Notes under the pieces: model-generated
The model's database searches: none
What the model was told of the DNA's origin: nothing
The model's input: the letters and a program-made list of their open reading frames with translations, nothing else
Position numbers and translations under genes: made by a program
Source of the DNA: a phage
Sequence record: PZ452592.1
Strand: one strand, 5' to 3'
DNA length: 51,359 bases
Shown: positions 1 through 51,359 of the stretch, in pieces
How the letters are laid out: each line of letters begins with the position of its first letter
Position numbering within the stretch: the first letter of the stretch is position 1

Positions 1-1569
1 ATGATCATATGGGAAGATTTGACGGCGGCGCAAAAGCGAGCCATTAAAGAAATCAGTGAGCATTCATTCGAAAAGATGATCAGAATCTGGTTTCAGTTAT
101 TGCAGGGGCAAAAATTCCAGAGCAACTGGCATTTTAGCTTATTGTGCAGTGAGGTAGAGAAGATCATCAATGGAGAGTCGCAGAATGTGATTTTCAACAT
201 TACGCCAGGTAGCGGTAAGACTGAGATTTTCTCGATCCACATGTCACCCTACGCGTCATTGAAAAGTCGTAAGGTGAGAAACCTTAACCTTTCGTTTAGT
301 GATGGACTTGTCCAGCAAAACAGCAACAGGATAAAGGAGATTATCGGTTCTCCTGAGTGGCAAGAGCTATGGCCAGGAAAACTGGCAAAGGCGAGCGCAA
401 AAGATCTCATAGTTACGGATGGCGGCAAGGTTAAATTGCAAGTTAACTCACGTTCTATTGGCGGACAGGTAACAGGTTTGCGTGGCGGCTATATGGATGA
501 TGGTTTTACTGGTATGCTGGTTCTGGACGATCCAGACAAGCCTGATGATATGCTTTCTAAGGTCAAGCGTGAGGCGATCCACATGAGGTTAAAAAACACA
601 GTGCGTTCTCGTCGAATGAAAGACACCACGCCAATTGTTATGGTGCAACAGCGACTACACGTTAATGATTCCACCTGGTTCATGCTTAATGGCGGGATGG
701 GCGGTATTGAGTTTAAAGTTGTGAGCATTCCTGCGCTGGTTACGAAAGAATACCGCGAAACGCTTCCTGATTGGTTGAAGCCTGAATTTGATCGTGATGT
801 GTTGTCAAGTAAGCCAGTGATGATAGATGGAGTTGCTCATTATTCATTTTGGCCTGCAAAGGAAAGCGCGGAGGAATTGCTTGCATTGCGCAATGCAGAT
901 CCTTACACGTTCGCCAGCCAATACCAACAACAACCCATCGCGCTTGGCGGCAACGTGTTTAAAACAGAGTGGTTCCAGTATTACGGCAGCGGCGAAAAAT
1001 GCGCACTTCCTAAACCGGATCGCTTTGAATACACATTTATTACTGGAGATACAGCACAGAAGGCCGGAGAGCTTAACGACTATTCAGTTTTTTGTTATTG
1101 GGGGATGTATAAAAATCGCGTTTACTTCATTGATGGCATTCGCGGCAAGTGGGAAGCGCCAGATCTTGAATTAAATTTTATTGCCTTCGTTAATCAGTGC
1201 TGGAAGCGCAATAAGGAGTGTGGCAGCTTGCGACGTATTCACATTGAGGATAAGGCCAGCGGCACGGGTTTGATTCAGGGGGCCAAAAAGAAGATCCCGA
1301 TTGATATAAATCCCGTTCAGCGAAGCAATGACAAGGTAACGCGAGCAATGGACGCCGCGCCAGTAATGAGGGCAGGACGTGTGGCACTGCCAGAAAGTCA
1401 TCCCATGTTACCTGAGATACTGGCAGAGGTTGCAGCGTTCACTTTTGACGATTCTCATCCCCATGATGATATTGTCGATAATATAGTTGATGCTGTTAAC
1501 GTCGAAATGAACTTGGCAGATGATCCGGTAGCAAGGATGAAAAAGCTGGCTGGTCTACGCAATAAATAG
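1..1569 (+). CDS. terL: terminase large subunit
   Basis: 522-aa ORF with P-loop-like TPGSGKTE; directly follows terS (wrapping from window end) and precedes portal. Confidence 0.85.
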   Translation: MIIWEDLTAAQKRAIKEISEHSFEKMIRIWFQLLQGQKFQSNWHFSLLCSEVEKIINGESQNVIFNITPGSGKTEIFSIHMSPYASLKSRKVRNLNLSFSDGLVQQNSNRIKEIIGSPEWQELWPGKLAKASAKDLIVTDGGKVKLQVNSRSIGGQVTGLRGGYMDDGFTGMLVLDDPDKPDDMLSKVKREAIHMRLKNTVRSRRMKDTTPIVMVQQRLHVNDSTWFMLNGGMGGIEFKVVSIPALVTKEYRETLPDWLKPEFDRDVLSSKPVMIDGVAHYSFWPAKESAEELLALRNADPYTFASQYQQQPIALGGNVFKTEWFQYYGSGEKCALPKPDRFEYTFITGDTAQKAGELNDYSVFCYWGMYKNRVYFIDGIRGKWEAPDLELNFIAFVNQCWKRNKECGSLRRIHIEDKASGTGLIQGAKKKIPIDINPVQRSNDKVTRAMDAAPVMRAGRVALPESHPMLPEILAEVAAFTFDDSHPHDDIVDNIVDAVNVEMNLADDPVARMKKLAGLRNK

Positions 1570-1595
1570 CACTAATTGCTAAAAAGTTATATAAT
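1567..1595 (+). promoter_or_regulatory. variant 19-mer box (TAGCACTAATTGCTAAAAAG) followed directly by TATATAAT
   Basis: box overlaps terL stop TAG; TATAAT at 1590-1595 but no 18-nt spacer as in canonical cassettes. Confidence 0.3.
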
Positions 1596-1597
1596 CA

Positions 1598-1622
1598 AGG
1601 CTGGATTTTTCCAGCCTTTTTT
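1598..1622 (+). terminator. intrinsic terminator
   Basis: hairpin AGGCTGGA-TTTT-TCCAGCCT followed by T-run. Confidence 0.7.
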
Positions 1623-1639
1623 ATTATGGAGATTTGACG

Positions 1640-2935
1640 ATGAGCGAAAAAACAAGGCTAGTTAAGGCCGATGGATACAACGAGATTTTCAAGGGCAGCA
1701 AGGGTAATGGGCGTGTAGAGTTGCCTTTCTTTATGCAAGGTTTCGAATACACCACGCACGCTGATTTTTACATTCGCGATGGACTAGCAAAACGAATTAT
1801 CGACGTTGTTCCAGAAGAAATGGTGACGCCTGGATTTAATATTGACGGCGTGGAAGACGAGGAAAGTTTTAGATCTTTGTGGGATGAGAAGCGACTAAAC
1901 GATAAAATCATTGATGCGCTTTGCTGGTCGCGTCTTTTTGGTGGCGCTGCAATCGTGGCAATCGTTCAGGATGGCAGGGCATTAAAGTCACCTGTAGCGC
2001 CTGGTGCAATCCTTGAAGATGTTCGCGTTTACGATCGCTTTCAGGTTCGCGTAGAAAAGCGAGAAACTAATCCGCGCAAGGTACGATATGGTGAGCCATT
2101 GATTTACACTATTACACCTGGTGCTGACCTGCCAGAATACCAGGTTCACTATTCGCGAGTCTGTATTATCGACGGTGAGCGGCTACCAAATCAGCGGCGT
2201 CAATCAAATGATGGTTGGGGTGAGTCAATCCTGAATAAGCGATTGGTTGAGGCTATTTGTGATTACAACTACTGCGAAAACTTAGCAACTCAATTGTTGC
2301 GACGTAAGCAACAGGCAGTATGGAAAGCTAAAGGACTTGCCGATCTTTGTGATGATGATGGTGATGGTGTTAACGCCGCGCGTTTGCGCCTTGCTCAAGT
2401 TGATGATGAGGGTGGCGTAGGCCGTGCGATCGGCATTGATGCGGAAGATGAGGAATATGATGTTTTAAATTCTGATATTTCCGGCGTCGATTCATTCCTG
2501 GAAAAGAAGATGGATCGCATTGTATCTCTTTCCGGCATCCATGAAATCATCCTCAAAAACAAGAACGTTGGCGGTGTTAGCGCGAGCCAAAACACGGCGC
2601 TTGAAACCTTCTACAAGCTGATCGATCGAAAGAGAAAGGAAGAATACAAACCAATCCTTGAATTTCTGATCCCGTTCCTGATTCAAGAAGAAGAATGGAG
2701 CATTCAGTTTGCGCCGTTAAGCGTTCCAAGCGAAAAGGACCAGGCCGAGATCTTGAACAAGAATATTGATTCTTTGAGCAAGGCCATTGACGGTCAATTC
2801 ATGGATACAGATGAGGCGCGCGACACATTGCGAGCCATTGCGCCTAACGTTAAACTAAAAGACGGCAATGACATTAAATTACCTGAGCAAGACGTAGAGC
2901 CGGAGCCAGGAACAACAGAGGGTAGCAATCAATGA
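1640..2935 (+). CDS. portal protein
   Basis: 432-aa ORF right after terL; GGAG 8 nt upstream of ATG 1640 (track start 1634 is TTG); acidic C-terminus; position-based call. Confidence 0.7.
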   Translation: MSEKTRLVKADGYNEIFKGSKGNGRVELPFFMQGFEYTTHADFYIRDGLAKRIIDVVPEEMVTPGFNIDGVEDEESFRSLWDEKRLNDKIIDALCWSRLFGGAAIVAIVQDGRALKSPVAPGAILEDVRVYDRFQVRVEKRETNPRKVRYGEPLIYTITPGADLPEYQVHYSRVCIIDGERLPNQRRQSNDGWGESILNKRLVEAICDYNYCENLATQLLRRKQQAVWKAKGLADLCDDDGDGVNAARLRLAQVDDEGGVGRAIGIDAEDEEYDVLNSDISGVDSFLEKKMDRIVSLSGIHEIILKNKNVGGVSASQNTALETFYKLIDRKRKEEYKPILEFLIPFLIQEEEWSIQFAPLSVPSEKDQAEILNKNIDSLSKAIDGQFMDTDEARDTLRAIAPNVKLKDGNDIKLPEQDVEPEPGTTEGSNQ

Positions 2936-3687
2936 TAGTGAAAGGCGTCGTTAAACAATGGCGCTTTCCTGAAGCAAGCGAGCGGCAATTGCGCCGCTCA
3001 ATTCAGGAGGCGATAAGGGATCTTGTTGTGCTGATGCGCAGCAAAACAAAGGAAATGAAATTTGACGCGGACACCGAAGAAATCAACGCCGCAGAGGATG
3101 AGATTAGTAGCTTCGCGTTAAAGCTAATAGCTGGCATCGCCGCATCACTTCCGGCTATCGGTCTTGCTGTTTATAAATTCAACGCGAAGCAATTTATTAA
3201 CGTAGCCAAATCAACGGGAGGCAAGTCAAATTCAGCCGTTATCATCCTTATGGCTATTGGGGCCAATGCGAATGAGAGTTGGTATAGGACGCTATACGGT
3301 CAATGGCATGACATGACGATCGCATCTCTTCAAAAGCTATTTGGAAACATCGTGTCTGACTGGTCAACCAATATTAGATTGGCAAACTTTCGCGGAATGA
3401 GAGATAGCCAGGTTAATGAATTGGCTGGTAAGAGGTTCGCAGTGTATAGCTCTTGGGGTAAGACCAGGGCGGAAAACATCATAGGCGCTTGGAATAGTAG
3501 ACTCATGCGCCAGCGTCTTTATGATTCAAAAGTAACTCATTATTTTTGGCATGGTATGCTTGATGACAGAGAGCGATTGCAGCATGTACAATGGGAAGGT
3601 AAGCGCATTGCGCTAGATTCTGAACATGATTTTCCTGGTGAGCCTTTCGGTTGTCGTTGTTGGGCCATACCAGATTGGAACAGTTAA
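2932..3687 (+). CDS. head morphogenesis (minor head) protein
   Basis: 251-aa ORF, ATGA overlap with portal stop; position after portal typical of F-like minor head protein. Confidence 0.5.
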   Translation: MIVKGVVKQWRFPEASERQLRRSIQEAIRDLVVLMRSKTKEMKFDADTEEINAAEDEISSFALKLIAGIAASLPAIGLAVYKFNAKQFINVAKSTGGKSNSAVIILMAIGANANESWYRTLYGQWHDMTIASLQKLFGNIVSDWSTNIRLANFRGMRDSQVNELAGKRFAVYSSWGKTRAENIIGAWNSRLMRQRLYDSKVTHYFWHGMLDDRERLQHVQWEGKRIALDSEHDFPGEPFGCRCWAIPDWNS

Positions 3688-3697
3688 GAGGTATTAA

Positions 3698-4813
3698 ATG
3701 AAGGCAAAACAAAGATTTGATAGCGCCAAAGTAAAGGCGCACTTTGATGATAACGGGTTTTTAGTTGATCGCCCTATAGTGGCGCGAATTGGTTTACAAG
3801 TCTATCAGACTCCTTTCGGTGAGCGCCGAGAATTTCGCCCTGCGTCCGAAGTATTCAAGGCCGACTCACTCGCCACCTTCGCAGGGAAGCCGGTCACGGT
3901 TGGTCACGTCACGGTAACGCCAGAAAACGCCGAAAAGGTTGTAGTTGGTTCTTGTGCTGGCGCTGGTGTGCCGAACGGGATCGGCGTAGAGGTTCCGTTA
4001 AGCATTTACTCAAAACGAGCAATCGAAAGCGCAAAGAAGCGAGACACGGCGGAAATTTCAGTTGGTTATACATCGGTTGATATTGATAAACCAGGCTGGG
4101 GCAATAATAAAACTGGTGAGTACTTTTTCGATGAGGACGTTAGCGAAGACTGGAAACCTGATTCTCATGATTGGGTTAAGTTTGATGCAATCCAGACTGA
4201 AATCAAGGTAAACCACATCGCGTTAGTTTTCCGAGGTCGGGCTGGCATTGCAAAATTAAACCTTGATAGCCAGCAAGATTTTCCGTATAGTGACGACGTT
4301 ATTAACAACAAAGAGGATCAAATAATGACTGTAAAAATTAAACTTGATGGCGCTGTAGAATTTGATGTGCCGAAAGCGGTTGCGGATCACATTGAGACGC
4401 TTAAAGCTGATGCCAAAGCACAGAAAGAAAAGGCGGACGGCCTGGAAGCTGAGCGCGATGCGCTGCAATCCAAAGTAGATGGCATTCAGGATCAGATTGA
4501 TGCCGCAGTCAAGAAGGCAAAAGAAGATGCCGAGCAATATGCTCAATTAGTGGCAGACGCTAAAGAGTTAGGCATCAAGTGCGACGGCCTGGACGCCAAA
4601 GCAATCAAGGTTGCATACATCAAGGAAGTTATGGGCAATGACGTTTCTGATAAAACTGATGCCTATATCGAAACAGCTTTCGACATCGCCAAAAACTCTG
4701 ATAAAATGGCGGCGCAGCGTAAGAGCATTAAAGGTGACTCTTTCGCGAATGAAAAGCAGGATGATGCAGGTTCTAAGCTGAATCCTAACGCTCGTTTTGA
4801 GAAACTGAAATAA
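3698..4813 (+). CDS. putative prohead protease/scaffolding protein
   Basis: 371-aa ORF; Ala/Lys/Glu-rich coiled-coil C-terminal half (KADAKAQKEKADGLEAERDALQSK...) typical of scaffolds. Confidence 0.45.
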   Translation: MKAKQRFDSAKVKAHFDDNGFLVDRPIVARIGLQVYQTPFGERREFRPASEVFKADSLATFAGKPVTVGHVTVTPENAEKVVVGSCAGAGVPNGIGVEVPLSIYSKRAIESAKKRDTAEISVGYTSVDIDKPGWGNNKTGEYFFDEDVSEDWKPDSHDWVKFDAIQTEIKVNHIALVFRGRAGIAKLNLDSQQDFPYSDDVINNKEDQIMTVKIKLDGAVEFDVPKAVADHIETLKADAKAQKEKADGLEAERDALQSKVDGIQDQIDAAVKKAKEDAEQYAQLVADAKELGIKCDGLDAKAIKVAYIKEVMGNDVSDKTDAYIETAFDIAKNSDKMAAQRKSIKGDSFANEKQDDAGSKLNPNARFEKLK

Positions 4814-4825
4814 GGAGTAATTAAA

Positions 4826-5335
4826 ATGGCTAAAATTGGAGCAAGTTATTTTGACACTATGGCGCGTGCGCTTCCTGGTCAGGTATCCGACACGTCAGCA
4901 TATAACATCGACGGCGCTTGCGTTCTTGACAAGGAAGACGGCATCCCAATCCTGGTTGGTGTGGCTGTTAAGCTAAAAGGCGTTGACTCAATGGGTAACA
5001 AGCTGATCGACTCCATTTCCGCTGGCGGTGATGTTCCTTATGGCGTTGGCATCCGTTCTCACTTTCAAACAACGGCTGATAATGGTCGAATGGTTTATGA
5101 GGTTGGCGGCGGAATCAACGTTATGACAGAGGGCCGCGTTTGGATGATTGGCGATGATTCAGATAAGGCCAAAAAGCCATCGTATCGTGAGCCTGTAAAA
5201 ATTGATGAAAACACTGGCAAGGTAAAAAGTGGTGGCGCTATCAATACCAACTGGATTTACACGGGAGATAAAACCACATTTGGAACTGGCGAAGATGTGT
5301 TGACTTTGTTTGAAGTTCAGGTCTTCCCAAGCTAA
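4826..5335 (+). CDS. virion structural protein (paralog 1, decoration-like)
   Basis: 169-aa ORF, strong RBS AAGGAG; shares N-terminal motifs with next gene (YNIDG, INxxTxGxVW, WIxTGD). Confidence 0.4.
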   Translation: MAKIGASYFDTMARALPGQVSDTSAYNIDGACVLDKEDGIPILVGVAVKLKGVDSMGNKLIDSISAGGDVPYGVGIRSHFQTTADNGRMVYEVGGGINVMTEGRVWMIGDDSDKAKKPSYREPVKIDENTGKVKSGGAINTNWIYTGDKTTFGTGEDVLTLFEVQVFPS

Positions 5336-5340
5336 AATTA

Positions 5341-5366
5341 AGGCGCTCGCTTGAGCGCCTTTTTTA
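5341..5366 (+). terminator. intrinsic terminator
   Basis: hairpin AGGCGCTC-GCTT-GAGCGCCT followed by T6. Confidence 0.7.
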
Positions 5367-5385
5367 TTATGTAAGGAGAAATGAA

Positions 5386-6168
5386 ATGGCTAAAGATTAT
5401 TCATCTGTTATGGGTCTTTCTTGCCCTGGTTGTTTGGTTGATTCTACTCGCTACAATATTGATGGAACTGGCGTTTGCGGATCTGAGTCGATCATTGCTG
5501 GCAAAGTTGTTTTCTTCAAAGAGAGAGTGGAAGGTTATAACATATTTGTTGATCATAAAGAGTATGATGCTGTGGTTGCTGGTGTTGCTATAAGGAGCAA
5601 TATCACGACAACGGTTAACGAGGAAGACGGATACTCTGACTATAAGGAAGGAGATTCTATCAACATTTTAACAAGAGGGGTTGTATGGTGCTTAACTCAA
5701 ACGATTGAGTCTGCGCCTGAACATGGCGATCTTGTTTATGTTAACAATGATGGTTTTGTAGCAAAAAGTGATGGCGATGAAATCGTCGATGGCTGGATTT
5801 TTACTGGTGACTTCTACAAGTTTGATGAAACAATAAACATAGTAGGAGTAAGGATAACGCCGCTTCATCATAGAAAATACCTTCTTACTGGTGCGATAAT
5901 TGAGGCTGAAAATGGCTACATAGAGGGAACAGAGACGATTAATAACGTTCAATTAAAGGTAACGGTTGTTCCTACTTGGGCTGATGACAAAACGGGTCAG
6001 TGGACAATTACAAACGAGCAAGATCCAAAGGTTGCCAGCGTTAGCCGTACAGGTCTTGTTGTTCCTACTGGTGTAGGAGGCAGAGTTAACGTCAACTGGA
6101 CTGCTAATGATGGTTCTGGAGTTGCTGACCAGTTTGATATTGTATTTAAGAAAACCGCTGGCGCATAA
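5386..6168 (+). CDS. virion structural protein (paralog 2) with C-terminal Ig-like domain
   Basis: 260-aa ORF; N-terminal half paralogous to 4826..5335; C-terminal beta-rich region resembles bacterial Ig-like fold. Confidence 0.4.
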   Translation: MAKDYSSVMGLSCPGCLVDSTRYNIDGTGVCGSESIIAGKVVFFKERVEGYNIFVDHKEYDAVVAGVAIRSNITTTVNEEDGYSDYKEGDSINILTRGVVWCLTQTIESAPEHGDLVYVNNDGFVAKSDGDEIVDGWIFTGDFYKFDETINIVGVRITPLHHRKYLLTGAIIEAENGYIEGTETINNVQLKVTVVPTWADDKTGQWTITNEQDPKVASVSRTGLVVPTGVGGRVNVNWTANDGSGVADQFDIVFKKTAGA

Positions 6169-6193
6169 CTGATAGCATAAAAAAACATTGCAC

Positions 6194-6212
6194 GTTTAAC
6201 AAAAAGTGCTAT
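6194..6212 (-). promoter_or_regulatory. inverted copy of conserved 19-mer box upstream of major capsid gene
   Basis: GTTTAACAAAAAGTGCTAT on + strand; no -10 at cassette spacing on either strand. Confidence 0.3.
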
Positions 6213-6217
6213 CATCT

Positions 6218-6244
6218 AGGCCGTTACATTTAACGGCCTTTTTT
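6218..6244 (+). terminator. intrinsic terminator
   Basis: hairpin AGGCCGTTA-CATT-TAACGGCCT followed by T6. Confidence 0.65.
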
Positions 6245-6258
6245 ATGGAGGAAGCAAA

Positions 6259-7230
6259 ATGGCTAAAAAATACGATGAATTAGATGCTACCATTGTAGCA
6301 AATCATTTACAGGTTCAGGGCGTTAAGGGTGATGCTTCTGATATGGGTATTTGGACCGCTCAAGAGCTACACAAGATCCGTTCAACGGCATACGAGAAAG
6401 AGTATCCGGCAGGTTCCGCACTTCGCGTATTCCCTGTAACAAACGAGCTTTCTGATACTGATAAGACTTTTGAGTATCAGACTTTTGATAAGGTTGGCTA
6501 CGCGAAAATTATCGCCGACTACACCGACGATCTGCCGACTGTGGACGCGCTGATGACTTCTGAGTTTGGCAAAGTGTTCCGCCTGGGTAACGCTTATCTG
6601 ATCTCCATTGATGAGATTAAAGCAGGTCAGCGAACTGGCAAGAGCCTGTCAACTCGCAAGGCTAACGCCGCGCAAAATGCACATGATCAGCTGATTAACT
6701 TCCTGGTGTTCAAAGGTTCCAAGCCTCATAAGATCGTTTCCGTTTTCGATCACCCTAACCTTACGAAAATTGTTTCTAAAGGATGGATGAGCCAGGATGG
6801 AAACACCAAGTTCCCTGATGTGGCAAGCGATGAACTGGAGGCTGCAATCGAGACTATCGAGGAAGTAACCAAAGGTCAGCACCGCGCGACTAACATCCTG
6901 ATCCCGCCGTCCATGCGTAAAGTCTTGACGGCTCGAATGGAAAATACCACTGAAAGTTATCTTGAATACTTCCAGAAGCAAAACGGCGGCATCACTATCG
7001 ACTCTATCGCAGAGCTTGAGGATATTAACGGCAAAGGTACGAAAGGTTGCTTGGTTTACGAAAAAGATCCAATGAACATGAGCATTGAGATTCCAGAAGC
7101 GTTTAATATGCTTCCGGCGCAACCAAAAGACCTTCACTTCAAGGTTCCTTGCACTTCCAAGTGTACTGGCCTTACAATTTATCGTCCGTTTACGATGGTG
7201 CTTATTACTGGCTTGAAAAAGTCAGATTAA
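6259..7230 (+). CDS. major capsid protein
   Basis: 323-aa ORF with strong RBS GGAGG, bracketed by strong terminators; position and size in head module. Confidence 0.7.
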   Translation: MAKKYDELDATIVANHLQVQGVKGDASDMGIWTAQELHKIRSTAYEKEYPAGSALRVFPVTNELSDTDKTFEYQTFDKVGYAKIIADYTDDLPTVDALMTSEFGKVFRLGNAYLISIDEIKAGQRTGKSLSTRKANAAQNAHDQLINFLVFKGSKPHKIVSVFDHPNLTKIVSKGWMSQDGNTKFPDVASDELEAAIETIEEVTKGQHRATNILIPPSMRKVLTARMENTTESYLEYFQKQNGGITIDSIAELEDINGKGTKGCLVYEKDPMNMSIEIPEAFNMLPAQPKDLHFKVPCTSKCTGLTIYRPFTMVLITGLKKSD

Positions 7231-7241
7231 TTAGATAACAT

Positions 7242-7271
7242 GGGGAGCCTTAAGGGTTCCCCTTTTTTTTT
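7242..7271 (+). terminator. intrinsic terminator
   Basis: hairpin GGGGAGCC-TTAA-GGGTTCCCC followed by T9. Confidence 0.75.
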
Positions 7272-7289
7272 ATTTATGGAGCACGCAAA

Positions 7290-7556
7290 ATGAGCAAAAA
7301 CTTAAAACTTAAAGTAACTGGCGTTTGCATGATCATTATGAACGGTAAGCGTTATCATCCTGGTGATGAAATTGAAATTGAATCCGATCGCATTAATGAT
7401 TCCGCAATTGAATACCTGATCGCTCGCGGCGATGTGGAAGTTAAAGACAATTCCGAAATTAACGAGCAAATCAAGGAGAAAGCGGAGAAGAAGCGCAAAA
7501 AAGATCCTACCGAGGGCAAGAGCCGCAAAGAGCTAGAGGATGGCGGCGAATATTAA
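7290..7556 (+). CDS. hypothetical protein (Lys/Glu-rich C-terminus)
   Basis: 88-aa ORF, RBS GGAG upstream. Confidence 0.5.
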
Positions 7557-7561
7557 TAATT

Positions 7562-7582
7562 GGGGCGCTTATGCGCCCCTTG
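7562..7582 (+). terminator. hairpin (weak terminator) in a repeated hairpin-RBS module
   Basis: GGGGCGC-TTAT-GCGCCCC then TTGTCAT; near-identical module at 23223. Confidence 0.35.
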
Positions 7583-7602
7583 TCATATCTGGAGAAAACA
7601 AA

Positions 7603-8022
7603 ATGGTAGATGAATTTTACACAGACGCTGAAATCGTTCAGCAAATCGTAAAGTTGGCCCCACCAATGCAGCAGGTTGATCCCGATTTAATTGTGGCATG
7701 GATTGAGCTTGCTAAAGAATTTGTTTGCAAAAAACGGTTTAAAAACTCATACCCTAAAGCGGTTGCGCTTTACACTCTTCACCTTATGACCTTAGACGGG
7801 GCAATGAAACAGGAAGGTGAAAGCGTAGAAAGCTACTCCCGACGCGTTGCCTCGTTCACTCTGACTGGTGAATTTAGTCAGACGTTTGATCGAATTTCTT
7901 CCGATACAAGCGGAAAGCAGATCCGACAAACGCCGTGGGGCAAAATGTACGAAGTGTTAAACCGTAAGCACGGTGGCGGCTTTGGCCTTGTGACTGGATT
8001 GCGCCGGAGATGCTGCCGATGA
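7603..8022 (+). CDS. putative head-tail connector protein
   Basis: 139-aa ORF from ATG 7603 with RBS GGAG (track start 7540 overlaps upstream gene); position between head and tail genes. Confidence 0.4.
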
Positions 8023-8393
8023 ACTACAATGAGATTGCAAGAATGGCTACGGCTGGGATTAACTTTTTCAGCGATGCTAACGGTATGTTTAAGTGCATCA
8101 CGCAGCAGGGAGGGGTTGAGATTATCGGCGGAGAGGAAGTTACCAAGCCGGAGATTTCAGTGATGATAAAGGGGCTTGTTAGATCTCCGAGGACTAGAGA
8201 GGTTGACGGTGAAGCAATCCGAGTAACCGACAAGTTGGGGATATTCACCAATGAAACTGAGATCAAAAATGGTTATCAGATTGAAATTGATGGCGATCGT
8301 TATGTTGTCGTTGAAGCAAGACCAGTCAGACAGACTAACATCACGGCAGCTTATCGTCCGATATTAAGGAGGATTGCTGTGCATGGCGGATAA
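8019..8393 (+). CDS. putative head closure/head-tail joining protein
   Basis: 124-aa ORF; ATG 8019 with GGAG 9 nt upstream; overlaps previous stop. Confidence 0.4.
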
Positions 8394-8826
8394 TTATAAG
8401 ATCAGGGAATTTCACGGTGATATAAGCAGATGGATTGATTCAGTAAGCAGCGGCCTTGTTGATTGCGTTGAAATGTTCGCGACAAACGTCCACGAGGATC
8501 TTGTAAAGCGTTCGCCAGTTGATACGGGCCGATATAAAGCTAACTGGCAGGTAACAGCAAACAAGCCGCCGCTATATGCGCTCAATCAATACGATCGCGA
8601 TGGTAGTAAAACCATTGCAGAAGGCAAGCGAGCAATATATGCAATCATGCGGGGCGGTGGCGCGGTGCGGTCAATCTATTTTTCAAACATGCTTATTTAC
8701 GCCAATGCGCTTGAATACGGGCATTCAAAACAAGCGCCGTCCGGCGTGCTGGGAATCGTGGCGGTAAAGCTGCGATCCTATATGACTAAGGCAATAAATG
8801 ATTCGAGGGCAAAAAATGCACTATGA
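8383..8826 (+). CDS. HK97 gp10-like tail completion/neck protein
   Basis: motif PVDTGRYKANW and YANALEYG resemble the HK97 gp10 family; RBS AAGGAGG. Confidence 0.55.
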   Translation: MADNYKIREFHGDISRWIDSVSSGLVDCVEMFATNVHEDLVKRSPVDTGRYKANWQVTANKPPLYALNQYDRDGSKTIAEGKRAIYAIMRGGGAVRSIYFSNMLIYANALEYGHSKQAPSGVLGIVAVKLRSYMTKAINDSRAKNAL

Positions 8827-9217
8827 TTTAATGTTAGCGGCAAGAAAGGCGCTGGCGGCGGAATATGAATCACGATTCAAGATCGCCTATGAAAACGTTG
8901 ATTTTGTTCCGCCTGGTGATGGTTCGATGTGGTTAAAATTTGACTACATGGAAGCCGACACAGATCGCATATCTCTTGATAGAAAATGCGTTTCTTATAT
9001 CGGATTGGTTCAGGTTGGAATTGTTATGCCTCCTGGCGGCGGCACTGATAAAGCGCGTTTGCTGGCTAAAGAGATTGCGAGATTTTTCTATGATGGTAGA
9101 ATGTTTGAAACTGGCTATATTAGCGAGGGGGCAAACGTCCACGCATTACTAAAAAGTGAAACAGGTTGGTTCTTACCGATCCGTTTCAGTGTTAGGCTTG
9201 ACACAAAGGAGGAATAA
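8816..9217 (+). CDS. putative tail terminator/tail completion protein
   Basis: 133-aa ORF just upstream of major tail gene; RBS GAGGG. Confidence 0.4.
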   Translation: MHYDLMLAARKALAAEYESRFKIAYENVDFVPPGDGSMWLKFDYMEADTDRISLDRKCVSYIGLVQVGIVMPPGGGTDKARLLAKEIARFFYDGRMFETGYISEGANVHALLKSETGWFLPIRFSVRLDTKEE

Positions 9218-9219
9218 TC

Positions 9220-9882
9220 ATGCACTTGCCTAATGGTTCTCAAATTTTCATCGGCGTTAATATGGGTGAGCCAATTAGCGCGACTCAAATCAGCAATGCT
9301 GATAATCCTGTTTTTACAACCGAAAACACTCAAAGCATCAAAAAAGGCGCTTATGTTCTTATTGAAACATCTTCTTGGGGCAAACTTGTTAGTCGAGTGC
9401 TTCGAGTTAAGGAAGTATCAGATAATGTAAGTGTTACTCTTGAGGGTGTTAGCACTAAAGATACAAACGTATTTCCAGAAGGACAGAACACAGCAACTTT
9501 CCGAGAAGTGAAATCTTGGGTAGAGGTTCCTTGCGTACAGGATCTTGCGCAGGACGGCGGCGAGCAACAGTATTACACTTATCAGTGTTTGGCTGATGAC
9601 CAGGAACAGCAGTTACCGACCTACAAGAGCGCGGTTTCTCTTACCTACACTTTCGCTCATGAATATGATAACCCGATTTATCCGATCTTGCGCGAGGCTG
9701 AGGAATCCGGCGACGTAACAGCTTTGCGTATGTACGTTCCTAAAGCTAAAGAGATGCGTTGCTGGGCTGGCGTATTGTCCTTTAATGACATTCCGCAAAC
9801 AACTATGAACGAAATGGAAACTGTTTCCCTTTCCGTATCTCTGAAAGGTCGATTCACGTTCTTACCTTCTGACGTTAAGTAA
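9220..9882 (+). CDS. major tail (tube) protein
   Basis: 220-aa ORF, RBS AAGGAGG, followed by strong terminator; immediately upstream of G/GT chaperones and tape measure. Confidence 0.65.
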   Translation: MHLPNGSQIFIGVNMGEPISATQISNADNPVFTTENTQSIKKGAYVLIETSSWGKLVSRVLRVKEVSDNVSVTLEGVSTKDTNVFPEGQNTATFREVKSWVEVPCVQDLAQDGGEQQYYTYQCLADDQEQQLPTYKSAVSLTYTFAHEYDNPIYPILREAEESGDVTALRMYVPKAKEMRCWAGVLSFNDIPQTTMNEMETVSLSVSLKGRFTFLPSDVK

Positions 9883-9887
9883 AACAA

Positions 9888-9908
9888 GGGGCGTTGCGCC
9901 CCTTTTTT
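9888..9908 (+). terminator. intrinsic terminator
   Basis: hairpin GGGGCG-TTG-CGCCCC followed by T6. Confidence 0.8.
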
Positions 9909-9947
9909 CATTCCTGTAAAATCAATCTATCAAATAAATCAATTTCA

Positions 9948-9966
9948 CTTTTAACAAAAAGTGCTA
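9948..9966 (-). promoter_or_regulatory. inverted copy of conserved 19-mer box abutting the RBS of the chaperone gene
   Basis: CTTTTAACAAAAAGTGCTA on + strand, then CAAGGAG RBS. Confidence 0.3.
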
Positions 9967-9981
9967 CAAGGAGATCTTGAG

Positions 9982-10299
9982 ATGGCAAAGATGAAACTAA
10001 CGTTAGGCCCACTGCCTGATTTTAAGCTGCCTGTTTCTTTCGTGCTTCCAAATGGTGATGAGCAAGTTATTGTTTTTACCGTGCGCCACAAGAAGGCAAG
10101 CGAAATTCACGAACGATACACGGCAGAAAAGCCGATGAGCGACGTAGAAATGATCACCTTCCTTGCTTCCGGTTGGGATTTGGAAGATGAATTTAACGAG
10201 GAAAACGTTGCTAAATTGCTGGATTATTACCCGTCTGCGTCATTATCGCTGACTGGTCATTATATGAAAGCACTTGCGGGGCAGCGGGTAAAAAACTAA
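9982..10299 (+). CDS. tail assembly chaperone (G-like)
   Basis: 105-aa ORF between major tail and tape measure genes; ends just after slippery heptamer. Confidence 0.6.
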   Translation: MAKMKLTLGPLPDFKLPVSFVLPNGDEQVIVFTVRHKKASEIHERYTAEKPMSDVEMITFLASGWDLEDEFNEENVAKLLDYYPSASLSLTGHYMKALAGQRVKN

Positions 10300-10616
10300 A
10301 GCGGGCGGTTTACCTGTTTTACCTCAAGCCGCCAACTGACGCACAATTAGAGGCCGTCGGCCTATCCCGTTCAGACTACGAAGGGGAGGATCCGCCGGAG
10401 GTAATTTTTGATGAATCAATGTTTCAATCTTGGGATCTGTTTTGCGCTATGCAGACGCAATGGAGATCGACTAGCGGCAGTGTGTATGGGTTCGACTATA
10501 ACGTTTTGCCTATGCTTTTTGACATTTACAAGATTGAGGATCGGGAGATGGCGCTAAATGATTTGCGCATCATGGAACAAAAGGCGCTAGAAATGATTCA
10601 TTCAAACAAAACATAA
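9982..10616 (+). CDS. tail assembly chaperone frameshift product (GT-like)
   Basis: A AAA AAC at 10290-10296; -1 frame open from 10281 to stop at 10614-10616 with no ATG until 10419. Confidence 0.5.
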
Positions 10617-10636
10617 GCGCCGCGAGGCGCTTTTTT
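10617..10636 (+). terminator. intrinsic terminator
   Basis: hairpin GCGCC-GCGA-GGCGC followed by T6. Confidence 0.6.
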
Positions 10637-10655
10637 AATATCTGGAGGTTTTAAA

Positions 10656-13337
10656 ATGGCTGAAAAATACGCTGGCCTAACGCTAGGCGTTGACGTGTCG
10701 CAGGTCAACAATGCTGTTAAATCATTGCAGCAATTCAAGAAGGCAAACGACGACGCAAAAAAAAGCGTTAATGAATTTGTTGATTCTGAGGTTGTGGCCC
10801 GACAGCAAGCAAAACATCTTGCCGAAGAACTGGCGCGCCAGAAAGCAGAATTTAAGAAAATCCAGGAGTCAATTGATCCCACTGCATCAAAGATGGATAA
10901 GCTGCGAAAGGCAGCGACACAGCTTGATGCGCTATGGAAAAAGGGCGTTGTTCCTGATCAGACTTTTTTTGAGCTTGGGGCAATTCTTGAGACGCAGCAA
11001 AACAAGCTGATCGCAACCAAAAAAGCGATGACAGAGGAAGGCCGCGCGGCACTTGAGGAATCAAAGAACAAAGCGCGTGCAGCGGAAGAGGCTAAAAAAT
11101 TCGTCCAGGCTTTGCGTGAGCAGGAAGAAGCAGCCGGAAAAAGCAAGTCTGAATTGCTGGAAATGAAAGCGGCACAGCTTGGTGTTAGCCAGGAGGCAGC
11201 GCCTTACATCGCAAGGCTGAAAGAGCAGGAAAAGCAGATCCAAAAACTTGGAATTTCTACGGGTCAATACAAACAAGCAATGGCGCAATTGCCAATGCAG
11301 ATCACAGACGTGGTGACTTCACTTGCTTCTGGAATGCCTGTTTGGTTGGTCGCAATCCAGCAGGGCGGACAGATTAAGGATTCTTTTGGTGGCGCATCCA
11401 ATGCTTTAAAAGCGTTGCTATCTTTCCTGAATCCGGCAAACGTGGCGTTTGGCTTACTTTCAGGCACGCTGGCAATTGCTGCATATAATGCCTACAAAAC
11501 ACAGACAGAGTTTGAAGCAATTAAAAAAACCGTTCAGGAAACAACTGGCTTGACTGGTGATTTTGCCGAAAAGATTGCTATAGGAATCCAGGAGCTTTCC
11601 GACAAGACAGGCGAAAGCGCCGAAGATCTTGCAAAGGCTTACATCACCACGAAAGACGGCGCGATCGAGGCGATTAAAAAACTGGTTGACGTTGGCATGA
11701 CTTATGATGACGCAAAAAAGAAAGTCAACGAGTACAAGGGCGCGTCTAGCTTTGTCAGCTTGAATAACGAAATTGCAAACCACAAAAACAAAGTCCTTGA
11801 GTTGGGCGATTCGTGGTATGAGGTTTTGAAAGCGAAGCGTGATTACGCTTCCCCGTCCGGCGGCCTGTTAGGTAAGGATCTTGGCTATGTTAACCCTATG
11901 CTTAAGTTTGCACTTAACACTTATGAAGACATTGGAAAGGTCGTAAAAGATGCGAATAAGGACATGGCGGAACGAGCGGAGCGAATCGACAAAGAAAACC
12001 TGGCCTTAAACAGAGTGCGCGCAGCACAGGAGGCTTTAAACAAAGCCATTGAGGATCAGAAAAATGTGGCGCGTTCGGCTGATGAAGAACTGAAAAAGCG
12101 CGCGGCTGAAAACGTGGAGTTTAGGCGCAAAGAGCTTGAGGAAATCAAGAAGCAGGAGCAGAAAAAGAAAGAGGCTAAAGGTGGAATAGTTCGCGGCCCG
12201 ACTGAGCAGCTTGATAAAGAGTTGTACGTTTTAAAAGCGCAACTGGAGATGCTTAAAGAGCATCGCACTGTTAACGATGTTATTTCTCGCCAGCGTAAAT
12301 CATTATGGAGTATCGAAAAGCAGATCGAGATCCTGGAGGAAGCGCAGAGCAAGCGTAAATTGACCGGAGCGGAACAGGCGCTACTAAACGAGCAAAAAGC
12401 CGTTCTTGAAATGGCAAGGCAAAAAGCGGAGCTAGGGGATCAGATTGTTTTACAGGAGCGCAAAAACAAGCTGGAGCAAGATAGCATTAAGTTTATCCGT
12501 GAAACTCAGGCGGCTATTGATGTGCTTGGCCTTAAGCAACTTGGCTACACTGAAAAGCAGATCGAGCGTGAGCTAGAGTTACGCAAGCTGCGCACCGACT
12601 ACGAGGCGCAAGGCGGAAGCGTTAGCGATGAAGTTTTTCAGCAAATGGAGGCGAAACTTAAGCAGTATTATCAGACACAGGATGAGGTTCAAGGCAACTG
12701 GTTGGCAGGAGCAAAAAACGCATGGGAGATGTTCGCGGAAGATGCAAACAATGCCTATGGCAATGTTCAGCAGATCGCAAGCGAGGCGTTAAACGGCCTT
12801 ACAAACCAATTAGCGAATTTTATCGCTACTGGCAAGGCAAACTTTAAAGACTTCTCGACGGCTATCATCAAAATGATTATTCAGATGATCACGAAAATGG
12901 TCGTCTTTAATGCGTTATCTGGCCTGATGGGTGGTCAAACCTGGACGATGGGGAGCTTGCTTAAGAATATTGGCGGATTTGCTGGCGGTGGATACACTGG
13001 AGACGGCGGGAAGTATGAGCCAGCCGGAATTGTCCATAAAGGTGAATTTGTCATGACGAAGGAGGCGACGCAGCGTATCGGGGTAGGAAACTTGTACCGC
13101 ATGATGCGAGGCTATGCTAACGGCGGCGTTGTTGGTAGTTCCGGCTATACTGGCGGTGACGCTGTAACTGGTGGAGCACCTCAATTTAACATCGGCGGGA
13201 TTGATGTTAGCATCACTAACGGAAACGATCCGAAGGGCATCGAAACTGGTGTTAAGATGATCTTTACTGATATGATTAAACGTTCCTGTATGCAGGGCGG
13301 CGAGGTTTACGAATTTGTTATGAGCAAGCGAGGTTGA
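10656..13337 (+). CDS. tail tape measure protein
   Basis: 893-aa ORF, long coiled-coil-rich Ala/Lys/Glu/Gln sequence, Gly-rich C-terminal region; after G/GT. Confidence 0.85.
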   Translation: MAEKYAGLTLGVDVSQVNNAVKSLQQFKKANDDAKKSVNEFVDSEVVARQQAKHLAEELARQKAEFKKIQESIDPTASKMDKLRKAATQLDALWKKGVVPDQTFFELGAILETQQNKLIATKKAMTEEGRAALEESKNKARAAEEAKKFVQALREQEEAAGKSKSELLEMKAAQLGVSQEAAPYIARLKEQEKQIQKLGISTGQYKQAMAQLPMQITDVVTSLASGMPVWLVAIQQGGQIKDSFGGASNALKALLSFLNPANVAFGLLSGTLAIAAYNAYKTQTEFEAIKKTVQETTGLTGDFAEKIAIGIQELSDKTGESAEDLAKAYITTKDGAIEAIKKLVDVGMTYDDAKKKVNEYKGASSFVSLNNEIANHKNKVLELGDSWYEVLKAKRDYASPSGGLLGKDLGYVNPMLKFALNTYEDIGKVVKDANKDMAERAERIDKENLALNRVRAAQEALNKAIEDQKNVARSADEELKKRAAENVEFRRKELEEIKKQEQKKKEAKGGIVRGPTEQLDKELYVLKAQLEMLKEHRTVNDVISRQRKSLWSIEKQIEILEEAQSKRKLTGAEQALLNEQKAVLEMARQKAELGDQIVLQERKNKLEQDSIKFIRETQAAIDVLGLKQLGYTEKQIERELELRKLRTDYEAQGGSVSDEVFQQMEAKLKQYYQTQDEVQGNWLAGAKNAWEMFAEDANNAYGNVQQIASEALNGLTNQLANFIATGKANFKDFSTAIIKMIIQMITKMVVFNALSGLMGGQTWTMGSLLKNIGGFAGGGYTGDGGKYEPAGIVHKGEFVMTKEATQRIGVGNLYRMMRGYANGGVVGSSGYTGGDAVTGGAPQFNIGGIDVSITNGNDPKGIETGVKMIFTDMIKRSCMQGGEVYEFVMSKRG

Positions 13338-13339
13338 TA

Positions 13340-13690
13340 ATGAAGCTGGATCAGTTTAAGTGGTGTACGCAGGTTCAGAATGGTGGCGGGGCCATGACGT
13401 CATCGAATAACGATCGAGAGATTGCATTCGGTAACGGATACACACAGGTAGCATCTGGAGGTTTTAACACAATCCGGCGAGAGTTCAGCATTGTTTACGC
13501 TGGGCTTGATTACAGAGATGTTGTCAAGTTCCTGAATGAGCACAGGCTAAAACCTTTCTTGTGGATCATGCCAGATGGAAGCCCTGGATTGTTTAGGGTG
13601 AAAAGCGGTAGCGTCGGCCTTACTCCATTGTCGCCAACCGTTCAGGAAGTAAAAGCCACTTTTACGGAACAATTTACATCAATGCAGTAA
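13340..13690 (+). CDS. minor tail protein (lambda M-like)
   Basis: 116-aa ORF directly after tape measure; first of M-L-K-I-J order. Confidence 0.6.
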   Translation: MKLDQFKWCTQVQNGGGAMTSSNNDREIAFGNGYTQVASGGFNTIRREFSIVYAGLDYRDVVKFLNEHRLKPFLWIMPDGSPGLFRVKSGSVGLTPLSPTVQEVKATFTEQFTSMQ

Positions 13691-13695
13691 TTTAA

Positions 13696-13718
13696 AGCCG
13701 CCTTTGTGCGGCTTTTTT
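13696..13718 (+). terminator. intrinsic terminator
   Basis: hairpin AGCCGC-CTTTGT-GCGGCT followed by T-run. Confidence 0.6.
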
Positions 13719-13752
13719 CTTGATGTTACAATGAGCAAAAAGGAGGTAGAAA

Positions 13753-14514
13753 ATGGCTAATAAAGAATCAGGTAGAGTTGAATTTGAGAACTGCCTACAA
13801 AGTTTGTACCCAGGCGAAATTATAACGCTTGTGGAGATTGACGGGACGAAGTTCGGGGCAAATATTTACCGATTTCACAATGAGAACATCTCTTATACTG
13901 CCGAGGAATTAATGCAAGCGCAGCAAACCGGAATCTTGCCGCCGAAAGATATTATTTTTCAGGGTGATGTTTACGGAGCGCGGCCTTTCGGTGTGAGCGG
14001 GATTAACTTCACAAGTAACGGCAGGGCAGATAAGCCTCAGCTTATAGTGTCAAACCTTGATAGCAGGGTGAGCGCCATGATCAGAAATTACAATGGCATG
14101 ATGCAAGCAAAGGTGACTTTCTGGATAACGGCAAAGGAATTTATCGGAGAAGGCGGAGCAATCAAAGATGGCGCTTACAGAAAATTGGTTTATTACATTG
14201 AGCGCCCAAGCCAGTACAATAGAGAGATAGCGAAATTTGATCTAACATCGCCTTACGATATGGATGGATTAATGATCCCGCCGCGCATCACTCAAAGCGT
14301 CTGCTATTGGGCGCAAAGGGGGTGGTACAGGAGCGGAAAGGGTTGCTCTTATAACGGATCGGCAATGTTCGATAAAGACAATAATCCAGTAACAGATCCA
14401 TCACAAGACTATTGCGCCGGGACTGTAACGGCTTGCAAATTGAGATTCGGTCAGCAAAACGAGTTGGATTTCGGCGGTTGCGCGGTGGCGTCACTGCTAC
14501 GGAGGAATCAATAA
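13753..14514 (+). CDS. minor tail protein (lambda L-like)
   Basis: 253-aa ORF with Cys-rich C-terminus (CYWAQ...GCSYNGS...CAGTVTAC...GGC) as in L-type tail tip proteins. Confidence 0.7.
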   Translation: MANKESGRVEFENCLQSLYPGEIITLVEIDGTKFGANIYRFHNENISYTAEELMQAQQTGILPPKDIIFQGDVYGARPFGVSGINFTSNGRADKPQLIVSNLDSRVSAMIRNYNGMMQAKVTFWITAKEFIGEGGAIKDGAYRKLVYYIERPSQYNREIAKFDLTSPYDMDGLMIPPRITQSVCYWAQRGWYRSGKGCSYNGSAMFDKDNNPVTDPSQDYCAGTVTACKLRFGQQNELDFGGCAVASLLRRNQ

Positions 14515-15245
14515 TGATTAGTGCAAAAATTAAACTTGAAATAATGCAGCACGTTAAAGAGGAATACCCTAAAGAGGCTTGCGGCGTCATAACTCAAAAG
14601 TCACGGGTACAGAAATATCACCGCATAACCAACGTGCATGACGATCCAGAAAATCACTTTGAAATGGACGCCGTAGAATACGCTGAATCGCTCGACAAAG
14701 GCGAATTAATCGCGGTGGTGCATTCCCATTGCGGGGATGGTGCTAGCACGATACCGAGCGCGCACGACTCATGTATGTGCGATGAAATGGGTGTGTCGTG
14801 GATTATAGTATCATGGCCCGAAGGTGATATGAGAATTGTCGAGCCGCAGGAGAGGCCGCTTATCGGTCGCCCGTGGTCGCTGGGGTCGTTCGATTGCTGG
14901 GGTCTTATCATGGCATGGCATAAACAGCACGGAGTAGTATTGAATGACTTCCGAAAGCCTTACGAGTGGTGGAAGTCAGAATATGGTGAAAATCTTTACC
15001 AGGATAATTATTTGAAAGAGGGATTTGTTGAAACTAACGAGCCTCCAAAACCTGGTGATATGGTGATTATGCAACTATCATCACCAGTCTGGAATCATGC
15101 GGGAATTTATTTGGGTAACAACCAGCTATTACATCATGCGTTTGGAAAGCTATCTCGCATCGACTTGTATTCTGGATGGTATCAGGAGCACACTGTAAAA
15201 ATTTGCCGACATAAGGATCTGAAATATGACATTGAAAGTAATTAA
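14514..15245 (+). CDS. tail assembly protein (lambda K-like; JAMM/MPN + NlpC/P60)
   Basis: HSHCGDGASTIPSAHD (JAMM-like) and FDCWGL (NlpC/P60-like Cys); ATG overlaps L stop (TAATG). Confidence 0.75.
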   Translation: MISAKIKLEIMQHVKEEYPKEACGVITQKSRVQKYHRITNVHDDPENHFEMDAVEYAESLDKGELIAVVHSHCGDGASTIPSAHDSCMCDEMGVSWIIVSWPEGDMRIVEPQERPLIGRPWSLGSFDCWGLIMAWHKQHGVVLNDFRKPYEWWKSEYGENLYQDNYLKEGFVETNEPPKPGDMVIMQLSSPVWNHAGIYLGNNQLLHHAFGKLSRIDLYSGWYQEHTVKICRHKDLKYDIESN

Positions 15246-15822
15246 GCTATCTGGTTCTCTGGGGCGTAGATTTGGCGTCTTTCACAAAATGGCGGTTGAC
15301 TCATACCCCGAAGCAATACGTGCGTTATCTTCCCAGGTTGAAGGGTTCAAAGACTACATGCAAAGCGAAGTAGGATCGCGCATGAAGTACGCTGTATTCG
15401 TTGACGGTAAAAACGTTGGTCAGCATGATGAAAAATCATGGAAGTGCGCGCGAGAGGTTCGAATAGTTCCCGTTCCAACTGGTTCTAAGTCCGGCGGCCT
15501 GTTTAATGTTGTTCTTGGCGCTGCAATTATGGCTACTGCGTTCTTTACTGGTGGTGCAAGTCTTGCTGCTATGGGTGCTTTTGCATCTTCCGCATTTATG
15601 ATGGGTGGTGCTATCGCGCTTGGCGGTGTCATGCAAATGATCTCGCCGCAGCAGGGAGGAATGAAACTGCAAAGCCAATCAGCAGAAAACAAGCCTTCTT
15701 ACGCTTTCGGCGGTGCTGTAAATACCACGGCGGCAGGTTATCCGGTTCCTTTGCCATATGGATATAGGACAGTAGGCGGCGCAATCTGGTCGGCTGGCAG
15801 CTACGCAGAAGATAAAGCATAA
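15226..15822 (+). CDS. tail assembly protein (lambda I-like)
   Basis: 198-aa ORF; Gly/Ala-rich hydrophobic C-terminal half; position between K and J. Confidence 0.65.
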   Translation: MTLKVIKLSGSLGRRFGVFHKMAVDSYPEAIRALSSQVEGFKDYMQSEVGSRMKYAVFVDGKNVGQHDEKSWKCAREVRIVPVPTGSKSGGLFNVVLGAAIMATAFFTGGASLAAMGAFASSAFMMGGAIALGGVMQMISPQQGGMKLQSQSAENKPSYAFGGAVNTTAAGYPVPLPYGYRTVGGAIWSAGSYAEDKA

Positions 15823-15829
15823 AAAAATA

Positions 15830-15851
15830 CCCGCCTTGCGCGGGTTTTTTT
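15830..15851 (+). terminator. intrinsic terminator
   Basis: hairpin CCCGC-CTTGC-GCGGG followed by T7. Confidence 0.75.
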
Positions 15852-15900
15852 GTGCATTTATAATGTGCAAACCAAGAAACAGCACAAAAGGTTAAAAGTC

Positions 15901-18900
15901 ATGGCTAAATATATGATAAGCGGCAGTAAGGGCGGAAGCAAAAAGCCATACGTGCCAAAAGAGATGGAAGATAACCTGATCTCGATAAACAAGATTAAAG
16001 TTTTGCTGGCTGTATCTGATGGCGAGTGCGATCCAGATTTCACGTTGCGCGATCTTTATCTTGATGATGTTCCGGTTATTGCCAGCGATGGCACTGTTAA
16101 CTACGAGGGGGTTACTGCTGAATATCGACCAGGTACGCAGACGCAAGATTACATCCAGGGGTTTACTGACACATCAAGCGAGGTGACAGTTTCGCGAGAT
16201 ATTACAGCAGACAATCCTTATGTTATATCTGTGACAAACAAAAATCTTTCTGCAATCAGAATCAAGATTCTGATGCCAGTTGGCATAAAACAGGAGGATA
16301 ACGGCGATCTTGTTGGCGTAAGGGTTGAGTATGCCGTAGATATGGCTATTGATGGCGGTTCTTATAGCGAGGTTATGAGAGATGCAATTGACGGCAAGAC
16401 AAGATCAGGATACGACCGCAGCAGAAGGATTGATCTTCCTAAGTTTGATGAGCGCGTTTTAATCCGAGTAAAGCGACTGACTCCAGACAGCACATCTTCA
16501 AAGGTGACTGATAAAATCAAGTTGCAAAGTTACGCTGAGGTTGTTGATGCAAAATTCCGTTATCCTCTGACTGGCCTTGTATTCGTAGAATTTGACAGCG
16601 AATTGTTTCCTACGCAAATCCCTAACATTTCTATAAAAAAGAAATGGAAGATTATTAATGTGCCAAGCAACTATGATCCAATATCAAGAGAATATCACGG
16701 GTCATGGGATGGGACTTTTAAAAAAGCGTGGTCAAATAATCCGGCTTGGGTTCTTTATGATCTGGTGACAAATCAGCGTTACGGACTTGATCAGCGAGAG
16801 TTAGGAATACAGATCGACAAGTGGAGCTTATACGAGGCGGGTGTTTACTGTGATCAGAAAGTTCCAGACGGCAAGGGCGGTACAGAGCCTCGCTACCTAT
16901 GCGATGTGGTGATTCAGAATCAAGTTGAGGCTTATCAGCTAATCCGTGACATTTGCTCAATCTTTCGCGGAATGAGTTTTTGGAATGGTGAGAGCTTATC
17001 AATCGTGATTGATAAGCCGCGCGATCCATCATACGTGTTTACTAATGAAAACGTCATCAACGGTGATTTTCAGTACACAAACGCAAGCGAAAAAAGCATG
17101 TACACGCAGTGTAACGTGACGTTTGACGACGAACAAAACATGTATCAGCAGGACGTAGAGGGTGTTTTTGATACTGAGGCTGCATTACGATTTGGATACA
17201 ATCCAACAAGCATTACAGCGATCGGTTGTACACGCAGGAGCGAAGCGAATCGTCGCGGTCGGTGGGTTTTGAAAACAAACCTTAGAAGCACTACTGTAAA
17301 CTTTGCTACCGGACTAGAGGGGATGATTCCATCAATAGGTGATGTGATTGCTATCGCTGATAATTTTCAGAGCAGCAACCTAACGTTAAACCTATCGGGC
17401 CGAGTGATGGAAGTTTCAGGATTGCAGGTTTTCGTTCCGTTTAAGGTTGATGCTCGTCCTGGTGATTTTATTATCATCAACAAGCCGGACGGAAAGCCAG
17501 TTAAGCGCACGATCTCAAAGGTTAGCGCAGACGGAAAAACCATTGAGTTAAATATTGGATTTGGTTTTGATGTTAAGCCTGATACTGTTTTTGCGATTGA
17601 CCGTACTGACCTTGCGTTGCAGCAATACGTTGTGACAACTATCAGCAAGGGTGATGACGAAAACGAGTTTACCTATTCAATCACTGCTGTGGAGTACGAT
17701 CCGAACAAATACGACGAGATTGATTATGGAGTAAACATTGATGACAGGCCGACTTCAATTGTTCAGCCTGACGTGATGGCAGCGCCGGAGAACGTTAAGA
17801 TCTCATCTTATTCTCGCGTCGTGCAGGGTGTTAGCGTTGAGACTATGGTTGTTTCATGGGATAAGGTTCCTTACGCATCGCTTTATGAAATGCAGTGGCG
17901 AAAAGGTGATGGTAACTGGCTGAATACGCCGCAGACCGCTAACAAAGAGATAGAGGTAGAAGGGATTTATTCAGGCAACTACCAAGTAAGGGTGAGATCA
18001 GTTTCTGCGAGCGGTAACACTTCCCCGTGGTCAAAGATTGCAACCGCAACCCTGACAGGTAAAGTTGGCGAGCCAGGAGCGCCGATTAATCTTACAGCCT
18101 CTGATAATGAAGTTTTTGGCATTCGTGTTAAATGGGGTATGCCGGAAGGTTCAGGCGATACTGCCTACATTGAGCTTCACCAATCGCCAGATGGAACGGT
18201 GGAAAACTCAAGTCTTCTTACGCTGATCCCATATCCGCAATATGAGTATTGGCATAGCACTTTACCAGCGGGGCAAGTTGTATGGTATAGAATCCGCAGC
18301 GTTGACAGAATAGGCAACGTTTCAAGCTGGACTGACTTTGTTCGCGGCATGGCGTCAGATGACGTTGAATCTGTTTTGGGCGACATTCTGGACAAGATTT
18401 TTGATACAGAAGCTGGTCAAGAAATCAAAGAGAACGCCATAGACAGTGCCAATAAAATCAAAGACCAGGCGCAATCAATCATACAGAACGCGTTGGCAAA
18501 TGATGCAGATGTGAAGTGGACGCGAGTGCAAAACGGAAAGCGCAAGGCTGAATATGGTCATGCTCTTGAGCTTATCGCCAATGAAACAGAAGCGCGCGTA
18601 ACTCAAATCGAAGAGTTAAGGGCTTCAATTGATGGCGAGATAACATCAAGCATCAAGACAGTGCAGGAGGCAATTGCCACTGAATCAGAGACGCGAGCGA
18701 CTCAAATTCAGCAGCTTGATTCTAAATTCACAAAAGAAATCGACGGCGTGCGCAAGGATACTTCTGCAAGCATTAGCGATGTAAGGCAGACAATCACTAA
18801 CGAGTCAGAAGCGCGCGCTCAGGCCGTTCAGCAGCTTGACGCTAAGTTCACGAAAGAGATAAACGACCTTGACGGAGTTATCAAAACAGAAGTCGAGGCT

Positions 18901-19479
18901 AACATCTCAGAAGTGAAACAGGCGATCGCCAATGAGACAGAGGCAAGGGTTCAGGCTGACCAGGCATTAACAGCACGATTTGGCGACGTTGAATCTGCAT
19001 TGGTTGAAAAGTTGGATTCTTGGGCGAGCGTTGATTCAGTTGGCGCTAAATACGCTATGAAACTTGGCCTTACTTACAAAGGCCAGCAATACAGCGCAGG
19101 AATGGTGATGCAGCTTTCGCAGGGTTCATCCGGCCTTATCTCGCAAATTTTGTTTGATGCTAACAGGTTCGCCATTATGACTAGCTCTACTGGAGGGACT
19201 TTTACTTTGCCTTTCGTGGTTGAGAATAATCAGGTTTTCATTAATAGTCTTTTGGTGAAGAACGGTTCAATCACTAATGCGATGATTGGTAATGTGATTC
19301 AGTCAAACAACTTTGTTCAAAACCAGCAAGGATGGAGGCTTGATAAAAACGGAATCTTTGAGAATTACGGATCAACGCCAGGAGAAGGAGCTACTAAATT
19401 CACGAATGAGGGATTGAAGGTAAAAGATGCAAACGGAGTATTGAGGGTTGAAGTCGGAAGGATTACCGGAAGCTGGTAA
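15901..19479 (+). CDS. central tail fibre/host specificity protein (lambda J-like)
   Basis: 1192-aa ORF from ATG 15901 (track start 15850 is upstream non-ATG); coiled-coil repeat region near C-terminus. Confidence 0.8.
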   Translation: MAKYMISGSKGGSKKPYVPKEMEDNLISINKIKVLLAVSDGECDPDFTLRDLYLDDVPVIASDGTVNYEGVTAEYRPGTQTQDYIQGFTDTSSEVTVSRDITADNPYVISVTNKNLSAIRIKILMPVGIKQEDNGDLVGVRVEYAVDMAIDGGSYSEVMRDAIDGKTRSGYDRSRRIDLPKFDERVLIRVKRLTPDSTSSKVTDKIKLQSYAEVVDAKFRYPLTGLVFVEFDSELFPTQIPNISIKKKWKIINVPSNYDPISREYHGSWDGTFKKAWSNNPAWVLYDLVTNQRYGLDQRELGIQIDKWSLYEAGVYCDQKVPDGKGGTEPRYLCDVVIQNQVEAYQLIRDICSIFRGMSFWNGESLSIVIDKPRDPSYVFTNENVINGDFQYTNASEKSMYTQCNVTFDDEQNMYQQDVEGVFDTEAALRFGYNPTSITAIGCTRRSEANRRGRWVLKTNLRSTTVNFATGLEGMIPSIGDVIAIADNFQSSNLTLNLSGRVMEVSGLQVFVPFKVDARPGDFIIINKPDGKPVKRTISKVSADGKTIELNIGFGFDVKPDTVFAIDRTDLALQQYVVTTISKGDDENEFTYSITAVEYDPNKYDEIDYGVNIDDRPTSIVQPDVMAAPENVKISSYSRVVQGVSVETMVVSWDKVPYASLYEMQWRKGDGNWLNTPQTANKEIEVEGIYSGNYQVRVRSVSASGNTSPWSKIATATLTGKVGEPGAPINLTASDNEVFGIRVKWGMPEGSGDTAYIELHQSPDGTVENSSLLTLIPYPQYEYWHSTLPAGQVVWYRIRSVDRIGNVSSWTDFVRGMASDDVESVLGDILDKIFDTEAGQEIKENAIDSANKIKDQAQSIIQNALANDADVKWTRVQNGKRKAEYGHALELIANETEARVTQIEELRASIDGEITSSIKTVQEAIATESETRATQIQQLDSKFTKEIDGVRKDTSASISDVRQTITNESEARAQAVQQLDAKFTKEINDLDGVIKTEVEANISEVKQAIANETEARVQADQALTARFGDVESALVEKLDSWASVDSVGAKYAMKLGLTYKGQQYSAGMVMQLSQGSSGLISQILFDANRFAIMTSSTGGTFTLPFVVENNQVFINSLLVKNGSITNAMIGNVIQSNNFVQNQQGWRLDKNGIFENYGSTPGEGATKFTNEGLKVKDANGVLRVEVGRITGSW

Positions 19480-19480
19480 A

Positions 19481-19501
19481 AAAGGGGGCATAGCCCCCTT
19501 T
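19481..19501. terminator. bidirectional intrinsic terminator
   Basis: hairpin GGGGGC-ATA-GCCCCC flanked by A-run and T-run between convergent genes. Confidence 0.75.
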
Positions 19502-19505
19502 AATT

Positions 19506-20120
19506 TTAATCATAGTGTGATGCATTTATAACCAAAACAGATGAAGCGGTGTAAATACCAACAGGTCCAGGAGTTTGTGCAACCTGCCTAGAAAAAGAGT
19601 AGATCCCGTTACCATACGCGGCAGCTTGAGACTCAAAAATCATGAATCCACCTAAAGCAGGATTAGGAACAGAGTTTAATGCTGTCAGTGATGGCATTAT
19701 GGCGCAAGGATAGCCCATGTTAACATCAAATGCGATCCCGCTTACGCCTACTTGCTTTGCATCTAGCGGCCTCATTTTTCCATGATAAACCATTTCACCA
19801 TGAGCATTATAAAACGCTATGCCGTGACTACCTGGGGGAGTCACCATATTACTAAAAGCATAAACAATAACCTCACCCTGATTATCAGATCTATCAAGTC
19901 TTATTGCGTGCCTTCCACCATTGTTAAATTGCGTGAATGATATGTATGATTTAGCGGTCAATCTAACAAAGAAAAAACATACCCTATCAACAGGAATTGA
20001 CGAAGTAAAAACGGTTCCGGTATTAGCAGATATTACGGCCCGATCAATTAGATTAACTGGAGTGAAATCTGGACTTAACCATAACGATCCGTCTGATTTT
20101 TTTATACTCATCCCGTACAT
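19506..20120 (-). CDS. hypothetical protein (possible receptor-binding/fibre accessory)
   Basis: 204-aa ORF from ATG at 20120 (track start 20132 is TTG); follows upstream stop TGA after 2 nt. Confidence 0.45.
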   Translation of the reverse strand: MYGMSIKKSDGSLWLSPDFTPVNLIDRAVISANTGTVFTSSIPVDRVCFFFVRLTAKSYISFTQFNNGGRHAIRLDRSDNQGEVIVYAFSNMVTPPGSHGIAFYNAHGEMVYHGKMRPLDAKQVGVSGIAFDVNMGYPCAIMPSLTALNSVPNPALGGFMIFESQAAAYGNGIYSFSRQVAQTPGPVGIYTASSVLVINASHYD

Positions 20121-20122
20121 TA

Positions 20123-20401
20123 TCACCCCCAAAAAGTATATATATATCTTGAATCAGATCCAGAAAGCCCACTCCATGTAACGGTGTCGCCACTTACCCC
20201 TAAGTTTGGTGCGCCAGGGTCGCCACCACGCCAGGAATTCATGCCAACATATATTGCTTTCAATGATTTACCTGGCGGCCTGTTTTGGTAAGTCTTGCTA
20301 CCTGATGGCTGAGTGAATTTATCAAGGAAGAAAACAGGCGTTAAAAGCCCTGTAACTTCCCTTCCTCGATCGTCATATATTGCATAACCATATTGCGCCA
20401 T
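20123..20401 (-). CDS. hypothetical protein
   Basis: 92-aa ORF, ATG overlaps lipoprotein stop (TAATG). Confidence 0.45.
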   Translation of the reverse strand: MAQYGYAIYDDRGREVTGLLTPVFFLDKFTQPSGSKTYQNRPPGKSLKAIYVGMNSWRGGDPGAPNLGVSGDTVTWSGLSGSDSRYIYTFWG

Positions 20402-20670
20402 TAATTACACCTCAAATCAATAAATTTACTTTCATTTTGCCAACGGTTGATAAATTTAACTTCTTTATTGTCAACGCTCAACCTGTATTGCTTTTGGCTG
20501 AATCTGTTTTCTCGGACTGCATTAATTTTGACTTCATGTAATCCGTTAACAGGGAATGTTTTAACGTTAAATTTTGCCGTGCAATCGATCTCCTTGAAGT
20601 TGCCAGTAGGCGACGCTGCGCATCCTGTCAGAGCGGCTACAGTGGCGATAACTGCGATTAACTTTTTCAT
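20401..20670 (-). CDS. lipoprotein, putative Cor/Llp-like superinfection exclusion protein
   Basis: signal peptide plus lipobox MKKLIAVIATVAALTGC; RBS AAGGAG 8 nt upstream of ATG 20670; adjacent to tail genes. Confidence 0.55.
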   Translation of the reverse strand: MKKLIAVIATVAALTGCAASPTGNFKEIDCTAKFNVKTFPVNGLHEVKINAVRENRFSQKQYRLSVDNKEVKFINRWQNESKFIDLRCN

Positions 20671-20701
20671 CTTCAATACTCCTTAGTTGTTGTTGGCTGC
20701 A

Positions 20702-20743
20702 ACTATACACGATCTTGGGCATCGCGTTTAGCAAAAAGTGCTA
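20702..20743 (-). promoter_or_regulatory. 19-mer promoter cassette
   Basis: minus strand: TAGCACTTTTTGCTAAAC + 18 nt + TATAGT, then RBS and lipoprotein ATG. Confidence 0.5.
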
Positions 20744-20865
20744 TTTGTTATTTTTTGTTTTCCGGTGTTATAGAATTTAAGACGGCGTAAATTTAGCGCA
20801 AATTTTAGACAACATAAGATCAATAAACAATCAATAAAATAGATATATACATATAAAATCAATAG

Positions 20866-21032
20866 TTTATTTATTTATGTATGTATATTTGTTTTTTCTT
20901 GTTATCTGCGTTTCTTGTGGTTTTGGTTGTTTGTGGTGATTTTTCTTTCTGAGTATCTGTATATGCCATCATTCATGTGTATTTATATAATCCGGCGTAC
21001 CTGAGAGAACAGGGGAACAAGAAAAATAACAC
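20866..21032. repeat. AT-rich diverged repeat, copy A
   Basis: shares TTATTTATTTAT..., TTTTCTT, GTTGTTTGTGGTG/GTGTGGTTGTG, CCGGCG...GAACAG.AAAAATAACA blocks with 41977..42155. Confidence 0.45.
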
Positions 21033-21059
21033 ATATTAATCATTAACTTATGAGTCAAA

Positions 21060-21097
21060 TCTGTTTTCTTGCCATCTGAGAACGTTTAGAAAACAGA
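21060..21097. promoter_or_regulatory. 10-bp inverted repeat, candidate operator
   Basis: TCTGTTTTCT...AGAAAACAGA, perfect 10-bp arms 18 bp apart, 17 bp upstream of -35 of promoter at 21114. Confidence 0.35.
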
Positions 21098-21113
21098 AAA
21101 AACAAAACAGCTA

Positions 21114-21141
21114 TTGACTAAATCAACCAAATGGCTACAAT
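21114..21141 (+). promoter_or_regulatory. sigma70-type promoter
   Basis: TTGACT - 16 nt - TACAAT, about 30 nt upstream of RBS/ATG at 21172. Confidence 0.6.
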
Positions 21142-21171
21142 GCACGCATAAAGCAACAAGGAGCATTAAAG

Positions 21172-22227
21172 ATGAGTGATTTTAACGCCTACACTAGCGA
21201 AGAAATGAGCAACGAGCTTTATCATGATCCTAACGCGTGGACGGCTGAATATGTCAGCGGTTCCAGCCTGGCGGAGATTTACAGCACTTGCCCGGCGTAC
21301 TGGAAGTACAAGCCGCGCCAGGAAACTAAAGCACTTGTTTTCGGTACGCAGTCGCATACCAACTTTGAAAGCAAGGAGCTATTCGAAAAAACATATCGCC
21401 GCGCACCGTCGCAGGATGATTTTAAAGATCTGATCACTAGTCAAACGGCGTTAGCATCAAAGCTGAAATCTTTTGGCCTGAAAGGTACGACGGGTAAACA
21501 ATACCCTGAATTACTGGAAATGCTGTACAAGTGCGGCGAGGATCTCAATGTGTGGTGGCTTATCGAAATGATGGCAGAATGCCAGGCCGCAGCGGACGGA
21601 GTGCAGTTAATAGGCGCTAAAGATTATGATGCCTGTGTAGCGATGCGGCGCGTACTTGAGGCCATACCGGAGCATAACGCTTGCATGAACAGCCCAACCG
21701 CGCAGCGTGAAATGTCAATATTTGGGATCATCAACGGCGTAAAAGTAAAAGTGCGTCTTGATCACGTTGACGTAAACAAGGATGTAAAGGCAACAATCAT
21801 TAACGGTTACGACGAAAAAGGCAGGCCGATTTATGAAGAAGTCACCTATCCAGAAGCGGTGATTATCACTGACTACAAAACAACGGTTAGCGCAAATCCG
21901 GTTGACTTCCAGCGCCTGGCTTACAATCACGGCTATTATCTTAAAATGGCTTTGCAACATGATTTATTCAAAAAGGCGTATCCAGACGAGGAAAGGCCAG
22001 TAATTGTGAGATTGCTTGCTCAAGAGAAGAAAGAGCCTTACTTGCCGCTCGCATTCCGCATGAACATTGAGCAGTTGAAGATTGGGCGTATCCAGTACAT
22101 GAGCGTGATCAACAAGTTCAACGTTTGCCAGCAGTTAGATGAATGGCCTTCGTATGCAAACGGACAACCAGAAATTGATCTTGATACTCCTGATTGGGTC
22201 CGTGCTCAATTCAGGCAGTATCTGTGA
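21172..22227 (+). CDS. recombination exonuclease (PD-(D/E)XK family)
   Basis: 351-aa ORF; RLDHVD...ITDYKT resembles D...(D/E)xK nuclease core; lies upstream of Erf-like gene and SSB. Confidence 0.55.
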   Translation: MSDFNAYTSEEMSNELYHDPNAWTAEYVSGSSLAEIYSTCPAYWKYKPRQETKALVFGTQSHTNFESKELFEKTYRRAPSQDDFKDLITSQTALASKLKSFGLKGTTGKQYPELLEMLYKCGEDLNVWWLIEMMAECQAAADGVQLIGAKDYDACVAMRRVLEAIPEHNACMNSPTAQREMSIFGIINGVKVKVRLDHVDVNKDVKATIINGYDEKGRPIYEEVTYPEAVIITDYKTTVSANPVDFQRLAYNHGYYLKMALQHDLFKKAYPDEERPVIVRLLAQEKKEPYLPLAFRMNIEQLKIGRIQYMSVINKFNVCQQLDEWPSYANGQPEIDLDTPDWVRAQFRQYL

Positions 22228-22302
22228 CAAACTAAACAAATAGCTAAACTTTTATAATGGTTGGTGATATAATTCGCCAACCAGATAACGGGAGAATGAG
22301 AA

Positions 22303-22560
22303 ATGACAGATAAAGACAATGCCACATTATTGCATTTAGAACGATTCATTGATCGAGTAACCATTGCAATGAAAGAATTTATTAAGCCGATGAACATTAA
22401 AGAGTCGGAAGAAATGAAGACTTATATCAAGGACGTGGTTGCATCCATTGACAACGTTATCCTTGTTGCAACGATGAGCAAGGGAAACAAAGAGCGCGAG
22501 AGGTTGGTTGCTGAATCAACAGAAGAATTTATTAAAATGCTTGAAAGCGAGAAGGAATAA
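22303..22560 (+). CDS. hypothetical protein
   Basis: 85-aa ORF with RBS GGAG. Confidence 0.5.
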   Translation: MTDKDNATLLHLERFIDRVTIAMKEFIKPMNIKESEEMKTYIKDVVASIDNVILVATMSKGNKERERLVAESTEEFIKMLESEKE

Positions 22561-23217
<657 letters not shown>

Positions 23218-23222
23218 TAAAC

Positions 23223-23243
23223 GGGGCGCTTGCGCCCCTTTTG
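23223..23243 (+). terminator. intrinsic terminator in repeated hairpin-RBS module
   Basis: GGGGCGC-TT-GCGCCCC followed by TTTTG; near-identical to module at 7562. Confidence 0.6.
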
Positions 23244-23260
23244 TCATAGGAGAAAACAAA

Positions 23261-23713
23261 ATGCACGTTATTACAGGTGAGATTCGAAAAGAGCCAAAAG
23301 TAAAGCAAATGCCTAACGGCAGCACGCTATATGTTATTGAGCTTTCCGAGCGATACAAAGACCGAGAAGGAAATTGGCAGTATACAAACTATGTGTTTTT
23401 CTTTAACGCGAAAACAGACGGCCTGAATGGTTGGTATGCCGAGGCGTTCCAGGTAGGCAAGGTTGTTTCTGTTTCCTGCGATACCTTGCGAGTTGAAACG
23501 CGAGAATACAACGGAAAGATTTACAGCACCGTGCAGCCTGGCGGATTTGCAAACTTGCTATTTAGCCAGAGAGGTGAAAGCCAGCAACAATATCAGCAGC
23601 GAACGCAAGGAGGCTGGGGGCAACCACAACAGCAACAGCAACAAAATACTCAACAGCAGCCGCAGCAAAGCAATCAGCCTCCGATTGACTTTGACGACGA
23701 TATACCATTCTGA
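23261..23713 (+). CDS. ssb: single-stranded DNA-binding protein
   Basis: C-terminal tail DFDDDIPF identical to the E. coli SSB acidic tip; Gln-rich linker; RBS AGGAG. Confidence 0.85.
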   Translation: MHVITGEIRKEPKVKQMPNGSTLYVIELSERYKDREGNWQYTNYVFFFNAKTDGLNGWYAEAFQVGKVVSVSCDTLRVETREYNGKIYSTVQPGGFANLLFSQRGESQQQYQQRTQGGWGQPQQQQQQNTQQQPQQSNQPPIDFDDDIPF

Positions 23714-23722
23714 TAACAAAAA

Positions 23723-23747
23723 GCCCCGCATATGCGGGGCATTTTTT
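23723..23747. terminator. bidirectional intrinsic terminator
   Basis: hairpin GCCCCGC-ATAT-GCGGGGC flanked by A5 and T6 between convergent genes. Confidence 0.8.
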
Positions 23748-24270
23748 AGTCTAACGTGGTTGGTTTGTTTACCAGTGCCGCTACAACCGCTTTTAGCTCG
23801 TCAATTTCTTTTCTCATCTCATCGTTTTCCGCTTTCAGTTTCTTAACGTGGTGAATCAGTGGAACAGTGAGGCGGTCATACATAACGCCTTCCGCCACCA
23901 TGCCATTACTTGAAGCAATGGCAGGATCTTCTCCTTCTTGCAGCGGTCGCCAGTGAACGTACTCCGGCGCAACCTCTCCAACTTCCTCTGCAATCAGTCC
24001 GTACCATCCCCAATCTTTACGGTCGCTTTCACAAGTTGACCGATACCACACAGGACGCATTTCAAGCATCAGATCCGCATATTCATCAATAACCGATTCT
24101 ACGCTGCGCTTATAACGAGAAGAGGAAGTGGAGCGTAAAACTTGCGACACTCCAGCATTTGGATCAAGCCATAAGTTTGCTGATTGAGCGGTTGTGTTAA
24201 TATTAAATAAATAAAATGCATCGTTACCAGTTAGGGGGTAAAAACTCCCACTATACCTTCCGCTACCCAA
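23746..24270 (-). CDS. protein with C-terminal intramolecular chaperone (peptidase S74-like) domain
   Basis: SSRYKRSVESV...EMRPVWYRS...GLIAEEVGEVAPEYV matches S74 pattern; no ATG near 5-prime end (TTG at 24270). Confidence 0.5.
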   Translation of the reverse strand: MGSGRYSGSFYPLTGNDAFYLFNINTTAQSANLWLDPNAGVSQVLRSTSSSRYKRSVESVIDEYADLMLEMRPVWYRSTCESDRKDWGWYGLIAEEVGEVAPEYVHWRPLQEGEDPAIASSNGMVAEGVMYDRLTVPLIHHVKKLKAENDEMRKEIDELKAVVAALVNKPTTLD

Positions 24271-24288
24271 CTCGGATGATAGATCAGT

Positions 24289-24441
24289 TTATTTTAGATA
24301 CGGTTTCAACTTATTGTCAACATCAGCAGTTGATGCTTTTCCGGCAACATCCTGTTTTAGTGTCGAAACATCCTGTTTTAGTGTCGAAACATCACTTTTC
24401 AGCTTCGTTATATCACTAGGTATAACAGTGACTGTAGCCAT
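24289..24441 (-). CDS. mini-ORF with heptad repeats, in frame with S74-domain ORF
   Basis: 50 codons, RBS GGAG 8 nt upstream of ATG 24441; contains 21-bp tandem repeats; a single TAA separates it from the next ORF. Confidence 0.35.
   Translation of the reverse strand: MATVTVIPSDITKLKSDVSTLKQDVSTLKQDVAGKASTADVDNKLKPYLK
24346..24408. repeat. 21-bp tandem repeat x3 (third copy degenerate)
   Basis: AACATCCTGTTTTAGTGTCGA at 24346 and 24367, degenerate copy at 24388. Confidence 0.8.
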
Positions 24442-24453
24442 TTTCCTAACTCC

Positions 24454-24732
24454 TTAAGCCCATTCTCTAATAGGCTGATCTAACTCAACCACGTATCCAT
24501 TAAAAATTACGGCATCAAACTTATCATCAATGATTCGCACATTGACGAAATAGCCGTCGTTCTTTCGCGCAATCTCATCGCCATCGTCAGATCGTGCAAT
24601 TACTGTGTAAGTATTGCCGATTACATCGAGCAGGATTGCATCCTGAATGGATTCGTTTTCGTTCCATTCAATTTCTTCCAGAAAGGCGGAAAACTCCGCC
24701 TTGTCTACAAATTTCAGTGTTAAATCACGCAT
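24454..24732 (-). CDS. hypothetical protein (fibre-associated)
   Basis: 92-aa ORF from ATG 24732, overlapping fibre stop (TAATG). Confidence 0.45.
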   Translation of the reverse strand: MRDLTLKFVDKAEFSAFLEEIEWNENESIQDAILLDVIGNTYTVIARSDDGDEIARKNDGYFVNVRIIDDKFDAVIFNGYVVELDQPIREWA

Positions 24733-26708
24733 TATACAATTTCCCCCAATTGATGATCTGTTAGTGCCTTGTGCCATATACGGAAGTTTCTAACGTGCCC
24801 GAAAAGATGACGTTCGCCCGTAGTTGTTTGTCCGCCAATCCTTATAGTAGCCGTTGATTCTATGTATCTCCATTCCGTTTTTGTTTCGCTTGATATTCTG
24901 GCATTACTTACACAGCAATTATTGTAATCACTCTTTACTCTCATTCCCATGATCATCTTTTTTAGTTTTGCATTCTCGTAAACCCTTCTGTTTGATCCAC
25001 CTATATCGCAATAAGGGAATCCATCATTATCGCCCTCGGCAGATCCGAAAGCAAGAATAATTGCCGCACCAGATTGATGACCTCCAGTATCAAAAACACG
25101 AGGAGCAGCATTTGGCGTTATACTCCAGTTTTTATTAGCTTCCACAAGTACTGTAAACGGCAAATTGTAAAGGTTGTTTTTTATTGGTAATGTAACCATA
25201 TCGCTTGCCCGTGTTACTGGAGTCTCTTCTGTAATAATAAAGGATGAAGCGCACGCCCCACCTTCAACTTGAGGGGTCGCAATATAAATATAATCATCCG
25301 CGCCAGTGCCCACTCCTTTTGCCGGGGCATACTGAACCATTCCACCTATCATATTTTCTGTATCAAGTGCCTTAATTGTCGCCTCAAAAAAGATCCATTT
25401 GCTTGCTTCATCTTTAACAGCCCTTGCAGTAATACGATTTGCAGCGACGCCAGTTTTTTCAATTGATAAATCTGTCAGATTTACGTAAGCATCACCCAAA
25501 AATGCATAAGCAGATCCATCGTAGTTTTCAAATCGTAATCGGCATCTTAAATTTGGAGTCCCACTTTGCGCCCTGCATGATATGGTTACATACTTTTCAT
25601 TTCCTGTTACATCAAAACCTCTACTGCCGGAAACGGTTACTATGTTAATCGCTGAAGTTTGCCCTACCATTTCTGGTTTTAATGTAAATTTTGCGTACTG
25701 GAATCCGAAATTATCCACACCTGATCTATCTAAGATCATATTTGATGACTTGTTCCATTTTGAAGGATTGACGCTATTTATAAGAAGGTTTGTTCTTTGC
25801 CCCTCAATGAGCAGACCATCCTTTTCAAATCTAGGTTCATCAATAGCAGCATTAGTAAGCACCCCAGACTTATTAATGTAAGTAGCGGTTGATGCGCGTT
25901 TAAACTTAACAATCTTGTCACCTGGCATCGTGATCTCATCGTCACCTATAACAATCTTTTTATATGACGGAGAGAATCCGGTGATCATATCCAGGGAATC
26001 ATTAAACGGTATCCACACGTCCGGCAACGGTTGCAATAAATCTTTGTAAGGTTCTGCGGCCTGCTTTGCGTATTCCTCCGCTTGATCTCGCGCACTTTCA
26101 GCTCCTGCCTTTGCAGTGTTCGCAGCGTCACGCGCGGATTCAGCGCCTTTTCTTGCAGTTTCAGCGCCAGTCTTTGCAGTGTTTGCAGCGTCGCGCGCGG
26201 ATTCAGCGGCAGCCTTTGCAGTGTCAGCACCTTTCTTGCTATTCTCTGCATTTGTTGCGCTTGTCTTTGCGTTATTCTCGCTAGTTTTAGCTGCCTTCTG
26301 GCTTGCTGCGGCTGCGTCAGCATTTGTCTTTACGTCTTCCTGGATCTTCTGTAGCTTATCCCAATCAAAATCCTTGATGATCTCAATAAATCCAGCAAGC
26401 TCAGACTCCTTTCCCTGGTAATAACGCAACGTTTCCGCTACGTCTTGCGCAAGACCGTCAACCGTTAACGAGTCATGAAGCAAGATCAGGTAATTTGTCT
26501 TCTGGACTACCGCGCCGCCAGTAGTAATTGCGCGAATGCTTGTATCGCTAATCACTTCTGTAATCACAGCAGCTTGCAAAGGTTGAGCAAGAAAGAAAAT
26601 AGTTGCGCCTGGGCGAATCAAGGTTAATTGCTCACGCCATTTTGTACCGTAACCAGTTACATAACCTTGCGCGTCCATAGACGCTTGGCCTTGTCTGTAA
26701 ATCGCCAT
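24732..26708 (-). CDS. side tail fibre protein
   Basis: 658-aa ORF from ATG 26708 with RBS AGGAGG; Ala-rich 21-aa repeats; beta-rich lectin-like C-terminal domain. Confidence 0.65.
   Translation of the reverse strand: MAIYRQGQASMDAQGYVTGYGTKWREQLTLIRPGATIFFLAQPLQAAVITEVISDTSIRAITTGGAVVQKTNYLILLHDSLTVDGLAQDVAETLRYYQGKESELAGFIEIIKDFDWDKLQKIQEDVKTNADAAAASQKAAKTSENNAKTSATNAENSKKGADTAKAAAESARDAANTAKTGAETARKGAESARDAANTAKAGAESARDQAEEYAKQAAEPYKDLLQPLPDVWIPFNDSLDMITGFSPSYKKIVIGDDEITMPGDKIVKFKRASTATYINKSGVLTNAAIDEPRFEKDGLLIEGQRTNLLINSVNPSKWNKSSNMILDRSGVDNFGFQYAKFTLKPEMVGQTSAINIVTVSGSRGFDVTGNEKYVTISCRAQSGTPNLRCRLRFENYDGSAYAFLGDAYVNLTDLSIEKTGVAANRITARAVKDEASKWIFFEATIKALDTENMIGGMVQYAPAKGVGTGADDYIYIATPQVEGGACASSFIITEETPVTRASDMVTLPIKNNLYNLPFTVLVEANKNWSITPNAAPRVFDTGGHQSGAAIILAFGSAEGDNDGFPYCDIGGSNRRVYENAKLKKMIMGMRVKSDYNNCCVSNARISSETKTEWRYIESTATIRIGGQTTTGERHLFGHVRNFRIWHKALTDHQLGEIV
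26109..26231. repeat. 63-bp tandem repeat (about 2.3 copies) inside fibre gene
   Basis: CTTTGCAGTGTT(C/T)GCAGCGTC(A/G)CGCGCGGATTCAGCG(C/G)C at 26109 and 26172, partial copy at 26214. Confidence 0.75.
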
Positions 26709-26726
26709 TTGTAAAATCCTCCTAAA

Positions 26727-26746
26727 TAGCACTTTTTGCTAATGAC
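26727..26746 (+). promoter_or_regulatory. off-pattern copy of 19-mer box (TAGCACTTTTTGCTAATGAC)
   Basis: on + strand between fibre gene start and a minus-strand terminator; no -10 at cassette spacing. Confidence 0.3.
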
Positions 26747-26773
26747 AATGCAGATAATAGCATTTTCAAGTGC

Positions 26774-26798
26774 AAAAAAAAACCCCGCATAAGCGGGG
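26774..26798 (-). terminator. intrinsic terminator (minus strand)
   Basis: A8 on + strand then hairpin CCCCGC-ATAA-GCGGGG; reads hairpin + U-run on minus strand. Confidence 0.75.
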
Positions 26799-26814
26799 CA
26801 ATACTAGCGGAGTT

Positions 26815-27744
26815 TTATAGCAGTGATTCGGGCTTGTAGAGTTTTCTTTCTACTCCCTGTTTAAAATTATCGTTAACAGGCATCATTATGTCAAGCCCTC
26901 TTTCCTCTGCCGCGATTATCACATCACGATCATCTTTCCGGCAGACTACGCGCATTCTTCTTTCTCCTTTATATCTATGCGCAACCATTTCAAGATTTGA
27001 AGGAGTAAAACAGGCCCACACCTCTTGACCAGTTGATAAATGAACATGCTGAGAATCAACCCAATCAAGGCACAAATAGATCGTCTTATCTGTGCTACCT
27101 GTTTTAACAACAGATCCGCGCGTGTAGTCGCGAGCTAAAAACCAATCCTTTCCATCCTCATCAATGAAAAGCACGTTACACATTTCATCATCCAGCCCGT
27201 CATCATGCACCAGGTGACAAGGTAGCGCGTGAATGTATCGACCATCCTTGACGCCGCAATCATAATGACAATCTTCCGGCGGATATATCCCCTCATAAAC
27301 GCTTAAAGGTGTGCGATCGAATTTTAATGTTTTTGCCATCACTTTTTCGCAACATTCATGACTTGCCTGTTTCCCGAACGAGTAACCAGAAGAACGCGAA
27401 GCGCGTTTGTTTGCTCTGATCCTGTAATCTTGTGGCACTTTTCCGAGGAAGCGGCCCAAAATGTTGATGGCCTCGCTGTAAGGTTCGCCAGTTAATTTCA
27501 TTAACCAACCGATCCCCGTGTCGTTGCCGCATACGTTGCAGATCGCGCCGCCGTCGCCCTCTTCATTTAGCTTATCAGTCCATCTAAAACGATCCTTACC
27601 GCCGCAGTGTGGGCAAGGTTGATGCTTTTTGTTGAAAACATCGCTATGCAGTCCGCAAATGCTTTGTAGTGCTTCACGCCATAACCCCTTCATATATGGC
27701 AAAACATCTTCTTTCTGATAGGTCATAAAGTTTTCAGTATTCAT
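26815..27744 (-). CDS. DNA primase (zinc-ribbon type)
   Basis: CPHCGG...CNVCG zinc ribbon; ATG 27744 with RBS GAGG (track start 27822 lies further upstream). Confidence 0.6.
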   Translation of the reverse strand: MNTENFMTYQKEDVLPYMKGLWREALQSICGLHSDVFNKKHQPCPHCGGKDRFRWTDKLNEEGDGGAICNVCGNDTGIGWLMKLTGEPYSEAINILGRFLGKVPQDYRIRANKRASRSSGYSFGKQASHECCEKVMAKTLKFDRTPLSVYEGIYPPEDCHYDCGVKDGRYIHALPCHLVHDDGLDDEMCNVLFIDEDGKDWFLARDYTRGSVVKTGSTDKTIYLCLDWVDSQHVHLSTGQEVWACFTPSNLEMVAHRYKGERRMRVVCRKDDRDVIIAAEERGLDIMMPVNDNFKQGVERKLYKPESLL

Positions 27745-27799
27745 GGCAAACCTCAATAAAAAAGCCCAGCAAATATTATCATTTCGCTGAGCCTTATCA

Positions 27800-28276
27800 T
27801 TAGCTATTTGTGCTGTTATCACCTTTGTAGAATCGTCCGCCTGGTTCGTAGTCTGAATTTTTGACTACGCGCAACATCTCGTATTTGTCGCAACGGGTAG
27901 TAAGAGGCTTACCGTTAGAATCAAACCGCAGATCTGGACGACAAAATGATGCGCGGTATCCTTTGCATCCATTATATTTGTAGTCGTTATGCACCTTTTG
28001 TGCTCCAGCGGCTGAAATCATACCACGCTTTCGCCATTGGTTAACGACTTGCTGAGATACGCGTAGACGTCGAGCCATAGCAGGAACACCGCCATAATAC
28101 TCGATCAGAATATCCAAGCGAGATTTCAGGCTTGCTTTTACCTCATCTCGCAGGATAAGAAATCCGGTTCGGTGTTTTCGTGGCTTTTTGTCTTTACCTC
28201 GTCGCGTTCCGTTGTTACCGTTAATAGTGCGCTTGTCGATCTCACCCGTAGACACCGCAATTCGTGCATCTTTCAT
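27800..28276 (-). CDS. HTH DNA-binding protein
   Basis: 158-aa ORF; basic N-terminus and helix-turn-helix-like segment GVPAMARRLRVSQQVVNQWRKRG. Confidence 0.5.
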   Translation of the reverse strand: MKDARIAVSTGEIDKRTINGNNGTRRGKDKKPRKHRTGFLILRDEVKASLKSRLDILIEYYGGVPAMARRLRVSQQVVNQWRKRGMISAAGAQKVHNDYKYNGCKGYRASFCRPDLRFDSNGKPLTTRCDKYEMLRVVKNSDYEPGGRFYKGDNSTNS

Positions 28277-28288
28277 CTAGTCACCTCA

Positions 28289-28331
28289 TAGCATTTTTTG
28301 TTAAAACAGTTTATTGTAATGAGTCTATTAT
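28289..28331 (+). promoter_or_regulatory. 19-mer promoter cassette
   Basis: TAGCATTTTTTGTTAAAAC + 18 nt + TATTAT in a divergent intergenic region, 33 nt upstream of helicase ATG. Confidence 0.5.
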
Positions 28332-28363
28332 ATACTCCAAATGGCATTTTTTAAAGGTTTAAG

Positions 28364-30361
28364 ATGATTCCAAATATCGAAAAACAAATATCAGCGTTAG
28401 GCGAGGCAGTAATAAAAAGCATCCAAGAGCGATTCACGGTTGGCAATATAGTGCCTTATCCTTATCAGTGCGTTGCGTATGCCGAGATCGCAAAGCGCAT
28501 GAAAAACTATGAGCATCCTTTCTTTGTTAAGGCTTCTGTGTCGGCTGGCAAAACATTGATGTTTGCGATGGTTGCGGCGCAATGCCGCAAAATGGGATTG
28601 AAAATGATGGTCCTTGCTCGCCAGGCTGAAATTGTTGATCAGGATTCGGAAGAGATCAGCAATCTTGGAGTGCCAAACTCAATCTATTGCGCCGGACTGA
28701 AAACAAAAAGCGCATACTTTCCGATCGTGGTCGGTTCTGAGGGCACTGTAGTAAACGGATTGTTTAAGTCGTTAGGTGATTATGTTCCGCACGTTATCGG
28801 TATTGATGAATGTCACCAGGTGGATTGGGAGGATCTCGCGGACGCGATAGAAAATAATGAATCTTACCAGCAGATGACCACTAAGAAGGATTTGCCAGTA
28901 CTGATTGGAGAAGAACAGCAATTTGATTCCAATGGCGATCCAATGTTCGGAACAGGACGCACACAGTACACCGTAATAATCATGGAAATGATGCGCAGGT
29001 GTCGCGAGGCATACGGGCACGAATTGCGAATATTCGGTATGACTGGATCTGAATTTCGCGGCGTGGTTCCAATACTGGTTGAAGATAAGAACAAAAAGGG
29101 ATTCTGGCGTGAGCAGGTGACTAACATAGACACAAACTACTTAATCAAATTCGGTTCGGTAGTGCCAACAAACTTCGGCGACGTAGGCGACCTGGGTTAT
29201 GACCTTTCAGAGTTCGAAGCCAGTAGCGAGGATGGCGTTTCAGACTTTGACGCTAAAACATTGCGCAAGATGGAAGAAAAGATCCATCAAGACGCAACAA
29301 TGACACAGAAAATCATGGCTAAAGTCCATGAGATATGCAAAGACAGGAACGGAGTTTTAGTTACATGCGCAGGGGAAAGGCACTGCAAGGAGGCCGCCGC
29401 CGCACTGCCGCCAGGCGTTGAATACAGGATCATAACTGGCAAGACTGGAGATAATCAGCGTAAAGAGTGGCTGAGGGAGGCATACGAGGGAAAAGTAAAA
29501 TACATCTTCCAGGTACAGGCGCTTACCACTGGCGTTAACGTTCCGTTTTGGGATACTTCGGTAATACTGAGAAAGATAGGATCTCTAACATTGCTTATCC
29601 AGCTTTTGGGGCGCGGCATGCGACTGCTTAAGCAATGGCACATTGAGCAGGGATTCAAGAAAAAAGATCATCTTGTATTGGATTTTGCAGGTACTATGGA
29701 TGAGTTAGGTGATTTGTATTTCGATCCAATCCTTGAGCAAGCGCAATTCCAAAAGAGATTTACAAACGGGAAAGAGCCTAAGACTTGTCCGATATGTGGA
29801 ACGCTAAACAGCTTTTACGCTCGCCGATGTATGCACGTAGACGATAACGGGAAGCGATGTGAGCATTTTTGGACTTACAGAATTTGCGAGGACCAGGTAG
29901 ATCCGAGAACGAAAAAGATAATCAAGCGCGGTTGCGGAACAAAAAACGACGTAGTGGCGAGAGTATGCCGTTGTTGCGATATTTCTCTTGTCGATCCTAA
30001 CGAGAAGTTAAGCGGTAAGCACTACACCAAAAACGATTGGTGCAACGTTAAATCTTTCCGCGTTGATATGACGAAAAACCAGAAAGGAATTATTTTTTGC
30101 TATGAGCTTGAGGCCAACGGCGACACGTTCAAGGCATACGAAAGATTTTTCCCTGAGTCAGAAAGCAACATTTGCCGGACGATATGGAGAAAAATAGCAT
30201 TGCAGCACATACCGGATCGCAAGATTGCTGGTATGGTGGCGAGCTATAGAAATGCTCGTAAAATAATGTCATACGCTCATCACATCATGCCGCCTGTACG
30301 CGTAACGCATCGCAAAAACGGCAAAGGTGAGGATAACATTGCAAAACGGGAGTTTGTTTAA
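28364..30361 (+). CDS. DNA helicase (SF2, DExH-box)
   Basis: Walker A SAGKT, motif II GIDECHQ; Cys-rich zinc-ribbon-like C-terminal part. Confidence 0.8.
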   Translation: MIPNIEKQISALGEAVIKSIQERFTVGNIVPYPYQCVAYAEIAKRMKNYEHPFFVKASVSAGKTLMFAMVAAQCRKMGLKMMVLARQAEIVDQDSEEISNLGVPNSIYCAGLKTKSAYFPIVVGSEGTVVNGLFKSLGDYVPHVIGIDECHQVDWEDLADAIENNESYQQMTTKKDLPVLIGEEQQFDSNGDPMFGTGRTQYTVIIMEMMRRCREAYGHELRIFGMTGSEFRGVVPILVEDKNKKGFWREQVTNIDTNYLIKFGSVVPTNFGDVGDLGYDLSEFEASSEDGVSDFDAKTLRKMEEKIHQDATMTQKIMAKVHEICKDRNGVLVTCAGERHCKEAAAALPPGVEYRIITGKTGDNQRKEWLREAYEGKVKYIFQVQALTTGVNVPFWDTSVILRKIGSLTLLIQLLGRGMRLLKQWHIEQGFKKKDHLVLDFAGTMDELGDLYFDPILEQAQFQKRFTNGKEPKTCPICGTLNSFYARRCMHVDDNGKRCEHFWTYRICEDQVDPRTKKIIKRGCGTKNDVVARVCRCCDISLVDPNEKLSGKHYTKNDWCNVKSFRVDMTKNQKGIIFCYELEANGDTFKAYERFFPESESNICRTIWRKIALQHIPDRKIAGMVASYRNARKIMSYAHHIMPPVRVTHRKNGKGEDNIAKREFV

Positions 30362-30780
30362 TGGCTATAACTGATAAAGGAGATTATCTTGAGTTTTACG
30401 AAAGAGATCCAACCGACACGAGAAAGGAAGTTAATCACCAGATAGATAGCTTTCAGTGGTTGACTTATGCTCATCCTTATTTGCTAGCGTGGCATACGGT
30501 AAACGAGAATGAGAAGTCGAAAGTAACGGCGATGATTGATCAGCAGTCCGGCTTGGTTAAGGGGGTAAGCGATTTCATCATCCTGATTGGTTCAAACGGA
30601 AAATACCCCTTTGCAGCGATTGAGATCAAACGAGTGAATAAATCAGGCAAGGGGAAAGCATCACCAGTCAGCGATGAACAAAAGGCTTTTTTGCGTCGCG
30701 TTCGCAGCTTAGGAGGATTCGCTGCGGTCGCCTACGGATTTAATCAGTTTAAGTTAGCTATTGAATACATGCTTAAATAG
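30361..30780 (+). CDS. VRR-NUC domain nuclease
   Basis: GVSDFIILIGSNGKYPFAAIEIK...SDEQKAFL matches the VRR-NUC D...ExK pattern; ATG overlaps helicase stop. Confidence 0.65.
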   Translation: MAITDKGDYLEFYERDPTDTRKEVNHQIDSFQWLTYAHPYLLAWHTVNENEKSKVTAMIDQQSGLVKGVSDFIILIGSNGKYPFAAIEIKRVNKSGKGKASPVSDEQKAFLRRVRSLGGFAAVAYGFNQFKLAIEYMLK

Positions 30781-30820
30781 CACTTTTTGTTAAAACTGGC
30801 GCGATGGATTGCGCCATAAT
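30778..30820 (+). promoter_or_regulatory. 19-mer promoter cassette
   Basis: TAGCACTTTTTGTTAAAAC (TAG is the stop of the upstream gene) + 18-nt inverted repeat + CATAAT. Confidence 0.5.
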
Positions 30821-30860
30821 TCAATAACACGAGATGGCTTTTAATAGCGGAGAAATGAAA

Positions 30861-31586
30861 ATGGCTAAAGATATTTTAGATAAAGACACCCATGACGCAT
30901 TCGTTAGCTTTGAGCAGTTGGAGAGAGAAACGTTTATAGGAAATGCTCTTGCAACTGGAGGCCATTACCAGGCAGTAAAGCCAAATCAATATTATAAGGT
31001 AAGCGGCAACCGATACGCTGGAAGCACTACGCCGGACGTTGTGCGCGATATGTGGAGCACGCCTCAAGAGATCGTGGAGTGGATGGAATCAGAATTTGGT
31101 GAATACGATCTCGACGCGGCAGCAAGCCAGGAAAACGCAGTTTGCGAGAAGTTCTACAGCAAGGAAACAAATTGCTTAAAGCGTTGGTGGGGTAGCAACA
31201 AGCACGTATGGCTTAACCCGCCGTACAGCAACCCAACTCCATTTATCAAGAAAGCAATTGAGCAAATGGAGCACAACAACCAAATTGATGTTTTGTTGCC
31301 ATCCGACAACTCTACAGCATGGTTTTATGAGGCGCAGAAAAACGCGGCTGAAATCATCTGGATCACTGGCGAGGTTTACGAAGAGGGTGGAGTAGAATAC
31401 TCCCGCACAGGAAGAATCGCCTTTGTGTCTGGATTGACTGGCGAGCCTGTACAGGGCAACAACAAGGGAAGCGTGATTTTTGTCATGCGCAAACTTAAAG
31501 AAGGAGAGGAGCAGAAAACGCGATACGTTAAGATCAGCGATATTTGCCCCTCTGTAACCGAACGCCGCGCGCGCAAACGGAGCTAA
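30861..31586 (+). CDS. dam: DNA N6-adenine methyltransferase (Dam-like)
   Basis: motif LNPPYS ((D/N)PPY) and DLDAAAS; start taken at ATG 30861 after GGAG (alternatives 30834, 30855). Confidence 0.7.
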   Translation: MAKDILDKDTHDAFVSFEQLERETFIGNALATGGHYQAVKPNQYYKVSGNRYAGSTTPDVVRDMWSTPQEIVEWMESEFGEYDLDAAASQENAVCEKFYSKETNCLKRWWGSNKHVWLNPPYSNPTPFIKKAIEQMEHNNQIDVLLPSDNSTAWFYEAQKNAAEIIWITGEVYEEGGVEYSRTGRIAFVSGLTGEPVQGNNKGSVIFVMRKLKEGEEQKTRYVKISDICPSVTERRARKRS

Positions 31587-31590
31587 CACG

Positions 31591-31848
31591 ATGAAAAAAG
31601 AGAGAAGCGTTTATTTAAATGAAACTGGCGAGTGGTTGTTATTTCGCGCTATGGTGTGCGATGCACTTGATAAAAACCCTAACGTGAAAAAGATGATTGA
31701 TTGCGATCCGTGGGAATTTTCAAGCGCATTAGATATTAGCTTTGATGAGACAAGAAAACTCCCTCTTGAAAAATGGCACGAACAAATCAGAAATGATATG
31801 CAAGAGTTTGTAGATTCGTGGAATTTTCAGAACGGAATGATCCACTAA
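31591..31848 (+). CDS. hypothetical protein
   Basis: 85-aa ORF, GGAG 8 nt upstream. Confidence 0.5.
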   Translation: MKKERSVYLNETGEWLLFRAMVCDALDKNPNVKKMIDCDPWEFSSALDISFDETRKLPLEKWHEQIRNDMQEFVDSWNFQNGMIH

Positions 31849-31891
31849 TAGCACTTTTTGTTAAAACGCCCGGCATTTTGTCGGGCATAAT
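31849..31891 (+). promoter_or_regulatory. 19-mer promoter cassette
   Basis: TAGCACTTTTTGTTAAAAC + 18-nt hairpin GCCCGGC...GTCGGGC + CATAAT, then TTCATCGAAACGAA leader. Confidence 0.5.
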
Positions 31892-31917
31892 TATTTCATC
31901 GAAACGAACGTGAGGAA

Positions 31918-32103
31918 ATGAAAATGGTAGTATATAGCAAGAAAGCATTTGACAAGGCGCAACAAGCCGCACGCGAGGCGGTAAAAGGTGGAACGAAAAA
32001 CAATATGCAGCTTGATTGGGGCGCTGCAATGATTCTACTTCGCGTTGCATATGGTCACTACCCATTAGAATTTGCGGAGGCATATTATAAGCATGAAGGT
32101 TGA
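31918..32103 (+). CDS. hypothetical protein
   Basis: 61-aa ORF after RBS GAGG (start 31918 or 31924). Confidence 0.5.
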   Translation: MKMVVYSKKAFDKAQQAAREAVKGGTKNNMQLDWGAAMILLRVAYGHYPLEFAEAYYKHEG

Positions 32104-32335
32104 ACAAGGTAGAGAGGCGGTATGGAATCACGCTAAAGAATGCGGAATAGCCGACGATATAAAGAAGATCGCGCAATACTTTGATATTGCAGATGTGAGC
32201 ATAATTAGCGGCGATAAGATGACTTTCCTCAAGGAAAGGCCGCGAAAAATGGTAAGAGTTCCAGCAGTTCCAACAAAAATTGATTTCAAAGAGGCAATGG
32301 CTAAAATCCGAGAGCCTCGCAAATATTATAAATGA
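32093..32335 (+). CDS. hypothetical protein
   Basis: 80-aa ORF from ATG 32093, GGAGG 12 nt upstream; overlaps previous stop. Confidence 0.45.
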   Translation: MKVEQGREAVWNHAKECGIADDIKKIAQYFDIADVSIISGDKMTFLKERPRKMVRVPAVPTKIDFKEAMAKIREPRKYYK

Positions 32336-32429
32336 GGATAGTTATCATGTGGCGCTTGTTTGTTCTACCGTTACCCGTTATCATCGCTGTTACAGTTATG
32401 TACCATATAGTGATGAGATAGGTAGCAGA

Positions 32430-33545
32430 ATGAAAAATGTAAAAATTACAGATGAGCAATTCAAGATCGAACGGGCGGCGGGTAAGACATATAAACAGAT
32501 CGCTCAAGAGTACGGAATGAATGTGAGAAGCGTCGAGCGTCGCGCGGCGCGACTTGCAAAGCAAGGCCAGGTATCCACCATTGGAGCGCCTGGTTTTGGC
32601 GTTCATGGTGAGTCAGTAATGACTGACAAAGAAGGCAACATAATCCTAAAGTGGACTAAAACCAGCAAGGATAAAGAGCAATTAGAAGCATTAATGCGCG
32701 CAGCAATGGAGGCATTTAGCGAGGAAGTGCCGCGATTAGATCCGGTTCCATTACAGGAGCGCGACTATAACGAAACGCTTTCCTTGTATCCGATCTTTGA
32801 CATGCACTTAGGCGCTATGGCCCATAAGCACGAATGCGGCGAAAATTGGGATACTGCCACGGCAGAGCGCGTTATGAATAACTTTATCGACTATGCTTTA
32901 ATGTGCGCACCGGATAGCGAAAAGGCTGTCATCCTGATTGGTGGCGATATGCTGCATAGCGACGGCCTGGAGGCGGTTACACCTGCAAGCGGTCACGTAC
33001 TGGATCAAGATAGTCGATATGCAAAATTGGTTTACGTTGCCATCCGTGCAATGCGACGCGCAATCAATAAAATGTTGTTAAAGCATAAACATGTTGAAGT
33101 CCAGATCGTAGAGGGCAATCATGACCAATCAGGAATGATTTGGCTGCGCGCAGCAATGGCGGCAGCATATGAAAACGAGCCGCGCGTTTACGTTGATGTT
33201 TCACCTCGCGTTGTGCACCATACGCAATACGGAAAAACTTTCCTTGCGTACCATCACGGGCACACAGTGCGCAAGCCTGAAACGTTGCTAATGATGTGCG
33301 CGTCCGATTGGCGGGAGGACTTCGGAAACTCAAAAACTATGTATGCGCACGTAGGGCATTGGCATCACCAGACCGTAACGGAAACGTCGCTTGGCATCGT
33401 GGAAGTACATAGCACCCTGGCGGCAAAAGACGCATACGCCGCGCGCGGTGGCTGGAGATCTCGACGCCGTGCGGCGGTTATCATTTACGACAAAGAGCAT
33501 GGAGAGGTGGGGCGATTTGTTCACTATCCAGAAATGATGAATTGA
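32430..33545 (+). CDS. metallophosphoesterase with N-terminal HTH
   Basis: motifs FDMHLG, GGDMLHSDG, GNHD, GHWHH; N-terminal HTH-like KTYKQIAQEYGMNVRSVERRAARL; start ATG 32430 uncertain. Confidence 0.55.
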   Translation: MKNVKITDEQFKIERAAGKTYKQIAQEYGMNVRSVERRAARLAKQGQVSTIGAPGFGVHGESVMTDKEGNIILKWTKTSKDKEQLEALMRAAMEAFSEEVPRLDPVPLQERDYNETLSLYPIFDMHLGAMAHKHECGENWDTATAERVMNNFIDYALMCAPDSEKAVILIGGDMLHSDGLEAVTPASGHVLDQDSRYAKLVYVAIRAMRRAINKMLLKHKHVEVQIVEGNHDQSGMIWLRAAMAAAYENEPRVYVDVSPRVVHHTQYGKTFLAYHHGHTVRKPETLLMMCASDWREDFGNSKTMYAHVGHWHHQTVTETSLGIVEVHSTLAAKDAYAARGGWRSRRRAAVIIYDKEHGEVGRFVHYPEMMN

Positions 33546-33591
33546 TGAATTTTTATTTAAATCAATGACAAATTAAATCAAAAACTTGCAA

Positions 33592-33620
33592 GGGGGCGGC
33601 GTTTGTCGCCTCTTTTTTTT
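33592..33620 (+). terminator. intrinsic terminator
   Basis: short GC stem GGCG-TTTGT-CGCC followed by T8. Confidence 0.5.
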
Positions 33621-33691
33621 GTTTAATTTTTTTACCATGTACGTTTATCATGCGGTCAATATATTGACTTTAATTAATATGGAGAATAAAA

Positions 33692-33907
33692 ATGAAAGAT
33701 TTTATTAACGCAGCTACCGCCGGATCTGGCGGTTCATCTATCGCAAGCGCCGCTACAGGGCAGTTAACCATTGCTATTGCCAGCTTTGTTTTAATGGCTG
33801 CATTCGGTGCATGGGGCGCTTACCTTCGCTGGCGTGATAGTAAAAAATTCCACGAGGCGATCGAAAAAGGTGATATTCAAAAAGCTATTGAGATCAGGGG
33901 CAAGTAA
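33692..33907 (+). CDS. holin
   Basis: 71-aa ORF with one hydrophobic helix ([21 protein letters not shown]) and charged C-terminus; directly upstream of endolysin. Confidence 0.6.
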
Positions 33908-34398
33908 TGAGCATAAAGAACAGGGTAGCGGCTGCGGCCTTTGGCGTTGCGGTTGCCTTGACTTCTCCACTTCTTGAAGAGATCGAAGGGGTAAGATACA
34001 AGCCATACAAAGATATTGCGGGGGTATGGACGGTTTGCGCAGGAATCACCGGACCCGATGTTATCCTGGGGAAAACGTACACTAAAAAAGAGTGTGATGC
34101 TTTGTTGGCTAAGCATATCCAGGTTGCTAAAAAGGAAGTTGACAAGCAAGTTAATGTTGACATTCCTGATAGTATGCGTGCAGCAATGTACTCATTCACT
34201 TACAATGCAGGTGTGGGAGCTTTCAGAAATTCAACAATGCTGAAACTCATCAACCAGGGGAAATTAAACGAGGCTTGCGATCAGCTTTATCGTTGGACTT
34301 ATTACCATAACCCAAAAACAGGAAAGCGCGAGAAGTCTAAAGGCTTACTTAACAGGCGCAAGGTCGAATACAAATATTGCACAATGGATCTGAAATGA
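33907..34398 (+). CDS. SAR endolysin (T4-lysozyme-like)
   Basis: catalytic E-x8-D-x5-T ([16 protein letters not shown]); Ala/Gly-rich N-terminal signal-anchor [16 protein letters not shown]. Confidence 0.85.
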
Positions 34399-34790
34399 TG
34401 AAGAAATTTTTAATCGCACCAATCGCAATGGCGGTGATCTTGTCTGGATGTTCAAGCGTTACGCCACTGACCGGATTAATCGGCAGTAAGCCGGAAATCA
34501 CAGCACAGGCTGGCGCGGAGAACGTGAAGCAGACAGTTGGCATTACAGCAAAGCAGGACGCCAGCACAAAACAGGAAACCACAATAAAGGAATCTGCGGT
34601 TGACAAGGTGGACACGTCCATCAAGAAGGATTTCACAACATCAACCATTCAGGCCAATACCATCAAGGCAGACAAAATTCAGGTCGTGCAGGGTAATAAC
34701 GGCAGATGGTACGATCCGGTAATCATATGCGTGGTTGTGTTAATTGTGCTGATTTGTCTTTACTGGAGAGAAAAGAAAAAGGAGGCTTAA
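34395..34790 (+). CDS. unimolecular spanin (u-spanin)
   Basis: N-terminal lipoprotein signal with lipobox LSGC plus C-terminal transmembrane helix [16 protein letters not shown]; overlaps endolysin stop. Confidence 0.75.
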
Positions 34791-34806
34791 TGCCTCCTTT
34801 ATTTTT
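34779..34806. terminator. bidirectional intrinsic terminator
   Basis: hairpin AAGGAGGC-TTAAT-GCCTCCTT with A-run before and T-run after, between convergent genes. Confidence 0.7.
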
Positions 34807-35029
34807 ATGCGTCGGGCCACATATGAGTTTCGTTTGTTGGCTTGTTCGATTCGTCGTACTGCCTTACTTCAATGCTGCAAGTGTCGCCATACATTTCTGC
34901 AATCTTGCGCTCATTTTCAACCGCCGATTGCTCACTCCATCCAAAACCTCTGTCGTAAATTGTCGGGATTTCAGCAGAAGATCCGTTGTCATGATTATAT
35001 ACGCGAACTACTAAAAACTTGCTGGACAT
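34805..35029 (-). CDS. hypothetical protein
   Basis: 74-aa ORF downstream of cassette at 35066. Confidence 0.5.
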   Translation of the reverse strand: MSSKFLVVRVYNHDNGSSAEIPTIYDRGFGWSEQSAVENERKIAEMYGDTCSIEVRQYDESNKPTNETHMWPDA

Positions 35030-35065
35030 AATTTTACCTTTTGGTTGTTTCGTTTCGATGAAACA

Positions 35066-35108
35066 AATATACCCGACACTAGGCCGGGCGTTTTAACAAA
35101 AAATGCTA
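35066..35108 (-). promoter_or_regulatory. 19-mer promoter cassette
   Basis: minus strand: TAGCATTTTTTGTTAAAAC + 18-nt hairpin + TATATT + TTTCATCGAAACGAA leader. Confidence 0.5.
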
Positions 35109-35226
35109 TTCCATACGCTTTACCGTAACCAGTAATACACCATCATCATTGCATAAAACATGTTCAGTGGTGCTAAAAGCGCGCATATCTGAATAAAGTA
35201 GCGTAAGTAAAGCATGAATAAAATCC

Positions 35227-35622
35227 TCATGTGATATTGAATTTACGGCGCAGTGCTTCAAGATCTTGTCTATTAGCTTTTGCCTGGAACAATTCATCAT
35301 CGCCCATCTCCCCTATTCTAGCCATATCCCTGATCCAGTCGTTGCGCATACCATCCAGGCTATAAAATTCGAATCCGAAAGGCCGCTTTGACGATCCTTT
35401 GGACCAGTATTTACCGCAGACCCCATCTATATAGCCAGCCGTCATCATTCTTGCGCAAAATTCCTTAGATGCAAGGCTGGCGAACATTCGCGGAGTAAGT
35501 CCGGCGGCCCGTGCGAGCCGCTCACATTCTCTATGCTGATAGATAAATTTGGCTATGTGCTGCCTGTTAAACCAGTCGTATGACTCACACCATTTATACA
35601 GATCAAGCAAAAACATAATCAT
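35227..35622 (-). CDS. hypothetical protein
   Basis: 131-aa ORF, start overlaps stop of upstream gene. Confidence 0.5.
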   Translation of the reverse strand: MIMFLLDLYKWCESYDWFNRQHIAKFIYQHRECERLARAAGLTPRMFASLASKEFCARMMTAGYIDGVCGKYWSKGSSKRPFGFEFYSLDGMRNDWIRDMARIGEMGDDELFQAKANRQDLEALRRKFNIT

Positions 35623-37199
35623 CCCAGCAGTATTGGATTGACAAAAATAACACCATTAATCACACAAACATAATTTCTTTCTTCCAGCATTGGCAGCAAG
35701 TGCCCTTCTATCCTCTTCATTACGCCAGCCTGACCAACGAAAGGTTTTACCTTTCTCGCTGATTCGTACAGGGCGCGAATATTCAGGATCCCTTTGTTAG
35801 CCTTGCCGTGCCTCGTGATCAATTCAATCAATTTACCCATTTCAGCATCATCACCAGCATAACCAGAAGCATTGGCGGCGCTAATGTATGTTTTGCTCAA
35901 CTCCTGAAACATGATCAGAGCCTCTTGCATTGTATCTACGTCGATCTCTTTCGACTTCTGCGGGTATCCAGCAGGATTAAACCAGTTGCGTATAACATGC
36001 AGGACGGAAGCAAGCCTGATCACCTGTTTATCCATTTTACCCAGCGCACCGCGTAACATTGTATGAGAATACTTTCCTCCGTCTGCAAGATGCGGTTCCA
36101 TATCCTGGCGAGCAATGTTGAGCACTCGCATAGCTGAACGGCTTATTTTCAGCGATATATTTGATTCGCTCATGATGTTATGCACCAATTGATAATATTG
36201 GGCTTTCAATTCAGAATCCACCGCCTCATAGGTAGAATCACCATTTTCATCAATGAATGAGCGACGGCCTAAGAATGATTCCTCGCGGACCAACAAAAAA
36301 CGCTCACTAACACCGATGCCTCGCGATCCAGCGTCCATTATTCCGCTTATCGTTTCATCCTGGGCTATAACGCTCATACATCCAAGCGCGCGAAAACTCA
36401 TATTATTGTCAGCATTAGCGCGGGCAATTGATACGTGACCATTATCCCACGCCTTAAGCACTAACTCACTGTTAGTCTTCCTTTCGCTATTTGCATAGGT
36501 CAAGCCTAACAGACTGTTAATACTTGTTGCTTCATCAGATATTACGGCAAAGTTACCTTGCTTGTTGTTGATTTTCGCCAAGCCTTCTGGAGTTGTATCT
36601 GAAACAGGAAAAGTTATATCACACATTTTTTCCAGTTTTTCCTCCAGATCCTCTTTTTCCTGGTATAGAGATTCCATATCAGCGCCGGATCTTTCGCTTT
36701 TCATCTCCTTTGCAAGACCTGCCAGCTTTGCCTGTATTTTCTTTCTTTCCTTGCGGCGTTGCTCGTTGATCTTCTCAACTTCCGCAATCATCGGAGCAAT
36801 AGCCATGCTGTTGATCGCAGATTTACCAGTTGACGGCGGCTGGCTTGTAACGACGTAAAGCGCAGTCGGCTGATCGGTTCCGTGATAGTCAACCGTAAAG
36901 CGTCCAAGCATAGCGGCAGAAATGCAGCCGATAAAGTGCATGTAAGCCGATGATTCAGGGAATTGAACGGATCGCGCAATGCTGCGTGATAACTTGCCGA
37001 CAACATCAATATCATTACCAAGAGAAATAACGGGGTAGCGATCGTGACCGCTATTCACATCCTTTACGTCGCCCCAAAAGCTGGACGACTGGCGATAGCC
37101 GTTAGCCTGAATTGATACGCGAACTGGTGAGAGGTTCTGGCTTTCAGCCATAGCGATTATTTGCTGTGGAGTTAATTTGTTCGTTTCTAATGAAAACAT
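35619..37199 (-). CDS. P-loop NTPase (DUF3987-like), putative replication protein
   Basis: 526-aa ORF; P-loop SQPPSTGKSAI; RBS AAGGAG upstream of ATG 37199. Confidence 0.5.
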   Translation of the reverse strand: MFSLETNKLTPQQIIAMAESQNLSPVRVSIQANGYRQSSSFWGDVKDVNSGHDRYPVISLGNDIDVVGKLSRSIARSVQFPESSAYMHFIGCISAAMLGRFTVDYHGTDQPTALYVVTSQPPSTGKSAINSMAIAPMIAEVEKINEQRRKERKKIQAKLAGLAKEMKSERSGADMESLYQEKEDLEEKLEKMCDITFPVSDTTPEGLAKINNKQGNFAVISDEATSINSLLGLTYANSERKTNSELVLKAWDNGHVSIARANADNNMSFRALGCMSVIAQDETISGIMDAGSRGIGVSERFLLVREESFLGRRSFIDENGDSTYEAVDSELKAQYYQLVHNIMSESNISLKISRSAMRVLNIARQDMEPHLADGGKYSHTMLRGALGKMDKQVIRLASVLHVIRNWFNPAGYPQKSKEIDVDTMQEALIMFQELSKTYISAANASGYAGDDAEMGKLIELITRHGKANKGILNIRALYESARKVKPFVGQAGVMKRIEGHLLPMLEERNYVCVINGVIFVNPILLG

Positions 37200-37227
37200 T
37201 CGTTAGCTTCTCCTTTGTGGGCCGTAA

Positions 37228-37271
37228 ATTTTAACGGCCCAATACTACCCCGTTTTGTCAAAAAGTGCTAT
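37228..37271 (-). promoter_or_regulatory. 19-mer promoter cassette
   Basis: minus strand: TAGCACTTTTTGACAAAAC + 18 nt + TAAAAT (in hairpin loop), then RBS. Confidence 0.5.
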
Positions 37272-37489
37272 TTGATCCGCTCTATTGCAACCAGAAGTCG
37301 ATCAGGCTGGCGGTCGCTGTAGCATTCTCCTGTAATCCCATCCTTAAACGTAAAGTAAAGCGCCTTATGATATGAAAAACCAATCAGCCAACCTACCGCC
37401 GTTTTTTTGATGGGCCTGACTATATCGCCAGGCTTGAAAGTCTTTGTGGTAGAATGCGTTACTTTGTAACGGTTCTCACTGTTTATCAC
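37268..37489 (-). CDS. hypothetical protein
   Basis: 73-aa ORF; stop TAG lies in the 19-mer; start overlaps upstream stop. Confidence 0.5.
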   Translation of the reverse strand: MINSENRYKVTHSTTKTFKPGDIVRPIKKTAVGWLIGFSYHKALYFTFKDGITGECYSDRQPDRLLVAIERIK

Positions 37490-37872
37490 AGATATTTGCC
37501 CTCAAACAGATAACATCCGCCAGCAGAGAATCCGACCTCTTCACGGTACAGGTTCCAGCGGTCGCCGCACTCATCAAAAACATAACCCGCAACGCTTCCA
37601 AGCGGTCGCCCTTTCTCGATCTGGTATCGCTTGCCCTGCTTAAAGTGCTTTTTGCACGGCATGTTATGATCTACAAACGTGCAAAGAACGGTTTTTGTGT
37701 TAATGGTGCGGTAATCATCTCGGTTTGCTGGAAGCCAGCGGCTACCCTTAACAAGCGTCTTAACCTGGAACTCTTCCACCTCGATCACATCATTACTTCC
37801 TGCAATCTTCTGATAAACCGTTTTAAAACGGCCTTTCATCAATACGTTGGTTTCATTACAGATAACATTCAT
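37486..37872 (-). CDS. hypothetical protein
   Basis: 128-aa ORF with RBS AAGGAG, downstream of cassette at 37902. Confidence 0.5.
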   Translation of the reverse strand: MNVICNETNVLMKGRFKTVYQKIAGSNDVIEVEEFQVKTLVKGSRWLPANRDDYRTINTKTVLCTFVDHNMPCKKHFKQGKRYQIEKGRPLGSVAGYVFDECGDRWNLYREEVGFSAGGCYLFEGKYL

Positions 37873-37901
37873 GATTAGATCTCCTTTGTTTGTTCGATGT
37901 G

Positions 37902-37945
37902 ATTATGCCAGGTTTTTACACCTGGCTTTTAACAAAAAGTGCTAT
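37902..37945 (-). promoter_or_regulatory. 19-mer promoter cassette
   Basis: minus strand: TAGCACTTTTTGTTAAAAG + 18-nt hairpin CCAGGTGTAAAAACCTGG + CATAAT. Confidence 0.5.
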
Positions 37946-38652
37946 TTTGAGTTTGACTCAAAGACGGCGCGAGCAAAGCCGCGCGGAGTGAGGGAGCGGA
38001 TCATCTTTGTGCGCGATGACTTACCGCCAGTTTTGGCCCAGCCTGGATTATCTTTGTCTTCCTCTTTCGGCAGGATTAAAGCGCGTGGAGGAATAACAAA
38101 GCCGTTGCCAGTCCAGAGGCACGTTTTCTTAAAATAGCGATCACGCGCCGGAATAATATCAGGGAAGTCGGGATGTTTATCATCTTCCGGCAGATAGCCA
38201 GCGTAATCGCACGGATGGAACGTATAATCAGGCTTTCGCCATAACGTTGACAACTTGCCAACCGGATTTTCGATCATGTAAGGAACGCCGAAATAATCAG
38301 CTATATCAGCCGCGATCCTGCAAGTGTCGGCGGCCTCATCCTGGAAAGATGGATTCTCAAGGCGTTTTTTGGCCCAATGGCGAGATCCGCTATTTGCAAG
38401 GTCAGTGCACGGCGGAAATGCCATAATAAAGTCAGGAATGCCCCATTCCTCCCAGCGCGCGCGGTGGTAAAATCTTTCATCAATCCAGACGTTAACGTAT
38501 TCGATATTCTCATGCTGTATGCGCACTGACTGGTAATCACCGTGATCGCCGCCGTCAGCATTAAAGCAAATGCACTTATAGCCATTATCAGCCCAATCTT
38601 TAACGGCTTTACCAGATCCATCAAATAGGGAGAATATTAAACCTTTATACAT
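37942..38652 (-). CDS. putative DNA cytosine-5 methyltransferase-like protein
   Basis: motifs FDGSGKA, FPPCTDLANSG, IENPVG resemble C5-MTase motifs I, IV, VI; small (236 aa); ATG 38652 with GAGG. Confidence 0.4.
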   Translation of the reverse strand: MYKGLIFSLFDGSGKAVKDWADNGYKCICFNADGGDHGDYQSVRIQHENIEYVNVWIDERFYHRARWEEWGIPDFIMAFPPCTDLANSGSRHWAKKRLENPSFQDEAADTCRIAADIADYFGVPYMIENPVGKLSTLWRKPDYTFHPCDYAGYLPEDDKHPDFPDIIPARDRYFKKTCLWTGNGFVIPPRALILPKEEDKDNPGWAKTGGKSSRTKMIRSLTPRGFARAVFESNSK

Positions 38653-38662
38653 CGTCATTACC

Positions 38663-38887
38663 TCAAAACGGAAAACAGCGCGGACAACCAGGATCGAAAT
38701 CGCATCCACAATCATTAACAATCATATTGGGATCTGCAAATATTGCGCTTGATTCAAGATCCATATCCATATCACCTAAAGCCTCATCAAGAGTCTTAAT
38801 TTTATATGCCACTTCAAGCGCCGCCTCTTTATTTAGTCCGGCATCTTCTGCCATTTGAAGGCGCTCAAAAAAACCGTCCTGACTCAT
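38663..38887 (-). CDS. hypothetical protein (acidic, C-terminal Cys cluster)
   Basis: 74-aa ORF; ATG overlaps stop of upstream mini-gene. Confidence 0.45.
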   Translation of the reverse strand: MSQDGFFERLQMAEDAGLNKEAALEVAYKIKTLDEALGDMDMDLESSAIFADPNMIVNDCGCDFDPGCPRCFPF

Positions 38888-39000
38888 CGCATAACTCCCT
38901 TAATAACAGCCAAGATAATAGCCAGGCCAGCAGCAGTAACCAAAAATCCAACCGCGCCAATAATCGAATAAAAAAAGAAATCAATAGCTTTATCTATCAT
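38884..39000 (-). CDS. small hydrophobic membrane peptide (38 aa)
   Basis: not in ORF track; RBS GAGGTGA upstream of ATG 39000; MIDKAIDFFFYSIIGAVGFLVTAAGLAIILAVIKGVMR. Confidence 0.3.
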   Translation of the reverse strand: MIDKAIDFFFYSIIGAVGFLVTAAGLAIILAVIKGVMR

Positions 39001-39010
39001 TTTTCACCTC

Positions 39011-39035
39011 ATTTAAAAGGCGGCAAAACGCCGCC
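39011..39035 (-). terminator. intrinsic terminator (minus strand)
   Basis: hairpin GGCGGC-AAAAC-GCCGCC; U-run follows on minus strand. Confidence 0.5.
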
Positions 39036-39042
39036 AGATTAA

Positions 39043-39270
39043 TTAAAGAGCGCGCCAACTTTGAATATAGAAAGCGTTTTCTTCCAGTAATTCTTTTACC
39101 TGATCTTTATTGTATTTGCGCACCTTACCGCCTGGATGGATACCAATAAGATAGCCGCCTTTGCCCTCGGTGATAGTGATTTGGCTAATTCCGCAGGACT
39201 TATCAAGTTTTACAGCCACGCGGTGATGAGCGTCAATAGTTGCCATAATGTTTAAAACTTTTGCTTTCAT
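39043..39270 (-). CDS. hypothetical protein
   Basis: 75-aa ORF, RBS GAGG 8 nt upstream. Confidence 0.5.
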   Translation of the reverse strand: MKAKVLNIMATIDAHHRVAVKLDKSCGISQITITEGKGGYLIGIHPGGKVRKYNKDQVKELLEENAFYIQSWRAL

Positions 39271-39378
39271 TTAAATATCCTCAATTGAAATATGAATGAC
39301 GTGGCGCTCTTTTTCCGTCGCCGCCGTAATGGTCATTTGCAACCGCCACCATCCAAGCGTTTTTGAAAATAAATAGCC

Positions 39379-39591
39379 TCATTTCTTATTTTTCAGCTTA
39401 AATTTATGACCTGGAACACCAGCGCCAATATACCCATCGTTGTATTCCATTAAATAAAGGTGAAGACCATTATCTGAAATTACATGAGGATCTTCTTTGA
39501 GATTTCCCATTAGTGGATATTCTTTTCCGCGCGTAAATTTCCAAATTGAGTTATAAGTTTCTACGCATTTAAGTTTTAATTGCTTTGCCAT
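39379..39591 (-). CDS. hypothetical protein
   Basis: 70-aa ORF, start overlaps upstream stop. Confidence 0.5.
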   Translation of the reverse strand: MAKQLKLKCVETYNSIWKFTRGKEYPLMGNLKEDPHVISDNGLHLYLMEYNDGYIGAGVPGHKFKLKNKK

Positions 39592-39788
39592 TAAATGATC
39601 TCCATGTATGTTTCAAAGCCATTTAACTTGAACAGGCCGTTTTCACATTTGCGCACATTCCAAGTTAGCCCTGAGTGGTACGCCTCCATATCATCAAGGT
39701 CAATGGTGATTTCAGCACCTTTCTTAAACAAACCTTTTTCGTGAGACTTGTCGCGCTTAACAACTTTAACATCAACCTGATTTTCCAT
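39591..39788 (-). CDS. hypothetical protein
   Basis: 65-aa ORF from ATG 39788 (track start 39839 is GTG inside the promoter cassette). Confidence 0.45.
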   Translation of the reverse strand: MENQVDVKVVKRDKSHEKGLFKKGAEITIDLDDMEAYHSGLTWNVRKCENGLFKLNGFETYMEII

Positions 39789-39819
39789 CTTTAAATCCTC
39801 GCTTGTTGTCGATGGGTGT

Positions 39820-39863
39820 AATATACCATTCAGGCGCACATCGTTTTTAACAAAAAGTGCTAT
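39820..39863 (-). promoter_or_regulatory. 19-mer promoter cassette
   Basis: minus strand: TAGCACTTTTTGTTAAAAAC + 17 nt + TATATT + CATCGACAACA leader. Confidence 0.5.
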
Positions 39864-40150
39864 TCAACAACTTTTCCAGTTAAAGAGATAAGTTGCCTTG
39901 TAATCTTGTGGCGGCGATACTTACGCGCAACAACAGGAAGGCTTTCACCGCTTTGATGACCAAAGCAGATCGGCAATTCACCTTCAAGCGAACGGAAGCC
40001 ACCAAATTCAAGATCCCGCACTGGCTTCGTGCGCCAGGCTTCAATAAATCCTCGCTCGTCACGAGTGATATAGCGGTATATATTTGGGAGGGGCAATTGT
40101 ATCCCCTCAAAATCCACTGTGTCGGTGTAGCTGTAAAACTTAGAACTCAT
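39860..40150 (-). CDS. hypothetical protein
   Basis: 96-aa ORF from ATG 40150 with GGAG upstream; stop TAG in 19-mer. Confidence 0.45.
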   Translation of the reverse strand: MSSKFYSYTDTVDFEGIQLPLPNIYRYITRDERGFIEAWRTKPVRDLEFGGFRSLEGELPICFGHQSGESLPVVARKYRRHKITRQLISLTGKVVE

Positions 40151-40292
40151 AGTCAACAACTCCAAACTCGTTAACGATTTGCGCCTTGTAGAATCCGCCA
40201 TTTTTCGCCAGGTTGTAACAAGCGGCTACGGTTTCAAATTCGCGCGCTTCCGGCTGGCTGTTTTCGTGTTCCCAGGTAATCAGAGTAACCAT
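40140..40292 (-). CDS. small hypothetical protein (50 aa)
   Basis: not in ORF track; RBS GAGG upstream of ATG 40292; downstream of cassette at 40326. Confidence 0.4.
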   Translation of the reverse strand: MVTLITWEHENSQPEAREFETVAACYNLAKNGGFYKAQIVNEFGVVDYEF

Positions 40293-40325
40293 TTTCAAAT
40301 CCTCGCATTCGTTGTCGATGCGTGT

Positions 40326-40369
40326 AATGTACAGGAATGCGAGGATTGAGTTTTAACAAAAAGTGCTAT
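40326..40369 (-). promoter_or_regulatory. 19-mer promoter cassette
   Basis: minus strand: TAGCACTTTTTGTTAAAAC + 18 nt + TACATT + CATCGACAACG leader. Confidence 0.5.
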
Positions 40370-40633
40370 TTAGTCCAGGAATTCGATTTCACGCTCTCCA
40401 GTTAACGGATCCACAAGCCAGAATCCGAGCGATTCGCCGTGAACACCGCCATAGAATCCAAGCGCCGTCAGATCTTCACCTTTAACAAATACCAGGTTTC
40501 CGCTACGGCTTACGTGAGACACGTTAACGATAACCGGAAATGTGCGATCCTTAAATGCGGGCCGCAGGGCGTAACATCCGTTATTGAGCAAACGTGCTTT
40601 GCGCTTAACTGGAATAGGTGCATTAATTTTCAT
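40370..40633 (-). CDS. hypothetical protein
   Basis: 87-aa ORF, RBS AAGGAG upstream of ATG 40633. Confidence 0.5.
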   Translation of the reverse strand: MKINAPIPVKRKARLLNNGCYALRPAFKDRTFPVIVNVSHVSRSGNLVFVKGEDLTALGFYGGVHGESLGFWLVDPLTGEREIEFLD

Positions 40634-40645
40634 GGTTATTACTCC

Positions 40646-40858
40646 TTATCGTAAAGATTTAAAGACGTATAGTTTATTGCGGTAACTATATATCCGCATT
40701 GTTATTTCTCGCAGTGCAATATATTCCTTCCTGTTTTCCGGTAGACTGGCGAGCAACAACAGGCAGTATTTATAAGCGCGGTCAAGATTTCTTTCCGTGC
40801 CCCTGCAATATCCATTATTGCGCCTGGAGCGGTACAGCCATAACAATTTCTTGAACAT
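40646..40858 (-). CDS. small basic hypothetical protein
   Basis: 70-aa ORF from ATG 40858, 1 nt after upstream stop; frame choice uncertain. Confidence 0.3.
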   Translation of the reverse strand: MFKKLLWLYRSRRNNGYCRGTERNLDRAYKYCLLLLASLPENRKEYIALREITMRIYSYRNKLYVFKSLR

Positions 40859-40859
40859 T

Positions 40860-41069
40860 TCAGATCCGCCCATACAGATCGCAAACTTCATTGATAAAGC
40901 AGCGTTGAGACTCTTTATCCTGCTTCTCAAACATCGCACGGCACTCATAGCGGTGATTATGCACGATGACAACAACCATATTTTCAGGCGCTGACGGGTG
41001 ACGCGCGGAAGCGTCGCAGATTGAAACATCCATACCCATCTCACGGGCTTTCTTGATCACATCAAGCAT
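40860..41069 (-). CDS. hypothetical protein
   Basis: 69-aa ORF from ATG 41069 with RBS AGGAG 8 nt upstream (track start 41093 is TTG). Confidence 0.5.
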   Translation of the reverse strand: MLDVIKKAREMGMDVSICDASARHPSAPENMVVVIVHNHRYECRAMFEKQDKESQRCFINEVCDLYGRI

Positions 41070-41323
41070 TTTTTCTTCTCCTGCAATAAGCAAACATCAT
41101 TGATAAAATCAGCACGGCCCTTAATGTTGCTGATGTGGAACGTCTTTTCAGCGTACAGGCCATCACCTTCAATCACGATCATTACGCGAGTCGGTTTATT
41201 CACGGGCGCACGAGAAAAGGGTTGGCGCACCGGAAGAAATTTAGTAGCCACATCCAGGTTAGACCTGGCGGCCCTGCAAAATGCCTCCGCCAGATCCAAA
41301 TCATTTTCGGTAATCACCGCCAT
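41057..41323 (-). CDS. hypothetical protein
   Basis: 88-aa ORF, start overlaps upstream stop. Confidence 0.45.
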   Translation of the reverse strand: MAVITENDLDLAEAFCRAARSNLDVATKFLPVRQPFSRAPVNKPTRVMIVIEGDGLYAEKTFHISNIKGRADFINDVCLLQEKKKCLM

Positions 41324-41595
41324 TACTTCTTGATCTCCTTACTGATAAATTTCAGCACCTGGCGCAAGAAAACTTCGTTGTTGATAGTCGCTGGCAATTC
41401 TTCTTTCACTTCTTGCGGCAGATAGATATTGCCGTGCCAGGTCAAGCAATCGTAGTTGATACGATAAGAGCAAAGCCACTCGCAATCGTTATCTGCTTCC
41501 CAAATGCAGAGTTGCAGAACATCGCCAAAATCTTCAACAGTCAGATCCAGACCGTGACGCTTAGCGAAATTGAAAGTGGTTTTGCTGATGTTCAT
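41323..41595 (-). CDS. hypothetical protein
   Basis: 90-aa ORF, first gene downstream of cassette at 41630; RBS AGGAG. Confidence 0.5.
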   Translation of the reverse strand: MNISKTTFNFAKRHGLDLTVEDFGDVLQLCIWEADNDCEWLCSYRINYDCLTWHGNIYLPQEVKEELPATINNEVFLRQVLKFISKEIKK

Positions 41596-41629
41596 TGCTA
41601 TCTCCTGAGCGGTTCGTTTTGATGTGTGT

Positions 41630-41673
41630 AATGTACCCGATCAGGTGGCCTGAGTTTTAACAAAAAGCGCTAT
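41630..41673 (-). promoter_or_regulatory. 19-mer promoter cassette
   Basis: minus strand: TAGCGCTTTTTGTTAAAAC + 18 nt + TACATT + CATCAAAACGAA leader. Confidence 0.5.
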
Positions 41674-41704
41674 TTGACGGTTAGCGCCAGGATTGTGATC
41701 GAAA

Positions 41705-41730
41705 TAATCAAAAGTAATCATTCGTAATCA
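41705..41730. repeat. iteron-like array, TAATCA x3 at 10-bp phase
   Basis: TAATCA at 41705, 41715, 41725; further AATCAC/TAATCA copies at 41731-41793. Confidence 0.55.
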
Positions 41731-41976
41731 AATCACGTCAAAATGATGATTGCCTTTGCAAATTTGATGAGGAAAGCAATCACGTTTAATCATTGGTTGC
41801 AGGGGAGATAGTGAAACATTCCCCTCTTGCCTCACTTTTCAGCCTGGCTGTCAGTGGTTGTTGTCTTTTGTTCACCACTGTTACCGATTTCAGGCGGCGT
41901 GTTTCCGCGCGGTTTTCCGGTGTAGCGAAAACGGAAAAAACAAAGAAAATCCTCTATAATACATTGAAAATAAAGA

Positions 41977-42155
41977 TTATTTATTTATATATATCTATAA
42001 TGTTTTCTTTTTGTTCTCACTGTTACAGTGCTTTTTGTTGGTTATGGTGTGGTTGTGTGTGGGTATATATGGATAGTTGCGCGCGCGGCGGATTGCATAT
42101 GTATATATACTTTTTCCGGCGGATTGCGTTAACAGCGTGAACAGAAAAATAACAG
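41977..42155. repeat. AT-rich diverged repeat, copy B
   Basis: collinear sequence blocks shared with 20866..21032. Confidence 0.45.
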
Positions 42156-42228
42156 CCGCGAAATCAATAACTTGCGCATGATTTTGTAGTTTTTCGATAT
42201 TGGTAACGTTTTGAATACAACAAAAACA

Positions 42229-42256
42229 TTGACACGCACCAAATAGCTTTTATAAT
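42229..42256 (+). promoter_or_regulatory. sigma70-type promoter (consensus hexamers)
   Basis: TTGACA - 16 nt - TATAAT, 32 nt upstream of ATG 42288. Confidence 0.65.
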
Positions 42257-42287
42257 GCGCCAACAGTCAACAACCGGAGGAAAGGAA

Positions 42288-42752
42288 ATGGAACAGAAAA
42301 CCACTAAGGACTATTGCGATTGGCTTCGCGAGCTTGGTCGCCGCCTGGCTAGTGGAGATATTGAAGAGTATAAAATGTCACTAATTGACCTGGCCGGAAT
42401 GTTAAGCGGTGACGACTGCTACAAGATCACGCGCAGTTCATCCTACAGCCGGACCATTATCAACCGCATTCCAGAAGTAAGGGCCGCAGGTCGGGTAAGC
42501 ATCAAGGTAGAGGAAACGGAAGATGATAAATTTTACGTTTTCCGCATGGTCCGCGAATCGAAAAGGAAAATCATCACACCCGAAGAATTGCCAGCCATCA
42601 AGGCAAGGGCGATCAAAAAGTTTGCCGATCGCTTGCTGGCAGCAATCCCGAATATCGTTGACCTGGAAGGGGATAAACTGGCTGGAGCTTGTGAGGGCGT
42701 AAGCCGCTACCAGGATATGATCCGCGAAATCATCAAAGAGGAAGAGCAATGA
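42288..42752 (+). CDS. hypothetical early protein
   Basis: 154-aa ORF from ATG 42288 with RBS GGAGG (track start 42255 lies inside the promoter). Confidence 0.5.
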   Translation: MEQKTTKDYCDWLRELGRRLASGDIEEYKMSLIDLAGMLSGDDCYKITRSSSYSRTIINRIPEVRAAGRVSIKVEETEDDKFYVFRMVRESKRKIITPEELPAIKARAIKKFADRLLAAIPNIVDLEGDKLAGACEGVSRYQDMIREIIKEEEQ

Positions 42753-43021
42753 AAAAGGCATTAATCAGCGTTTTGGTGGCAATGGCATTCCTGACCGGAT
42801 GCAAAGAAGATGGCGCGCATGTTGGCAATGTGCAGATGGCTAACCCTGGCGATGACTACAGCGTAAGGGAGCTATTCACCGCTGACGGTTGCACAGTTTA
42901 CCGATTCTATGACGATCGCACTGTTTACTTCACCAACTGCAAGGGAACGACTAGCTGGGAAGTGTCGAAAAGCAACGGTAAAGGCACAACAACAGAATAT
43001 ATGACCGTCGAGACAAAATAG
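42749..43021 (+). CDS. lipoprotein
   Basis: signal peptide with lipobox MKKALISVLVAMAFLTGC; ATGA overlap with upstream stop. Confidence 0.55.
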   Translation: MKKALISVLVAMAFLTGCKEDGAHVGNVQMANPGDDYSVRELFTADGCTVYRFYDDRTVYFTNCKGTTSWEVSKSNGKGTTTEYMTVETK

Positions 43022-43061
43022 CACTTTTTGTTAAAACGCCAGGTGCAAAGCCTGGCATAAT
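43019..43061 (+). promoter_or_regulatory. 19-mer promoter cassette
   Basis: TAGCACTTTTTGTTAAAAC + 18-nt perfect hairpin GCCAGG...CCTGGC + CATAAT + TCATCGAAACGA leader. Confidence 0.5.
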
Positions 43062-43093
43062 AGCCTCATCGAAACGAGATTGAGGAAACAAAA

Positions 43094-43279
43094 ATGGCAC
43101 GTCGCATCACCAAAGACCTTAAAGTCCTGAACAAAGAAAACGTAGTTAAAATCCTGGTTATATGGGGCTACAACGAAGAAGCAGCAAAGCAGAAGGTAGA
43201 GGCAGGTTATGACCTGGCTGTAAAAGCAATGCCAAACGACGACGCCAAAGGCATTGCAAACTATGTAGCGTTCTTTTAA
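43094..43279 (+). CDS. hypothetical protein
   Basis: 61-aa ORF, RBS GAGG. Confidence 0.5.
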   Translation: MARRITKDLKVLNKENVVKILVIWGYNEEAAKQKVEAGYDLAVKAMPNDDAKGIANYVAFF

Positions 43280-43294
43280 TTAGCAGGTGAATAA

Positions 43295-43480
43295 ATGAAA
43301 ACGAAATTAGTCCATAAATCAGAAATCAAGATCGGCGATACTGTGATTCACAACGGCGAGCTTAGAACGGTTGGCAAAGAGTCAATAAGCCGCGATGAAT
43401 TTATGGGGATCTTGTTGTTCGGTGACTCTTATCGTCTTGGTTACAAGATGGTTGAGCTTGTGGAAGAGGTCAAATTCTAA
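43295..43480 (+). CDS. hypothetical protein
   Basis: 61-aa ORF, RBS AGGTGA. Confidence 0.5.
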   Translation: MKTKLVHKSEIKIGDTVIHNGELRTVGKESISRDEFMGILLFGDSYRLGYKMVELVEEVKF

Positions 43481-43481
43481 A

Positions 43482-43524
43482 TAGCACTTTTTGTTAAAAC
43501 TAGAAAACGATAACCAGGCATAAT
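43482..43524 (+). promoter_or_regulatory. 19-mer promoter cassette
   Basis: TAGCACTTTTTGTTAAAAC + 18 nt + CATAAT; hairpin GGGCGGC...GTCGCCC follows. Confidence 0.5.
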
Positions 43525-43578
43525 AAATCACATAGGGCGGCACGGCGTCGCCCACAAAACCAATCAGGAGAAAGCACC

Positions 43579-44472
43579 ATGTTAAAACTTGCTGACATTA
43601 AATTCCCGATCACCTTCGAATCTCGCGGCATTGGTCATTACATTTTTACCGATGAAAAAACATGCCATAAAGTTGATTTGCATAGCTACAAGCGTGCGCC
43701 ATCAAGCATGGAGATTGAACACTTCATTGATGCACATAACAAGCACTACAACGCACTTAAAGACTATGGCTATGCAATGCCAGGCTACACATGTTTGCAC
43801 TACAAGCCATATAAGGGACAGGTGTTACCAGTACGCTCACCGGAACGCGCAGAGATTCCGATGGTCAATATGAAAACCTGCGACTACAAAAAGCTGTGGT
43901 GCTTAAGTCTGGACAATATCAAGTATCCGATCACGTTCCACACGACTGGTAAGTCAACGATTCGCTACACATCGCGCGAAAATGGCGTTTATAGCGATGG
44001 TACGAAATCAGAGTTGAAAGTTGATTTCTTTGTCAACGGTCACAACAAATTCAATCCGCACAACGAAGAGGATAAAGTGTACTACGTGGAAGACATTACA
44101 AAACACTTGTTTGGAGAAACTCCATTCGGCGGCGGTAAGACGTCAATTCAAAAAATCATTGGCGATGAGATCCACAAAGCGGCTGCCGAAATGAAAGCGC
44201 CTGGAGGCTGGCGTATTGACAAGAGCGCATTTGCAAATCAAGAAATCGTAACGCAGGGCGCAATTGAAGATATGCCAGTTGCAGCCACGCTAAAAGGAGT
44301 CCGGCTTGATGATGGTGTGTGGTTTGAAGTAACGGCTACACCAAAGACGATCGAGATTCATGATGACGTTGTTATTCTTCTGCTTCACTACGGCGGCTAT
44401 AAAAACCGGACGATTGCAGGTGAGATCAGCATCAAGCGCGGAACGATGGTTAAGTGGAAGGTCAAAGTGTAA
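43579..44472 (+). CDS. hypothetical protein with internal duplication
   Basis: 297 aa; two related segments (LADIKFPITFESRGIGHYIF / LDNIKYPITFHTTGKSTIRY); RBS AGGAG. Confidence 0.55.
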   Translation: MLKLADIKFPITFESRGIGHYIFTDEKTCHKVDLHSYKRAPSSMEIEHFIDAHNKHYNALKDYGYAMPGYTCLHYKPYKGQVLPVRSPERAEIPMVNMKTCDYKKLWCLSLDNIKYPITFHTTGKSTIRYTSRENGVYSDGTKSELKVDFFVNGHNKFNPHNEEDKVYYVEDITKHLFGETPFGGGKTSIQKIIGDEIHKAAAEMKAPGGWRIDKSAFANQEIVTQGAIEDMPVAATLKGVRLDDGVWFEVTATPKTIEIHDDVVILLLHYGGYKNRTIAGEISIKRGTMVKWKVKV

Positions 44473-44473
44473 A

Positions 44474-44515
44474 TAGCACGAATTGTTAAAACTCAAATGT
44501 GGGGCCAGGTATAAT
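44474..44515 (+). promoter_or_regulatory. 19-mer promoter cassette
   Basis: TAGCACGAATTGTTAAAAC + 17 nt + TATAAT inside hairpin GTGGGGCC...GGCCCCAC. Confidence 0.5.
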
Positions 44516-44545
44516 GGCCCCACTTTCAACGAAGGAGATAAAACG

Positions 44546-44767
44546 ATGTACATTAGCAAGAAGATGAAATGTGTTTCCGTTAACTATGCTTGCTCTGGCA
44601 TGTTCAAGCCTGGCGAAATCTATACGGCGCAAAAACTGAAATCATCAACCGGATCTTTTTACGTGAGCAATAGTAAGGGGCATCGCATGTTCCTGAACGG
44701 CGGCGAAGGCACTAAGGTTATGGCACACGCTATGGTAATGGCTGAATTTGAGGAAGTGAAACAATGA
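44546..44767 (+). CDS. hypothetical protein (paralog 1)
   Basis: 73-aa ORF from ATG 44546 with RBS AAGGAG; C-terminal half paralogous to next gene. Confidence 0.5.
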   Translation: MYISKKMKCVSVNYACSGMFKPGEIYTAQKLKSSTGSFYVSNSKGHRMFLNGGEGTKVMAHAMVMAEFEEVKQ

Positions 44768-44813
44768 TCATTGATGCGTTAAGAGCAATAGACCATTCTT
44801 CACGCCTGGCAAG

Positions 44814-44996
44814 GTGTACCAGGGCAAGAAGGACAAAAGAGATGGTCACTCTTATCATGTTTACTGCAACAACGGATACAAGTTTTACCTTAACGGCGAG
44901 AATGGAACTGAGATCGTTGCGTTTGAAAACGTAGTTGCCGAGTTCGAGCAGGTTACAGACGCGGAATTTGAGGAAGTGAAAGATGAAAACAAATAA
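44814..44996 (+). CDS. hypothetical protein (paralog 2, N-terminally disrupted)
   Basis: frame homologous to 44546 gene is open from 44775 but lacks ATG (GTG at 44814); an ATG at 44764 is in another frame. Confidence 0.35.
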   Translation: MYQGKKDKRDGHSYHVYCNNGYKFYLNGENGTEIVAFENVVAEFEQVTDAEFEEVKDENK

Positions 44997-45204
44997 GCGC
45001 GTCAAGCACAGGTTTACTGATAACCACGGCGACGCGATTGATGTATACAAGTTCGGCGATCGCGTGTTTATTGATGGCACGTTTGAAGGTGGGCGTAGGC
45101 CGGATTTTAGGTCGATACTTACCGTTGACCAAGTGCGCAAGCTGGCAGATAAGTTAAATGATCTGGCAGATGAAATAGAATACAAGCAAATCCATTTTAA
45201 TTGA
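44983..45204 (+). CDS. hypothetical protein
   Basis: 73-aa ORF overlapping upstream stop. Confidence 0.5.
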   Translation: MKTNKRVKHRFTDNHGDAIDVYKFGDRVFIDGTFEGGRRPDFRSILTVDQVRKLADKLNDLADEIEYKQIHFN

Positions 45205-45215
45205 TAGGTTTGATA

Positions 45216-45755
45216 ATGAAAAAATACACTTTCGAACTGTGGGGCAAGAAGTACGAATTAATCACCAGCAAGCCGATTGTTATCGTTGACCTGGACGGCA
45301 CACTATCGGACGGATCGCATCGTTTGCATTTGCTGCCAACTGAAAACTTGCACCTTACGGAATCGTGGCGCGAGTTTAACAGGGCCGCAGCAGGAGATTC
45401 ACCGATTAAAAGCACGATCGCGATTGTTAACGGTTTGTGGGTGTCGGGATTTGCCATCGTCATCTTGACCGGACGCAGCGACGAGGTGCGCTATGAAACC
45501 TGCAAATGGTTGAATGAGAGCGGCGTGAAGTTTGACGAAATCATCATGCGCCGCCAGGAGGACAACCGAAAGGATACGGTTATTAAAGAAGAAGCCTTGC
45601 GCGCTATTGGCCTGGACAATATTGTTTGCGCCTTTGACGATTCGCCGAACGTTGTTAAGCACTTCCGCAGCCTGGGAATCACAACCTATCAGGTCACGGA
45701 ATACGACAAGCCACACGCTCACCTGCAATCTCACGGCGTGGAGTGTTTAAAATGA
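45216..45755 (+). CDS. HAD-superfamily phosphatase
   Basis: HAD motif I VIVDLDGTL; 179 aa from ATG 45216 (track start 45201 is TTG). Confidence 0.55.
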   Translation: MKKYTFELWGKKYELITSKPIVIVDLDGTLSDGSHRLHLLPTENLHLTESWREFNRAAAGDSPIKSTIAIVNGLWVSGFAIVILTGRSDEVRYETCKWLNESGVKFDEIIMRRQEDNRKDTVIKEEALRAIGLDNIVCAFDDSPNVVKHFRSLGITTYQVTEYDKPHAHLQSHGVECLK

Positions 45756-45913
45756 CTTGGTTGCTTTTAATCTTTGTCACAAGTTACAACTCCGCAGCTA
45801 TTGAGTCGCAGGAGTTCCACGGCGAATCAAGATGCCAGGAAGCGCGAAAGCAAGTTGTTCTCCACATGTCAGATAGTGGGAAGGATGTAACAGCGTTATG
45901 CGTTCGTAAATAG
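45752..45913 (+). CDS. small hypothetical protein with hydrophobic N-terminus (53 aa)
   Basis: not in ORF track; ATGA overlap with upstream stop; stop TAG is the first triplet of the 19-mer. Confidence 0.4.
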   Translation: MTWLLLIFVTSYNSAAIESQEFHGESRCQEARKQVVLHMSDSGKDVTALCVRK

Positions 45914-45954
45914 CACTTTTTGCAAAAAACAGATTAACGGGCTTGCGGTATAGT
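45911..45954 (+). promoter_or_regulatory. 19-mer promoter cassette
   Basis: TAGCACTTTTTGCAAAAAAC + 18 nt + TATAGT in loop of hairpin GGGCTT...AAGCCC. Confidence 0.5.
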
Positions 45955-45985
45955 AAGCCCATCAACAACAAACGAGGATTAAATC

Positions 45986-46249
45986 ATGGCTAACAAGATC
46001 GAGTTTTTTAAAGCTGTAGACATTATCGACGGCGCGCCTAGCTTCTTTGCTATCCATTCTATTGACGGCAAGGATATTGGGTACAACGTTATCCGTCGAG
46101 ATGGAATCTCAAAACTTAGTGACCTGGTAGGCCATATTGTGTCAAACGGGAAATGCGCATGGCCCGATTCGCCACGAGAGCCACGCCGCCGCGACATGGT
46201 AGAGCCTGTTCTGCTTTACACTCTGGTAGTAGAAGGAGAAAATAAATGA
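45986..46249 (+). CDS. hypothetical protein
   Basis: 87-aa ORF, RBS GAGG. Confidence 0.5.
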   Translation: MANKIEFFKAVDIIDGAPSFFAIHSIDGKDIGYNVIRRDGISKLSDLVGHIVSNGKCAWPDSPREPRRRDMVEPVLLYTLVVEGENK

Positions 46250-46431
46250 TTTGGTTACTTGCTTTTTTGGTTGCTTTTCTCTACATTTCAGGCTTATTTA
46301 CGTTCCGCGCGTTTGTGAAATATTCTGGCACGACAGACAAGGACGATAAAATCGTTCTCGCTTTCTGGTTTGTTTGGGTGTGGTTAGCAATTTACGAGAT
46401 CATCAGAGACAAACAGAAATTTGAGTGGTGA
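46246..46431 (+). CDS. small membrane protein
   Basis: 61 aa, two hydrophobic helices (LLAFLVAFLYISGLF, IVLAFWFVWVWLAIY); ATGA overlap. Confidence 0.5.
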   Translation: MIWLLAFLVAFLYISGLFTFRAFVKYSGTTDKDDKIVLAFWFVWVWLAIYEIIRDKQKFEW

Positions 46432-46490
46432 TTCTTGCTATGGCGCATTCATGCAGTGCGCCATGTTGAGAAAACCTAAAGGGGGAAATG

Positions 46491-46631
46491 ATGCGTAACT
46501 TTGAAAAAATCATTACCAAAAAGAAGCGTCGCGGGTACGATGAGCATGTGGAGTTTGTGAACAAACAGCGCAAGAAGCGCCATAGACGCGAAATGCTGCA
46601 TAATATCAACTCACGCTATGGAGAAAAATAA
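46491..46631 (+). CDS. small basic protein (46 aa)
   Basis: not in ORF track; RBS AAGGGGG upstream; Lys/Arg-rich. Confidence 0.4.
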   Translation: MRNFEKIITKKKRRGYDEHVEFVNKQRKKRHRREMLHNINSRYGEK

Positions 46632-46823
46632 ATGCAATTGCCACCATTTGACAAAAAAAGCGAAGAGATTGCCAAAACTGCATGTCACCTTCGAGAGCTT
46701 GCCGACATGATAGAGCGCGGTCAGGTTATGATTGTCAATATGACGATTAAAAGCGAGAATAGAAATTTCAAGGTTTTAAGCGAGACAACAGAAATTACTG
46801 TGTTGAAAGCAAGGGGAGAATAA
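46632..46823 (+). CDS. hypothetical protein
   Basis: 63-aa ORF starting 1 nt after upstream stop. Confidence 0.5.
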   Translation: MQLPPFDKKSEEIAKTACHLRELADMIERGQVMIVNMTIKSENRNFKVLSETTEITVLKARGE

Positions 46824-46825
46824 TC

Positions 46826-47416
46826 ATGAAACGAGACATTATCATCCTTAATGGGCCGCCAGGTTGCGGGAAGGACACTATTGCAGCTTACCTAACGGGC
46901 CATCGTTACCCTGCTGTCAAGGCGTCATTCAAACAGCCGATGTTCGATATTGCTTTTTCTATGCTGGGCGTGTACCGATACGATGAATTTATGGACCTGT
47001 ATAACGACAGAGAGCAAAAAGAAAAGCCTCAAGTTATCTTAGGCGGCAAGTCACCTAGACAATTCATGATCTGGATTAGCGAGGATGTAATGAAGCCAGT
47101 TTTTGGAGATCACTATTTCGGGCGTCGAATGGTTGAAGAGATTCACGAGATGTACCGAGATTTAGCGGTTGTGATCAGCGATGGAGGATTCCCCGAAGAA
47201 GTCAAGCCGCTTGTTAAGGCAGGGCATGAGGTGCATATTTGCCGATTGCATCGCGACGGCTTCACGTTTGCTGGCGATTCGAGAGACTACATTGACCTGA
47301 GCGGTTATCACTATCGAATCCATCACTATGACTTCCACTTGCAGGACGGCAAGCCGGAACTGGCTGTAAACGAGATCGTCAATGCTGTCAAATGGAAGCA
47401 CACAAAGATTAAATAG
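46826..47416 (+). CDS. P-loop nucleotide kinase (dNMP-kinase-like)
   Basis: N-terminal Walker A MKRDIIILNGPPGCGKDT resembles phage dNMP kinases; RBS AAGGGGAG. Confidence 0.55.
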   Translation: MKRDIIILNGPPGCGKDTIAAYLTGHRYPAVKASFKQPMFDIAFSMLGVYRYDEFMDLYNDREQKEKPQVILGGKSPRQFMIWISEDVMKPVFGDHYFGRRMVEEIHEMYRDLAVVISDGGFPEEVKPLVKAGHEVHICRLHRDGFTFAGDSRDYIDLSGYHYRIHHYDFHLQDGKPELAVNEIVNAVKWKHTKIK

Positions 47417-47456
47417 CACGAATTGCTAAACGCGAGGCGCAATGCCTCGCTATAAT
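47414..47456 (+). promoter_or_regulatory. 19-mer promoter cassette
   Basis: TAGCACGAATTGCTAAAC + 19-nt hairpin GCGAGGCGCAATGCCTCGC + TATAAT. Confidence 0.5.
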
Positions 47457-47486
47457 GCAAACACCAATCAACGAGAGGAAATCACA

Positions 47487-47867
47487 ATGGTTAACATCAG
47501 AAAAATCCGCGTCGGCACTAAATTCTTAGTTACTTACGCAATTCCAGATAGCGGAATGAAGAAGGGCCAGATTGTTAAGGTTGATAGCAAAAGATTTGGA
47601 ATCCCTGGTATCAATGGCTATCTAATCAATAAAGATCTTGGATTCGACGGATTCGCTATCCGTTCGCTTGAGGGTATTGTTGCCACCCTTAAACGAATCA
47701 CCAATCATCGCGGCTGCCCAATCAAGACGATTAAAGCGCCAACCAATTACGGCAAACTGGATAATCGTCGAATCCGCCGCCTGGCGCGTAACGCGTTAAA
47801 ATTCCGTGGCGTAGGCGATGATTTCTACTATGGATACAAGAGGATTGCGCGCAATGCTGGGAAATAA
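47487..47867 (+). CDS. hypothetical protein
   Basis: 126-aa ORF from ATG 47487 with RBS GAGAGGAA (track start 47442 lies in the cassette). Confidence 0.5.
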   Translation: MVNIRKIRVGTKFLVTYAIPDSGMKKGQIVKVDSKRFGIPGINGYLINKDLGFDGFAIRSLEGIVATLKRITNHRGCPIKTIKAPTNYGKLDNRRIRRLARNALKFRGVGDDFYYGYKRIARNAGK

Positions 47868-47966
47868 CAATAACGCAACGAATCCTAAGCCACCTTTTGA
47901 TTTTCATTCCGCAATGATTGCGGTATTATCAATGCTACTTTTTCTTTATAGCATGAGGGCGCCACT

Positions 47967-48215
47967 ATGGTTTTTAACGCATTGAAACGACTGTTTAAGC
48001 TGGAATACCGGATCGTATTTTGCCGCGACTGTTCTACTTATCATGTGCAGCGACGCAGCTTAGGCGGCAATTGGCACTATGTTACAGATGACTTTTTCGG
48101 CATCATTGCCACTGAATTTAAGTGTTATAGCGATGCTTATATGTACGTCAAGAAGCGCCACCGCTTACGCAAGTGTCGTTTTTCCGCACTGATTCACGTT
48201 AATGATTGTTACTGA
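47967..48215 (+). CDS. hypothetical protein (Cys-containing, basic)
   Basis: 82-aa ORF, RBS GAGGG. Confidence 0.5.
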   Translation: MVFNALKRLFKLEYRIVFCRDCSTYHVQRRSLGGNWHYVTDDFFGIIATEFKCYSDAYMYVKKRHRLRKCRFSALIHVNDCY

Positions 48216-48222
48216 GGTGAAA

Positions 48223-48405
48223 ATGAAAACTGGTATTATTATTCTTTTTCTGATCCTTTTCGGCAGCCATTTAACCATTAACTATGAGGGCATTATGGCC
48301 TTTTGGGGCAACTTGATGATGTTTGCCGCTGGTTCAATTGCTGGCTACTCTGACGGGAAAAAGGATGGTGTGCGCAAGATGCTGATGGGGCTTAAACAAA
48401 AATAA
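48223..48405 (+). CDS. small membrane protein
   Basis: 60 aa from ATG 48223 with RBS GAGGTGA; two hydrophobic segments. Confidence 0.5.
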   Translation: MKTGIIILFLILFGSHLTINYEGIMAFWGNLMMFAAGSIAGYSDGKKDGVRKMLMGLKQK

Positions 48406-48416
48406 GGGGATATGAA

Positions 48417-48707
48417 ATGGCAAACAAAACTTACCGCAAACTACTGGTTAACGCTTTTGAAAACATCGCGCAGTGTAACAAGTGGAACGACTCTAAACAC
48501 TCGCCAATCACAATGAAGCGCGCCGGATTCAAAAATGCTCGTTCATGGGCGCGAGCTTTCGCAGCTTGCTATATGCCGGATGGCGGACTAGGGGCGATGA
48601 ACGATTTTTTGATCAACATGATAGAGGAAGCGGCGCGAGAGGATCGGCCGCTGACACAGCGAGATTTTGACGACTTCGCGCGCGATGAGCTTTACTATCT
48701 GAGCTAA
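48417..48707 (+). CDS. hypothetical protein
   Basis: 96-aa ORF, RBS AAGGGGA. Confidence 0.5.
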   Translation: MANKTYRKLLVNAFENIAQCNKWNDSKHSPITMKRAGFKNARSWARAFAACYMPDGGLGAMNDFLINMIEEAAREDRPLTQRDFDDFARDELYYLS

Positions 48708-48750
48708 TAGCACTTTTTGTTAAAACTTCCGCAAGGGCATTTGGTAAAGT
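48708..48750 (+). promoter_or_regulatory. 19-mer promoter cassette
   Basis: TAGCACTTTTTGTTAAAAC + 18 nt + TAAAGT in loop of hairpin AAGGGCA...TGCCCTT. Confidence 0.45.
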
Positions 48751-48782
48751 GCCCTTATTGAAGCGAAACAGAGGAAAGCGCA

Positions 48783-48995
48783 ATGAAAATCAAAATCACC
48801 AAAATCGACACTATCAACGGCGACGGATCAATCACTCTTGAGCAATGTGGCTTGGTTGTTGGTGATGTGCTGGAAGTTGACGGACATTTCAGCGACGGAT
48901 CTTATTGTGTTATTGCGCCGCGCAACAGCGAGTTTATCAAGGCTGGCGACAATATTAGTGTTAACCATGACGAATGCGAGGTAGTAGAAGAATGA
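48783..48995 (+). CDS. hypothetical protein
   Basis: 70-aa ORF, RBS GAGGAAAG. Confidence 0.5.
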   Translation: MKIKITKIDTINGDGSITLEQCGLVVGDVLEVDGHFSDGSYCVIAPRNSEFIKAGDNISVNHDECEVVEE

Positions 48996-49255
48996 TCACG
49001 ATTAACCTGTCAGAGCAGCAAGCGCGCATTATATTAGCGGCCTTTGGCTGGCGAGATGATGACGGCATCCAGGCAACGGTTAAAATTCCTGAGCCAGTGG
49101 CGCGTGAAGTTTTCAGCCAGCTAGAACACGCATTTGATCCTGCTGGGACTGAGCAAGCGGAAACTGCCGCATGGTTCGGAGAGAACGGATACAGAGATCA
49201 GCAAGTCGAAAACTGGAAGCGCATAAACGAGACTATGGAGGAATCAGGTTTATGA
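48992..49255 (+). CDS. hypothetical protein
   Basis: 87-aa ORF from ATG 48992 (ATGA overlap with upstream stop). Confidence 0.5.
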   Translation: MITINLSEQQARIILAAFGWRDDDGIQATVKIPEPVAREVFSQLEHAFDPAGTEQAETAAWFGENGYRDQQVENWKRINETMEESGL

Positions 49256-49566
49256 TTTATATTCACTACTACCAAATCGGAACTAACGAGAACAAGAAAG
49301 AGCATCGTTTCATCCATGATGATTTGGACAAGGCAAAGGCACAGCAACAGGTTTTAGGCGGTGTCATTCAGGCTTTTGAGCCTGTAGAAGATATTGAGTA
49401 CCGCGAGCATTTAAAAGATGTTGTTATTGATGAGATCTCTTGCTTGATTGATGATATGACAAATCACGGCCCTGGTTCCCCGTGGGAAGATGCAGGATCT
49501 GTAACGTGGGATAAGGCCAAAGTTAAGACGCTAAACAACTTTCGAGAGATTCTCGACGGTTTTTAA
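49252..49566 (+). CDS. hypothetical protein
   Basis: 104-aa ORF from ATG 49252 (ATGA overlap; RBS GGAGG upstream). Confidence 0.5.
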   Translation: MIYIHYYQIGTNENKKEHRFIHDDLDKAKAQQQVLGGVIQAFEPVEDIEYREHLKDVVIDEISCLIDDMTNHGPGSPWEDAGSVTWDKAKVKTLNNFREILDGF

Positions 49567-49636
49567 TTAAAAACGCATAGCCGTTAGAGCGCCTAAATCG
49601 CATTCTAACGAGCTATTTTTCTGGTAAGGTGATTTA

Positions 49637-49765
49637 ATGGATGAGTACAAGCAACCTTCGCAATGGTGCAAAGAGAAGCAGGAGGAAGCACTTGAGCGCG
49701 GAGATGTAGAAGAAGCTATGAACTATTTCAAACTTGCGGAAGAATGGAAGGTGAGAGGATACTGA
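49637..49765 (+). CDS. small acidic protein (42 aa)
   Basis: not in ORF track; RBS AAGGTGA 5 nt upstream of ATG 49637; stop overlaps next ATG. Confidence 0.3.
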   Translation: MDEYKQPSQWCKEKQEEALERGDVEEAMNYFKLAEEWKVRGY

Positions 49766-49995
49766 TGTTCGGCATGAACGAGGCGCAATTCAACGCAGCT
49801 AAACGCCAGGCTAAAAAGTGCGGCGAGGCAATGAAAGCGGATGTGGAAAAGCGCGGGAAGTATGTTGATGAAGTAATGAAGGGCATCATTGCAGAACACT
49901 ACCAGCCAATCGCGCCAATGTTGACGATCACTCAATTCATTTGGCTATGTGGTTACTTGCGCGGACGTTGGGGGAACGCTTTCGACAGGGAATGA
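49765..49995 (+). CDS. hypothetical protein
   Basis: 76-aa ORF from ATG 49765 with RBS GGTGAGAGGA. Confidence 0.5.
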   Translation: MFGMNEAQFNAAKRQAKKCGEAMKADVEKRGKYVDEVMKGIIAEHYQPIAPMLTITQFIWLCGYLRGRWGNAFDRE

Positions 49996-50024
49996 TTGAC
50001 AACTCTTTCCTGATTGGTTAGCAT
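49996..50024 (+). promoter_or_regulatory. sigma70-like promoter
   Basis: TTGACA - 17 nt - TAGCAT. Confidence 0.4.
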
Positions 50025-50157
50025 GGCGTCGTTTACATAAGAGCGGCTTTGTCCGAACGCGTGACGCGATAGTCACACAACAACGGCGATATGCAGGAGG
50101 TTTTTGCAATGCAAAATAATCCGTAAGACGTATCGCCTTTTTTAATGGAGATCCAAA

Positions 50158-50391
50158 ATGATTAAATACAAATTAACCGTTTCTTTCCGTGATACCGTTA
50201 TTCATCCTTTCTACAATAGCTTTGTTAACAGCTTTACAGTAGAAGCGACAAAGGATCAGCTTGACGGTGACGAAACTTGCATTTCTATCGGCAATGTTGC
50301 TTATCCGATTCACAACATTACCAGCATTAAGCGTGAGGTTGTCGCTGATGAATTACAAAGTGAAGATGACGATCCGGCGAATGGGGCGTAA
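50158..50391 (+). CDS. hypothetical protein
   Basis: 77-aa ORF, RBS GGAG; preceded by hairpin/U-run leader. Confidence 0.5.
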   Translation: MIKYKLTVSFRDTVIHPFYNSFVNSFTVEATKDQLDGDETCISIGNVAYPIHNITSIKREVVADELQSEDDDPANGA

Positions 50392-50533
50392 TTGCCAATC
50401 ATGCAAACAGGAATATGAATGCGTAGTTGATGCTCTTGATGAACTGGAAGCAGTAGCAAAAGCAAAAGAGCAATCGGGCGCTAATCCTGAAACACATCAA
50501 TTTTCAATTAATCTTGTGAGGGCTTTACAATGA
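50381..50533 (+). CDS. small Cys-rich hypothetical protein (50 aa)
   Basis: ATG 50381 overlapping upstream gene end; CxxC pair (CQSCKQEYEC); weak RBS. Confidence 0.3.
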   Translation: MGRNCQSCKQEYECVVDALDELEAVAKAKEQSGANPETHQFSINLVRALQ

Positions 50534-50754
50534 TCGCATTATCTTTCTGCATTGGTTTTATCATGGCTATCATTATCTTTTCCGTTGTCATGCGCTTTGC
50601 TTATAAGTTCGTGATTAATAAAGGTTGGTACGCTTCTGCAATCTGGAGCGAAAAACAAAAGAAATGGCTTGTCCGTGGTCAATACCTGATGATCGGCAGC
50701 AAGATCCTAAATTCCATTCGAGCCAAAGATGGAAAAGTAAAATATACAGCTTAA
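50530..50754 (+). CDS. small membrane protein
   Basis: 74 aa, N-terminal hydrophobic helix (IALSFCIGFIMAIIIFSVVM); ATGA overlap. Confidence 0.5.
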   Translation: MIALSFCIGFIMAIIIFSVVMRFAYKFVINKGWYASAIWSEKQKKWLVRGQYLMIGSKILNSIRAKDGKVKYTA

Positions 50755-50760
50755 AAATTA

Positions 50761-50782
50761 CCCGCCGCACGGCGGGTTTTTT
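50761..50782 (+). terminator. intrinsic terminator
   Basis: hairpin CCCGCC-GCAC-GGCGGG followed by T6. Confidence 0.75.
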
Positions 50783-50795
50783 ATTGCCCGTTGTC

Positions 50796-50804
50796 TGGTA
50801 TAAT
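50796..50804 (+). promoter_or_regulatory. extended -10 promoter element (TGGTATAAT)
   Basis: TGnTATAAT consensus 28 nt upstream of terS ATG; no clear -35. Confidence 0.45.
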
Positions 50805-50832
50805 CAGGCATCTAACCAAAGGAGGATTAATA

Positions 50833-51359
50833 ATGGCTAAAAATGTTGAGCCTGCTGTAAAGGCATTAAATTTCAAAGAGTTATACAATAAAACTTATGG
50901 CGATATTGTCACGCTAAACAACCGCCACAAGTACACGCCGGAACAGGTTTTTGATATGGCGATCCGCTATTTCACTTGGGCCGAAGAGAATCACATCCAG
51001 GCGGCTGAAACTGCTTCCTTTCAGGGTGACGTGTACGAGAGCAGAGTTTACAAGCCTCGCGTTTTCACGGTTAACGGATTCAGCTTGTATCTCGGCGTGA
51101 CTGAGGCTGCCGTAAGCAAATGGCGTAAAGAGCCTGGATTCTGCGATGTGATGGAGTTTGTTGATAAAGTAATTTACGAGCAAAAATTCCAGCTTGCGGC
51201 AAATAACATGATTAACGCTGGATTTATCGGTAAAGAGATCGGAGTAGAGAAGCCAGCAACAGTGAGCGTTGAAGCGAGCGCGGCAGCTAATGCAAGCATT
51301 GACGCAGTAACTGCCGATGAGGTGAAAGAGGCTGTGATTGATATTCTGGAGCAACTTTA
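50833..51359 (+). CDS. terS: terminase small subunit (3-prime partial in window)
   Basis: ORF from ATG 50833 with RBS AAAGGAGG runs off window end; last 2 nt TA plus nt 1 (A) form TAA overlapping terL ATG. Confidence 0.65.
   Translation, partial: MAKNVEPAVKALNFKELYNKTYGDIVTLNNRHKYTPEQVFDMAIRYFTWAEENHIQAAETASFQGDVYESRVYKPRVFTVNGFSLYLGVTEAAVSKWRKEPGFCDVMEFVDKVIYEQKFQLAANNMINAGFIGKEIGVEKPATVSVEASAAANASIDAVTADEVKEAVIDILEQL

What the first reader, a model, noticed from the sequence alone, without database searches (positions are those of the whole stretch)
43057..43096. Conserved initial transcribed leader (CATCGAAACGA-like) shared by many cassettes
Immediately downstream of the -10-like hexamer, several cassettes share a leader: TTCATCGAAACGAACG (31897), TCATCGAAACGAGA (43067), TTTCATCGAAACGAAAC (minus strand, 35050 region), CATCGACAACA (39800 region), CATCGACAACG (40310 region), CATCGAACAAAC (37890 region), CATCAAAACGAA (41610 region). 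Conservation past the -10 is not needed for promoter recognition, so this may be an RNA-level element (translation enhancer, RNase site, or regulator binding the 5-prime UTR).
Basis: seen in the sequence. Interest (0 to 1): 0.4.

Follow-up and report, generated by a model that had tools for sequence, protein, structure and literature searches.

The report
Shared start-and-leader motif of phage early promoters
The repeated CATCGAAACGA "leader" is real: it is the predicted transcription start and first ~13 transcribed bases of a promoter cassette copied many times in this T1-like phage. Nearly the same sequence sits at the same place in early promoters of unrelated phages (T4-like, phi80-like, some cyanophages), so it looks like a conserved but so far unnamed part of these promoters.

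Summary
The window is a T1-like coliphage genome (Drexlerviridae, Warwickvirus-like). It carries 20 copies of a known 21-nt direct repeat (AATAGCACnnnTTGnTAAAA). In most copies an 18-nt variable spacer follows, often a GC hairpin, then an extended -10 hexamer. In eight copies the next elements are exactly 5 nt, the motif C-A-T-C-G-A-A/C-A-C-G/A-A, a Shine-Dalgarno site, and an ATG about 26 nt after the A.

Across 223 cassette groups from related phages the -1..+11 block is about as conserved as the -10. Within orthologous cassettes it diverges 3-4 times less than the flanking discriminator and spacer.

The same motif, 5 nt after a -10, occurs in:
- RB49 PeSL cassettes, which are validated strong early promoters;
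- T4-like phages of Klebsiella and Cronobacter;
- phi80 pL, which is followed by about 400 nt without a gene;
- T4-like cyanophages.

T7 A1 and A3 start with CATCGA and CATGAAACGA.

Most likely this is the start site plus a T-free initial transcribed sequence of host-polymerase early promoters, which also forms the short 5' UTR. A purely translational or regulator-binding role is less likely. The mechanism is inferred, not shown.

The parts
43017..43037 (+). 21-nt direct repeat AATAGCACTTTTTGTTAAAAC (predicted -51..-31). It overlaps the stop codon of the upstream ORF 42749-43021.
   Evidence: the same consensus was described for phage TLS (PMC11447400)
43038..43056 (+). Spacer hairpin GCCAGG-TGCAAAG-CCTGGC. 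Its last C is the first base of the -10 hexamer.
   Evidence: folds in the read-through RNA; the equivalent hairpins at 31868-31886(+) and 35089-35071(-) score as terminator-like
43053..43061 (+). Extended -10: TGG + CATAAT (hexamer 43056-43061).
   Evidence: in 223 groups G-14 0.86, A-11 0.86, T-7 0.87
43062..43066 (+). Discriminator AGCCT, poorly conserved among cassettes.
43067..43080 (+). The leader CATCGAAACGAGAT; predicted start at A43068 (position 43067 is -1, 43080 is +13).
   Evidence: 35/41 identity of 43056-43096 to the region upstream of RB49 ORF196
43082..43085 (+). Shine-Dalgarno GAGG.
43094..43279 (+). Downstream ORF of 61 aa, unrelated to the RB49 ORF that follows the near-identical leader.
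31897..31910 (+). Leader copy CATCGAAACGAACG, 5 nt after CATAAT (31886-31891); repeat at 31847-31867.
35047..35060 (-). Leader copy CATCGAAACGAAAC (14/14 to consensus), 5 nt after TATATT (35071-35066); repeat at 35110-35090.
39801..39814 (-). Leader copy CATCGACAACAAGC, 5 nt after TATATT.
40307..40320 (-). Leader copy CATCGACAACGAAT, 5 nt after TACATT.
41611..41624 (-). Leader copy CATCAAAACGAACC, 5 nt after TACATT.
45960..45973 (+). Leader copy CATCAACAACAAAC, 5 nt after TATAGT.
48756..48769 (+). Degenerate leader TATTGAAGCGAAAC, 5 nt after TAAAGT.
37886..37899 (-). Shifted leader CATCGAACAAACAA, only 2 nt after CATAAT.

Best explanation
The motif is the transcription start (C-1, A+1) plus the first ~13 transcribed bases of a repeated early-promoter cassette read by the host RNA polymerase.

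The cassette runs in this order:
- the stop codon of the upstream gene;
- a 21-nt AT-rich repeat at -51..-31;
- a variable spacer, usually a GC hairpin;
- an extended -10;
- a 5-nt discriminator;
- CATCGAAACGA(AAC);
- a Shine-Dalgarno site and then ATG.

Shown here: the anatomy, the fixed register, the purifying selection, and the presence of the same block in other phage early promoters.

Inferred:
- Transcription starts at the A.
- The T-free, A/C-rich and purine-rich initial sequence is selected mainly because it lets polymerase initiate and leave a tightly bound promoter quickly.
- As a by-product the block supplies the whole short, unstructured 5' UTR in front of the ribosome site.
For: Register and selection:
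- 92% of matches at or above 11 bits that follow the repeat lie at one offset from it (262 of 285). The gap after the -10 is 5 nt, which puts the A seven bases after the hexamer.
- Conservation switches on at -1 and fades after +12.
- Divergence within orthologous cassettes is 0.037 per site, equal to the -10 (0.037), against 0.115 and 0.144 for the flanks.
- The leader score rises with -10 quality (rho 0.45). Repeat copies without a -10 also lack the leader.

Same block in other early promoters:
- RB49 PeSL cassettes have CATCGAAACGAGAT or CATACCGAAACGAA after CATAAT/TATAAT plus 5 nt. PeSLs were shown to be very strong promoters in E. coli (PMC2839356), and RB49 early 5' ends were mapped (PMC1524935).
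- The motif follows canonical TTGACA/TTGCAT-17-TAnnnT promoters in KP15 and in Cronobacter T4-like phages.
- It follows the annotated -35 and -10 of phi80 pL.
- The annotated start sites of T7 A1 and A3 read C[A]TCGAGAGG and C[A]TGAAACGACAG.

The reversed motif gave 30, and the motif with the hexamer moved 10 nt further gave 17.

Composition: T is 5% at +3..+13 against 23% in coding sequence, even in cassettes whose leader departs from the consensus, and TG is rare. Heyduk & Heyduk 2018 found that the first 10 transcribed bases change escape rate by about three orders of magnitude, and that slow sequences carry 2-3 T's, often as TG, in the first ~7 bases (PMC5961368).
Against: - There are no 5'-end data for this phage or any T1-like phage, so the start at the A is predicted only.
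- The cassettes lack a -35 at 16-18 bp (TTGTTA lies 22 bp from the -10), so promoter activity rests on homology and on the extended -10.
- The motif contains two C-G steps, which resemble the Y-G part of the pause consensus. T at +2 was a slow-escape feature on lacUV5.
- In T1-like cassettes the motif is also at a fairly fixed distance from the ATG (median 25-26 nt). In cyanophage examples its 3' half keeps its distance to the ATG while its distance to the -10 varies. Both fit an RNA-level role.
- T-avoidance could equally serve to keep the RNA unstructured.
Confidence: 0.55

Rival explanations
1. RNA-level translation element. The A-rich 13-nt 5' end acts as a ribosome standby or S1-binding enhancer for the small ORF that follows.
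For: - The +1-to-ATG distance is tight (25-26 nt in 68 of 132 cassettes).
- The motif abuts the Shine-Dalgarno site.
- In cyanophage contigs AAACGAAAC lies 5-6 nt before an ATG with no Shine-Dalgarno site.
- Transcripts starting at +1 are predicted to be unstructured.
Against: - The identical 14-mer heads phi80-type pL transcripts, which run into nutL and reach N only after about 410 nt.
- Strong motif matches are almost never found in front of genes without the cassette promoter (121 of 130 lie in the cassette). Sub-motifs elsewhere in the window are at background level.
- There is no complementarity to 16S rRNA (-5.9 kcal/mol, against a mean of -9.8 for shuffles).
- The natural base order gives no better predicted ribosome-site accessibility than shuffles of itself (0.615 vs 0.622), and only 0.016 more than random leaders.
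- 92% of copies sit at one offset from the promoter, whereas at most about 28% sit at any single distance from the ATG.
Confidence: 0.2
2. Recombination linker or hitch-hiking. The block is kept alike because the cassettes act as homology patches for modular gene shuffling and are homogenised by gene conversion. Its sequence has no direct role in expression.
For: - In RB49, mini-circle crossovers were mapped between the -10 and the ATG or Shine-Dalgarno site of PeSLs (PMC2839356).
- In this phage, a one-ORF-plus-cassette indel relative to phage tonnikala is bounded by repeats at 44465/44471, and a mosaic boundary falls exactly at repeat start 45909.
- A near-identical -10-to-ATG segment precedes unrelated ORFs in RB49 and in the window.
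Against: - Conservation is block-wise. The discriminator and spacer lying between conserved blocks diverge 3-4 times faster, which conversion tracts would not produce.
- The same consensus is kept in phage families with different hosts, which can hardly exchange DNA often (cyanophages; lambdoids).
- The leader co-varies with -10 quality.
Confidence: 0.15
3. Binding or cleavage site for a specific factor: an operator for a phage early-gene repressor, an RNase site, or a determinant of 5'-end stability or capping.
For: The sequence-specific conservation of 12-13 consecutive positions resembles a binding site. T1-type genomes encode HTH proteins (T1 annotation).
Against: - The motif is shared by phages with unrelated regulator sets.
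- It has no dyad or repeat symmetry beyond CGAAA CGAAA.
- No Rfam family matches the window or related loci.
- The -3..-1 bases are C-rich, not the purines reported to favour NAD capping (this last point is from my own knowledge and was not tested).
Confidence: 0.07

Closest known systems
PeSL (promoter-early stem-loop) cassettes of T4-type phages RB49/phi1 (Arbiol et al. 2010, PMC2839356; Comeau et al. 2014, PMC4122927)
   Same: - Intergenic cassettes that begin at the upstream stop codon in an AT-rich tract, with a GC stem-loop between the promoter hexamers or over the -10, and Shine-Dalgarno plus ATG at the 3' end.
- Many copies in front of small ORFs, lying at indel boundaries.
- The RB49 cassettes carry the same leader (CATCGAAACGAGAT, CATACCGAAACGAA).
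   Different: - The T1-type cassette has no -35 at 16-18 bp. Instead the invariant 21-nt repeat occupies -51..-31 and the -10 is of the extended type.
- The PeSL papers list the AT-rich tract, -35, -10, stem-loop and Shine-Dalgarno site as components, but not the start/leader block.
21-nt direct repeats of T1-like phages (TLS re-annotation 2024, PMC11447400)
   Same: The same repeat (aaATAGCACnnnTTGnTAAAA), the same orientation, and about 76 nt upstream of start codons. There are 20 copies in this window, of the TTT, GAA and TAA types.
   Different: That paper left the function open (stoperator, enhancer site or UP element). In the section read it mentions neither the -10 at a fixed 18-nt distance nor the conserved leader.
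Initial transcribed sequences of classic strong phage promoters (T7 A1 and A3; T5 N25) and ITS control of promoter escape (Heyduk & Heyduk 2018, PMC5961368)
   Same: - T7 A1 starts C[A]TCGA and A3 starts C[A]TGAAACGA.
- The ITS is known to set promoter output and has been argued to be part of the promoter.
- Slow ITS are T-rich or TG-rich, whereas this one is T-free.
   Different: No shared ITS consensus across phage families had been reported in the papers I could read. The effect of this particular sequence on escape has not been measured.
pL promoter and nutL leader of phi80-type lambdoid phages
   Same: TTGACC-17-TTTAAT-TACTC-CATCGAAACGAAAC. In related prophages, dozens of different operator (immunity) types sit upstream of the same transcript start.
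   Different: The transcript runs into boxA/nutL and an N gene about 410 nt away, with no adjacent ribosome site. There is no 21-nt repeat.

Membership tests
PeSL cassette (T4-type phages) | Intergenic; begins at or includes the stop codon of the upstream gene in an AT-rich tract | tested here: met
   The repeat AATAG... follows or supplies the stop codon in the cassettes.
PeSL cassette (T4-type phages) | Sigma-70-type -10 hexamer | tested here: met
   TAnnnT lies at a fixed 18 nt after the repeat; A-11 0.86, T-7 0.87, G-14 0.86.
PeSL cassette (T4-type phages) | Sigma-70-type -35 hexamer 16-18 bp upstream of the -10 | tested here: not met
   TTGTTA lies 22 bp from the -10 and the hexamer at 17 bp is AAAACN. 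The generic scan does not pick up the cassettes.
PeSL cassette (T4-type phages) | GC stem-loop between the hexamers or overlapping the -10, able to act as a terminator/attenuator | tested here: inconclusive
   Hairpins are present in most cassettes. Two score as terminator-like with the -10/discriminator as the T-tail. Termination itself was not testable.
PeSL cassette (T4-type phages) | Shine-Dalgarno site and start codon at the 3' end | tested here: met
   Start codon at a median of 25-26 nt after +1.
PeSL cassette (T4-type phages) | Sequence of the -10-to-ATG segment like that of RB49 PeSLs | tested here: met
   35/41 identity between window 43056-43096 and the region upstream of RB49 ORF196.
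PeSL cassette (T4-type phages) | Lies at insertion/deletion and mosaic boundaries between close relatives | tested here: met
   Indel at 44465/44471 and mosaic boundary at 45909, relative to phages tonnikala and Poky. Only two junctions were examined.
PeSL cassette (T4-type phages) | Measured promoter activity; mini-circle formation | not testable with these tools
   Needs reporter fusions, inverse PCR or 5'-end mapping.
T1-like 21-nt direct repeat (TLS) | Consensus aaATAGCACnnnTTGnTAAAA, co-oriented with the genes, about 76 nt before the start codon | tested here: met
   20 copies in the window; 51 + 25 nt = 76.
Sigma-70-dependent promoter-proximal pause element (lambda PR' type) | A -10-like hexamer (TAnnnT-like) within the initial transcribed region | tested here: not met
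   No T from +3 to +13.
Translational enhancer that pairs with 16S rRNA | Complementarity to 16S rRNA above chance | tested here: not met
   Duplex energy -5.9 kcal/mol, against a shuffle mean of -9.8; 99.7% of shuffles pair at least as well.
Curated structured RNA family (Rfam 15) | A covariance-model match at gathering score | tested here: not met
   No match in the window or in four related loci. The leader RNA is predicted to be unstructured.

The most novel reading that the evidence does not exclude
AUCGAAACGAAAC is a pan-phage 'early leader'. On this reading it is a short 5'-terminal element kept from T1-like, T4-like and lambdoid phages of enterobacteria through to T4-like cyanophages, because a conserved host machine reads it specifically. 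That machine could be RNA polymerase during the first 13 nt, or the ribosome or an RNA-end sensor acting on the 5' end. The element would give early phage transcripts privileged output, for example during host shut-off. It would also be carried between phage families on mobile promoter cassettes.
Probability: 0.15. Interest if true: 0.75.

Novelty: new variant of a known kind. Interest (0 to 1): 0.5.

Why it matters
- T1-like phages. Their transcription signals are poorly understood. Standard promoter searches find almost none (TLS paper), and the 21-nt repeat has no assigned function. Seeing that each repeat is followed at fixed distances by an extended -10, a CA start and a conserved leader turns the repeats into a testable promoter map of the early regions.
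- Wider relevance. The same start/leader block in validated RB49 cassettes, KP15-type phages, phi80 pL and cyanophages suggests that the initial transcribed sequence is a selected, transferable part of strong phage promoters. That bears on how promoter escape is optimised in nature and on the design of compact expression cassettes.
- Phage evolution. The results extend PeSL-type modular shuffling from T4-type myoviruses to siphoviruses.

Tried and rejected
1. Pairing of the leader with 16S rRNA: rejected.
2. Leader selected to keep the ribosome site open: the natural order is no better than shuffles of itself, and only 0.016 better than random leaders.
3. Read-through transcripts hide the ribosome site through an anti-SD in the discriminator or repeat. 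This idea came from the cassettes at 43025 and 40362.
   - Accessibility does fall from 0.73 to 0.52 in read-through RNA.
   - It falls just as much with upstream halves taken from other cassettes (0.526).
   - It also falls as much with shuffled upstream sequence (0.528), so the effect is not specific.
4. Lambda-Q-type pause element: there is no -10-like hexamer in the leader.
5. TTGTTA as a -35: the spacing is 22 bp.
6. Rfam: no family matches.
7. Literature:
   - String searches for the motif and for the repeat found only unrelated primer hits.
   - No transcription-start-site study of a T1-like phage was found.
   - The RB49 5'-mapping paper and the S-PM2 genome paper are not held in the library.
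8. Homology of the ORFs behind the near-identical RB49 and window leaders: none.

Full report
**What the window is.** A 5-kb stretch around the finding is 96-97% identical to Escherichia phages tinuso, tonn and tonnikala. These are Drexlerviridae, subfamily Tempevirinae, genus Warwickvirus. The 51.4-kb window is therefore essentially a whole T1-like genome. No RNA polymerase or sigma gene is known in this group (TLS paper, PMC11447400), so the host enzyme should transcribe it.

**The observation.**
- Positions 43057-43096 read ATAAT-AGCCT-CATCGAAACGAGAT-TGAGGAAACAAAA-ATG.
- The 11-mer CATCGAAACGA is found exactly three times, at 31897+, 35060-35050- and 43067+.
- With one mismatch there are five matches against 1.19 expected, and none of 100 shuffles reaches five. 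At two mismatches there is no excess.
I found two more, at 45960+ and a degenerate one at 48756+.

**Anatomy of the cassette.**
- The copies belong to a repeated intergenic cassette with 20 copies in the window.
- The order is: stop codon of the upstream gene; an almost invariant 21-mer AATAGCAC(TTT/GAA/TAA)TTG(T/C)TAAAA(C); an 18-nt variable spacer; a -10-like hexamer (CATAAT, TATATT, TACATT, TATAGT).
- In eight copies the next elements are exactly 5 nt, then C-A-T-C-(G/A)-A-(A/C)-A-(A/C)-(G/A)-A, then a Shine-Dalgarno site and an ATG.
- The A of CAT lies seven bases after the hexamer, which is the usual start position.
- TTGTTA inside the 21-mer lies 22 bp from the -10, so it cannot act as a normal -35. 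The generic sigma-70 scan does not detect the cassettes, and it finds no more promoter-like sites than in shuffled sequence.
- The spacer usually forms a GC hairpin. In one type the hairpin lies wholly upstream of the -10. In two such cases (31868-31886+, 35089-35071-) the T-rich -10/discriminator acts as a terminator-like tail. In the other type the two arms bracket the -10, as in 48708+, 45911+ and 44474+.

**Conservation in related phages.**
- A scan of IMG/VR for the 21-mer gave 120 loci from T1-like contigs, holding 371 distinct cassettes in 223 groups.
- With one sequence per group the frequencies are: G-14 0.86, A-11 0.86, T-7 0.87; low information in the discriminator; then C-1 0.72, A+1 0.80, T 0.52, C 0.56, G 0.58, A 0.70, A 0.73, A 0.75, C 0.53, G 0.46, A 0.65, A 0.69. 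Conservation fades after +12.
- I also grouped cassettes by their downstream coding sequence only, which gave 62 orthologous groups. Mean pairwise divergence within groups was as follows:

| Segment | Divergence per site |
|---|---|
| 21-mer repeat | 0.021 |
| spacer | 0.144 |
| -14..-7 | 0.037 |
| discriminator | 0.115 |
| leader (-1..+11) | 0.037 |
| coding sequence | 0.061 |

- The leader is therefore as constrained as the -10 and 3-4 times more constrained than its neighbours.
- A weight matrix of the leader finds 130 strong matches in 2.2 Mb, and 121 of them lie at one fixed offset from the 21-mer.
- T1 itself has the same cassettes and leaders.
- The distance from +1 to the start codon is also narrow, with a median of 25-26 nt.
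- The leader score rises with -10 quality. Repeat copies without a -10 also lack the leader.

**What is already published.**
- The 21-mer was described for TLS in 2024 as a direct repeat of unknown function, about 76 nt upstream of start codons. The section I read mentions neither a -10 nor a leader.
- Composite "promoter-early stem-loop" (PeSL) cassettes were described for the T4-type phages RB49 and phi1.
  - Their listed components are an AT-rich tract with the stop codon, -35, -10, a GGGG/CCCC stem-loop, and Shine-Dalgarno plus ATG.
  - They showed very strong promoter activity in E. coli.
  - Recombination between cassettes was mapped between the -10 and the ATG.
- Neither paper singles out the start/leader block. 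No paper in the library contains the motif string in a phage context.

**The unexpected part: the motif in other phages.** The leader is not confined to T1-like phages.
The reversed motif gave 30 stretches, and the motif with the hexamer 10 nt further away gave 17.
- Carriers with canonical TTGACA/TTGCAT-17-TAnnnT promoters, often of PeSL form, include Klebsiella phage KP15, Cronobacter T4-like phages LPCS28 and S13 and other 150-183-kb contigs.
- In RB49 itself the PeSLs read ...CATAAT ACACC CATCGAAACGAGATTGAGGAAATAAAGATG or ...TATAAT GCACC CATACCGAAACGAAAGGAG. The first is 35/41 identical to window 43056-43096, although the two downstream ORFs are unrelated.
- A large set of phi80-like prophages has many different operator sequences upstream but the same transcript start. 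In phi80 the annotated pL -35 and -10 are followed by TACTC-CATCGAAACGAAAC, then boxA/nutL, and the N gene begins about 410 nt later.
- Contigs related to T4-like cyanophages carry CCCTG-TAGACT-N5-CATCGAAACGAAAC-GAnCC-ATG. The cultured Synechococcus phage S-WAM2 has TAGAAT-TTACA-CATACCAAACGAAC.
- The annotated start sites of the T7 early promoters A1 and A3 read C[A]TCGAGAGG and C[A]TGAAACGACAG.

**How it most likely works.**
- Conservation begins exactly at the predicted start.
- The register is locked to the -10 far more tightly than to the ATG: 92% of matches sit at one offset, against at most about 28% at any one distance from the ATG.
- The motif also occurs in front of a non-coding nut leader.
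- It is shared by phages that have no regulators in common.
- Together these points favour a function at the level of the host polymerase: start-site choice plus an initial transcribed sequence suited to rapid escape.
- The block is almost free of T. T is 5% at +3..+13 against 23% in coding sequence, even in cassettes with divergent A/C-only leaders such as CACACCAACAAACGA, and TG is rare.
- Heyduk & Heyduk (PMC5961368) showed that +2..+10 can change escape by about three orders of magnitude. Slow sequences carry two or three T's, often as TG, in the first ~7 bases. They argued that the ITS belongs to the promoter.
- This step is inference. Nothing here measures escape, and no 5' ends are mapped for any T1-like phage.

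**Rival readings.**
- Translation. The narrow distance to the ATG and the cyanophage arrangement fit a translational role. Against it stand the phi80 case, the absence of the motif before genes without their own promoter, the lack of 16S complementarity, and the lack of any accessibility benefit of the natural base order.
- Recombination linker. This has real support from the RB49 crossovers and from two junctions in this phage: an indel at 44465/44471 and a mosaic boundary exactly at repeat start 45909. It does not explain why short blocks are conserved while the bases between them drift, nor why the same consensus is kept in cyanophages. I regard shuffling as a consequence of the conserved blocks rather than their cause.
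- Specific regulator or RNase site. This is unlikely given the spread of the motif across phage families.

**Verdict.**
Its RNA-centred mechanisms are not the best fit.
- The cassette is a T1-type variant of the PeSL kind. It lacks a -35, and the 21-mer sits where a -35 or UP element would be.
- The start/leader block is a conserved, cross-family component that the accessible literature has not named.
- Interest is moderate. The result gives a concrete, testable promoter map for T1-like early regions. It also points to a naturally selected initial transcribed sequence shared by very different phages.

Noticed in passing
window 42229-42256 (+): A perfect TTGACA-16-TATAAT promoter, the only 12/12 match in 30-49.5 kb, lies in front of ORF 42255-42752. 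Its first transcribed bases are again A/C-rich (CAGTCAACAACC), and it has no 21-nt repeat.
   Followed up: partly
window 24346-24390: A tandem 21-bp repeat (ACATCCTGTTTTAGTGTCGAA, two copies) lies near the switch in strand composition.
   Followed up: no
window 9968-9880 (-) and 6213-6147 (-): Two copies of the 21-nt repeat point against the late genes. The one at 9968 has a TAGATT -10, followed about 25 nt later by the bidirectional terminator hairpin GGGGCGCAACGCCCC, so it could yield an antisense RNA of about 45 nt. T1 has the same arrangement (L121 18848-).
   Followed up: no
window 40349-40293 (-): A 15-nt inverted repeat, TCAATCCTCGCATTC / GAATGCGAGGATTTGA, brackets the -10, the start and the leader, and covers the Shine-Dalgarno site of the 40362 cassette. 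Across all cassettes, a general read-through occlusion of the ribosome site was not supported.
   Followed up: partly
window 44465-44471 and 45909; L282, L283: Relative to phage tonnikala, one cassette-plus-ORF unit (230 nt) is missing exactly at the GAA-type repeat at 44471. Homology to tonnikala and Poky also resumes exactly at repeat start 45909. The repeats therefore mark mosaic junctions, as PeSLs do in T4-type phages.
   Followed up: partly
L015 (Klebsiella phage KP15), reverse strand 2269-2360: This T4-like myovirus carries a complete T1-type cassette, including an exact copy of the 21-nt repeat. Other KP15-type cassettes place the same repeat about 10 bp further upstream of a canonical -35.
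   Followed up: partly
window 1565-1585 (+), 26725-26745 (+), 44472-44492 (+), 47412-47432 (+): Four further repeat copies of the TAA, TTT and GAA sub-types were missed by the first pattern. The copy at 26725 is followed by a poly-A tract and a hairpin rather than a -10.
   Followed up: no
L122-L231 (phi80-like prophage contigs): Dozens of different operator (immunity) sequences sit upstream of the same pL start, CATCGAAACGAAACATCGA, which is followed by an rrn-like boxA (TGCT(C/T)TTTAACAA). The boundary between variable and conserved sequence falls at the transcription start.
   Followed up: partly

What the first reader, a model, noticed from the sequence alone, without database searches (positions are those of the whole stretch)
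49996..50157. Promoter, hairpin-embedded mini-ORF with consensus SD, and U-run upstream of gene 50158 (attenuator-like leader)
TTGACA-17-TAGCAT (49996..50024) is followed by a long inverted repeat GGCGATA (50085..50091) / TATCGCC (50131..50137) whose loop contains AGGAGG (50095..50100) and a tiny ORF (ATG 50091 or 50109 to TAA 50124..50126; MQEVFAMQNNP or MQNNP). The stem is followed by T6 (50138..50143) and then the RBS and ATG of the 50158 gene. A leader peptide inside a terminator-like hairpin suggests translation-coupled attenuation.
Basis: partly seen in the sequence, partly recalled or inferred. Interest (0 to 1): 0.4.

Follow-up and report, generated by a model that had tools for sequence, protein, structure and literature searches.

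The report
Conserved structured leader RNA with terminator
The flagged spot in this T1-like phage genome is a real promoter followed by a conserved, folded non-coding leader RNA that ends in a terminator hairpin, and the tiny "leader peptide" inside that hairpin looks like a by-product of the RNA fold, not a conserved gene.

Summary
The window is a complete T1-like coliphage genome (Drexlerviridae, Warwickvirus).

Comparison with about 30 relatives shows a conserved unit. It has a sigma-70 promoter (49996-50024), a roughly 113-nt non-coding RNA with three stem-loops (50044-55, 50061-76, 50085-50137) and a U6 tract. Pairing is kept in 98% of cells, 10-13 pairs show compensatory changes, and 0 of 500 shuffles reach this.

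A recognisable homologue lies at the same place, a few small genes upstream of terS, in T1, Tls, W011D and CS01. It matches no Rfam family.

The AGGAGG and mini-ORF lie in an apical extension that evolves as a helix, not as a coding sequence:
- The extension is missing in about half of the relatives.
- Pocis76 and Tls keep the helix but have no ATG.
- The close relative Poky has ATG changed to ACG.

T1, Tls, W011D and Pocis76 have no U-run, so the terminator is specific to this lineage.

Best reading: a promoter-proximal intrinsic terminator built into a conserved structured leader. It would give a short RNA and limit read-through into a promoterless three-gene cassette. Leader-peptide attenuation is not supported. 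The function of the conserved core is unknown.

The parts
49996..50024 (+). Sigma-70-type promoter: -35 TTGACA (49996-50001), 17-nt spacer, -35/-10 partner TAGCAT (50019-50024). It starts right after the TGA stop (49993-95) of the upstream gene.
   Evidence: Best promoter match in 46000-51359 (10/12). TTGAC-N17/18-TAnnnT is kept in Warwick-, Hanriver-, Henuseptima-, Tls-, Changchun-, Tuna-, Kyungwon-, Weber-, Rtp- and Rogunavirus relatives while the spacer diverges. Activity is inferred, not shown.
50031..50043 (+). Predicted 5' end of the RNA (start near G50031, inferred from distance to the -10) and a conserved unpaired segment GUUUACAUAAGAG.
   Evidence: Conservation begins 7-8 nt after the -10 in all lineages, with consensus CGU..ACA.A(A/C)GAG. 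The start site is inferred only.
50044..50055 (+). Stem-loop 1 (CGG(C)/(U)CCG). It is weak in this phage and 4-5 bp in relatives.
   Evidence: Compensatory changes: CGGC/GCCG, CAGC/GCUG, GCGC/GCGC, GCUC/GAGC, GCCAC/GUGGC. RNAalifold predicts it independently.
50061..50076 (+). Stem-loop 2: GUGAC-GCGAUA-GUCAC, a 5-bp stem with a conserved hexaloop. It is preceded by the conserved linker GAACG (50055-59).
   Evidence: 100% of cells are paired. The stem reads GUGAC/GUCAC, GUGGC/GCCAC, GUAGC/GCUAC, GUGAG/CUCAC, GCAGC/GCUGC, GCGGC/GCCGC in different lineages.
50085..50137 (+). Stem-loop 3, a composite hairpin. Basal stem 50085-93/50129-37; conserved 3' internal-loop segment UAAGA (50124-28); middle helix 50094, 50096-98 with 50120-23; 3x3 internal loop GGU/UAA (50099-101 and 50117-119); apical helix 50102-07/50111-16; loop AAU 50108-10.
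   Evidence: -20.9 kcal/mol, z -4.0. Compensatory changes occur in the basal stem (A-U to C-G, A-U to G-C) and in 4 of 6 apical pairs. The CCGUAAG motif recurs near the 3' end of the leader in T1, Tls, W011D, Rtp and C119.
50138..50143 (+). U6 tract directly after the GGCG/CGCC base of stem-loop 3. With that stem-loop it forms an intrinsic-terminator-like unit.
   Evidence: A T-run follows the hairpin in Warwick-, Hanriver- and Henuseptimavirus relatives whatever gene follows. It is absent in Pocis76, T1, phi2457T, Tls and W011D. Termination itself is inferred.
50095..50126 (+). SD-like AGGAGG (50095-100) and mini-ORF ATG 50109 to TAA 50126 (MQNNP), inside the apical part of stem-loop 3. Judged incidental to the fold.
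   Evidence: GGA of the 'SD' pairs with UCC 50120-22. GG sits in the conserved GGU/UAA internal loop. The G of the ATG is in the apical stem. The ORF is not conserved.
50147..50391 (+). First downstream gene (SD GGAG 50147-50, ATG 50158, 77 aa, no family match). Only 14 nt separate it from the U-tract, so it depends on read-through.
   Evidence: The gene after the leader differs among relatives (mosaic boundary at the end of the hairpin).
50158..50754 (+). Small-gene cassette downstream of the leader: 77 aa; 61 aa (phrog_2919, 50348-50533); 74 aa (DUF7299, 50530-50754).
50760..50804 (+). End of the transcription unit: a strong intrinsic terminator (50760-50783 including the T-run), then an extended -10 promoter TGGTATAAT (50796-50804) for terS (ATG 50833).
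   Evidence: The same pair is conserved before terS in 11 other Drexlerviridae.

Best explanation
The locus is a non-coding, structured leader RNA, conserved across T1-like phages, and it sits behind its own sigma-70 promoter. In this lineage (Warwick-, Hanriver- and Henuseptimavirus) its last stem-loop has a G+C-rich base followed by U6. RNA polymerase starting at about 50031, and polymerase arriving from the upstream genes, would therefore often stop at about 50141-50145. That would release a roughly 113-nt three-hairpin RNA.

Only polymerases that read through would transcribe the promoterless three-gene cassette 50158-50754, which ends at a second terminator in front of the terS promoter. 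The hairpin thus works as a promoter-proximal attenuator.

Read-through could be set by a competing pairing. The 3' arm of stem-loop 1 (GUCCG; GCCG in relatives) can pair with CGGC at the start of the terminator's 5' arm. That pairing would be favoured if something holds the conserved 5' segment.

The AGGAGG and the 5-codon ORF are by-products of a purine-rich helix strand and a 3-nt loop. They are not a leader peptide.

Shown here: the sequence features, the fold stability, the covariation, the family-wide conservation, and the non-conservation of the ORF. Inferred: promoter activity, the start site, termination, and any switch or factor.
For: - The coordinates and the fold are confirmed.
- Covariation in 20 Tempevirinae leaders: 98.5% of cells paired, 10 pairs with double changes, 0 of 500 shuffles as high, slid controls at most 1.
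- Covariation in 16 lineages including T1, Tls, W011D and CS01: 98.4% paired, 13 of 22 pairs with double changes, 0 of 500 shuffles (this alignment is fitted to the model).
- RNAalifold finds the same three helices on its own.
- The covariance model finds one copy in the window (105.7 bits). It also finds homologues in the same gap upstream of terS in T1, phi2457T, W011D, CS01 and Tls (E 1e-4 to 2e-7).
- Indels of 1, 2 and 17 nt among relatives rule out coding on either strand.
- The hairpin plus T-run is kept while the downstream gene changes.
- There are only 14 nt and no promoter between U6 and the next ATG.
- The pre-terminator fold contains the stem-loop-1/terminator-arm pairing in 5 of 8 lineages.
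Against: - There are no transcript data, and no T1-family transcriptomics turned up in the held library.
- The hairpin is 53 nt and branched, which is atypical for intrinsic terminators. The simple terminator scan does not call it.
- T1, phi2457T, Tls, W011D and Pocis76 keep the leader without a U-run. Termination therefore cannot be the ancestral role of the conserved core, and that role remains unknown.
- The proposed competing helix is only 4-5 bp. It is supported by wobble-compatible changes only, not by double changes.
- Many unpaired segments are conserved. This hints at a bound factor or a tertiary fold that the model does not identify.
Confidence: 0.6

Rival explanations
1. Translation of the mini-ORF (or 30S binding to AGGAGG-N8-AUG) inside the nascent hairpin keeps the basal stem from forming. 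Termination would then depend on translation, as in leader-peptide attenuation.
For: - A perfect SD at 8-nt spacing from an AUG. The same pattern marks four real gene starts in this genome.
- A 30S footprint of about 50089-50127 would leave only 4 basal pairs.
- SD, ATG and stop are all kept in the grams/JLBYU09 group despite four substitutions.
Against: - The insert is absent in about half of the leader-bearing phages.
- Pocis76 and Tls keep the apical helix without an ATG.
- Poky has ATG changed to ACG.
- Substitutions are compensatory or wobble for the helix and non-synonymous for the peptide.
- GGA of the SD and the G of the AUG are base-paired.
- There is no pause hairpin, no regulatory codon run conserved among relatives, and no overlap of the ORF with a competing segment.
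- One chance SD-ATG is expected in the window (1.37).
Confidence: 0.07
2. A stand-alone trans-acting small RNA gene: promoter, roughly 113-nt RNA, terminator with U-tail. Its conserved unpaired segments would pair with host or phage mRNAs, or titrate a protein. This is not exclusive of the best explanation.
For: - It has its own conserved promoter and a terminator with U6-U9.
- Conservation starts exactly at the predicted 5' end.
- The element stays the same while the downstream gene is swapped.
Against: - T1, Tls, W011D and Pocis76 have no terminator, so there the RNA is a 5' UTR unless it is processed.
- No complementarity to the phage genome beyond shuffled seeds: best -16.5 kcal/mol against a shuffled mean of -20.3.
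- Host targets were not testable.
Confidence: 0.2
3. A processive antitermination element, put-like (RNA alone) or nut-like (recruiting a phage protein). It would make polymerase from this promoter read through the terminator hairpin, the terminator at 50760 and later terminators in the structural operon.
For: - Two small conserved hairpins lie directly downstream of a promoter, upstream of conserved terminators.
- Stem-loop 2 is a 5-bp stem with a conserved G...A hexaloop, reminiscent of boxB.
- T1 late genes are split by terminators (PMC11447400).
Against: - No similarity to HK022 put. The model's best hit in HK022 is 9.9 bits, E 0.76, and lies just after the Q gene (36211-36834).
- boxA (CGCUCUUA) is present only as a reverse complement and is not conserved in T1.
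- terS has its own conserved extended -10 promoter right after the 50760 terminator, so antitermination is not needed for late genes.
- Upstream transcripts would carry the same RNA.
- No N- or Q-like neighbour was recognised.
Confidence: 0.08
4. An RNA processing or stability element. The long irregular hairpin would be an RNase III-type site (as in T7 early mRNAs) or a protective end structure for the flanking mRNAs, and the U-run would be secondary.
For: The long form is a rod of about 22 pair-equivalents with an asymmetric internal loop (UAAGA), which resembles T7 RNase III sites (resemblance from memory). The hairpin is conserved in phages that lack the U-run.
Against: The short forms have only about 13 bp, too short for RNase III. 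This reading does not explain stem-loops 1 and 2, the conserved 5' segment or the conserved promoter.
Confidence: 0.08
5. A chance combination of a promoter-like match, an inverted repeat and a T-run, with no function.
For: The promoter match alone is not above chance. The 136-nt fold has z of only -1.8.
Against: Covariation, single-copy model hits in syntenic gaps across subfamilies, and hairpin z of -4.0.
Confidence: 0.02

Closest known systems
Lambdoid late leader PR'-tR' (constitutive '6S' RNA, read through with Q)
   Same: A sigma-70 promoter is followed within about 110-190 nt by an intrinsic terminator, so a short structured RNA is the default product. It lies upstream of the packaging and structural genes.
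   Different: No Q-like gene was recognised next to it. The leader feeds a three-gene cassette that ends at another terminator, and terS has its own promoter. T1 and Tls lack the terminator. No -10-like pause element with T at position 6 is seen in the initial transcribed region (reading).
Ribosome-mediated (leader-peptide) attenuators: trp, his, pyrBI
   Same: Promoter, leader, terminator and then genes. A possible 1:2 / 2:3 / 3:4 topology exists: CGGC 50044-47, GUCCG 50051-55, CGGC 50084-87, CGCC 50134-37.
   Different: The only ORF sits inside the terminator loop, does not cover segment 1 and is not conserved. The competing helix is 4-5 bp.
HK022 put RNAs (cis-acting antiterminator RNAs)
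   Same: Stem-loops transcribed immediately downstream of a phage promoter. Function would reside in the nascent RNA.
   Different: put is about 70 nt with two long stems (PMC9378689). Here the first two stems are 12 and 16 nt. There is no model hit in HK022.
Terminator-ended bacterial or phage small RNAs (Hfq-type architecture)
   Same: Own promoter, about 100-nt RNA, 3' hairpin with U6-U9, conserved 5' end.
   Different: The terminator is missing in several genera. Several conserved unpaired segments are present instead of one seed. No target was found in the phage genome.
T7-type RNase III processing hairpins
   Same: An intergenic irregular hairpin with an asymmetric internal loop between two helical segments (long form).
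   Different: The short forms are too short. A U-tract and promoter are attached. The resemblance is from memory and was not tested.

Membership tests
Leader-peptide transcription attenuator (trp/his/pyrBI type) | Translated leader ORF conserved among relatives | tested here: not met
   The insert carrying SD and ATG is in about 66 of 131 relatives. There is no ATG in Pocis76 or Tls. Poky has ATG changed to ACG. Peptide changes N to Y and N to D track the helix.
Leader-peptide transcription attenuator (trp/his/pyrBI type) | Leader ORF overlaps the segment whose occupancy decides between antiterminator and terminator | tested here: not met
   The ORF 50109-50126 lies inside the terminator hairpin. 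No ORF covers 50031-50060.
Leader-peptide transcription attenuator (trp/his/pyrBI type) | Mutually exclusive antiterminator and terminator structures | tested here: inconclusive
   A 4-5 bp pairing of the stem-loop 1 3' arm with the start of the terminator's 5' arm appears in pre-terminator folds of 5 of 8 lineages. No double compensatory change supports it.
Leader-peptide transcription attenuator (trp/his/pyrBI type) | Intrinsic terminator just upstream of the regulated genes | tested here: met
   GGCG/CGCC stem base plus U6, 14 nt before ATG 50158.
Intrinsic (Rho-independent) terminator | Stable G+C-rich stem immediately followed by a U-tract | tested here: met
   -20.9 kcal/mol, z -4.0. The 9-bp basal stem ends in GGCG/CGCC and U6 follows directly. 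The T-run is conserved in three genera.
Intrinsic (Rho-independent) terminator | Compact hairpin (stem about 5-14 bp, loop 3-8 nt) | tested here: not met
   53-nt branched hairpin (36 nt in short forms). The consensus scan does not call it.
Intrinsic (Rho-independent) terminator | RNA 3' ends in the U-tract | not testable with these tools
   No transcript data are available.
Trans-acting small RNA gene | Own promoter and own terminator in all members | tested here: not met
   The promoter is conserved everywhere. The terminator is absent in T1, phi2457T, Tls, W011D and Pocis76.
Trans-acting small RNA gene | Conserved seed complementary to a target | tested here: inconclusive
   No phage target better than shuffled seeds. 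Host targets were not tested.
HK022 put antiterminator RNA | Sequence and structure similarity to putL/putR | tested here: not met
   Model R1 on the HK022 genome gives a best hit of 9.9 bits, E 0.76, just downstream of the Q gene. The stems are far shorter than the roughly 70-nt put.
Lambda-type nut site | boxA (CGCUCUUA) on the transcript upstream of a boxB hairpin | tested here: not met
   Only the reverse complement TAAGAGCG is present at 50038-45, and it is not conserved in T1.
Lambdoid PR'-tR' late leader | Q-type antiterminator gene upstream, with the leader feeding the late operon directly | tested here: not met
   The upstream neighbours are phrog_1312 and phrog_303, both of unknown function. 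A second terminator and a separate terS promoter intervene.
Any Rfam 15 family | Covariance-model match | tested here: not met
   No match to 49996-50150 even at E up to 10. There is none in the homologous leaders of T1, W011D, CS01, Rtp, Tls or C119 at E up to 1.

The most novel reading that the evidence does not exclude
The conserved leader (5' segment, two small hairpins, CCGUAAG-bearing terminal hairpin) could be an undescribed regulatory RNA class of the T1 family. It would sense a trans-acting factor, a phage or host protein or RNA that binds the conserved 5' segment, and switch between termination and read-through (or, in T1, control translation or stability) of the small-gene cassette just upstream of the packaging genes. 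That would be the first defined gene-regulatory element of a classic phage whose regulation is still unknown.
Probability: 0.25. Interest if true: 0.6.

Novelty: new member of a known kind. Interest (0 to 1): 0.42.

Why it matters
T1-like phages (Drexlerviridae) are abundant and widely isolated. They use only the host RNA polymerase, yet how they control their genes is essentially unknown. A 2024 re-annotation of TLS lists only three promoters and does not list this one (PMC11447400).

A promoter plus structured RNA that is conserved from Warwickvirus to T1, with clear covariation and no Rfam family, gives a concrete and testable handle on that regulation. It is also a candidate new RNA family.

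For annotation, the result shows that the unannotated 130-460-nt gap upstream of terS is not empty. It also suggests that CDSs drawn through it, such as pSf-1 gp57, are probably over-extended.

Tried and rejected
- Rfam at permissive thresholds on the window and on six relatives found nothing at the leader.
- ARAGORN found no tRNA or tmRNA here.
- A loose 16-base pattern scan of IMG/VR returned mostly chance hits. A strict 24-base pattern gave 10 T1-like contigs and none in 185,579 bacterial or archaeal genomes.
- Put-likeness was tested with the covariance model on the whole HK022 genome and was negative.
- A trans target in the phage genome was sought by duplex scan with the 5' segment and with the CCGUAAG segment. 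Neither beat shuffled seeds.
- Neighbouring proteins searched against PHROGs and Pfam (seven proteins), and two of them against PDB sequences, all have unknown function.
- A hairpin enclosing the -10 is strong in IMG L087, Tls, Pocis76 and C119 but absent in this window (z +0.7). It is not part of this locus.
- I considered lambda boxA because TAAGAGCG is its reverse complement. It is on the wrong strand and not conserved, so I rejected it.
- Five literature searches for T1-family transcription or small RNAs found no transcript data.
- The minus-strand ORF 49945-50109 (54 aa) was rejected because relatives differ there by indels that are not multiples of three.

Full report
**What the window is.** A 1.2-kb stretch around the finding (49600-50800) is 99% identical to Warwickvirus coliphages such as swan01, tonn and JLBYU01 (Drexlerviridae, Tempevirinae). 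The window is a whole, circularly permuted genome opened at the terL start codon. The terS stop codon spans the junction. The finding lies in a 162-nt unannotated gap between a 76-aa gene (phrog_303) and a 77-aa gene. That gap is three small genes upstream of terS.

**Check of the observation.** Every coordinate is right: TTGACA-17-TAGCAT at 49996-50024, GGCGATA/TATCGCC, AGGAGG at 50095-50100, ATG at 50091 and 50109, TAA at 50124-26, T6 at 50138-43, and GGAG plus ATG 50158.
- Folding extends the basal stem to 9 bp. It also shows that the supposed loop is folded into a middle helix, a 3x3 GGU/UAA internal loop and a 6-bp apical helix with a 3-nt loop.
- The hairpin is far more stable than shuffles (-20.9 kcal/mol, z -4.0, 0 of 200).
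- The promoter match alone is not above chance (14 matches of at least 10/12 in the window against 13.6 in shuffles).
- AGGAGG-N5-9-ATG occurs 5 times against 1.37 expected, and the other four are real gene starts.

**Close relatives.** I collected the homologous gap from about 30 GenBank and IMG/VR phages.
- The promoter hexamers, two small upstream hairpins and the big hairpin are conserved. Length differences of 1, 2 and 17 nt exclude coding on either strand.
- On 20 distinct Tempevirinae sequences my three-hairpin structure is paired in 98.5% of cells, with 10 pairs changed on both sides. No shuffle out of 500 reaches this, and slid controls give at most 1 such pair.
- RNAalifold finds the same helices without my input.
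- A covariance model built from the alignment finds one copy in the window (105.7 bits; next best 13 bits).

**Fate of the mini-ORF.** The 17 extra nucleotides that create AGGAGG, the ATG and the frame to TAA form the apical part of the hairpin.
- They are present in about 66 of the 131 GenBank phages that carry the leader. They are absent from most Hanrivervirus and Henuseptimavirus genomes.
- Where present, they evolve as a helix. The grams/JLBYU09 group has a U-A to A-U swap, which changes Asn to Tyr. Kalemo has A to G, which keeps a G.U pair and changes Asn to Asp. Pocis76 keeps all six apical pairs with three of them changed on both sides, but has no ATG. Tls has the same small hairpin with AUU in the loop.
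- Poky, a close Warwickvirus relative, has ATG50109 changed to ACG.
- GGA of the 'SD' pairs with UCC 50120-22. The following GG sits in a GGU/UAA internal loop that is conserved in all long forms.
- The longer ORF from ATG 50091 has no SD and is in another frame or open-ended in relatives.
- The ribosome-binding look is therefore best explained as a purine-rich helix strand next to a loop that happens to read AUG.

**The wider family.** Every Drexlerviridae genome I looked at has an unannotated gap of 130-460 nt at the same place.
- The model finds significant homologues there in T1, phi2457T, W011D, CS01 and Tls (E 1e-4 to 2e-7). By eye the same plan is visible in Skenny, Rtp and C119.
- The shared plan starts with TTGAC-N17/18-TAnnnT (usually right after the upstream gene's stop) and a conserved 5' segment beginning 7-8 nt after the -10. 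Then come hairpin 1 (variable sequence), the AACG linker and hairpin 2 (5 bp with a GCGAUA-like loop). A variable middle and a terminal hairpin carrying CCGUAA(G) complete it.
- Across 16 lineages, 13 of 22 pairs show double changes and 98.4% of cells are paired (this alignment is fitted to the model).
- T1, phi2457T, Tls, W011D and Pocis76 have no U-run after the terminal hairpin. The terminator is therefore a feature of the Warwick/Hanriver/Henuseptima lineages, grafted onto an older leader.
- Rtp and C119 carry a tRNA gene in the same gap.

**Context.**
- There is no terminator between the upstream gene and the promoter, so upstream transcripts also enter the leader.
- Only 14 nt separate U6 from ATG 50158, so the cassette 50158-50754 depends on read-through.
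- The cassette ends at a strong terminator (50760-83). An extended -10 promoter TGGTATAAT for terS follows directly. This pair is conserved in 11 other family members.
- The unit 'promoter, leader, small genes, terminator' is therefore self-contained, and the late genes have their own promoter.

**Most likely mechanism.** The hairpin plus U6 acts as a promoter-proximal intrinsic terminator. It would yield a roughly 113-nt RNA and throttle expression of the cassette. Read-through is needed, because the downstream genes are intact and have no promoter.
- One way to modulate it is visible in the sequence. The 3' arm of hairpin 1 can pair either with its own 5' arm (CGGC 50044-47) or with CGGC at 50084-87, the start of the terminator arm. 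This alternative appears in the pre-terminator minimum-energy fold of 5 of 8 lineages.
- A factor holding the conserved 5' segment would favour read-through. This step is inference. The helix is short and no double compensatory change supports it.
- What the conserved core does in phages without the U-run is unknown.

**Rivals.**
- Ribosome-dependent antitermination through the mini-ORF is physically possible, since a 30S footprint would leave only four basal pairs. The comparative data above argue against it (confidence 0.07).
- A trans-acting small RNA is compatible with the anatomy in this lineage, but not in T1 or Tls. No phage target beats shuffled seeds (confidence 0.2; not exclusive of the best explanation).
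- A put- or nut-like antitermination element is unsupported. There is no hit in HK022, boxA is present only on the wrong strand, and terS has its own promoter.
- An RNase III or stability element fits only the long form.

**Known or new.**
- No Rfam 15 family matches.
- None of the fetched records annotates anything in the gap (for example 'none' under the match).
- The 2024 TLS re-annotation predicts promoters P01, P51 and P57 only, and says that the regulation of T1-like phages is unresolved.
- I could not read the 2004 T1 genome paper.
- I file the locus as a new member of a known kind, a structured leader with an intrinsic terminator. It may also be a new regulatory RNA class.

**Verdict.** The 'attenuator-like leader' is partly right. 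The leader-peptide mechanism is not supported. Interest is moderate (0.42), mainly because of the family-wide conserved RNA, not the mini-ORF.

Noticed in passing
window 50760-50804: A strong intrinsic terminator (ACCCGCCGCACGGCGGGT plus T6) is directly followed by an extended -10 promoter TGGTATAAT in front of terS (ATG 50833). The same terminator-promoter pair precedes terS in T1, phi2457T, Skenny, Tls, W011D, CS01, Rtp, C119, pSf-1, Pocis76 and Jahat.
   Followed up: partly
window 51358-51359 joined to 1: The window is a complete circularly permuted phage genome opened at the terL ATG. The terS stop codon TAA spans the window junction and overlaps the terL start.
   Followed up: partly
L159 1548-1621 (Rtp); L161 2097-2169 (C119); L157 1705-1898 (CS01): In Rtp and C119 the homologous gap downstream of the leader holds a tRNA gene (Rfam 65 and 58 bits; Arg by my reading of the anticodon loop). 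The 379-nt gap of CS01 gives only sub-threshold tmRNA-like matches (E 0.009-0.065).
   Followed up: no
L087 10396-10444; L160 about 1497-1545 (Tls); L023 about 1207-1255 (Pocis76); L161 about 1867-1915 (C119): In several relatives the -10 of the leader promoter lies inside a strong inverted repeat of differing sequence (z -2.2 to -4.4). This could be an operator, or a hairpin in read-through transcripts. It is absent in this window (z +0.7).
   Followed up: partly
L013 974-1276 (pSf-1 gp57); L017 972-1274 (slyngel_6): These annotated CDSs start at a TTG inside hairpin 2 and run through the terminator hairpin into the downstream gene. They are probably over-extended annotations.
   Followed up: no
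window 50038-50045: TAAGAGCG is the exact reverse complement of lambda boxA (CGCTCTTA). It is on the non-transcribed sense and is not conserved in T1, so it is probably chance.
   Followed up: yes
L012, L021, L024 (GenBank MG065636, MG065640, MG065641): Records named 'Campylobacter phage' (UNVERIFIED; host C. jejuni) are Hanrivervirus genomes that carry this coliphage leader. The host label looks doubtful.
   Followed up: no
window 49542-49565: A weak terminator-like hairpin (TCGAGAGATTCTCGA followed by CGGTTTTTAA) overlaps the end of ORF 49171-49566, ahead of the two small genes that precede the leader.
   Followed up: no
window 49765-49995 and homologues (T1 gp59, Rtp15): The 76-aa phrog_303 protein is always encoded just upstream of the leader (one gene removed in T1) while the downstream gene varies. 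This could be a functional link. No family or structure match was found.
   Followed up: partly
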